A stretch of 34,887 bases of DNA, from assembly GCA_049303835.1 (NCBI GenBank), contig JBAQNN010000003.1:77933-112819 (forward strand), in the 5' to 3' direction. The notes below the pieces were generated by a model, which had not been told where the DNA came from, did no database searches, and worked only from the letters and a program-made list of their open reading frames with translations. Source of the stretch: Minisyncoccia bacterium (lineage in GTDB: Bacteria; Patescibacteriota; Minisyncoccia; Phycocordibacterales; UBA9973). Below are positions 1 to 34,887 of this stretch, one piece after another. Numbering within the stretch: the stretch's first letter is position 1; each line of letters begins with the position of its first letter. Both the position numbers and the translations under genes were made by a program.

Positions 1-125
1 CCGAATATCTGTGGAGAGATGTATGGATAAATATTTTTTGGAAAGGATTTATTTCAAATATGGAACGTATTCGGGATGGAAAGCCCACGGATATAGATGA
101 AGCGGCCCAGAAGGTCAGAATTTAG
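1..125 (+). CDS. 3' end of an unidentified CDS entering from upstream of the window (...DIDEAAQKVRI*)
   Basis: Frame 3 is open from the window edge (41 codons including the stop) to TAG at 123-125. Too short for the ORF track. No family recognised. Confidence 0.3.
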   Translation, partial: EYLWRDVWINIFWKGFISNMERIRDGKPTDIDEAAQKVRI

Positions 126-217
126 CAAAATATAAGGGAAGTGGCTAGGTCTTTTATCGTATTGATATTTATATAAAGATATTACCGCAAACATATATTG
201 TGCGACACGCTATTATT

Positions 218-604
218 CTATTGACATGAGCCAGAAAGAACATATCCGGCCTGTTCTGCTTCTTCCCCTGTCGTAAACCAGACTCTATTTTCTGGTTTAA
301 TAGTTTTGCCGGCCGAACAACTTATTGGATAGTATTTGCTTCCCCTGTTTGAGGCAAAGAAGGTTTTCCCAGAAAAACTAGATTCTGGAGTTTTAAAAGA
401 AGAAGTACTTTTGGTTGAAATAACGTTCGCAGACTGGCTTATATCCTGTAATTGGCCCTGATACTCTATCTGAATGCCCTCTTTGCTGCTTTCTTTAGAC
501 AGTCTACCCAACTCAAAAGACCCCAGTCCAACCAATATTATTATAATAACTATCAGGATGTCGTTTCCTTTTTCACTCCCAATAAAAAGCTTGATTTTTT
601 CCAT
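218..604 (-). CDS. Membrane-anchored small protein with a C-terminal Ada-N-like Cys motif domain
   Basis: 128-aa ORF with an N-terminal hydrophobic anchor (ILIVIIIILVGLGSF) and a Ser-rich linker. The C-terminus SKYYPISCSAGKTIKPENRVWFTTGEEAEQAGYVLSGSC resembles the Ada-type metal-binding-like module. Family call is from memory only. Confidence 0.55.
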   Translation of the reverse strand: MEKIKLFIGSEKGNDILIVIIIILVGLGSFELGRLSKESSKEGIQIEYQGQLQDISQSANVISTKSTSSFKTPESSFSGKTFFASNRGSKYYPISCSAGKTIKPENRVWFTTGEEAEQAGYVLSGSCQ

Positions 605-662
605 AAAATTGTTTATACTTGAATCTGTATTATATTATATAAGTAAATAGAAAACTAATCAT

Positions 663-935
663 ATGGCACATAGAAAAGCCGGCGGTACCGCCAAAAACTT
701 AAGAGACTCACAACCAAAATACCTAGGGGTAAAGCTTGCTGACGGCCAGAAAGCTCAAGCTGGCTCCGTCATAGTCCGCCAACGTGGTACAGCTATTATG
801 GCTGGTACAAATGTATCTGTGGGCAAAGATCATACCCTATTTGCTCTCAAACCAGGCACCGTTAAATTCGGCTCAAAGCGCAAGACATCATTTAATGGCA
901 GTACTTCAGTCAAGAAAGTAGTGAATGTCATTTAA
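663..935 (+). CDS. rpmA: 50S ribosomal protein L27
   Basis: [24 protein letters not shown]...[10 protein letters not shown] is the canonical bL27 N-terminus, and the 90-aa length fits. Confidence 0.97.
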
Positions 936-955
936 ATAATAAAAATTCCAAATAT

Positions 956-983
956 AAAAAATCCCCAGTATTGGGGATTTTTT
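956..983. terminator. Bidirectional rho-independent terminator between convergent rpmA and rplI
   Basis: Stem ATCCCCA (961-967) / TGGGGAT (972-978) with loop GTAT. It is flanked by an A-run (956-960) and a T-run (979-983), so it reads as hairpin plus U-tract on both strands. Confidence 0.75.
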
Positions 984-1425
984 ATATTTGTTCAATTATT
1001 AACTTGAAGGAAGATTTTTTGCCTTTAATCAATATCGGAATTTCGTGCTCCCCTGTTTCTTTAATCGGCTTGTCTAAGACGATAAACTCTTCATTTATGT
1101 CGGCATGGTGTTCTCTCTTCATTGCTTCTACAATTTCTTTGTTGTGAATTTTGGAAAATAAATGTCCTTTCTCGTCTGCTTTTGCCGCAAGGTGAACTAT
1201 CTTACCCTTTATTTCTTCCAGATTTTTTGATAAAAGTTCTTCTTGTACTTCCCTCTCTATTTCAATATTTTTCTTTCTTTTATCAAGTTCTGAGATAGCT
1301 TTTGGGGTAGCAAGTTCAGCTAATTTTCTAGGAAAAAGAAAATTCACAGCATATCCATCATTTATTTCTTTTATATCATACTTCTTCCCTACCCTGGCTA
1401 CATCTTGTAAAAAGATTACTTTCAT
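982..1425 (-). CDS. rplI: 50S ribosomal protein L9
   Basis: MKVIFLQDVARVGKKYDIKEINDGYAVNFLFPRKLA matches the bL9 N-terminal domain; 147 aa. Confidence 0.95.
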   Translation of the reverse strand: MKVIFLQDVARVGKKYDIKEINDGYAVNFLFPRKLAELATPKAISELDKRKKNIEIEREVQEELLSKNLEEIKGKIVHLAAKADEKGHLFSKIHNKEIVEAMKREHHADINEEFIVLDKPIKETGEHEIPILIKGKKSSFKLIIEQI

Positions 1426-1446
1426 TTTGTTAAAAAATTTAATAAT

Positions 1447-2658
1447 TTATTTTAATAATATTTCCACGGCCTTGTTCATTTGTGAATCAACCTTGTTCTC
1501 TATGTCTTTTTCGGTAATTTCTACCACGTAGTCTGGAGTCAAACCTTTGTCGGAAATTGAATTTCCGTTTGGAGTCAACCATTTTGCTACGGTGATCTTC
1601 AGTATTGTGTCTGGAGTCACATCTATGACTTCTTGCACTGATCCTTTGCCAAAACTCTTGCTTCCAACTAGTTTTGCACGTCCGTGGTCTTGCATAGCGC
1701 CAGCAAGAATCTCAGAAGCGGAAGCAGATCCTCCGTCTATTAAAATTACAAAATTTAATTTGTCATTGAAAATGTCGTAACCTTTGCTTCTGAATATTTC
1801 GGGTGCTCTATTGTCACCATAATCTTCTTTCACTACGACTTTACCCCCTTTCAGAAACCAACTAGCCATATCTACGGATGCTTCCAAGTATCCACCAGGG
1901 TTTCCTCGCAGATCAAGAATCAGTTTATTACTTCCCGAATTCACGAATTGCTTCATCGCGTCACGAAAAAGGTTGGCAGAGTTGGCAGAGAAACTATATA
2001 GTTTAACTACAAAAATGCCGTCTTTTCGTGTCTCGGTATCCAAGGTCGGTATGTTGATAACATCTCTCACTATTTTTATTTCTTTTGGTTGGTTCAATCC
2101 TTCTCTAAGAATAGTCAGGGTGACAGTCGTTCCTTTTGGACCCCTTATCAATTTGACTGCTTCCTCTACACTTAAACCGGTAGTTATTTTATCATTAATT
2201 TTAAGAATTTTATCTCCAGATTTTATGTTGGCCCTGTAGGCTGGAGTATCTTTAAGTGGAGCTACCACAGTCAAAGATTTATCTTTCATTCCCACCTCCA
2301 TGCCGATTCCTTCAAAATTGCCGGCGATCTCTTCTTCAAAAGACTTTGTCTCCTCGGGATTAAAATAGACACTGTATGGATCATTTAACGAGCTCATGAG
2401 ACCTGCAATTGCCCCATAGATGCGTTCTTGGTCTGACACGTCTCCTGCGGATGGGTATTTTTCATCAATGGTATTCCAAACTTTCCAAAACGGAGAAAAA
2501 TCAGCTTTGGTGTCAACGGCTGTTTCCTTTCCGGAAACTCCCAGAATCTTATCCATTTCTCTGTAGTTACTTCCCCCTACATAAATTCCAAAAGCAAAAA
2601 ACAGAAATACAAATAAAACAGTAATTGTAATATGTTTTGTTTTGGAAAATTTTTCCAT
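1447..2658 (-). CDS. ctpA: S41 family carboxyl-terminal processing peptidase with PDZ domain
   Basis: N-terminal TM anchor, a PDZ-like segment (GMEVG...VVAPLKDTPAYRANIKSGDKILKIND), and catalytic-region motifs LILDLRGNPGGY and GGSASASEILAGA typical of Ctp/Prc-like S41 peptidases. Confidence 0.9.
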   Translation of the reverse strand: MEKFSKTKHITITVLFVFLFFAFGIYVGGSNYREMDKILGVSGKETAVDTKADFSPFWKVWNTIDEKYPSAGDVSDQERIYGAIAGLMSSLNDPYSVYFNPEETKSFEEEIAGNFEGIGMEVGMKDKSLTVVAPLKDTPAYRANIKSGDKILKINDKITTGLSVEEAVKLIRGPKGTTVTLTILREGLNQPKEIKIVRDVINIPTLDTETRKDGIFVVKLYSFSANSANLFRDAMKQFVNSGSNKLILDLRGNPGGYLEASVDMASWFLKGGKVVVKEDYGDNRAPEIFRSKGYDIFNDKLNFVILIDGGSASASEILAGAMQDHGRAKLVGSKSFGKGSVQEVIDVTPDTILKITVAKWLTPNGNSISDKGLTPDYVVEITEKDIENKVDSQMNKAVEILLK

Positions 2659-2683
2659 ATGTTTTTATGTTTGTATAGAATAT

Positions 2684-2953
2684 TTATTCTGTGCGACCAT
2701 CTGCGAGTTCGTTCGTGTTCTCAACTCCATTTATCTCTTGGTTTTTATTGAAGTCATCGTTTTCTCTAAAATTATCAAAAACCTTTTTCTGGTTTTCTTT
2801 CATCTTTTGATTTTTATATAGAACATAACTAAAATAAATAAGCCCGATTCCGGTAATGGTAGACAGTATATCCTTCCAAGAGTATGGAATCCCCAAATAC
2901 GGCAATATTGCCACCCACGTTCCCAAAATCAAAAGTATTCGTGCTTTTCGCAT
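2684..2953 (-). CDS. Small two-TM membrane protein, function unknown
   Basis: 89-aa ORF with two hydrophobic helices followed by an Asn/Glu-rich tail. It fits the co-directional gene array without overlap. No family recognised. Confidence 0.5.
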   Translation of the reverse strand: MRKARILLILGTWVAILPYLGIPYSWKDILSTITGIGLIYFSYVLYKNQKMKENQKKVFDNFRENDDFNKNQEINGVENTNELADGRTE

Positions 2954-2995
2954 TAATACATTATATCAGTAGCAGTTTAAAAATGCAAAATGGAT

Positions 2996-4687
2996 TTAAT
3001 TGAAATATTCAGGGGTATTTATGGACATCCAGTCCAAAAGTTGGCGCATTATTGAAGATGCCCCCACACTACCAGTTGAGGGTCCAGCTTCCATCATTAT
3101 GGTAAAGGCGTATTTTGGATTTTCATACGGGAAAAAACCGACTACCCAAGAATTTACTTTATTTTTAGCCAAGCCTACTTGAGCCGTACCAGTTTTGGCT
3201 GCTACTTCTACGTAGGGAACATTTAAAGCTACAGCTGTGCCATAGGTCACCGCTTGTCTCATCCCATCATGAACAGTATCAAAATATTCTTTTTTTAAAT
3301 CAATTATAGAAATTATTTTTTCTTTTTCCTTGTCGCCCAACACAAGATGAGGTGTCAGCAACTTGCCGTTATTGGCAATGGCCCCTACGGCACGGGTTAT
3401 TTCCATGGGAGTAACTTGGAAGCCATACTGTCCGATTGCAGTATGGTATGTATTTCCTATGCGCCATGGATCTCCGTTAAAATTTGCCAATTTCCATTCG
3501 GGGTTTGGTATATTTCCACTTTTTTCGTTTGGTAGATCAATTCCGGTCTTAACTCCAAGACCAAAGAGTCTGGCATATTTTTCTAAATTAGCTATACCGA
3601 GTCCTTTTTGGTCCTCAAAACCTCCTCCTATTTCATAAAAATAAACATCAGAAGAGACGGCTAATGCTTCCATCATGTTTGTCCAACCGTTTACTTTCCA
3701 GTCCTTAAAAACAGTTTTTTGGTCGGGGAAATAAGGGTTTGGAATAGAAATAGATCCGGTAGAAAGAATTTCTTTATATGGATCTATTACACCCTCAACC
3801 AAGGCACCCAAGGCAAAAAATGGTTTTACTATTGATCCGGGAGTGTATAATCCTGAAATATTTTTATTCAAAAACACTTTTCTTTTATCGGCTAGATATC
3901 CTTTAATGCTGGTCGTATCTTTTCCCAGAGAGAGGATCTCAGAATTGTATTCCGGAAAACTAGTAGAGGTGATGACCTCTCCTTTCTCTGTATCCATGAT
4001 TATGCCCGCTCCTCCCAAGAAAGAACCGGATTCAGACAATTTTTTTATGAGGGAAAACAATTCTTTTTGGATGCGTGAATCAATGGTAGTGACAAGATCG
4101 GCTCCTTGTTTGGGGGTGTTTACGATATTTTCTGAAAACACTTTGCCCAGAGCGTCAGTTTCAATAATTTTTGAACCATTCTCACCTTTTAATAAGTCAT
4201 TGTATTCCTTTTCTAAACCATCTTTTCCAATAAATTCACCTTGCCAATAATTGCCTGATTTGTCTTGAGTGGGGTAGCTGACATAACCCAACAAATGAGA
4301 GAAACCTGGTGATAAATATGCCCTGGTAGGAATAGAGGCTGGGCTTTCTTCTTTATTCCACACCATTTCTATCTTATTACGATCATAGACAATTCCCCTA
4401 TCGGTGAAGACAATAACTTTTTCTAACACATTGTTCTGACTTCTTTTGAAATATGCCTCACCTTTTTGTATTTGTAGATAAGCAAGACGAGTGCCAAAAA
4501 CTCCAGTAAAAAATAAAAACAAAATGCCGAGCAGTAGAATTGTTTTTTTTGGAATCGGCCTCTCTATACGTCCTTCAAATTGCTGACGGTCAAAATTTTG
4601 CAAGTTTTGAGAATCAAGAAAAATCTCATCCGGATCTACAAAACAATTTTTATATTTTATTTTATTTTTTGTAATTCTCGGTATCAT
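2996..4687 (-). CDS. mrdA: Penicillin-binding protein 2 / peptidoglycan D,D-transpeptidase
   Basis: N-terminal TM anchor, a PBP dimerisation region, and transpeptidase motifs: a SxxK-type GSIVKPF, SSDVYF (SxN-like) and KTGTAQ. Confidence 0.9.
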   Translation of the reverse strand: MIPRITKNKIKYKNCFVDPDEIFLDSQNLQNFDRQQFEGRIERPIPKKTILLLGILFLFFTGVFGTRLAYLQIQKGEAYFKRSQNNVLEKVIVFTDRGIVYDRNKIEMVWNKEESPASIPTRAYLSPGFSHLLGYVSYPTQDKSGNYWQGEFIGKDGLEKEYNDLLKGENGSKIIETDALGKVFSENIVNTPKQGADLVTTIDSRIQKELFSLIKKLSESGSFLGGAGIIMDTEKGEVITSTSFPEYNSEILSLGKDTTSIKGYLADKRKVFLNKNISGLYTPGSIVKPFFALGALVEGVIDPYKEILSTGSISIPNPYFPDQKTVFKDWKVNGWTNMMEALAVSSDVYFYEIGGGFEDQKGLGIANLEKYARLFGLGVKTGIDLPNEKSGNIPNPEWKLANFNGDPWRIGNTYHTAIGQYGFQVTPMEITRAVGAIANNGKLLTPHLVLGDKEKEKIISIIDLKKEYFDTVHDGMRQAVTYGTAVALNVPYVEVAAKTGTAQVGLAKNKVNSWVVGFFPYENPKYAFTIMMEAGPSTGSVGASSIMRQLLDWMSINTPEYFN

Positions 4688-4934
4688 AAAATTTTATTTT
4701 CTTTTTTAGCATTTCTATCGCCGTGATGATTGTAATATAAATTAAGAGAGATATAAAAATCACAGATGGATCCCCTACCCCATAAAGTAAATTTGAAAGA
4801 AAGAATAAAACAATCGCTTCCCAAAAAACCCTAAAATAAAATGCTCCCATAAGTGCGAGTACTACAGAAACCCAAAAAGGCATAAAAAGCACCGAAAACA
4901 AGAGCAAAACTGAAGCTAAAATCCTAATAACCAT
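4662..4934 (-). CDS. Small three-TM membrane protein (occupies the slot where mreD often sits upstream of PBP2)
   Basis: 90-aa hydrophobic ORF whose 3' end overlaps the PBP2 start by 26 nt. The MreD-like role is suggested by position only. Confidence 0.45.
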   Translation of the reverse strand: MVIRILASVLLLFSVLFMPFWVSVVLALMGAFYFRVFWEAIVLFFLSNLLYGVGDPSVIFISLLIYITIITAIEMLKKKIKFYDTENYKK

Positions 4935-4976
4935 ATTTCTATACTACACGTTTTGGGTTAAAAATACAAAAGAATT

Positions 4977-6071
4977 TTATTTTATTCCGGTCGTGAGCAT
5001 GGGCTCTGTGTCGGTCGGCAATATTTGAAATCGGAGGTGGCCGATAGTTTGGCCAGATTCGGTTTTAATATTTACTTTCCACTTCCCTGCTCCAATACTT
5101 GAACGTCTTGAATATGTGCGGAAACCCCCATCTCGTCCTCCTCTTACTGGTAAATTTACCGTCTCGTCACTTACCCATTCTTCTTTTTCATTATCGTAAT
5201 ATTGCCACTCATGGAGAATAGTAGTGTTTAGACCCCTTGGAGAGAAAATCGCACTAAAGGCATATACAGGCGCTTTGGTAGTCTTATAAAAATCCGGGTA
5301 TAAATCAAAATATTTCTTCCACCCTGAATTTTCATAAGCGACCACATAATTGCCATCGTTATTTTTTTCTATAGTGTGGTATACCCCAGCATCTTTTAGG
5401 GAGAGTGGCATCGGGGGGATAAGGTTGGTAAAGTAGAGAATGTTTATTAAAACAGTAATACCCAAGATCAGGGAAATAATCAATTTTTTACTTTCCGCAA
5501 ATTCTCTTTTTACAAAAGAAGATAGGATAAAAATAAAAGCTACAATAAAAATAAGACTGACGAGTCCGGACAATATAAACACCCAAGTACCTATTTTGTG
5601 CAAAATTATCGGCACAAGAAAAATAGCAAAAGAATAAACGGAAAGATAAAACAAACTTATTTGAAAACTAAATCTTACATAATGTCGCTTTAACGATTCA
5701 TTAGCCCAAAAAGCTCCTGCTAGAAGCACAATAAACGGCCAAGTGGTAAAAATATCAGCGCTCCGGAAATAAAAAACCAAATAAGTAGAGAGGATTCCTC
5801 CAAAGAAAAACTGTAAAATGTTTACATACCAAAAATGTTTTCTGCCTGGGTTTGCCTCATCTCCTTCTTCTTTTTCTTGTGTATGAATAAGAATTATAAA
5901 AATTCCGACGATGAGCAGATGGCCTAAAATCCAGATATTTTCCCAGAGCGTATCTACCCGTTTGAGGGTGACGGCATCAAAAACGAATCCAGAAATCAGA
6001 GACAGAGAAGAGATTGGTCGTTCAAAGCGACCATAAAAATTACGAATTGGTTCAATAAAAAGCATATTCAT
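4977..6071 (-). CDS. Polytopic membrane protein with a C-terminal DUF2914-like extracytoplasmic domain
   Basis: About 7 hydrophobic helices, then HEWQYYDNEKEEW...LPVRGGRDGGFRTYSRRS...GKWKVNIKTESGQTIGHLRFQI, which matches my recollection of DUF2914. Its ATG overlaps the sortase stop (TAATG at 6069-6073). Confidence 0.65.
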   Translation of the reverse strand: MNMLFIEPIRNFYGRFERPISSLSLISGFVFDAVTLKRVDTLWENIWILGHLLIVGIFIILIHTQEKEEGDEANPGRKHFWYVNILQFFFGGILSTYLVFYFRSADIFTTWPFIVLLAGAFWANESLKRHYVRFSFQISLFYLSVYSFAIFLVPIILHKIGTWVFILSGLVSLIFIVAFIFILSSFVKREFAESKKLIISLILGITVLINILYFTNLIPPMPLSLKDAGVYHTIEKNNDGNYVVAYENSGWKKYFDLYPDFYKTTKAPVYAFSAIFSPRGLNTTILHEWQYYDNEKEEWVSDETVNLPVRGGRDGGFRTYSRRSSIGAGKWKVNIKTESGQTIGHLRFQILPTDTEPMLTTGIK

Positions 6072-6652
6072 TATTCTATCAGAATTGCGCTGACCACCAA
6101 GCGTTTGTTGTGTGTTTTTAATTTTTCAACCCAGCTGCCCGTGCAAGTGATCAATTTTAAAAATTTGGCATCGTCTTCATTGAAAACTTCTTCTCCTGAC
6201 GCGTCAAAATCATACATTTTCATTTCAGTCACTTGAAAATGAAGTTGCTTGTCCTTTTCCATTGTAACATAGACATCATCTCCTACTGCTAAATCTCCTA
6301 GTTTTCCAAATACTGCGGCCAATCCGAGTTCGTTGTTTACGTGTCCGGCTATTACCGCGCTACCTTTTTCTCCTGGTATGGTGCCGTATTTATACCAACC
6401 TACATCTAGAAAGTTAGATGGCGTAGCCATGTTTCCTTTTTGAGTAATACCTACTTGTTGAATTTTTGCATCCACACCAATTTCGGGGATAGAAATATTT
6501 ATAGGATATTCTTTTTCGGTGTCTAAAGAAATGTCGGCTCCTTTTGGCAAAGGAATTTCATCCGAAGGAGAGTAATAAATTGTTCTAAAAAGAACAACAC
6601 CAAAAACACAAACAGCAAGAATAACTGCGCCTTTTAGAAAATGTTTATTCAT
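6071..6652 (-). CDS. Sortase (class E/F-like cysteine transpeptidase)
   Basis: Start chosen at the internal Met (MNKHFLKGAVILAVCVFGVV, a TM anchor). Catalytic His (VIAGHVNN), Cys (LKLITCTG) and Arg (RLVVSA) are present. The upstream part of the track ORF (6653-6859) overlaps the preceding gene. Confidence 0.85.
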   Translation of the reverse strand: MNKHFLKGAVILAVCVFGVVLFRTIYYSPSDEIPLPKGADISLDTEKEYPINISIPEIGVDAKIQQVGITQKGNMATPSNFLDVGWYKYGTIPGEKGSAVIAGHVNNELGLAAVFGKLGDLAVGDDVYVTMEKDKQLHFQVTEMKMYDFDASGEEVFNEDDAKFLKLITCTGSWVEKLKTHNKRLVVSAILIE

Positions 6653-7131
6653 TAAACTGTTTTGGATTGTTTTTGTAGATAAACTCCGCCCAAAATTGCT
6701 ACTAGTCCGGAGGTCAAAAGAAGTAGTACGTTGGCAAGAGAATTGCCACCATTTCCTGTTCTTGGTAGACCTGGAGTCGTTCCTGGAATAGGTACAGCTA
6801 CAGAGGTGCCATTGCATGGTCGACCGGTAAAGGTGCTGTATCCATAGAGAGAAGTACATCCGGCTAGGTAGTTTAAAGCAACAGAGCTTCCGCTACAAGG
6901 TTCACCTGTGGTGACACTATACCCGAGGGCTGTAGTACATCCCGGCATTGGGGCATTTATCGGAGTAGAGTTGCCATTACAAGTACGTCCCGTGGTGACA
7001 CTGTATCCAAGGGCTGATGAACACCCTTCAGGATAAGTCACGCTTTGAGCATTTGCATTTTTCATATTTGCAAATCCAAAAACAAAAACAACAGCAAGAA
7101 ATAAAAACGTAGAAATAATTTTTGTTTTCAT
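6652..7131 (-). CDS. Secreted LPXTG-type sortase substrate with three Cys-bracketed repeats
   Basis: Signal peptide ending ANA. Three repeats of GC-x3-(L/Y)GYS-x2-TG-x2-C-xG. C-terminal sorting signal LPRTG plus a hydrophobic helix and a KQSK tail. Its stop overlaps the sortase ATG (TAATG at 6650-6654). Confidence 0.8.
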   Translation of the reverse strand: MKTKIISTFLFLAVVFVFGFANMKNANAQSVTYPEGCSSALGYSVTTGRTCNGNSTPINAPMPGCTTALGYSVTTGEPCSGSSVALNYLAGCTSLYGYSTFTGRPCNGTSVAVPIPGTTPGLPRTGNGGNSLANVLLLLTSGLVAILGGVYLQKQSKTV

Positions 7132-7213
7132 AAAAATATTTATTAATTGATAATAGAATTCAGAACTATGTCCCTATAATTAGACGAAAATATAGGGTAT
7201 TTATTACATAATA

Positions 7214-7504
7214 TTATATCGCCCCTTCCTTTTTAAGCAAGGCTCGTTTTGTTTTTACCCCACCTTTGCCTGAATATCCGCCCAAAGTTCCGTCACTCCG
7301 GATCACCCTATGACAAGGAATGATTATGGGGATAGGATTTTTCCCCACGGCATTTGCGATCGCTCGGACTGCCTTGGGCTTCCTTATTTCCTTTGCTAAT
7401 TCTTTATAGGTGATGGTTCTTCCTCTTGGAATTTTTAAAAGCATCTTCCAAACTTTTTTTTGAAACGAAGTGCCTTTTAATTTTTCTACGTTAATTTTTG
7501 ACAT
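7214..7504 (-). CDS. ogt: MGMT-family methylated-DNA--protein-cysteine methyltransferase (single-domain, 96 aa)
   Basis: Active-site motif IPCHRVI is present, with the helix-turn-helix region TYKELA upstream. The length corresponds to the C-terminal DNA-binding/alkyl-acceptor domain only. Confidence 0.85.
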   Translation of the reverse strand: MSKINVEKLKGTSFQKKVWKMLLKIPRGRTITYKELAKEIRKPKAVRAIANAVGKNPIPIIIPCHRVIRSDGTLGGYSGKGGVKTKRALLKKEGAI

Positions 7505-7541
7505 ACTTATATGATTAGATATTAATTATACTAAATTAAAA

Positions 7542-7562
7542 TCTATATAAAAACGAAGTCGC
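7542..7562. repeat. Left arm of a 21-nt inverted repeat (partner at 8336-8356)
   Basis: tctatataaaaacgaagtcgc here, against the reverse complement of 8336-8356, tctgtataaaaacgaagtcgc. 20 of 21 positions are identical. Confidence 0.9.
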
Positions 7563-7583
7563 CCCAGAGAGTCTGGCGACTTC
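7550..7583 (-). terminator. Rho-independent terminator of the GC-rich small ORF
   Basis: 9-bp stem GAAGTCGCC (7555-7563) / GGCGACTTC (7575-7583). On the minus strand it is followed by GTTTTTATATA. Confidence 0.7.
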
Positions 7584-7604
7584 TACTGGGGACGAGATGG
7601 GGGC

Positions 7605-7784
7605 TCACAAGAGCCGACAGAGGGTGTGGAGTACTTCAGCGTACTCTCGGACGCACTTCTTGTGATGTTTGATCGGTTCTCCTTTCTTGTAGGGGTGACG
7701 GGTATAGGGCAGATGACTCTTCAGAGAGCTCCACGTGAGCTTGATCGCCCTCTTGATGAGCCGAGCCTTCTTTTTCTTTCTCAT
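7605..7784 (-). CDS. 59-aa highly basic hypothetical protein in a GC-rich, codon-atypical cassette
   Basis: Start placed at the internal ATG (7784), preceded by AAGGGGGAGG, which is where the composition switches. G/C at third codon positions is 41 of 59 by my hand tally. Product is MRKKKKARLIKRAIKL...; no family recognised. Confidence 0.5.
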   Translation of the reverse strand: MRKKKKARLIKRAIKLTWSSLKSHLPYTRHPYKKGEPIKHHKKCVREYAEVLHTLCRLL

Positions 7785-7928
7785 GCCTCCCCCTTTTATT
7801 TGTACATAGTGATTCTTTTTAGGAATACTATATCGGAAGTCTAATGTCAACAAAATATAAAGAAATTATCTGCATAATCTAGTTTTTTTAAAGAATTTGT
7901 GCTATAAATTATAATGTTTTTGACAAAT

Positions 7929-7999
7929 TGGGAGATCGTCTAACGGTAGGACAGCGGCCTTTGAAGCCGTGAATCTTGGTTCGATTCCAAGTCTCCCAG
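7929..7999 (+). tRNA. tRNA-Gln (anticodon UUG)
   Basis: Hand-folded cloverleaf: acceptor TGGGAGA/TCTCCCA, anticodon arm GCGGC-CTTTGAA-GCCGT, T arm CTTGG-TTCGATT-CCAAG, discriminator G. No encoded CCA. Confidence 0.9.
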
Positions 8000-8003
8000 C
8001 TCG

Positions 8004-8012
8004 TGTTATAAT
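8004..8012 (+). promoter_or_regulatory. Extended -10 promoter element (TGTTATAAT) for the zinc-ribbon gene
   Basis: Exact TGnTATAAT lies 5 nt after the tRNA-Gln 3' end and about 33 nt before the ATG at 8046. Confidence 0.4.
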
Positions 8013-8045
8013 TATTTTGTTATTAATTAATGGGTAATAAATATT

Positions 8046-8282
8046 ATGCAAAACAAAAATTGTGAGAGTTGTATGATGCCTCTTTCAAAGGATCCCGGAG
8101 TTAGAGAATCTGATAAATATTGTAGCTATTGTTTTAAAAACGGTAAATTGTGTTATGAAGGAAATGATGTAAATGAATTTAAAAAACACTCATACGAAGG
8201 GATGATAGCGAATGGCATGAATAAAGTGAAAGCAAAATTTTTTACTTGGATGATTGGTTTTGCCCCACGTTGGAAAAAATAA
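8046..8282 (+). CDS. Putative zinc-ribbon domain protein
   Basis: CESCMMPL...DKYCSYCFKNGKL gives two CxxC pairs in the arrangement of the 'putative zinc ribbon' family (Zn_ribbon_2-like). 78 aa. Confidence 0.65.
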   Translation: MQNKNCESCMMPLSKDPGVRESDKYCSYCFKNGKLCYEGNDVNEFKKHSYEGMIANGMNKVKAKFFTWMIGFAPRWKK

Positions 8283-8335
8283 AAAAATTATTCCTTCCCA
8301 ACCGGAATCAACCCTGTCGTGCTTTATCAATAGTA

Positions 8336-8356
8336 GCGACTTCGTTTTTATACAGA
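8336..8356. repeat. Right arm of the 21-nt inverted repeat (partner at 7542-7562)
   Basis: gcgacttcgtttttatacaga is the 3' half-stem, T-tract and following bases of the 7550-7583 terminator, in the opposite orientation. No matching 5' half-stem lies nearby. Confidence 0.9.
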
Positions 8357-8386
8357 AATTACTCTATCGCAGAATATAAATATTCT

Positions 8387-8395
8387 TGATATAAT
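8387..8395 (+). promoter_or_regulatory. Extended -10 promoter (TGATATAAT) placed 6 nt before the ATG, implying a leaderless transcript
   Basis: TGnTATAAT at 8387-8395, then tttttt, then ATG at 8402. There is no Shine-Dalgarno sequence. Confidence 0.5.
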
Positions 8396-8401
8396 TTTTT
8401 T

Positions 8402-8701
8402 ATGACAATGGCTAATGGCGTGGTACATAGTGTTCCGGCAGACTTGCGAAAAGCGCTAGCTTCCGATTTTGAGGTACTTACGAAATGGAATAGCCTGACC
8501 CCTCTTTCGCGCAATGAGTGGATTTGTTGGACTATCTCCGTCAAAAAACCAGAGACGAGGAAAACTCACATAAAACGTATCCTGATTGAGCTAAAAGAAG
8601 GTAAACGTCGGCCGTGTTGCTGGATAGGCTGTATCCATCGCCCGGACAAATCGCTAAGCTCTTCGGTGCGTGGGATTCTTAAAAAAAGAAACAAAAGGTA
8701 A
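8402..8701 (+). CDS. YdeI/OmpD-associated family protein
   Basis: VPADLRKAL...W..LTPLSRNEWICWTISVKKPETRKTHIKRILIELKEGKRRPCC matches the YdeI/OmdA family pattern. 99 aa. Confidence 0.7.
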   Translation: MTMANGVVHSVPADLRKALASDFEVLTKWNSLTPLSRNEWICWTISVKKPETRKTHIKRILIELKEGKRRPCCWIGCIHRPDKSLSSSVRGILKKRNKR

Positions 8702-8704
8702 CTA

Positions 8705-9745
8705 TTATTCTTCCCCAATTATTTTCACCAACGCGAGTTCAAGTGGTAATTCAGCGATAAAAGCATTATCCATATTCTGATAGGCCTCAAGGAGTACCGC
8801 AAGCGCAGGAGAACGGAGCATGCCTTCTTTGTCTTCTTTTACCAAAGACTGTAGAAACTCAATATCTTCATCAGACAAATCCCCTGCCATTTCTGCTTGC
8901 AGTTTTGGCGCGTAACGTAGAATCATGGCCATCCTAAATTTCTGGATAATGAGCTTGAAATATAATTTCATATCCAAATTTGCCTCTGAAGCGATTTTCA
9001 CGGTCGCGATCCCCTTTTCTAAATCCTTTTTTGCAATTGCGGAAATAAAATCATTTACTAAAGTAGTCTTTGGTGCACCGGTTATTTTTTCTACATCTTC
9101 TCTTTTTATTTTCTTACTCTTGCCGGAGAAATTTAAGATTTTTTGGAGTTCACCGAGCGCGTCTCGGAACGAACCGTCTGCGAGGATGGCTAGGAGCTCT
9201 GCACTTCCAGCATCCAACTCAAAGCCTTCTTTCTTGGCAACATCTAAAATTATATTTTTTAAAATAGTTTCCGTTGGTTTTTTGAAAGTGAAAACCTGAC
9301 AGCGGGAAATGATCGTTTCGGGCACTTTATGGAGCTCTGTAGTAGCCAAGATAAAGATGACATGCTTTGGTGGTTCTTCTAAAGTTTTTAGTAATGCTCC
9401 CCAAGCATCTTTAGAGAGCATGTGTACCTCATCTATGATGTAAACCTTATATTTGGAATCAAAAGGCAATACGCGGACACCACCACGCAGTTCTTTTATG
9501 TCTTCTATTCCCCTATTAGAAGCGGCGTCTATCTCATAAAGGTCGTTGACGGATACACCAATTTCATTGGCAAAGATTCTGGCGACAGAGGTCTTGCCTG
9601 TGCCTCTGGAGCCGACGAAAAGATAAGCATGCGAGACTTTATTGGTAGCAACCGAGCTTTCTAATACTTTGGTAATATGGTCTTGACCCAAGACTTCTTT
9701 AAAACTCGCAGGTCTGTATTTGCGGTATAAAGCTAAATCGTGCAT
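8705..9745 (-). CDS. dnaX: DNA polymerase III subunit gamma/tau (short, gamma-length form)
   Basis: YRPASFKEVLGQDHI, Walker A GSRGTGKTS, Walker B YIIDEVHML and the sensor motif SRCQ. 346 aa covers only the clamp-loader domains I-III. Confidence 0.92.
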   Translation of the reverse strand: MHDLALYRKYRPASFKEVLGQDHITKVLESSVATNKVSHAYLFVGSRGTGKTSVARIFANEIGVSVNDLYEIDAASNRGIEDIKELRGGVRVLPFDSKYKVYIIDEVHMLSKDAWGALLKTLEEPPKHVIFILATTELHKVPETIISRCQVFTFKKPTETILKNIILDVAKKEGFELDAGSAELLAILADGSFRDALGELQKILNFSGKSKKIKREDVEKITGAPKTTLVNDFISAIAKKDLEKGIATVKIASEANLDMKLYFKLIIQKFRMAMILRYAPKLQAEMAGDLSDEDIEFLQSLVKEDKEGMLRSPALAVLLEAYQNMDNAFIAELPLELALVKIIGEE

Positions 9746-9754
9746 AAAATCATT

Positions 9755-10756
9755 CTACTCTATTTTATTTAAAAAATCATTAATTATTTTCTCTACCTCT
9801 TTAGCATTTTCGGTTTCCATTAGTTTTATGCGCAATTCTTTAGAACCTTCAAAGCCGTTTACGTATGCCTTGAAATGCTTCTTCATGACCGCAAAACTTT
9901 TGTATTTTGGTCGGGAGAGTTCTTTTTCAAAAAGATGCGTATGCTCTACCAGGGCATTTAATTTCTCTTCCGTAGAAATGTCCACATTTTCTCGGCCGGC
10001 AAAAAACCACGGGTTGCCGAAAATTCCCCGACCGATCATCACTCCGTCACAGCCATACTTGAGGGCTTTTGCTTCTCCGTCCTTAATACTTTCTATGTCT
10101 CCGTTGCCGATGAGTAGTATTTCTTTACCACTTTTTTTAATGAGTTCTTTTATTTTTTTAATATAATCCCAATTGGCGGGAACCAGGGACATTTCTTTTA
10201 CAGTACGCAGGTGGATCGTCAGGACGGAAATATCTTCTTTTAATAATTCTGGTATCCAAGTATCTATTTCTTCTTTATTAAAGCCAATCCTCGTTTTGAC
10301 GGATACGGGGATACGCACTCCGGCGGATTTTATACCCGCGTGGGCGGCTGCTATTATTTTTCTAGCAAGACTTGGGGTTCTTATTAATCCCGAACCAGCT
10401 CCTTGAGCCACTACTGATTTATCCGGACAACCCATATTTATATCTATACCATCAAAACCAAGACTGGCCACGTATTGGCAGGCCTGCTTCATGTTCTCCG
10501 GATTGGCACCAAAGACTTGGGCCACTATCGGTCTTTCGCTGTTTGAAAATTTCAAAATATGAGATAACTTTTTCTTGGCAAGTTTATTGCAAAGTCCATC
10601 TGCGGCCACGAATTCTGTCCAAAAAACTACGCTATCTTTATTTTCTCTGTTCTTGCCGTATTTCGCTAGGATACGACGAAAGGCGATGTCGGTGACATCC
10701 GACATCGGTGCGAGACAGAAGAATGGCCTATGTAATTGTGTCCAGAAATTTGTCAT
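9755..10756 (-). CDS. dus: tRNA-dihydrouridine synthase
   Basis: FCLAPMSDVTDIAFR, DINMGCP and HLRT motifs of the Dus family. Start moved to the internal Met (MTNFWTQL) at 10756, which removes the overlap with ftsQ. Confidence 0.88.
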   Translation of the reverse strand: MTNFWTQLHRPFFCLAPMSDVTDIAFRRILAKYGKNRENKDSVVFWTEFVAADGLCNKLAKKKLSHILKFSNSERPIVAQVFGANPENMKQACQYVASLGFDGIDINMGCPDKSVVAQGAGSGLIRTPSLARKIIAAAHAGIKSAGVRIPVSVKTRIGFNKEEIDTWIPELLKEDISVLTIHLRTVKEMSLVPANWDYIKKIKELIKKSGKEILLIGNGDIESIKDGEAKALKYGCDGVMIGRGIFGNPWFFAGRENVDISTEEKLNALVEHTHLFEKELSRPKYKSFAVMKKHFKAYVNGFEGSKELRIKLMETENAKEVEKIINDFLNKIE

Positions 10757-10757
10757 T

Positions 10758-11606
10758 TTATTTGGAGAATTTATTATAAACTTTATTACCGAAACGCAGA
10801 TCAATGTATTCTAAAGAAGAATATTTATTTTTGAATTGGGACTTCAGGGGTTCAGTATTTAAAGCCGATTCCAGGTTGCTGATAATATTCTCAAGGTCGG
10901 AATCTAATTTAAAAATTATTTTTGGTTCAGTCTTTGCTTGGTTCCCTTTTGAAAGTAAAACTTCCACATCTCCATTCGGGGTGACATACAAGGACGTTGG
11001 TTTCAATTTTATTTTTATTAGAGTATCAACGAAAGACACTAATTGCTTAAACCTTTCTTGAAAGAAGTAATCCTCTTCGGGCTCGGAATGGCCAAAAAAT
11101 TTAAAGTAAACCTCTCCGGAGAAATATGGTGCTTCGTCAAATATATAGCCATCTTCGTCCAGGAAATAGCATTTCTCATCTGTCTGAAGCGGAGCATCTC
11201 CACACCAAGTATATTTGGCTACCCGTTCAGTAACCGTCACTATGAGTGTCTTGTTGTTTTCTATGGACAAGTTTACAGTCTTGATTCTTTTAAATTTATT
11301 CAAGAGGGAGTCTTTTATAAAATCCTGTGGGTAAAAAAGTATGTTTGTTTTTGGGAAAAGCCATAAGTATTTTCCTGTAATTTCCTCCCATATTGCGACT
11401 CTAACCTCTTCAGTATCTACTATCTCGTTACCAACCATTTGTATTTCACTGATATTCAGATTTTCCGCGCGAGAAATATAAGTGAAAAAGAAAAAAACTA
11501 CGACTATCCCAAACAATGAAAGCAAAATTTTATTTAGGACCATTTTTCGCCTTCTTTTTTTTAATTCATTCAGGCGCGGAGAATTTAGAACATTTCTTTT
11601 TTGCAT
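10758..11606 (-). CDS. ftsQ: Cell division protein FtsQ/DivIB-like (POTRA domain)
   Basis: Basic N-terminus, a single TM helix, then a POTRA-like segment (ISEIQMVGNEIVDTEEV...). Size and topology are typical of FtsQ. Confidence 0.7.
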   Translation of the reverse strand: MQKRNVLNSPRLNELKKRRRKMVLNKILLSLFGIVVVFFFFTYISRAENLNISEIQMVGNEIVDTEEVRVAIWEEITGKYLWLFPKTNILFYPQDFIKDSLLNKFKRIKTVNLSIENNKTLIVTVTERVAKYTWCGDAPLQTDEKCYFLDEDGYIFDEAPYFSGEVYFKFFGHSEPEEDYFFQERFKQLVSFVDTLIKIKLKPTSLYVTPNGDVEVLLSKGNQAKTEPKIIFKLDSDLENIISNLESALNTEPLKSQFKNKYSSLEYIDLRFGNKVYNKFSK

Positions 11607-11619
11607 TTTTAGCGGAGCT

Positions 11620-12888
11620 TTATTTTATAAATTCTTTTCCGCCCATATATTTACGCAAAACTTCTGGAATTTTTATAGAGCCGTCCGCTTGTTGATTGTT
11701 CTCCACTATCTGACAAATTATACGAGGCATAGCGAGCGCGGTATTGTTTAAGGAGTGTACAAAATGTAATTTTCCATTTTCGTCTTTGTATCTAATACCG
11801 AGTCTTCTACTTTGAAAATCGTGGAAATAACTAGATGAGTGCGTCTCTCTGTATCTATTTTCACTTGGCATCCAAGCTTCTATATCATATTTTTTGACCT
11901 GACCCAAACCCAAATCCCCACCACAATTGACTACTACATGATAAGGAAGGCCAAGTTCCTGCAACAGAGCTTCAGAATTTAGAGTGAGCTCCTCGTGAAA
12001 ACGCACAGAGTCTTCATGTGAAGCTTCACATAAAACTACTTGTTCGTATTTCATAAACTCATGAATTCTGAATATACCCTTGGTGTCTTTGCCGTGACTA
12101 CCCGCTTCTCGGCGGAAACAAGGAGAAAAAGAAAAGAATTTGATAGGTAGATCTTTTTTATTAATTACTTCATTCATATAGTACCCCATTGTAGAAACTT
12201 CGGCGGTGCCTGCCAGATAATCACTATCTTGAGTTTTATATAAATCTTCTTCGCTTTGGGGCAAGTATCCGGTTCCCATAAACGCTTCTCGGCGCAAGAG
12301 AGAAGGAACTATCATCGGAGTAAATCCTTCGCGATTCATAAAATGATCTTCCACAAAATGCTGGAGAGCCCACTCTAGTCGGGCGCCGTCATTCTTCATA
12401 AAATACCCCCTAAAACCAGCCACCTTGCTGCCGCGTTCATAATCAGCCATGTCGTGCATGAGCATGAGCTCTACGTGACTTTTTGGAGTAAAATCAAATT
12501 GAGGTTTTTCTCCCCAAGTACGGACTTCAACATTTTGTTCATCATTGTCTCCTTCTGGAACAGAAATGTCGGGCACATTGGGCACTTGCACCATCATTTT
12601 CTGCCATTCTTCTATAGTAGCTTTTAATTTTTCTTCTTTGGTTTTTATCTCTTCTTTGACACCACGCATCTCTTCAATAAGTTGAATTTTGAGAGCCGAA
12701 TCCTGGTCACGAGCGATGTCATTTGAGACTCTGTTTACCTCGCTACGCAAATCTTCCACTTCTTTCAGTTCTTTCAGGCGCTGATCGTCTAGCGCAACGA
12801 GCTTCTCAATATCAACTTCCAGGCGTTTTTTCTTCGCCCCTGCTTGTACTATCTCTTTATTTTCTCGGATAAATTTTATGTCCAACAT
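11620..12888 (-). CDS. serS: Seryl-tRNA synthetase
   Basis: MLDIKFIRENKE start, an N-terminal coiled-coil arm and class II motifs (FRREAGSHGKDTKGIFRIHEF, GLGQ...). Start set at Met15 of the track ORF. Confidence 0.95.
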   Translation of the reverse strand: MLDIKFIRENKEIVQAGAKKKRLEVDIEKLVALDDQRLKELKEVEDLRSEVNRVSNDIARDQDSALKIQLIEEMRGVKEEIKTKEEKLKATIEEWQKMMVQVPNVPDISVPEGDNDEQNVEVRTWGEKPQFDFTPKSHVELMLMHDMADYERGSKVAGFRGYFMKNDGARLEWALQHFVEDHFMNREGFTPMIVPSLLRREAFMGTGYLPQSEEDLYKTQDSDYLAGTAEVSTMGYYMNEVINKKDLPIKFFSFSPCFRREAGSHGKDTKGIFRIHEFMKYEQVVLCEASHEDSVRFHEELTLNSEALLQELGLPYHVVVNCGGDLGLGQVKKYDIEAWMPSENRYRETHSSSYFHDFQSRRLGIRYKDENGKLHFVHSLNNTALAMPRIICQIVENNQQADGSIKIPEVLRKYMGGKEFIK

Positions 12889-12936
12889 AAATCTAGTATA
12901 TAATAGAATTGAGATAATTACAAAATACAAAAGACT

Positions 12937-13803
12937 ATGAGTTTTAATCTAAAAATTTTAGAAGGAGCAAATCTCCCAGCCAATCTTTTAGAAATTCCCC
13001 AACCACCCAAAAAACTTTATATGGCGGGCAGTCTTCCTCCGGAGAATACTATATATCTCGCAGTAGTCGGTTCTCGTAAGGCCACTACTTATGGCAAAGA
13101 CACTGTGCGGAAATTGATTTCCGGGTTAAAAGGTTACCCCATCGCCATAGTCTCAGGGCTGGCTGTCGGTATTGATTCTCTGTCTCATGAAGCGGCGCTT
13201 GAGACCGGTTTACTGGCTGTCGCTTTTCCCGGTTCTGGAATATCCGAAGAAGCATTTTTCCCGCAAACCAGTCTAAAACTTGCAGAAAAAATAATTAAGG
13301 CCGGAGGATGTATTCTTTCTGAGTTTGAACCAGATATGAAAGCAGCTTATTATACTTTTCCGATGAGAAATAGATTGGTCGCCGGCATTTCCAAGGCAGC
13401 CCTTATCATAGAAGCACAGGAAAAATCTGGCACTCTGATCACCGCCCGGATGGCGCTTGATTACAATAAAGACGTCTTGGCAGTACCCGGGCCAATCAGT
13501 TCCGATTATTCCAAAGGTACCAATAGGTTGATCAAACAGGGTGCGACACCGATAACTTGCAGTGAGGATATATTGGAAGCTTTAGGTTTCAAAATAGACG
13601 CGGTAAGTAAACAACAAAACCTTTTTGAAGATGCAAGACCAGAAGAAAAATCAGTATTAAAATTATTGACAGAACCCAAAGAAAGAGATGAACTAATCAG
13701 GCAAATGAAATTACCTACGAACGTCGCCAACGCGCTTTTGTCAGTGATGGAAATCAAAGGGCTAATTAAAGAAGAGATGGGGGAAATCCGCGCTAGCTTT
13801 TAA
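12937..13803 (+). CDS. dprA: DNA-processing protein DprA (Smf)
   Basis: Rossmann-like core VVGSRKATTYG...SGLAVGIDS.SH...GTL.TAR, plus a C-terminal winged-helix-like tail. Confidence 0.9.
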   Translation: MSFNLKILEGANLPANLLEIPQPPKKLYMAGSLPPENTIYLAVVGSRKATTYGKDTVRKLISGLKGYPIAIVSGLAVGIDSLSHEAALETGLLAVAFPGSGISEEAFFPQTSLKLAEKIIKAGGCILSEFEPDMKAAYYTFPMRNRLVAGISKAALIIEAQEKSGTLITARMALDYNKDVLAVPGPISSDYSKGTNRLIKQGATPITCSEDILEALGFKIDAVSKQQNLFEDARPEEKSVLKLLTEPKERDELIRQMKLPTNVANALLSVMEIKGLIKEEMGEIRASF

Positions 13804-13811
13804 ATATTAAC

Positions 13812-13852
13812 TTGCGTGTAAATTTGCGTTTAAATTAATATTCGTGTAATAC
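13812..13852 (+). promoter_or_regulatory. Tandem 12-mer repeats forming overlapping promoter-like elements upstream of topA
   Basis: ttgcgtgtaaat (13812-13823) is directly followed by ttgcgtttaaat (13824-13835), with a degenerate third copy attcgtgtaata (13840-13851). TTGCGT-N17/18-TAATA(T/C) arrangements are possible. Confidence 0.3.
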
Positions 13853-13862
13853 TTGGAAAGTT

Positions 13863-16100
13863 ATGAAACTTTTAATTGTTGAATCACCATCAAAAGCAAA
13901 GACTATTGAAAAATACCTCGCCGAAGGACGGGCAGGTCTTGAAGGCGCTTTCACTGTGCGCGCTTCTGTCGGACATGTTCGTGATTTACCAAAATCAAAC
14001 AAAAAAGCCATAGATATAGAGGGCGGTTTTATTCCGCATTACGAAATTTCCAAAGGTAAAGAAAAAGTCGTACACGAACTTCAGGGACTCGCAGAAAAAG
14101 CGACAGAAATACTACTAGCGACAGACCCGGATCGTGAAGGAGAAGCCATCGCTTGGCATATTGAAACTCTTTTAAACGAAGATAAAAAAGTAAAGGCGCC
14201 TATTTCACGAGTTACTTTTCATGAAATCACAAAAGAGGCAGTACAGGAAGCCTTAGAACATCCGAGAGAGATAGATACAGCTCTGCGTAAGGCTCAGGAG
14301 GCTCGTAGGGTACTAGACAGACTCGTCGGATATGATTTATCTGGACTTATTTGGAAAAAAGTAAGATACGGACTTTCTGCAGGCCGGGTTCAATCCCCCG
14401 CTCTTCGTATCATCATGGAACGTGAACGTGAAATCCGCGCTTTTATTCCGGAGAAATATTGGAAAATACTGGGATTGTTTGAAACAGAAAAAAATGAAAA
14501 AATAACTTTAGAATGCAGTGAAGAACCCCGAGACGAAAAATTAGTGGAAAGGATAATGACCGAGGGGAAGAAAGGCATCTGGGTTGTAAAAGGAGTGAAA
14601 GAAAATGAACAAAAGCGCTCTCCTCGTGCACCATTCACCACTTCTACTTTACAACAAACAGCCAGCTCACGACTCGGGTATTCCCCTTCGCGCACTATGC
14701 AAATAGCACAGAAGCTTTACGAAGCCGGGCATATCACATACATGCGTACAGACAGTACAAACCTGTCTTCTCTCGCGCAGGGTCAAATTTTATCTTTTGT
14801 CAAAAAAGAATATGGAGATAATTATGCGGAGGCGAGAGTTTATAAAACTAAATCTAAAAATGCTCAAGAAGCGCACGAAGCTATCCGTCCGACCCATATA
14901 GACAAACTTCATACCGGACACGATGACTACGACAGATTGTATCGTTTGATTTGGGAACGAGCAGTATCGTCACAAATGGCGGATGCAAAATTATTGAAAA
15001 CAAAGATCACTGCTTTTATAGAAGGACATGAGGATTTGCCTCTGTTTGGAGCAAATGGATCACGCTTACTTTTTCCAGGATGGCTTGCAGTAGATGAAGG
15101 AGCAAGGGGTGATGATGTAGAACTTCCGATATGTAAAGAGGGTGAAAAATTAAAATTACTAGGATTAAAGGACGAAGAAAAATTTACCGAACCACCTGGA
15201 AGATACAGTGAAGCAGGACTGGTCAAAGAACTTGAGAGTAGGGGTATTGGTCGTCCTTCTACGTATGCTTCTATAATGCGCACGATTGAAGACAGAGGAT
15301 ATGTCAGGAAAGAAAATAAGACCCTATTCCCTACCGACACAGGCGAGGTAGTCTCTGATTTCCTAGAAGCACATTTTGCAAATTATATTTCCGACACATT
15401 TACGGCTGAGATGGAAGATGAACTGGATGAAATATCAAGAGGTGAACGCGAATATGAAAAAACTTTAAAAGATTTTTATACACCTTTTTCAAAAGATGTT
15501 AAATCAAAAGAAAAATTGGAAAAAGCAACAAATCTGGGAGATGCACCAAAAAATATGAAATGTCCAAAATGCGGAAGCCCCATGATTATCAAACTTTCTC
15601 GGGCAGGAAAATTTTATTCTTGCTCAAAATATCCTGATTGTGATGGAGCTCTCATGTTAGACGGGACAGAACTTAAAGGACCGGAGGAGACTGGTGAGAT
15701 GTGCCCGGAGTGTGGAGAAAAGAAAGGTAAATCCGGTGGTGGAAAATTGATCATCAAGCAAAGACGGGATGGTACCGGCACATTTATTTCTTGTTCTCGT
15801 TATCCAAAATGTAAATTTATTAAAAAAGACGAGGCGGAAGAAGCCAGAAAGAGAACCGGTGTCACTTGCCCAGTATGCAAAAAAGGTGACATCTCTGAAC
15901 GGAGAGGGCGTTTTGGAATTTTTTATTCCTGTTCAAATTATCCGGATTGCAAATTTGCCATCAAAGCCAAGCCAACGGGTAATATTTGTAAAGAATGTGG
16001 CAGCCTAATGATGGAAGGAACTAAAACTATTCCCGAGAGATGCTCCAACAAGTCCTGCAAGATGCACAACCCTCACAAAATACCAAAAATAGAACCATAA
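13863..16100 (+). CDS. topA: DNA topoisomerase I with C-terminal zinc-ribbon repeats
   Basis: Toprim N-terminus LLIVESPSKAKTI...GHVRDLP, DPDREGE, the active-site region YITYMRTDS, and four C-terminal CxxC...CxxC zinc-ribbon modules. Confidence 0.97.
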   Translation: MKLLIVESPSKAKTIEKYLAEGRAGLEGAFTVRASVGHVRDLPKSNKKAIDIEGGFIPHYEISKGKEKVVHELQGLAEKATEILLATDPDREGEAIAWHIETLLNEDKKVKAPISRVTFHEITKEAVQEALEHPREIDTALRKAQEARRVLDRLVGYDLSGLIWKKVRYGLSAGRVQSPALRIIMEREREIRAFIPEKYWKILGLFETEKNEKITLECSEEPRDEKLVERIMTEGKKGIWVVKGVKENEQKRSPRAPFTTSTLQQTASSRLGYSPSRTMQIAQKLYEAGHITYMRTDSTNLSSLAQGQILSFVKKEYGDNYAEARVYKTKSKNAQEAHEAIRPTHIDKLHTGHDDYDRLYRLIWERAVSSQMADAKLLKTKITAFIEGHEDLPLFGANGSRLLFPGWLAVDEGARGDDVELPICKEGEKLKLLGLKDEEKFTEPPGRYSEAGLVKELESRGIGRPSTYASIMRTIEDRGYVRKENKTLFPTDTGEVVSDFLEAHFANYISDTFTAEMEDELDEISRGEREYEKTLKDFYTPFSKDVKSKEKLEKATNLGDAPKNMKCPKCGSPMIIKLSRAGKFYSCSKYPDCDGALMLDGTELKGPEETGEMCPECGEKKGKSGGGKLIIKQRRDGTGTFISCSRYPKCKFIKKDEAEEARKRTGVTCPVCKKGDISERRGRFGIFYSCSNYPDCKFAIKAKPTGNICKECGSLMMEGTKTIPERCSNKSCKMHNPHKIPKIEP

Positions 16101-16127
16101 GATAGCATTTCCTATATTTACTCCAAG

Positions 16128-16136
16128 TGTTATAAT
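16128..16136 (+). promoter_or_regulatory. Extended -10 promoter (TGTTATAAT) placed 6 nt before the ATG, implying a leaderless transcript
   Basis: TGnTATAAT at 16128-16136, then cttttt, then ATG at 16143. There is no Shine-Dalgarno sequence. Confidence 0.5.
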
Positions 16137-16142
16137 CTTTTT

Positions 16143-17609
16143 ATGCCCAATGTCAAAGAAATATTTGACCTTATTGGAAAAGTAAAAAAGAAAGACGCAG
16201 AACTCATAAGTAACGCTTATGAGTTATCCATACGGGCACATGAAGGACAAAAGAGACTTTCCGGTGATCCGTATTTTACTCATGTTTTTGAAACAGCAAA
16301 AATTTTAGCTAAACTCGGCATGGATGCGAAAACTATAGCAGCCGGGTTGTTGCACGACACTCTGGAAGATACACCCGTAACAGAAGAAGAAATCAAGGAG
16401 AAATTCGGGGAAGATATCTTATTTTTAATTAAGGGAGTTACTAAACTGGGAGCACTAAAATACCGAGGACATGATAGACACGTAGAGTCTCTCCGTAAAT
16501 TTTTTATTGCTATGGCAAATGATTTACGGGTAGTTATCATAAAATTCGCCGACAGACTCCACAATTTGAGAACTTTAGAATATGCACCGGAAGAAAAAAG
16601 ACACAGGATAGCAGTGGAATCAATAGAAGTATATGCCCCACTCGCCAATCGTTTGGGAATGGGAAAACTAAAGGGAGACATAGAAGATGCCGCCTTCCCT
16701 TTTGCTTATCCAAAAGAATACACGCAGATAGAAGAAATAATTAAAGAAAAAAAGGGACTTTATGAGAAATATCTCACCGAAGTAAGCGAGAAATTGGAAA
16801 GCGAACTAAGAAAAAATAAAATCAAAGTAGTTGAAATAAATTACAGAATTAAACATAAATACAGCCTTTATAAAAAACTACTTCGGTATGATATGGACAT
16901 AGAGAAGATCTATGATGTGGTGGCACTGCGGGTCGTGGTTGATACGGTAGAAGAGTGTTATCGGGTTTTGGGGTTGGTTCATTCAATTTGGAACCCGCTT
17001 CCGGGTAGAATCAAGGACTATATTGCTCTACCAAAACCAAATGGTTACCGCTCTATCCATACTACTATCTTTACTGGTTTGGGTGGAATCGCCGAAATTC
17101 AAATAAGAACAAAAGAAATGCATGCCGAAGCGGCCTATGGTATCGCTGCTCATTTTGCCTACAAAGAACAAGGTGAAAAGAAAGTAAGAGATGATAAAGA
17201 TAAATTTAAATGGATTGAAGAGCTGAAAGAATTGAAATATGTGCCGGAGGATCCGAAAAATTTTATAAACCACCTCAAGATGGACTTCTTTAACGACCGT
17301 ATATTTATTTTTACCCCCCAAGGAGACGTCATAGACATGCCAGAAGATTCAACCCCGATTGATTTTGCCTATGCCATACACTCAGATATAGGAGATCACA
17401 CTTCTGGAGCTAAAATAAATGGCAAGATGTCCACTATTTTTTCAAAATTAAAAAATGGAGATATCGTTGAGATAGCAACAAAAAAAGATGCTCACCCATC
17501 CAGTAAATGGTTAGAAAATGCAAAGACTGCTGTCGCCAAAAAACACGTAAAATCTTACTTGGAAAAAAATAGTTTATTGGCGAGACTCAAATCCTTCGGC
17601 CGTAGCTAG
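16143..17609 (+). CDS. RelA/SpoT-family bifunctional (p)ppGpp synthetase/hydrolase (no ACT domain)
   Basis: HD hydrolase motif LLHDTLEDT, synthetase motifs YRIKHKYSLYKK, GYRSIHT and EIQIRT, and a TGS-like segment (IFIFTPQGDVIDMPEDSTPIDFAYAIH). Confidence 0.9.
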   Translation: MPNVKEIFDLIGKVKKKDAELISNAYELSIRAHEGQKRLSGDPYFTHVFETAKILAKLGMDAKTIAAGLLHDTLEDTPVTEEEIKEKFGEDILFLIKGVTKLGALKYRGHDRHVESLRKFFIAMANDLRVVIIKFADRLHNLRTLEYAPEEKRHRIAVESIEVYAPLANRLGMGKLKGDIEDAAFPFAYPKEYTQIEEIIKEKKGLYEKYLTEVSEKLESELRKNKIKVVEINYRIKHKYSLYKKLLRYDMDIEKIYDVVALRVVVDTVEECYRVLGLVHSIWNPLPGRIKDYIALPKPNGYRSIHTTIFTGLGGIAEIQIRTKEMHAEAAYGIAAHFAYKEQGEKKVRDDKDKFKWIEELKELKYVPEDPKNFINHLKMDFFNDRIFIFTPQGDVIDMPEDSTPIDFAYAIHSDIGDHTSGAKINGKMSTIFSKLKNGDIVEIATKKDAHPSSKWLENAKTAVAKKHVKSYLEKNSLLARLKSFGRS

Positions 17610-18619
17610 ACGCTAAAATGAGAAATATTATAAAGGTCAGCGTCGTCTTTTTCAGCTTCTTCTTTTGTCCGATCGTCAGCCGGAGCCTCTTCTCCTGCTT
17701 CTACCCCAACTTCACTGTCGGATTTTGAAATATCAGTATTGTTTTGAGCGATATAATTTTCAAGTAAATCAGCAGGCTTCTTTTCAATTTCTCCTTTATG
17801 AATCAAATCCAGTATCGTTCTCAAGTCTTCCGTGGAGAAAAAATCAATTTTAATTTGTCCACCCAATTCTTTTCTATCTATGTGAACCCGGGTGCCTAAT
17901 TTTTCTTGGAATTCTTCTTCCAATTCAGTAATTTCCGGGTCCGGCATGAATTCTTTCTTTCTCACCCGATCATAAGCTATCTTTCTGGCCAATCTTTCTG
18001 CCTCGCGTACTGTAATTTTTTTATAAACGATTTCTTTAAACAAAACCAATTGTTCTTCGGGGTGATCAGCCAACATCAAGATGGGCCTGGTATGCCCCTC
18101 GGTAATTTTACCTTCAGATAAACCATTTAAAATTTCCTCAGGAAGAGAAAGAATGCGCAAAGAATTTGAAACGTATTCCCTACTTCTTCCCATCTTTTTT
18201 GCGACTTCATTATGGGTAAATTTAAACTCACTGACCAGTCTGAAAAATGCTCGCGCCCTGTCTACCACATTCAAATCTTCACGTTGTAGATTTTCTATTA
18301 TGGCAAGCTCAAGTTTCATGATGGCCGTATCTCCCGTGCGGATGACAGCTGGAACTTGGGAAACTCTGGCTAGTTTGGCTGCTCGGAGCCTGCGCTCCCC
18401 GGCGATGAGCTCGTATTCGGTCATAATTCCCTCTCCACCCTCTTTTTCTACTTCTACTCTAGACACGATAAGAGGCTGAAGTACCCCATATTGTTTTATG
18501 GAATCAGCCAAGTCTTGCAATCTTGCCTCGTCAAAATCCCGCCTGGGTTGAAAAGGATTTGGTTTTATCTTGTCGGTGTCAATCCAAAAAATTGAATTTG
18601 AATATAAATTGTTAGCCAT
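17606..18619 (-). CDS. parB: ParB/Spo0J chromosome partitioning protein
   Basis: ParB-box motifs GVLQPLIV and LIAGERRLRAAKLA, a helix-turn-helix region, and an acidic C-terminal tail. Its stop overlaps the relA/spoT stop in a CTAG palindrome. Confidence 0.9.
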   Translation of the reverse strand: MANNLYSNSIFWIDTDKIKPNPFQPRRDFDEARLQDLADSIKQYGVLQPLIVSRVEVEKEGGEGIMTEYELIAGERRLRAAKLARVSQVPAVIRTGDTAIMKLELAIIENLQREDLNVVDRARAFFRLVSEFKFTHNEVAKKMGRSREYVSNSLRILSLPEEILNGLSEGKITEGHTRPILMLADHPEEQLVLFKEIVYKKITVREAERLARKIAYDRVRKKEFMPDPEITELEEEFQEKLGTRVHIDRKELGGQIKIDFFSTEDLRTILDLIHKGEIEKKPADLLENYIAQNNTDISKSDSEVGVEAGEEAPADDRTKEEAEKDDADLYNISHFSV

Positions 18620-18693
18620 AAATTGATATTAACATAATATTAAAAAATAAAAAATTAGTTTAATTAATTAACATGTTTATAATGAGTGTAAAA

Positions 18694-18722
18694 TTGATTT
18701 TAAGTTAAAAATGAAGTAATAT
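18694..18722 (+). promoter_or_regulatory. Sigma-70-type promoter for the tRNA-Leu/murA transcript
   Basis: TTGATT (18694-18699), 17 nt, TAATAT (18717-18722). The predicted start lies about 1-2 nt before the mature tRNA 5' end at 18731. Confidence 0.5.
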
Positions 18723-18730
18723 CCTATTAG

Positions 18731-18812
18731 GCCGGAGTGGCGGAATTGGTAGACGCGCACGACTCAAAATCGTGTCTCGCAAGGGGTGAGAGTTCGATTC
18801 TCTCCTCCGGCA
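18731..18812 (+). tRNA. tRNA-Leu (anticodon CAA), class II with a long variable arm
   Basis: Acceptor GCCGGAG/CTCCGGC, anticodon arm CACGA-CTCAAAA-TCGTG, T arm GAGAG-TTCGATT-CTCTC, discriminator A. No encoded CCA. Confidence 0.9.
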
Positions 18813-18813
18813 C

Positions 18814-20151
18814 ATGAACAAAACAAAAAAGAAAATAGAGCACAATATTTCTACTGATTTCTTGGTAAATGGCGGAAAGAGATTAAGCGGTAGCATTAAA
18901 ACAAATTTTTCTAAAAATGGCTCTGTGGGCCTTTTGTGTGCCTCTCTTTTAAATAAAGGAATCACCACCTTACACGGTATTGCTCGTATTGAAGAAGTAA
19001 ACAGGGTGATTGAAATACTTGAAAGCATCGGGGTCTCTGTAAAATGGCAAGATAAAAATACAGTTGTTATAAAACCACCAAAACATTTTAAACTGGAAAA
19101 GATAAATACTGAATCAGCCATCAAAACCAGATCCGTCGTGATGCTCATCGGCCCACTCATACACTACCTCTCTTCTTTCTCTTTACCCCATGCGCAAGGA
19201 TGCAACCTGGGGAAACGCACGATAGCAGCACATACTTATGCGCTCCAAGAACTAGGAGTAAAAATAAAAACCACCTCTCAAAATTATGAAATTTCTGCAA
19301 AAAAATTAAAACCTGCCGAAATTGTAATGTATGAATCCGGGGACACCGCTTGTGAAAATATTCTAACTGCGGCCTCTCTGATCCCTGGGGAAACTACAAT
19401 CTCTTTTGCCAGTGCAAATTATATGGTACAGGAAATTTGTTTCTTTCTTGAAACTTTGGGGGTAAAAATTGATGGTATTGGCACTTCCACTCTGGTTGTC
19501 CATGGAGTAAATGAGATAAATAATGATATTGAATATTGGAATAGCGAAGACCCGATTGAATCAATGATGTTTATCTCCGCTTGTATAGTGACAGATTCAA
19601 AACTAATTATCACTCATTGTCCAATTGATTTTCTTTCCCTAGAGTTGGAAAAATTAAAAAGAATGAATTTGAAGTATAAAATACTAAAAAGATATTATTC
19701 CCATAATGGAAGAACAAAGCTCGCTGATATTCAGATTTTGCAAAGCAAATTACTTGCTCTTCCTGATAAAATCCACTCCAATCCTTACCCTGGAATAAAT
19801 ATTGACAATCTTCCGTTTTTTGTTCCTATTGCCATTCGTGCCAAGGGTCAGACGATGATTCATGACTGGGTTTATGAAAACCGCGCTATATATTTTGCCG
19901 AATTAAATCGTTTGGGGGCGAACATTACTTTGGCTGATCCACACCGAGTTTATATCCAAGGCGGGACACCCTTAAAACCAGCTCAAGTGGTCTGTCCTCC
20001 GGCCTTACGTCCATCTATGATTATTCTTATTTCCATGCTGGCAGCTCCTGGCACGTCTATCCTGCGCAATGTGTATATGATCAATCGTGGATATGAAGAA
20101 ATCGCTGAACGTTTGAATTCTATCGGCGCGGATATAAAAATATTAAAATAA
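18814..20151 (+). CDS. murA: UDP-N-acetylglucosamine 1-carboxyvinyltransferase
   Basis: FLVNGGKRLSGSIKTNFSKNGSVGLL aligns with the MurA N-terminus, and the active-site Cys context AQGCNLGKRTIAAH is present. 445 aa. The ATG begins 2 nt after the tRNA-Leu end. Confidence 0.9.
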   Translation: MNKTKKKIEHNISTDFLVNGGKRLSGSIKTNFSKNGSVGLLCASLLNKGITTLHGIARIEEVNRVIEILESIGVSVKWQDKNTVVIKPPKHFKLEKINTESAIKTRSVVMLIGPLIHYLSSFSLPHAQGCNLGKRTIAAHTYALQELGVKIKTTSQNYEISAKKLKPAEIVMYESGDTACENILTAASLIPGETTISFASANYMVQEICFFLETLGVKIDGIGTSTLVVHGVNEINNDIEYWNSEDPIESMMFISACIVTDSKLIITHCPIDFLSLELEKLKRMNLKYKILKRYYSHNGRTKLADIQILQSKLLALPDKIHSNPYPGINIDNLPFFVPIAIRAKGQTMIHDWVYENRAIYFAELNRLGANITLADPHRVYIQGGTPLKPAQVVCPPALRPSMIILISMLAAPGTSILRNVYMINRGYEEIAERLNSIGADIKILK

Positions 20152-20166
20152 AGATAAAAAAGTAAT

Positions 20167-20206
20167 AATTTTGAAGGCGGAAGGTTCCGCCCGAAGGGTG
20201 GAGTAA
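20167..20206 (+). repeat. 40-nt GC-rich hairpin element, copy A (intergenic, murA-miaA)
   Basis: aattttgaaggcggaaggttccgcccgaagggtggagtaa. The stem TTCCGCCC/GGGTGGAG has a GAA loop. 33/40 positions are identical to copy B at 24623-24662. Confidence 0.7.
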
Positions 20207-20239
20207 TGCCAAGAATTTATTATCTTTTTTGTAAAATAC

Positions 20240-21079
20240 ATGAAAAAAGTTTTCGTCATATTGGGTCAAACAGCTACTGGTAAAAGTAATTTAGCTGTAC
20301 AAATAGCTAAAAAAAATAAAGGAGAAATTATCTCAGCGGACTCTAGGCAGATTTATAAAAGTCTGAACATAGGTACGGGCAAGATTACCCCAAAAGAAAC
20401 AAAGGGCGTTCCCCACTATTTAATTGACGTCGCAAATCCTAAACACAGATTTACTATTGCTGAGTATAAAAAACTAGCCGAAGATAAAATCAAAGAAATT
20501 TTAGCCAAAGGTAAAACCCCGATTATCTGCGGAGGGACGGGTTTTTATATTGATGCTATTACCAAAGGTATCATTTTCCCTGAAGTCCCACCAAATAATA
20601 AGCTCCGCAAGACTTTAGAAAAAAAATCTGAAACAGAACTTTTAAAAATTTTAGAAAAATTAGATAAAACTCGTGCAAAAAATATTGATATTAAAAATAA
20701 AGTTAGATTAATCAGAGCGATAGAAATAGCCAAGGCCCTAGGCAAAGTCCCTCAGATTACACAGGCAACGCCTGTGTATAAATTCATAAAAATTGGATTA
20801 TATCTTCCCCAAGACAAGCTAAAGAAAAAAGTGGAACAAAGAGTAAAGAAAATGTTTAAGGCAGGACTACTGAGTGAAATTAAAAAATTAAAAAAAACGG
20901 GTATTTCTGACAAAAGACTAAAGGAATTTGGTTTTGAATACTATAAACCAACACCCAATAAAGTGATTGCTGACACCCTAAAATACGCCAAACGCCAAAT
21001 GACTTGGTTCAAACGCGACAGAGAAATAAACTGGTTTGACGCTAGTAAGAATTATCGTGATATAATTAATAAACTATGA
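20240..21079 (+). CDS. miaA: tRNA dimethylallyltransferase
   Basis: P-loop GQTATGKS and the motif ISADSRQIYKSLNIGTGK; 279 aa. Confidence 0.92.
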   Translation: MKKVFVILGQTATGKSNLAVQIAKKNKGEIISADSRQIYKSLNIGTGKITPKETKGVPHYLIDVANPKHRFTIAEYKKLAEDKIKEILAKGKTPIICGGTGFYIDAITKGIIFPEVPPNNKLRKTLEKKSETELLKILEKLDKTRAKNIDIKNKVRLIRAIEIAKALGKVPQITQATPVYKFIKIGLYLPQDKLKKKVEQRVKKMFKAGLLSEIKKLKKTGISDKRLKEFGFEYYKPTPNKVIADTLKYAKRQMTWFKRDREINWFDASKNYRDIINKL

Positions 21080-21417
21080 AAACATTAATACACTTTATCG
21101 TTTCCGCTCTAGCTATATTAATAACGGCTTATGTTTTACCAGGAGTATATGTGGAAGGTTTATTTGCGGCACTCGTGCTGGCAGTCATCCTGGGGGTGAT
21201 AAACACCTTCATTCGTCCCGTGCTCGTGCTACTCACCTTGCCACTTTCAATAGTGACATTAGGACTATTTGTATTGGTGATCAACGCACTTCTCATCATG
21301 CTTGCAAGTTACATAGTACCCGGCTTTGCTGTGTCCGGATTCTGGTATGCTTTATTGTTCGGGATTGTACTTGCAATGGTGAGTTGGGTACTGCAAGTAT
21401 TTGAAAAAGAAAACTAA
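21076..21417 (+). CDS. Four-TM membrane protein of the 'phage holin 4_2' (YvlD-like) family
   Basis: ITAYVLPGVYVEG...VLGVINTFIRPVLVLLTLPLSIVTLGLF..VINAL matches my recollection of that family. ATGA overlap with the miaA stop. Confidence 0.7.
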   Translation: MKTLIHFIVSALAILITAYVLPGVYVEGLFAALVLAVILGVINTFIRPVLVLLTLPLSIVTLGLFVLVINALLIMLASYIVPGFAVSGFWYALLFGIVLAMVSWVLQVFEKEN

Positions 21418-21425
21418 ATTTTCTG

Positions 21426-21496
21426 CGGGCGATGAGGGAATCGGACCCCCGCCAAAGGTTTTGGAGACCTTCGTTCTACCACTAAACTAATCGCCC
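21426..21496 (-). tRNA. tRNA-Trp (anticodon CCA)
   Basis: On the minus strand: acceptor GGGCGAT/ATCGCCC, anticodon arm AAGGT-CTCCAAA-ACCTT, T arm GGGGG-TCCGATT-CCCTC (the T-loop TCC is unusual), discriminator G. Confidence 0.85.
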
Positions 21497-21511
21497 CGAA
21501 ACTAAAATTAA

Positions 21512-21538
21512 AGAACAAAAAACGACCCTAGGTCGTCT
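21512..21538 (-). terminator. Hairpin plus T-tract downstream of rpmG (terminator or processing site ahead of tRNA-Trp)
   Basis: The minus strand reads ACGACC-TAG-GGTCGT followed by TTTTTTGTTC. The stem is short (6 bp) and tRNA-Trp follows with no room for its own promoter. Confidence 0.4.
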
Positions 21539-21575
21539 TAAGTATAGCAGAAAAGCAAAGAAAATAAAGCGAAAT

Positions 21576-21734
21576 CTATTTTTTGACTTCCTTATGCTTG
21601 GTCTGCTTTCGGCACCATTTACAGTACTTTTTAAGCTCAATCTTTTTAGTGACGAGTTTTTTATTCTTGCTGGACCAGTAATTTATACGTTTGCAGGTCG
21701 CACACCCGAGTTTTATAAGTCTATCTTGTGACAT
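21576..21734 (-). CDS. rpmG: 50S ribosomal protein L33
   Basis: Not in the ORF track (52 aa). MSQDRLIKLGCATCKRINYWSSKNKKLVTKKIELKKYCKWCRKQTKHKEVKK carries the bL33 CxxC...CxxC pattern and the LELKKYC-like core. Confidence 0.9.
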   Translation of the reverse strand: MSQDRLIKLGCATCKRINYWSSKNKKLVTKKIELKKYCKWCRKQTKHKEVKK

Positions 21735-21787
21735 ATATACAGATTAATATAAAAAGCTTAAAAACGCAAGTAAATAAACCTTAAATC

Positions 21788-22756
21788 TTAAGAAACCGTC
21801 GTTTTTAACTTTTGCTCTCTTTCAAAACGTTCCATGGCAAGCTCTATCAGTCTATCTAAAAGCTTGGATACCGAGATACCGCTCGCCTCCCATAATTTCG
21901 GATACATGCTGATATCGGTAAAGCCTGGGATAGTATTTATCTCATTCACTAAGACCGCGCCATTCTTTTTAAGAAAAAAATCCACCCGGCTCACCCCTTC
22001 GCAATTAAGCGCTTGAAATGTTTTAATTGCCAGCTCCTGAATTTTCTTGGTTGTTTTTTTATCAATTTGCGCAGGAATGACTGACTTAGAGCCGGTGTCT
22101 CTGTACTTCGCGTCATAAGAATAAAAGTCTTGATTGGCGATAATTTCTCCCGGCACGGAAGCCATAGGCATATCGTTACCGAGAAGTGCACATTCTATTT
22201 CTCGTCCTTCTATAAATTCTTCAATAATAATTTTTGAGTCATATTTGAAGGCATCACCAGTTCCTTGTTTAAATTCTTTTTCGTTTCGCGCTTTATTTAT
22301 GCCGACAGATGAGCCCATGTTTGCAGGTTTGATGAACATCGGCAAACCTAGTTCTTTTTTTATTTTAATAAAATCTATATTGTCGCCTTGTTTAAGGGTG
22401 ACAAATTTCCCAATCGGAATTCCTGCATCTCGCAGAAGTCTTTTCATTACATCTTTATCCATCCCAACAGCTGAACCGAGCACACTAGGACCTACAAAAG
22501 GTACTCCCGCGAGCTTGAGTAGCCCCTGCATACTGCCATCCTCACCAAATGGCCCGTGCATTACCGGAAAAATCACCTCAAAATTTTTAATTTTACCAAA
22601 ATCAAATTTACCATCTTTATCTATTTTAATTTGAGTTATTTGATATTTTGTTTTATCTAATGCACTTATTATATTTTTGGCGGACTGCAAAGACACCTCG
22701 TGTTCCGCCGACTTTCCCCCAAACAACACCCCGATTTTCAACTTATCTTTTGACAT
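21788..22756 (-). CDS. ddl: D-alanine--D-alanine ligase
   Basis: LFGGKSAEHEVSL, HGPFGEDGSMQGLL and the ATP-grasp C-terminal motif VNEINTIPGFT. Confidence 0.93.
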   Translation of the reverse strand: MSKDKLKIGVLFGGKSAEHEVSLQSAKNIISALDKTKYQITQIKIDKDGKFDFGKIKNFEVIFPVMHGPFGEDGSMQGLLKLAGVPFVGPSVLGSAVGMDKDVMKRLLRDAGIPIGKFVTLKQGDNIDFIKIKKELGLPMFIKPANMGSSVGINKARNEKEFKQGTGDAFKYDSKIIIEEFIEGREIECALLGNDMPMASVPGEIIANQDFYSYDAKYRDTGSKSVIPAQIDKKTTKKIQELAIKTFQALNCEGVSRVDFFLKKNGAVLVNEINTIPGFTDISMYPKLWEASGISVSKLLDRLIELAMERFEREQKLKTTVS

Positions 22757-22758
22757 TT

Positions 22759-23892
22759 TTAAAACAACTTAATTACATCATGATAAGTAATGACAAGCAT
22801 CAGGAGAATGAGAACACTGAAACCAATCATATTAGCCATATTGGCAAATTTGGGGTTCAAGTGCGAACCTTTAATTTTTTCAATCAATAGGAAGAAAAGT
22901 CGTCCGCCATCTAGCGCCGGAAATGGGAGCAGGTTGATAATTGCCAAATTTATGGAGATAAGAGCGGCAAAGGACAAAAGGTAAACAAAACCGAACTCGT
23001 AGGCATCCCCTACAATACCTACCATACCGACTGGTCCAGTGACCCCAGCAAAGCTACCTTTACCCTGTATACCCTCTGAAATAAGCGTATAAAGCCCCAC
23101 AGCTGTACCTTTGGTCATAAGCCAGTTTAGGCGCATTCCCTCCCAAAGGGCTGTAAAAAAGGGCAATTTAGCTGTTCCTATCATATCCATAGATATACCC
23201 ATTGAAGGCTTTTCCCCGACAGTCTTTATTACTGGAGTTAGGCTCGTAAAACTTATTTCTTCATTTTTTCCTCTTAGGTAACCAAATTTAATTTCTTTGT
23301 CTGGATGAGAGACTACAAATGATTTCAGAGTTTCGGGATTGATATCCGATACTGCTTCTTTGCCATTTTCTATAGAAACTATCTTGTCGCCGACTTTCAA
23401 CCCTGCGTTTGCCGCCGGAGAATCTTCCAAAACAGAAACTACCACCAGATTCACATCAGAGAGTTCATATCCCATCTTTTCACTGCCGACAGAAGTCGGA
23501 AGTCCGGACATAAAACCAACAGAAAATAAAATCCAAGCCAAAAGAAAATTAGAAAAAACTCCGGCAAAAAGCACTAACGCTTGCTTCCATTTTTTTTGAT
23601 GAGCAAAGCTCCGAGATAAATCCGGAGTCGGAGCCTTGTCTTTATCTAGAAATCCAACCTCCACAAAATCCGCCTCTTCAAAATTTTCTCCAAAAATTTT
23701 GACAAACCCCCCCAATGGTAGAAGATTGAAGGTGTATTCAGTTTCTCCAAATTTTTTACCAAACAATTTTGGCGGAAAACCAAACCCAAATTCGTCTACC
23801 CTGATACCAAATCTTTTAGCGGTAAAAAAATGCCCAAATTCGTGAACCAAAACCAAAACTAAAAGTATAACTATGAAGATTATTATATTCAA
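22759..23892 (-). CDS. rseP: RIP metalloprotease RseP (M50 site-2 protease with PDZ)
   Basis: HEFGHF zinc motif near the N-terminus, a central PDZ-like region (SPAANAGLKVGDKIVSI) and the C-terminal NLLPFPALDGG motif. Confidence 0.9.
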   Translation of the reverse strand: MNIIIFIVILLVLVLVHEFGHFFTAKRFGIRVDEFGFGFPPKLFGKKFGETEYTFNLLPLGGFVKIFGENFEEADFVEVGFLDKDKAPTPDLSRSFAHQKKWKQALVLFAGVFSNFLLAWILFSVGFMSGLPTSVGSEKMGYELSDVNLVVVSVLEDSPAANAGLKVGDKIVSIENGKEAVSDINPETLKSFVVSHPDKEIKFGYLRGKNEEISFTSLTPVIKTVGEKPSMGISMDMIGTAKLPFFTALWEGMRLNWLMTKGTAVGLYTLISEGIQGKGSFAGVTGPVGMVGIVGDAYEFGFVYLLSFAALISINLAIINLLPFPALDGGRLFFLLIEKIKGSHLNPKFANMANMIGFSVLILLMLVITYHDVIKLF

Positions 23893-23927
23893 ATTTGTAA
23901 TTCGTAATTGTTAATTCGTAATTTATC

Positions 23928-24479
23928 CTACCCCATCACCTCTTTTTCTTTCTTTTCAAAAATTGCTTCCAAGTTGTTGTTTGTCTCGTTGATAATTTTC
24001 TGCAATTCTTCTTTAGCCCTGAATTTCTCATCTTCTGTCATCTTGGCTTCTTTTTCTTTCACCTCTATGTCGCTCGCCACTGCTTCACGTTCCCGACGAA
24101 CGGATATCCTACTTTCTTCCAATTTTTCTTTTAATACTTTAACTAAAGTCTGCCTCGTCTCAGTGGTAAGTTGAGGAAAAATCACCCTGATCCCTTGGTC
24201 GTCTGTCGCCACAGATAAACCCAAATTTGATCCGATGATGGATTTTTCTATCCCTTTTATCTGAGTTTTGTCCCAGGGAGCGATGCGTAAGGTTTTTGAG
24301 TCTTCAATGGATACAGAGGCGACATTCTTAAGCGGAACAAAAGAACCATATGATTCTACATTTATACCATCCAGAACCATCGGCGAAGCTCGTCCTATGT
24401 TCAACTGACTATATTCCTTACTTAAAAACTCCTCTATTCTTTTAATTTCTGATTTAAAACTTGAAAAATTGTATTGCAT
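23928..24479 (-). CDS. frr: Ribosome recycling factor
   Basis: 183 aa, with RTGRA-like NIGRASPMVLD, and IRVIFPQLTTETRQTLVK typical of RRF. Confidence 0.95.
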   Translation of the reverse strand: MQYNFSSFKSEIKRIEEFLSKEYSQLNIGRASPMVLDGINVESYGSFVPLKNVASVSIEDSKTLRIAPWDKTQIKGIEKSIIGSNLGLSVATDDQGIRVIFPQLTTETRQTLVKVLKEKLEESRISVRREREAVASDIEVKEKEAKMTEDEKFRAKEELQKIINETNNNLEAIFEKKEKEVMG

Positions 24480-24509
24480 ATTAATTAGTATAACACTCTA
24501 TAATAAAAA

Positions 24510-25298
24510 TTAAAAACTGGGAATAATCACCGCCACAGACTCCATCAAACTCTTGGTAGAGCTTCCGGGCATACGCAAAAATTCCCGAACTTTGAAGATA
24601 TGCTCAAAACAAATTTGCAAAGAATTTTGAGCAGGGAAGGTTCCAGCCGAAGGCTGGAGTAAACTGGAAAAATTATTTACAAATTTGTTTTGTAATAAAG
24701 TTTCAAGCGCATTTAAGAATTTAAGCGCTTTAGAACGAGCAGAGTCAGTGACCACAATTTCATTCCCCTCCTCGTCTTCCTCTGCTGTTTCTGTCAACAA
24801 TTCTTTGATAAAATCAAGTCTTTCCCTCACTGACATAACAATAAATTTTTCCGCCTCTCCCATAGGGCTACGGCTGAGGGCATCTTTCGCTTCTGCCCCC
24901 AAACCAGGTTCGGGAGCAATCAGGTAGAAACGAGAAACTAGAGTTTTTAGAAGGGCGTTTACGTCCGGCACTATCAGGAAAAAATGCGTATCTGGTACGG
25001 GTTCTTCAAACATTTTTAACAACACATTTTGTGCATCCAAAGAAAAACTATTTATGCTCACTAAAAATATTCTTTTTTCAGAAGAAAAACTTTTGTTTGA
25101 AGACATTGCTCGCAAGTCAAAAGCCTCATCAATTTTAAAATTGTCAATTGAAATATGACAAAAGTCCGGATTGCCGGAAGTTTTTATATTTATATTTTCA
25201 CAAAATTTTATAATTTCCGGAACAACCTCATCTCGCACCCCCTCTATAAGATAAGCATGATGTAAGTTATCCTTGTCCAAGTGTTCTAAAATACCCAT
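24510..25298 (-). CDS. holB: DNA polymerase III delta'-like clamp-loader subunit
   Basis: HAYLIEG (a degenerate P-loop position), NVLLKMFEEP and the SRF sensor motif in the order expected of delta' proteins. The C-terminal domain is divergent. Confidence 0.7.
   Translation of the reverse strand: MGILEHLDKDNLHHAYLIEGVRDEVVPEIIKFCENINIKTSGNPDFCHISIDNFKIDEAFDLRAMSSNKSFSSEKRIFLVSINSFSLDAQNVLLKMFEEPVPDTHFFLIVPDVNALLKTLVSRFYLIAPEPGLGAEAKDALSRSPMGEAEKFIVMSVRERLDFIKELLTETAEEDEEGNEIVVTDSARSKALKFLNALETLLQNKFVNNFSSLLQPSAGTFPAQNSLQICFEHIFKVREFLRMPGSSTKSLMESVAVIIPSF
24623..24662 (+). repeat. 40-nt GC-rich hairpin element, copy B (inside the holB-like CDS, antisense to it)
   Basis: aattttgagcagggaaggttccagccgaaggctggagtaa. 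The stem TTCCAGCC/GGCTGGAG has a GAA loop. It encodes LLQPSAGTFPAQN in the holB frame. Confidence 0.7.
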
Positions 25299-25314
25299 AT
25301 TGTTTTTGTTTCCT

Positions 25315-26328
25315 TTACTTCTTACTCAAAACAGCTTTTTTATAAACATCCAGATGTTCCAGAGCAATTCCTGTACCGTTTGCCACACAAAAGAACGCAT
25401 CATCAGCTAAAGTAGCCTTCACCCCCGTCTTCCTATAGACTAAATCCGTTAAATTTCTGAGTTGAGAAGAACCACCGGTCATGATTATGCCGTGATCAAT
25501 AATATCAGACGCGAGCTCGGGCGGAGTTTCTTGCAGCACATCTTTGATAGCTTTTATAATTTGTCGCAATTCTGCATCTATCGCCTTTACTATTTCGTTG
25601 GTCCCGACTTGAGCAGACCTCGGTAGCCCTTGGATGAAATCTCTTCCTTTGATGGTCACTCGCAGTTCTTCTTCCAATTGTACCGCTGCACCGATTTTAA
25701 TTTTTACTTCTTCGGCTGTCCTATCGCCGATAGCCAAATTAAATGTTTTCTTTATGTAGTCTGCAATGGCGGCATCTATTTTGTTGCCGGCACATTTCAC
25801 CGAAGTGGAAGCGACGATTCCTCCTAGAGAGATAACAGCGACATCCGTCGTACCTCCTCCTATGTCTACTACCATATAACCTTTTGATTCGTAGATAGGG
25901 ATACCGGCGCCAATGGCAGCCAATATCGGCTCTTTAACCACATAAGCATTTCGGGCACCCGCACGGATGGCAGCTTCTACTACCGCTCGTCTTTCCGTAG
26001 AAGTCACCCCCGCCGGCACAGAGACCATCACATCTGGTTTAAAAAGACTAAATTTCCCCATTGCCTTACCGATAAAGTAACGAAGCATCGCTTCGGTGAC
26101 TCTGTAATCAGCGATAACTCCATCTTTCATCGGACAGTAAGTGATGATTGAATCTGGAGTTTTCCCTATCATATTTTTAGCTTCCGCTCCGATTGCTATA
26201 ATTTTATTATCCTGTTCAGATACTGCCACCACTGAAGGTTCATTCAAGACTACTCCTTTACCGGGCACAAATACCAAGGTATTTGCAGTGCCTAAATCAA
26301 TTCCAAGTTTGCGTGAAAAAAATCCCAT
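25315..26328 (-). CDS. mreB: Rod shape-determining protein MreB
   Basis: GIDLGTANTLV, DIGGGTTDVAV and the actin-fold phosphate motifs. Start set at the internal Met (MGFFSRKLGIDLGT). Confidence 0.95.
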   Translation of the reverse strand: MGFFSRKLGIDLGTANTLVFVPGKGVVLNEPSVVAVSEQDNKIIAIGAEAKNMIGKTPDSIITYCPMKDGVIADYRVTEAMLRYFIGKAMGKFSLFKPDVMVSVPAGVTSTERRAVVEAAIRAGARNAYVVKEPILAAIGAGIPIYESKGYMVVDIGGGTTDVAVISLGGIVASTSVKCAGNKIDAAIADYIKKTFNLAIGDRTAEEVKIKIGAAVQLEEELRVTIKGRDFIQGLPRSAQVGTNEIVKAIDAELRQIIKAIKDVLQETPPELASDIIDHGIIMTGGSSQLRNLTDLVYRKTGVKATLADDAFFCVANGTGIALEHLDVYKKAVLSKK

Positions 26329-26398
26329 ATAGAAGTAATATAGCATATATCTATGCTAGAATGAAATATATAAAAACCTTAGAAAAACAGATAAAAAG

Positions 26399-28321
26399 AT
26401 GAAAATAATATCCGTCATACCATTTAAAAAAGGCATTCCCAAAGGCGATTTAAGTTATTTTACTAGCTTAGAAGTATCGGCTGGAGATATCGTCATAGTC
26501 TCCATTAAAAGTAAAAAAACTTTGGCACTGGTCACGTCCGTGGAAGAATTGAGAGACAAAAAAAGCAACGTAAAAGAGATGGATTTTAATCTAAAAAAGG
26601 TACTTGAAAACAAAGGAAGTTCTGTCTTTTTGAAAGAGTATCTGGAAACTATTTTTACCACTGCTAAATATTTTGCTCAAAACAAAAATCACACCGCCGC
26701 CTCGCTTATTCCATTTATTTTTGTAGAAAAATATGATCATCTCGCCAAGATGATAACAAACCAAAAAGAAAATATTTCCGACAACCACGCCACCATCAAA
26801 TCAGAAAAATTATTATTCCAAGCACCATTTGGGGATCGTATTTCTATTTATAAAACTTTAGTCCGAGAATCTTTTGCTAGAAATAAATCAGTTTTTATTA
26901 TTCTTCCGACCCAAAGTGATATTGATAAGTTTAAGGACCATTTGTCTAAAGGCATTGAACACTTTACTTTTTCTTTACATGGTGGAATGAATCCAAAAAA
27001 GAATCTCGCAGCCTGTGAAAAGATATTATCTTCCAAACATCCGGTTTTAATCATTGGCACCCCGCCATTTCTGTCCATGCCGATGAGAGACATCGGCACC
27101 ATTATTCTAGAACATGAGAGTTCCAACGCTTATAAAATGATTGGCAAATATCATTTGGATCTGAGAGTTTTTGTTGAACTTTATGCTTCCAAAATAAATG
27201 CCAGATTTATTCTGGCCGACGAAATACTCCGATATGAAACAATAGGCAGAAAAGATATTGATAACTTGATTCCCTTGCACCCACTATCTTTTAGAGTTGA
27301 TTTTTTGGGTGAAATAAAAGTTCTGGGAAAAGATGAGAAATTTAAGGTTCTGCATGACGAAAGCACAGAAGAACTAGAATCCACAATTTTAAGCAAGAAA
27401 AAAGTTTTTATATTTTCTTTAAGAAAGGGGCTGGCCACTATGACCGTATGCCGAGACTGTGGCAATATGATAAGTTGCCAAGAATGCGGAGCACCCCTAG
27501 TGCTCTACACTTCACATCAGGGCAAAAATAGAATATTCGTCTGCAATAGGTGTCAAAAAGATATGGATGGTGATACTGTGTGCTCCAAATGTAGAAGTTG
27601 GAATCTAATACCGCTCGGCATAGGCGTAGATACTGTATATGAAGAAGTAAAAAGATTATTTCCACATGAAAAAATTTTCAAATTGGACAAAGAATCCGCC
27701 AAGACTGCTAAGGGCGCAGAAAAGATAATAAAAGAATTTGAAGAAAGTTCCAGCGCCGTACTCGTCGGCACAGAAATGGCGTTTTCATATTTGAAAGAAA
27801 AAATTCCTGTATCAATAGTAGCTTCTTTTGATTCTCTTTGGAGTATCCCAAACTTCAAAATGAGTGAGAAAATAATTCAAATTCTATTTTCCATTATCAA
27901 CAATACTAAAAAGAAGGTCATCATCCAGACTAAAAATCCCAACGACAGAACTCTGACAGCCATCAAATCAGGCAATCTACTATCTTTTGCACGAGAAGAA
28001 TTGGAAGACAGAAAAAATCTCGGCTACCCGCCGTATAAACGTTTTATAAAAATTACACACTTAGGTGATAAAGATCAAACGATAAAAGCGCGAAGGCTAC
28101 TTGAAGAGACATTCAAAGAATATTCTCCGGAGATTTTCAGCGGATTTATAGCAAAAATGCAAGGTAAATACATGACAAATGCGCTTATAAAAATAGATCC
28201 AAAGAAATGGTCTCTGCCTGAGATCTCCACCAATTCTTCCATAGATGAAAATCTGCTTACTAAACTATATTCACTCCAACCAACCTTTGAAGTTTTTGTA
28301 GATCCTGAAGACCTCCTTTAA
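26399..28321 (+). CDS. priA: PriA-like primosomal protein N' with degenerate helicase motifs
   Basis: The Cys-rich region CRDCGNMISCQECGAPLVLY...FVCNRCQ...CSKCRSWNLIPLGIGVDTVYEEV, then IQT.NP and LGYPPY, are PriA hallmarks. The Walker A and DExH positions are not conserved (see findings). Confidence 0.8.
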   Translation: MKIISVIPFKKGIPKGDLSYFTSLEVSAGDIVIVSIKSKKTLALVTSVEELRDKKSNVKEMDFNLKKVLENKGSSVFLKEYLETIFTTAKYFAQNKNHTAASLIPFIFVEKYDHLAKMITNQKENISDNHATIKSEKLLFQAPFGDRISIYKTLVRESFARNKSVFIILPTQSDIDKFKDHLSKGIEHFTFSLHGGMNPKKNLAACEKILSSKHPVLIIGTPPFLSMPMRDIGTIILEHESSNAYKMIGKYHLDLRVFVELYASKINARFILADEILRYETIGRKDIDNLIPLHPLSFRVDFLGEIKVLGKDEKFKVLHDESTEELESTILSKKKVFIFSLRKGLATMTVCRDCGNMISCQECGAPLVLYTSHQGKNRIFVCNRCQKDMDGDTVCSKCRSWNLIPLGIGVDTVYEEVKRLFPHEKIFKLDKESAKTAKGAEKIIKEFEESSSAVLVGTEMAFSYLKEKIPVSIVASFDSLWSIPNFKMSEKIIQILFSIINNTKKKVIIQTKNPNDRTLTAIKSGNLLSFAREELEDRKNLGYPPYKRFIKITHLGDKDQTIKARRLLEETFKEYSPEIFSGFIAKMQGKYMTNALIKIDPKKWSLPEISTNSSIDENLLTKLYSLQPTFEVFVDPEDLL

Positions 28322-28324
28322 TTA

Positions 28325-28353
28325 TTGACATTTCTATTCAAAAGGTGTATAAT
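28325..28353 (+). promoter_or_regulatory. Perfect-consensus sigma-70 promoter driving the GC-rich cassette
   Basis: TTGACA (28325-28330), exactly 17 nt, TATAAT (28348-28353), with TG immediately upstream of the -10 element. Confidence 0.65.
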
Positions 28354-28409
28354 ACTAGAGTATTGATCTTTCCATTATCTTGAGCAGATAGCTCAGAAAG
28401 AGGCAGAAA

Positions 28410-28640
28410 ATGACCACTTCTAAGGCCACCGAGGCTTCCCGTAAGTTCAACGAGATCCTGCAGAAAGAGACCTTCCTGCCGGCGAACCCCTTCTCGGGAC
28501 TGACCGAGAAACAGATCGAGGAAGTGACTTCGATGGTATCCCTCACGCCCGGTCAGACCCTTGTCGTGTTCTTCCGGGATCACGACGGAAGCATCGTCCG
28601 CGAGCTCGTGGACAAACTCACCGAGGAGAAGGAGAAGTGA
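28410..28640 (+). CDS. 76-aa acidic hypothetical protein in a GC-rich, codon-atypical cassette
   Basis: ATG preceded by AAAGAGG at 6-nt spacing. G/C at third codon positions is 60 of 75 by hand tally, against roughly 1 in 5 for the neighbouring ORF 28812-29189. The promoter upstream and terminator downstream are on the same strand. Confidence 0.6.
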   Translation: MTTSKATEASRKFNEILQKETFLPANPFSGLTEKQIEEVTSMVSLTPGQTLVVFFRDHDGSIVRELVDKLTEEKEK

Positions 28641-28714
28641 GCAAGCGCAAGCTGAAAGCTCTGGCTGCTCTCGCCGCTGTGGCAGCGGCCAAGAAGAAGT
28701 GGCCTCCCAAGTAG
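28637..28714 (+). CDS. 25-codon micro-ORF (V/M)SKRKLKALAALAAVAAAKKKWPPK, start overlapping the upstream stop (GTGA)
   Basis: GTG at 28637 overlaps TGA at 28638-28640. GAGGAG/AAGGAG motifs lie just upstream. It has the same GC-rich third-position bias and ends 8 nt before the terminator hairpin. Confidence 0.4.
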   Translation: MSKRKLKALAALAAVAAAKKKWPPK

Positions 28715-28721
28715 TAATATC

Positions 28722-28775
28722 AGCCCACCCGGGCGCAGAAGGCTCGCCCTTCTCGTCGGGTGGGCTTTCTTATTT
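28722..28775 (+). terminator. Strong compound rho-independent terminator of the GC-rich cassette
   Basis: Outer stem AGCCCACCCG (28722-28731) / CGGGTGGGCT (28757-28766), inner stem AGAAGG/CCTTCT, followed by TTCTTATTT. Confidence 0.75.
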
Positions 28776-28777
28776 AA

Positions 28778-28805
28778 TTGACATTATTAATTAATCTAAT
28801 AAACT
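28778..28805 (+). promoter_or_regulatory. Promoter of ORF 28812; its spacing implies a leaderless mRNA
   Basis: TTGACA (28778-28783), 16 nt, TAAACT (28800-28805), then 6 nt to the ATG at 28812. Confidence 0.45.
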
Positions 28806-28811
28806 TAAAGT

Positions 28812-29189
28812 ATGAACGAAGGAAAAAATGAACCAACACCAAAATTAATAGTATTGACGCCGGATGAAGTACGCAAAATACAAGAAGAAAGAAAACCTCT
28901 GACTAGAGAGCAAGTGGCTGAAATAGAAACAAAAATAAAAGAAGTCCAAGAAAAGGCAAATAGTGAGATAAAAAAAATTATGGAACCGGCTGTTCAGGCT
29001 GATCCCGTTATTGCAGAAGCTGTCATTAAAGATACTGTCTTAGAAAAAGATCACGTTTTATATATTATAGAAATAGAAACAGGAAATGGAAAAGAAATAA
29101 TAGAAAGAAGGTGGTACTTTGGACCGACAGTAAAAGAAGAATATAAAGGTAAGTTTGTGACTACAAAACTTAACTTACAATCACAGTAA
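28812..29189 (+). CDS. Lys/Glu-rich hypothetical protein
   Basis: 125-aa ORF with host-like AT-rich codon usage. No family recognised. Its 3' end overlaps the convergent rsmI by 20 nt. Confidence 0.55.
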   Translation: MNEGKNEPTPKLIVLTPDEVRKIQEERKPLTREQVAEIETKIKEVQEKANSEIKKIMEPAVQADPVIAEAVIKDTVLEKDHVLYIIEIETGNGKEIIERRWYFGPTVKEEYKGKFVTTKLNLQSQ

Positions 29190-29844
29190 ACTCCCCTCTT
29201 TGTTTATCTTTGTTTTTATTAAAATATTCTAAAATTTCAGCCGGAGAGCCGGTTTGAAATTCTTCGTAGATCTTTGTGAGCTCGCGGGCGACGCAGACTT
29301 TTTTGTTCGGACAAAATTTTACCAAAGATTCCAAGGTTTTCAAAATTCTATGGGGAGATTCATAAAAGACCATTGTTCTTTTTGCTTGCGCAATTTCTTT
29401 AAACAAAGTCTCTCTGCCTTTTTTGTGCGGGAGAAAACCTAGAAAAGTAAATTCATGGGTGGGTAAACCAGAAGCTGAAAGCGCCGTTATCACAGCCGAA
29501 GCTCCCGGAATCGGAACCACCTCTACACTATCGCGAAAATTAGTTTTTATTTGGGAAACGAGCATCGCTCCTGGGTCTGAGATTCCAGGTGTACCAGCAT
29601 CTGATACTAAAGCCAAATCTTTACCCTCATTTAATAAATCAAAAATTTTATCTGTCTTTGAGAGCTTGCTCTGAGCATGATAGCTCATTGTGGGTTTATT
29701 TATGCCATATTTATCCAAAATTTTTTTAGTCTCGCGAGTATCTTCGCACAATATCAAATCAACACTTTTGAGTGTCTCAATAGCTCTAAGGGTTATATCC
29801 CCCATATTTCCTATTGGCGTCGCAATGACATAAAATTTTGACAT
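29170..29844 (-). CDS. rsmI: 16S rRNA (cytidine1402-2'-O)-methyltransferase
   Basis: FYVIATPIGNMGDITLRAIETLKSVDLILCEDTR and SDAGTPGISDPG motifs of RsmI. Start set at the internal Met (MSKFYV). Confidence 0.92.
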   Translation of the reverse strand: MSKFYVIATPIGNMGDITLRAIETLKSVDLILCEDTRETKKILDKYGINKPTMSYHAQSKLSKTDKIFDLLNEGKDLALVSDAGTPGISDPGAMLVSQIKTNFRDSVEVVPIPGASAVITALSASGLPTHEFTFLGFLPHKKGRETLFKEIAQAKRTMVFYESPHRILKTLESLVKFCPNKKVCVARELTKIYEEFQTGSPAEILEYFNKNKDKQRGEFTVIVS

Positions 29845-29848
29845 CAAA

Positions 29849-30304
29849 TTATCTTCTATACTTCTTAGTCCTCCATTTATCCGCAATTTTTACACGAGTG
29901 AGAGAACGTTCTAATTCTGCTTCAAAGTGCTCAAAGTCAACTAATTCTTTGTTTTCCATCTGCTTTTTCAATTCTTCTGCTCGTGTTTTGGCTTTTTCTA
30001 TCGCTTCATCAGATAAATCCGAAACATGTTCGGCGAAATCAGCCAAAATAGCAACTTCTGTGTGCTTGTCAGAAGTTGATTCAACGGACTTTACTTCCAC
30101 AAATCCACCCACCACAGCGAGAGGCACGTGTTCTCCTTGAACATATGCGACCACGTCGCCAGAGGCCAATTCCGAAATAAGGGGAATATGATTCGGCAAA
30201 ACAGTAATCTCTCCCGTAGTGGTCGGAATACTTACTTGGTCCACCATCTCCTCCAAAACGATTTTTTCGGGAGTAACTATTTTTAATTTAAGCTGTTTAG
30301 ACAT
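29849..30304 (-). CDS. atpC: F1 ATP synthase subunit epsilon
   Basis: LKIVTPEKIVLEEMVDQVSIPTTTGEITVLPNHIPLIS is the typical epsilon N-terminal beta-sandwich. It is last in the atp operon. Start set at MSKQLKL. Confidence 0.9.
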   Translation of the reverse strand: MSKQLKLKIVTPEKIVLEEMVDQVSIPTTTGEITVLPNHIPLISELASGDVVAYVQGEHVPLAVVGGFVEVKSVESTSDKHTEVAILADFAEHVSDLSDEAIEKAKTRAEELKKQMENKELVDFEHFEAELERSLTRVKIADKWRTKKYRR

Positions 30305-30308
30305 AATT

Positions 30309-31676
<1,368 letters not shown>

Positions 31677-31729
31677 TTATTAATAATAACTTTTAATTTG
31701 ATAATTTACTTCATTTGTATTCAGGACTT

Positions 31730-32647
31730 TCAGCTTACACTTGCCATTCCGGCGCTTATCTCTGATATTTCTCTAGTAATGTTCGCCTGTCTTGCTTTGT
31801 TGAAGGCTAGAGTCAGATCATCTATCATTTCTCCTGAAGCGTCACTAGCATTTTTCATGGCCATCATTCTAGCAGATTCTTCAGAAGCATTGGATTCTAG
31901 AATCATCTGATATATCTGCATCTTCGTCAGTTTCAGAGCCAGGGATGCTATCAATTTATCACGAACTCCTTCAAATAAATATTCTGTTTTCTGTTCCCCG
32001 TCACCCATCTTTGCTGAATTTTCTCCCTGCTCTCCAAGGTTTTCTATAAATTCTTTTAGCTCAGTTTTTGAAACAGGTAAAACTTGTTTGATATTCGGTC
32101 TCTGGGTGAGAGCTGATACGAAATCAGTGTAACCAATCAAAACTCTATCGTACTTTCCAGTCATAAATTCATTCATCACCATCTCTGATATTGGGGTAAT
32201 GTTACGTAAACTAATATCGTTTAATGTTTCAAAAAAGTTTGCCACGACATTTTGGTTTAGACGCCTCATGGCGACATCGCCCCTCTTGCCCAAAGTAATC
32301 ACATCAATTTTTTGCGCACTTTTCTTAATAAAAGAAATTGTTTTTTTTATTATCTGAGCATTGTAAGCTCCACAAAGCCCCCTATTTGAACTTATAAGAA
32401 GTAAGAGGGTTTTCCCTGTGAGTTCTTCTTCCTTTTTTTCTTTAAAGAAAGGGTGATCTATCTCCTCTCCGTTTTTGGCGATGGAAGACAAAATTTCCCA
32501 AGAATATAGGGCGTAGGCTCTGGAAGAAAGAGTGGAGGACACAGCGCGCTTCATCTTGGACGCAGCCACCAGCTCCATCGCTTTGGTGATTTTCTTTGTG
32601 TTCTTTACGCTCTTTATTCTTCTTTTAATTTCTTTTGTACCAGCCAT
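31730..32647 (-). CDS. atpG: F1 ATP synthase subunit gamma
   Basis: N-terminal IKRRIKSVKNTKKITKAMELVAASKMKRA and C-terminal ITREISEI motifs. Confidence 0.95.
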   Translation of the reverse strand: MAGTKEIKRRIKSVKNTKKITKAMELVAASKMKRAVSSTLSSRAYALYSWEILSSIAKNGEEIDHPFFKEKKEEELTGKTLLLLISSNRGLCGAYNAQIIKKTISFIKKSAQKIDVITLGKRGDVAMRRLNQNVVANFFETLNDISLRNITPISEMVMNEFMTGKYDRVLIGYTDFVSALTQRPNIKQVLPVSKTELKEFIENLGEQGENSAKMGDGEQKTEYLFEGVRDKLIASLALKLTKMQIYQMILESNASEESARMMAMKNASDASGEMIDDLTLAFNKARQANITREISEISAGMASVS

Positions 32648-32665
32648 GTATTTAGACGCTAGACG

Positions 32666-34171
32666 TTAGCTTTTAGCAAAGTTATTTTTAAAATTCTCAA
32701 TCACTTGTTTAATTTCTTCTTCTCCTTTTTCGCTCCACATTTTCTTTTCCAAGATTTCTTTAAAGAAGACTCTCGCATTGTTTTCACTATACTCCGTGAG
32801 ACCCTGTTCAAATTCTTTTATCTTCTCAACCGGCACATCATCCATATATCCTCTAGTCAAGGCAAAAAGGGTGACTACCTGATGCTCTGTTTTGATCGGA
32901 GCATATTGAAGCTGTTTCAGTACTTCTACCGCTCTCTTTCCTCTCTCCAACTGACGTTTGGTGGCATCATCTAAGTCAGAACCGAATTGGGCGAAAGCTT
33001 CAAGTTCACGAAACTGTGCCAAATCAAGTTTTAATGTTCCAGCGACTTTTTTCATCGCTTTGATTTGGGCACTAGACCCCACACGGGAAACAGAAAGCCC
33101 GACGTTTACTGCAGGGCGAATACCTTTGTAAAAAAGATCTGTTTCTAAGAAAATTTGTCCGTCAGTGATAGAAATAACGTTTGTCGGAATATAAGCAGAA
33201 ACATCACCTGCTTGGGTTTCCACTATCGGCAAAGCAGTGATGGACCCACCTCCGTATTCTTTATTTCTTCTGCAAGCACGTTCTAGCAAACGAGAATGCA
33301 AGTAAAAAACATCTCCCGGGTACGCTTCACGGCCTGGCGGACGGCGCAAAAGAAGAGAAATTTCGCGATAAGCGACAGCGTGCTTTGACAAATCATCATA
33401 AATAATAAGCACATCTTTTCCTTGGTCCATAAAATATTCTGCGATGGATACTCCGGTGTAAGGTGCAATATAGGCGAGAGGAGCTGATTCTGACGCCCCG
33501 GCTGAAACAATCACAGTGTACTTCATAGCACCACCTTCTTCCAAGCGAGTTTCAATTTTTCTTAGCTTAGAATCTTTTTGGCCGATAGACACATAGACAC
33601 ATATCATATTCTGACCTTTTTGATTCAAAATCGTATCAATTGCTATGGCTGTCTTCCCTGTTTGTCTGTCTCCAATGATAAGCTCACGCTGACCTCGGCC
33701 GATAGGAATAATAGAATCAATAACTTTTATACCAGTAGCCACTGGTTGATCCACAGACAAACGAGTGATGACTCCGGGAGCAACTTTTTCTATCGGATAA
33801 GTCTTGTCTGCCTTAAGGGCACCTTTACCATCTACCGGCACACCGATAGCATTGACAACTCTTCCCAAGATGTTATCAGAAACCGGAATTTCAAGAATTC
33901 TTCCTGTCGCTTTTACTTCATCACCTTCTTTAATCTTGGAAAAATCACCAAGGATAATTACTCCGATAGCATCTTCTTCCAAGTTTAGCGCCACACCTGT
34001 TTCGCCTCCTCTAAAAGTAACCATTTCCGAAGACTTAATATCCGAAAGTCCAGAGACCTTTGCAATACCGTCAAAAACCTCCATGACTTTTCCCACCTTT
34101 TCAACTTTTATTTGAGCAGAAAAATTTTCTATCTCTCTTTTTAAATTTTCAACAATATTGTTTGTATTCAT
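32666..34171 (-). CDS. atpA: F1 ATP synthase subunit alpha
   Basis: Walker [10 protein letters not shown] and the conserved [20 protein letters not shown]. Confidence 0.98.
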
Positions 34172-34581
34172 ACCCTGTTGTTTGTTAAATGTTCTTGTAA
34201 TTTCTCTATCTTTTTCTTAATCGTTAAATCTATTATTTCATCACCCACCTCTACCTTGAATCCTCCTAACAACTTTTCATCTATTGTGTATTCCAAGGCA
34301 ACTTCTTTAACAAAATATCTGCGAGCTAGAGTTTCTATAATTTCTTTTTTTGTCGTCTCATCAATTTCTTTTCCGCTTGAAATTTTAGCCTTTATCCTCC
34401 CTTCGTATTTATTGATTATATTACTCAAACGAAGGAGAATGTCGGGGGCCTTGGGGAGTAATCTCTTCTTGTTTAAAAATTTGACGACTCTTCCATAAAC
34501 CAAAGACTGCTCTTCTTTGGCTTTATCCCTGGTTGCCAAGTAGATGGCATGAGCTATATCGTTGTTGGAAATAATCGCCAT
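34168..34581 (-). CDS. atpH: F1 ATP synthase subunit delta (short form)
   Basis: Sits between atpF and atpA, with an ATGA overlap onto atpA. The C-terminal [16 protein letters not shown] resembles the delta/OSCP C-terminus. Confidence 0.8.
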
Positions 34582-34588
34582 ATGTTTT

Positions 34589-34887
34589 TTATAAATTATT
34601 TAATTCTTTTACCGCTTTATTATCAAAAGTTTTATCAATCTTACCCGCGATCAGTTTCTCGGTCGCCCTCATAGCCAATTCCACTATTTCTTTTTTTGCT
34701 TCCTCTACCATTTTTATTTTTTCAGCTTCCAATATTTTTTTACCGTTTTCTACCACTAATGCCACTTCATTCTTGGCCTCTTCCAACATCGCCGCTTTTT
34801 TAGCAGTAGCTTCTTTTTTCCCTTCTTGAAATATTTCATTCGCTTCTGCCTTGGCTCTTCCGATAGCTTCGCCGTACTCTATATTTG
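34589..34887 (-). CDS. atpF: Fo ATP synthase subunit b (C-terminal part; the ORF runs off the window edge)
   Basis: The frame stays open upstream of the track Met to the window end (...EYGEAIGRAKAEANEIFQEGKKEATAKKAAMLEEAK...). Charged coiled-coil composition and operon position fit subunit b. Confidence 0.8.
   Translation of the reverse strand, partial: NIEYGEAIGRAKAEANEIFQEGKKEATAKKAAMLEEAKNEVALVVENGKKILEAEKIKMVEEAKKEIVELAMRATEKLIAGKIDKTFDNKAVKELNNL

What the first reader, a model, noticed from the sequence alone, without database searches (positions are those of the whole stretch)
28322..28790. GC-rich, codon-atypical cassette 2: consensus promoter, 76-aa ORF, coupled micro-ORF, compound terminator
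Seen in sequence: the strongest anomaly in the window is a self-contained expression unit wedged between priA and an AT-rich hypothetical gene. In order, it contains:
- An exact TTGACA-17 nt-TATAAT promoter (28325-28353).
- A roughly 50-nt leader with a TGAGC/GCTCA hairpin (28381-28395) and AAAGAGG 6 nt before the ATG.
- A 76-codon ORF (28410-28640).
- A 25-codon ORF starting in a GTGA overlap.
- A 10-bp plus 6-bp nested GC hairpin followed by a T-tract (28722-28775).

From about 28396 to 28768 the DNA is sharply GC-rich. In the 76-aa ORF, 60 of 75 third codon positions are G/C by my hand count, against about 27 of 125 in the adjacent ORF 28812-29189. That three-base periodicity argues for coding sequence rather than structured RNA, and for foreign origin or very unusual selection.

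The product is MTTSKATEASRKFNEILQKETFLPANPFSGLTEKQIEEVTSMVSLTPGQTLVVFFRDHDGSIVRELVDKLTEEKEK. It is acidic and matches no family I know.

Inference: pairing an acidic small protein with a tiny cationic Ala/Leu peptide under a maximal-strength promoter suggests a two-component module, such as a toxin/antidote-like, membrane-active peptide/immunity, or host-interaction pair. Cassette 1 (7542-7860) shares the style.
Basis: partly seen in the sequence, partly recalled or inferred. Interest (0 to 1): 0.7.

Follow-up and report, generated by a model that had tools for sequence, protein, structure and literature searches.

The report
GC-rich small-protein gene in swap slot
The GC-rich island is a real gene for a small protein of unknown function, one of a family that related ultra-small bacteria swap in and out of one chromosomal slot; its reversed codon usage is shared by the whole family, and the proposed partner micro-peptide is not conserved.

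Summary
ORF76 has GC3 of 0.80, against 0.35 expected from its own amino acids under the window's codon usage (z 8.6). Seven independent assemblies span both junctions, so this is not a chimera. No Rfam or tmRNA match was found.

It is a protein-coding gene. I recovered homologues of 66-115 aa in eight further lineages of one Paceibacteria (CPR) clade. All lie just downstream of priA, and where the contig reaches far enough rsmI follows. They share the same consensus promoter. Most share the hairpin leader, and all have a strong SD. Most share one invariant terminator. The 66-aa subfamily has dN/dS of 0.04-0.18.

All alleles are GC3-rich (0.60-0.79) in AT-rich contigs. ORF76's amino-acid make-up is native-like, and ribosomal and ATP-synthase genes lack the bias.

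Allele types do not follow the PriA tree. The window allele is 98.7% identical to that of a lineage with 85% overall identity. This indicates horizontal allele exchange in a variable slot.

ORF25 exists only in the window/L001 lineages, so the two-component idea is unsupported.

Protein function is unknown, with no family or fold match. The cause of the GC bias is unresolved. I favour selection on the transcript; an ameliorating import remains possible.

The parts
26399..28321 (+). priA (left conserved flank of the variable slot)
   Evidence: 640-aa ORF. phmmer E 1e-26 to solved PriA structures 6dcr, 4nl4 and 8fak. Orthologues lie upstream of every family member whose contig reaches that far; the L017 contig begins inside the cassette leader.
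28325..28353 (+). P1: consensus sigma-70-type promoter, TTGACA-17-TATAAT
   Evidence: 12/12 match. It is the only <=1-mismatch match in the window; 33 of 100 shuffles give at least one. It is conserved at the same relative position in L015, L016 and L018-L022. L001 has TACAAT.
28360..28409 (+). Predicted 5' leader of about 50 nt, with hairpin 28380-28396 and SD AAAGAGG 28397-28403
   Evidence: Read from the sequence. The alignment of 8 lineages keeps AGAAAGAGG in 7 and GGAGG in L022. The hairpin's middle pair is A-U in the window and L021, G-C in four lineages and G-U in L019. Paired cells are 90.5%, and 27 of 500 shuffles reach the covariation score, so support is weak. The hairpin is deleted in L022. 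The transcription start is inferred, not measured.
28410..28640 (+). ORF76: 76-aa protein, GC3-rich; the window's allele of the priA-adjacent small-protein family
   Evidence: ORF. GC3 0.80, z 8.6. Homologues: P0001, the L015 ORF and P0008-P0012. BLASTP to the L015 allele gives 8e-8, to P0008 2e-4 and to P0011 3e-4. The 66-aa subfamily has dN/dS of 0.04-0.18.
28637..28714 (+). ORF25 / lineage-specific GC-rich 3' segment (25-codon GTG ORF; also folds as a hairpin)
   Evidence: ORF. The segment is present only in the window and L001 lineages. One substitution separates them, synonymous in the ORF25 frame, so there is no power to test coding. It folds into a 3'-UTR stem-loop. The exact peptide is not in the 15-billion-protein collection.
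28722..28775 (+). Compound intrinsic terminator: outer stem of about 10 bp, inner 6-bp stem, T tract
   Evidence: dG -32.5 kcal/mol, z -5.3. The 3' arm and T tract, CCCTTCTCGTCGGGTGGGCTTTCTTATT, are invariant in 7 lineages. L021 and L022 carry a different double hairpin.
28778..28805 (+). P2: promoter of the next gene (TTGACA-16-TAAACT), set for a leaderless start
   Evidence: 10/12 match. The -35 element ATTGACATTATT is conserved in 8 lineages. There are exactly 6 nt from the -10 element to the ATG in the window, L015, L016 and L017, and no SD. The leaderless start is an inference.
28812..29189 (+). ORF125: second lineage-specific gene of the insert, normal AT-rich composition
   Evidence: ORF, GC3 0.21. 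Homologues P0005-P0007 and the L019 gene lie at the same position. No curated family matches. It overlaps the 3' end of rsmI by 20 nt in convergent orientation.
29170..29844 (-). rsmI-like methyltransferase (right conserved flank of the slot)
   Evidence: Pfam TP_methylase, E 2e-29. In L007 its stop lies 3 nt from the priA stop with nothing in between.

Best explanation
Cassette 2 is a genuine monocistronic gene for a small soluble protein (76 aa here). It is one allele of an unnamed family (66-115 aa) confined to one clade of Paceibacteria (Patescibacteria/CPR).

The family always lies just downstream of priA, and rsmI follows wherever the contig reaches far enough. Its expression signals are better conserved than the ORF itself:
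- a perfect sigma-70 promoter;
- a leader of about 50 nt with a small hairpin abutting a strong SD;
- a very stable terminator;
- directly afterwards, a second promoter driving a probably leaderless companion gene (the ORF125 family).

The slot is variable. Some relatives have nothing there and others have unrelated small units. Alleles move between lineages, most likely by DNA uptake and homologous recombination through the conserved flanks. In this it behaves like a 'minimal mobile element'.

The GC-rich codon choice is a property of the whole family and lies mainly at synonymous positions. I infer that selection on the transcript maintains it: a U/A-poor, well-folded, long-lived, strongly expressed mRNA. 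I rate a recent import as less likely.

ORF25 is a lineage-specific 3' addition, not a conserved partner. The protein's biochemical role is unknown. The turnover of allele classes among close relatives suggests a binding or titrating protein involved in some form of conflict or compatibility; this last step is inference only.
For: SHOWN - coding:
- 3-base GC periodicity of 0.545/0.364/0.792.
- Homologues with different nucleotides but a conserved protein core.
- dN/dS of 0.04-0.18, with synonymous sites near saturation, in five 66-aa alleles.
- No Rfam or tmRNA hit.
- No net covariation across the CDS.

SHOWN - family and context:
- Ten loci from independent samples all lie downstream of priA; the L017 contig starts inside the cassette, so priA is not seen there.
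- Promoter, SD and P2 are conserved in nearly all lineages; the hairpin is lost in L022, and L021/L022 carry a different terminator.

SHOWN - variable slot:
- L007 has priA and rsmI 3 nt apart.
- L013, L012 and L008 hold unrelated inserts.

SHOWN - horizontal exchange:
- By PriA C-terminus, the window, L001, L018 and L019 form one tight group (0.81-0.85 identity) yet carry 76-aa or 66-aa alleles.
- The distant L021 and L022 (0.58-0.61) carry the 66-aa type.
- Between the window and L001, third-position divergence is 2/77 in ORF76 against 0.31-0.41 in mreB, priA, rsmI and atpC (P <= 2e-10).
- Natural transformation by the com system is demonstrated in Saccharibacteria, and com genes are conserved across CPR (PMC10633639).

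SHOWN - GC bias is family-wide and synonymous:
- GC3 is 0.60-0.79 in all alleles, against contig GC of 0.34-0.45.
- ATC 0.89, AAC 0.84, TTC 0.75 and CTC 0.56, against 0.23, 0.30, 0.22 and 0.12 in the background.
- L27, L9, RRF and the ATP synthase genes show no such bias.
- ORF76 has GARP 0.16 and K/(K+R) 0.70, against 0.22 and 0.69 for the window proteome.
- Arg and Gly use AGA, CGA and GGA, which are not typical of high-GC genomes (the comparison rests on my own knowledge).

INFERRED: high expression, mRNA stability as the selected trait, recombination as the transfer route, and the protein's role.
Against: No expression data exist, and promoter strength is inferred from consensus alone.

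Polarised singleton changes at synonymous third positions in the 66-aa subfamily run 11 S>W against 2 W>S. L017 and L018 have lower GC3 (0.59-0.62). A simple resampling model starting from GC3 of 0.92 or more reproduces both the pairwise mismatch and a GC3 of about 0.75 (my calculation). Decay from a very GC-rich ancestor is therefore not excluded for that subfamily.

Other family members have an intermediate amino-acid make-up (GARP 0.24-0.32, K/(K+R) 0.43-0.67).

A clearly foreign-looking GC3 0.92 gene sits nearby in L019, so GC-rich DNA does enter these genomes.

The structure models are of low confidence (pLDDT 66 and 55) and give no fold match, so the functional part rests on nothing direct.
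Confidence: 0.6

Rival explanations
1. Foreign origin with incomplete amelioration. The ORF family was imported once or repeatedly from a very GC-rich donor (a host organism or an unsampled mobile element), captured behind a native promoter, spread among Paceibacteria, and is now decaying towards AT.
For: GC3 is far above the genome's. There is an S>W excess of 11:2 on terminal branches, and GC3 varies between 0.59 and 0.79 among alleles. The resampling model from GC3 >= 0.92 fits the 66-aa subfamily (my calculation). L019 carries another island with a GC3 0.92 gene. The slot is demonstrably a site of gene gain and loss.
Against: No homologue was found outside the priA slot of AT-rich Paceibacteria contigs in 5.8 billion or 1.84 billion proteins, in viral contigs, or in phage and plasmid records.

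Allele classes are only 25-40% identical and differ by indels, yet within-class dN/dS is about 0.1. That implies divergence far older than synonymous saturation, by which time GC3 should have equilibrated.

ORF76's amino-acid composition is native-like, whereas non-synonymous positions should ameliorate more slowly than third positions. Codon preferences (CTC, CCC, GGA, AGA/CGA) are unlike typical high-GC genomes (the comparison rests on my own knowledge).
Confidence: 0.25
2. Two-component module. ORF76 and the cationic Ala/Leu micro-peptide ORF25 form a toxin/antidote-like or peptide/immunity pair made from one transcript by translational coupling.
For: There is a GTGA stop/start overlap and GAGGAG lies 8 nt upstream of the GTG. 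ORF25's GC3 of 0.72 exceeds the expectation from its own amino acids (z 3.5). The only substitution between lineages is synonymous in its frame.
Against: The 75-nt segment is absent from every other family member (L015-L022). There are no PADLOC, Pfam, NCBIfam or PHROG hits for either product. The hydrophobic run is only 11 residues long, too short for a membrane span. The segment equally folds as a 3'-UTR hairpin. One substitution gives no statistical power.
Confidence: 0.07
3. Structured or dual-function RNA. The GC-rich transcript acts mainly as an RNA (a regulator, a sponge, or a 3'-end-derived sRNA), and the ORF is secondary.
For: The GC island with strong promoter and terminator is the classic look of an ncRNA gene in an AT-rich genome. 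The fold z-score is -3.2 on the + strand. The 3' arm of the terminator is invariant in 7 lineages although the ORFs differ. Two local hairpins in the 66-aa CDS are conserved, with one compensatory change.
Against: No Rfam match appears even at E <= 10. The codon periodicity and dN/dS << 1 show that the protein is what is conserved. The RNAalifold covariation term is +1.72, meaning no support. The body differs in length and sequence between alleles.
Confidence: 0.08
4. GC-biased gene conversion at a recombination hotspot. Frequent heteroduplex formation across the variable ORF between conserved arms, with GC-biased repair, drives GC3 up without selection on the product or transcript.
For: There is direct evidence of recombination at exactly this segment. 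The GC excess is concentrated at synonymous sites.
Against: From my own knowledge, the effect sizes reported for bacteria are a few percent of GC3, not +45 points. ORF125 lies in the same high-identity tract yet has GC3 of 0.21, below expectation.
Confidence: 0.05

Closest known systems
Minimal mobile elements (MMEs) of Neisseria (Saunders & Snyder 2002; Snyder et al. 2007; definition as quoted in PMC3082526)
   Same: Two conserved genes (priA, rsmI) bracket a site where different whole-gene cassettes, or nothing, are found in different lineages. There are no integrase or transposase genes or terminal repeats. Exchange is best explained by homologous recombination. The phylum is known to include naturally transformable members (PMC10633639).
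   Different: Here the cassette's own promoter, SD, terminator and next promoter are the most conserved parts and could themselves act as recombination arms. The exchanged ORFs are homologous alleles with a shared, atypical codon usage. Transformation has not been shown for Paceibacteria.
Atypical-composition islets from horizontal transfer, with amelioration (Lawrence & Ochman model; cited from my own knowledge)
   Same: A short segment whose GC3 departs strongly from the genome, at a site of gene gain and loss.
   Different: The bias is shared by deeply diverged alleles. It is largely confined to synonymous positions in ORF76, it sits behind native AT-rich signals, and no donor is detectable.
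Dual-function sRNA / small-protein transcripts (SgrS-SgrT, RNAIII-hld, SR1-SR1P; cited from my own knowledge)
   Same: A short, highly structured, strongly transcribed monocistronic RNA that encodes a small protein.
   Different: There is no evidence of a base-pairing function, and the conserved entity is the protein (dN/dS << 1).
Type I/II toxin-antitoxin and peptide/immunity pairs
   Same: Two short overlapping ORFs of opposite charge under one promoter, in the window lineage only.
   Different: The second ORF is not conserved. There is no antisense RNA, no matching family and no autoregulatory operator evidence.
Integron gene cassettes
   Same: Compact, variable, single-ORF units at a fixed chromosomal position.
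   Different: There is no attC or attI site and no integrase nearby, and each unit carries its own promoter and terminator.

Membership tests
Known structured RNA (Rfam families, tmRNA) | Match to a covariance model or to a tmRNA/tRNA detector | tested here: not met
   cmscan at the gathering threshold found only 3 tRNAs elsewhere in the window. An E <= 10 scan of 28250-28850 gave only noise well below the gathering scores. ARAGORN found no tmRNA.
Protein-coding gene | Reading frame conserved in homologues, with purifying selection | tested here: met
   dN/dS is 0.04-0.18 in five 66-aa alleles. BLASTP between allele classes gives 8e-8 to 3e-4. GC shows codon-position periodicity.
Type II toxin-antitoxin / peptide-immunity pair | Two co-transcribed partner genes conserved together | tested here: not met
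   The ORF25 segment is absent in L015-L022.
Type II toxin-antitoxin / defence system | Similarity to known toxin, antitoxin or defence protein families | tested here: not met
   PADLOC, Pfam, NCBIfam and PHROGs gave no significant hit for ORF76, its homologues or ORF25.
Type I toxin-antitoxin | Small hydrophobic membrane peptide plus a conserved antisense RNA | tested here: not met
   ORF25's hydrophobic run is 11 residues long (sequence). No conserved antisense promoter or ORF appears in the family alignment. Antisense transcription itself cannot be tested here.
Minimal mobile element | Different whole-gene cassettes, or none, between the same two conserved genes in different lineages | tested here: met
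   L007 has none; L013, L012 and L008 hold unrelated units; ten loci hold this family.
Minimal mobile element | No dedicated mobility genes or repeats; incorporation by homologous recombination | tested here: inconclusive
   No integrase or transposase ORF occurs in the insert. The allele tree is incongruent with PriA, and a 98.7%-identity tract lies in an 85% background. The recombination mechanism itself is inferred.
Recent horizontally transferred islet | Homologues in a donor of matching composition | tested here: not met
   No family member was found outside AT-rich Paceibacteria contigs.
Recent horizontally transferred islet | Atypical composition at all codon positions and in amino-acid usage | tested here: inconclusive
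   ORF76 is native-like (GC2 0.36, GARP 0.16, K/(K+R) 0.70). Other alleles are intermediate.
Integron cassette | attC recombination site and an integrase nearby | tested here: not met
   The neighbours are priA, rsmI and atp genes. No integrase ORF lies within 28-30 kb of the window. The only inverted repeats are the leader hairpin and the terminator.

The most novel reading that the evidence does not exclude
These AT-rich, ultra-small bacteria keep a horizontally exchanged pool of accessory genes written in a separate GC-rich codon 'dialect' that selection maintains. Candidate members are cassette 2, cassette 1 and the L019 island. The dialect might armour the transcripts against A/U-directed RNases or make them exceptionally long-lived. 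More radically, it might suit their expression in a GC-richer partner cell. The conserved promoter and terminator arms would act as the recombination handles for swapping alleles.
Probability: 0.15. Interest if true: 0.75.

Novelty: new variant of a known kind. Interest (0 to 1): 0.5.

Why it matters
Composition outliers like this are routinely written off as recent horizontal transfer or as non-coding RNA. Here the comparative data point elsewhere. A native-looking small protein has kept strongly reversed synonymous codon usage across deeply diverged alleles, and those alleles are exchanged within one slot of a reduced CPR genome.

If selection on the transcript is the cause, this would be an unusually clean natural case of gene-specific synonymous-site selection in a genome that otherwise shows none. 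It would also give a handle on how mRNA stability and expression are tuned in organisms that cannot yet be cultured.

There are practical products as well:
- a conserved, probably very strong promoter/leader/terminator set that could serve as an expression cassette;
- a naturally permissive insertion site between priA and rsmI that could be used for genetics in Paceibacteria.

The protein family is new and its function is open.

Tried and rejected
- Known RNA: Rfam at the gathering threshold and at E <= 10, and ARAGORN, found nothing.
- Whole-transcript folding gave only modest z-scores: -3.2 on the + strand and -5.4 on the - strand, much of it from the terminator.
- RNAalifold on five CDSs gave a covariation term of +1.72, meaning no support.
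- Protein homology for ORF76 alone returned one 99% cluster. Full HMMER against 1.84 billion representatives added three tandem-repeat proteins (P0002-P0004). Their E-values are inflated by 4-9 repeated weak stretches, so I judged them spurious.
- Pfam, PHROGs, NCBIfam, PADLOC and PDB sequence search gave nothing significant. The best was an ACT/CBS protein at E 0.4.
- AlphaFold2 with the 7-sequence alignments gave pLDDT 65.7 and 55.4. Foldseek against PDB and BFVD had best E-values of 1.0 and 0.27, which are meaningless.
- Phage or plasmid origin: blastn and tblastn against the phage and plasmid collections, and three viral-contig scans, were all empty.
- Generic translational selection is rejected, because L27, L9, RRF, MreB and the ATP synthase genes have NNY C-fractions of 0.31-0.44, against 0.93 in ORF76.
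- I tried to show that GC3 is at equilibrium by comparing codon mismatch at identical residues with random draws. I then realised that the test cannot separate equilibrium from parallel decay from a uniform ancestor, so I do not rely on it.
- Programmed frameshift or hop joining ORF76 to ORF25: there is no slippery heptamer. An AAG...AAG hop over UGAGC is conceivable but has no support.
- Cassette 1: the exact-sequence look-ups failed, so it has no comparative data.
Full report

Yes. The sequence and ORF list show every element at the stated coordinates:
- TTGACA-17-TATAAT at 28325-28353. It scores 12/12 and is the only match with <=1 mismatch in the whole window.
- The TGAGC/GCTCA hairpin at 28381-28395.
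- AAAGAGG six bases before the ATG.
- ORF76 at 28410-28640.
- ORF25 at 28637-28714, in a GTGA overlap.
- A nested GC hairpin plus T tract at 28722-28775 (dG -32.5 kcal/mol, z -5.3).

GC rises to 0.52-0.61 in a window that averages 0.39. GC by codon position in ORF76 is 0.545/0.364/0.792, while every other gene in the window has GC3 of 0.21-0.46. Given its own amino-acid sequence and the window's codon usage, ORF76 should have GC3 of 0.35 +/- 0.05. It has 0.80 (z 8.6).

The unit is not a chimera. Contigs from seven independent samples (L001-L006, plus one without DNA) carry it with both junctions in the same context.

**2. RNA or protein?**

The first impression fits a structured RNA: a GC island with a strong promoter and terminator in an AT-rich genome. 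No RNA search supports that reading.
- Rfam at the gathering threshold found only three tRNAs elsewhere.
- An E <= 10 scan of the region gave noise.
- ARAGORN found no tmRNA.

Protein searches with ORF76 alone made it look like an orphan. They returned one 99% cluster. A full HMMER pass over 1.84 billion representatives added only three tandem-repeat proteins whose scores come from summed repeats.

The neighbour ORF125 had two more distant homologues. Their contigs, L015 and L016, carry recognisably homologous but much diverged cassettes at the same place. A metagenome scan with the invariant terminator 20-mer and a profile search added L017-L022.

The family now has four allele classes:
- 76 aa: the window and L001.
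- 68 aa: L015, where no gene was called.
- 115 aa: L016, P0008.
- 66-67 aa: L017-L022, P0009-P0012.

Classes share a core, roughly N-P/A-F-x-G-L-x-E-E-x-I/L followed by a hydrophobic strand and a helix. Three of them also share an N-terminal EASRKF helix. BLASTP between classes gives 8e-8 to 3e-4. Within the 66-aa class, dN/dS is 0.04-0.18 with synonymous sites near saturation. This is a protein-coding gene under purifying selection.

**3. Anatomy of the unit**

Across lineages the expression signals are better conserved than the ORF.
- P1 is CTATTGACATTAC.CTCCAAAGGGTGTATAAT.
- The leader has a small hairpin directly 5' of AGAAAGAGGT.
- The terminator is AGCCCACCCGGGCG...CCCTTCTCGTCGGGTGGGCTTTCTTATT. 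Its 3' arm is invariant in seven lineages.
- The -35 element of a second promoter (ATTGACATTATT) follows immediately.

The hairpin's middle pair is A-U in the window and L021, G-C in four lineages and G-U in L019. That is one covarying pair, and 27 of 500 shuffles do as well, so support is weak. L022 lacks the hairpin. L021 and L022 have a different double-hairpin 3' UTR.

P2 sits so that the -10 element ends exactly six bases before the ATG of the ORF125-family gene, with no SD. This spacing holds in the window, L015, L016 and L017, and predicts a leaderless mRNA. That is an inference.

**4. ORF25**

The 75-nt segment that holds ORF25 exists only in the window and L001 lineages. In all other members the stop codon is followed within about 5-20 nt by the terminator or by other hairpins.

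The two lineages that have it differ by one base, synonymous in the ORF25 frame, which gives no power. Its GC3 is above expectation (z 3.5). It is also an Ala-codon-like GCN run, and it folds as a 3'-UTR stem-loop.

Comparative evidence therefore does not support a conserved two-component module. I put the chance that ORF25 is a functional peptide partner at roughly 0.07-0.2.

**5. Genomic context and mobility**

The organism is a Patescibacterium of the Paceibacteria/'Nomurabacteria' type (record titles). The flanks are PriA (E 1e-26 to solved PriA structures) and an RsmI-like methylase.

The slot between them is variable in relatives:
- L007: the two stop codons are 3 nt apart.
- L013: a different 56-aa unit.
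- L012: an AT-rich, opposite-strand 40-aa unit with its own 12/12 promoter.
- L008: two membrane ORFs.

Allele type does not follow the PriA tree. The window, L001, L018 and L019 form one tight PriA group (0.81-0.85 identity over the C-terminal 135 aa) but carry 76-aa or 66-aa alleles. The distant pair L021/L022 (0.58-0.61) carries the 66-aa type. L007 and L013, which lie between, have none.

The window and L001 lineages are 84.9% identical over 5.8 kb, with third-position divergence of 0.31-0.41 in mreB, priA, rsmI and atpC. ORF76 differs at only 2 of 77 third positions and ORF125 at 15 of 126 (P <= 2e-10 and <= 4e-7).

The 66-aa class shows that synonymous sites in this gene are free to change. 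Near-identity between the window and L001 therefore means recent transfer, not nucleotide-level constraint.

The pattern matches the definition of a minimal mobile element: different cassettes between two conserved genes, incorporated by homologous recombination (PMC3082526). Natural transformation through the com system has been shown in Saccharibacteria, and com genes are conserved across CPR (PMC10633639). It has not been shown for Paceibacteria.

**6. Why GC-rich?**

All alleles are GC3-rich (0.60-0.79) in contigs of 0.34-0.45 GC. The bias is towards C- and G-ending codons:

| Codon | Family | Background |
|---|---|---|
| ATC | 0.89 | 0.23 |
| AAC | 0.84 | 0.30 |
| TTC | 0.75 | 0.22 |
| CTC | 0.56 | 0.12 |
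| GAG | 0.65 | 0.23 |
| AAG | 0.67 | 0.22 |

Third-position U falls to 0.12.

Generic translational selection is excluded. L27, L9, RRF, MreB and the ATP synthase genes show none of the bias.

Two explanations remain.

(a) Selection on the transcript. The points in favour:
- The bias is shared by allele classes so diverged (25-40% identity, with indels) that, at the within-class dN/dS of about 0.1, synonymous sites must have turned over many times.
- ORF76's amino-acid make-up is native-like (GARP 0.16, K/(K+R) 0.70, against 0.22 and 0.69 for the window proteome). An imported gene should keep foreign first and second positions longer than third positions.
- The preferred codons include AGA, CGA, GGA, CTC and CCC, unlike typical high-GC genomes. 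This comparison rests on my own knowledge.
- No member occurs in any GC-rich, phage or plasmid context.

(b) Import from a very GC-rich source, with amelioration in progress. The points in favour:
- Polarised singletons run 11 S>W against 2 W>S.
- L017 and L018 have lower GC3.
- A simple resampling model from GC3 >= 0.92 reproduces the 66-aa data.
- Other alleles have an intermediate amino-acid make-up.
- L019 carries a separate island with a GC3 0.92 exonuclease-like gene.

I weigh (a) over (b) at about 2:1. GC-biased gene conversion at this recombining segment is a third, weaker option. ORF125 lies in the same tract and is AT-rich, which counts against it.

One test I tried cannot separate (a) from (b), and I do not use it.

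**7. Function**

Function is unknown. No curated family matches and no PDB sequence is related. The AlphaFold models are of low confidence (pLDDT 66 and 55) and give no fold match.

The products are small, soluble, mostly but not always acidic (pI 4.4-8.2), and predicted alpha/beta.

My committed reading has four parts:
- It is a strongly and constitutively expressed small cytoplasmic protein.
- It is made from a stabilised monocistronic mRNA, with a 5' hairpin, a U/A-poor body and a very stable 3' hairpin.
- It belongs to an exchangeable accessory pool.
- The turnover of allele classes among close relatives points to a binding or titrating role in some conflict or compatibility interaction.

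The genetic architecture and evolutionary pattern are shown. Expression level, the mRNA-stability rationale and the protein's role are inferred.

**8. Novelty and verdict**

The unit is coding, self-contained and under unusual composition pressure. It is not a two-component pair, and it is not clearly foreign.

It is a new protein family, and a new variant of a known kind of locus: an MME-like variable slot. It has two unusual features. Its conserved expression signals flank exchangeable alleles, and its reversed codon usage is family-wide. Interest is moderate (0.5). It would be high if the codon 'dialect' proves to be selected and general in these genomes; cassette 1 at 7605-7784 shows the same bias (z 5.5).

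Noticed in passing
window 28778-28812 (also L015, L016, L017 at the equivalent place): The ORF125-family gene appears to be leaderless. A conserved -35 TTGACA is followed by a 16-nt spacer and a -10 element, then exactly 6 nt to the ATG, with no Shine-Dalgarno sequence. The spacing is kept in four lineages.
   Followed up: partly
window 7545-7860, minus strand (ORF 7605-7784): 'Cassette 1' is a 59-aa very basic ORF (pI 10.6, net +15). Its GC3 is 0.695 against 0.364 expected (z 5.5), with its own SD and hairpin terminator, next to tRNA-Gln. No curated family matches, and the exact sequence is absent from the protein collection. Its promoter is not a consensus match in the scan.
   Followed up: partly
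L019 2182-3833, minus strand: A second GC-rich island lies between rsmI and atpC in a related contig. It holds a 178-aa DEDDh-like exonuclease (motifs FDAETNGL ... HNPLYDS; GC3 0.92) and a 292-aa Cys-rich ORF (GC 0.57), separated by AT-rich spacers. The only phage relative is in Fusobacterium phage phiFN37 (36% identity).
   Followed up: partly
L012 5921-6220 (minus strand); L013 5974-6266; L008 5940-6762: The same priA-rsmI slot holds unrelated inserts in other Paceibacteria. L012 has an AT-rich 40-aa unit with its own perfect TTGACA-17-TATAAT promoter and terminator. L013 has a 56-aa ORF with SD and terminator. L008 has two membrane-protein ORFs. L007 has nothing.
   Followed up: yes
window 28410-29490 versus L001 3515-4600: A tract of raised identity (0.89-0.99) lies inside a 0.71-0.92 background (mostly 0.75-0.89) between two lineages of about 85% overall identity. 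It covers ORF76, ORF125 and the 3' part of rsmI, in steps of 98.7%, 95% and about 89%. This suggests one or more nested recombination events.
   Followed up: partly
66-aa alleles, CDS columns 133-150 and 160-182 of alignment A8 (L017-L022): Two local hairpins inside the coding sequence are conserved across alleles whose other synonymous sites are near saturation: GAGGAGG..CCTCCTC and ACCGCGA..TCGCGGT. L018 shows one compensatory C-G to U-A change at synonymous positions.
   Followed up: no
window 28812-29189 / 29170-29844: ORF125 and the rsmI-like gene converge and overlap by 20 nt at their 3' ends. The same overlap is seen in L001, L015 and L016.
   Followed up: no
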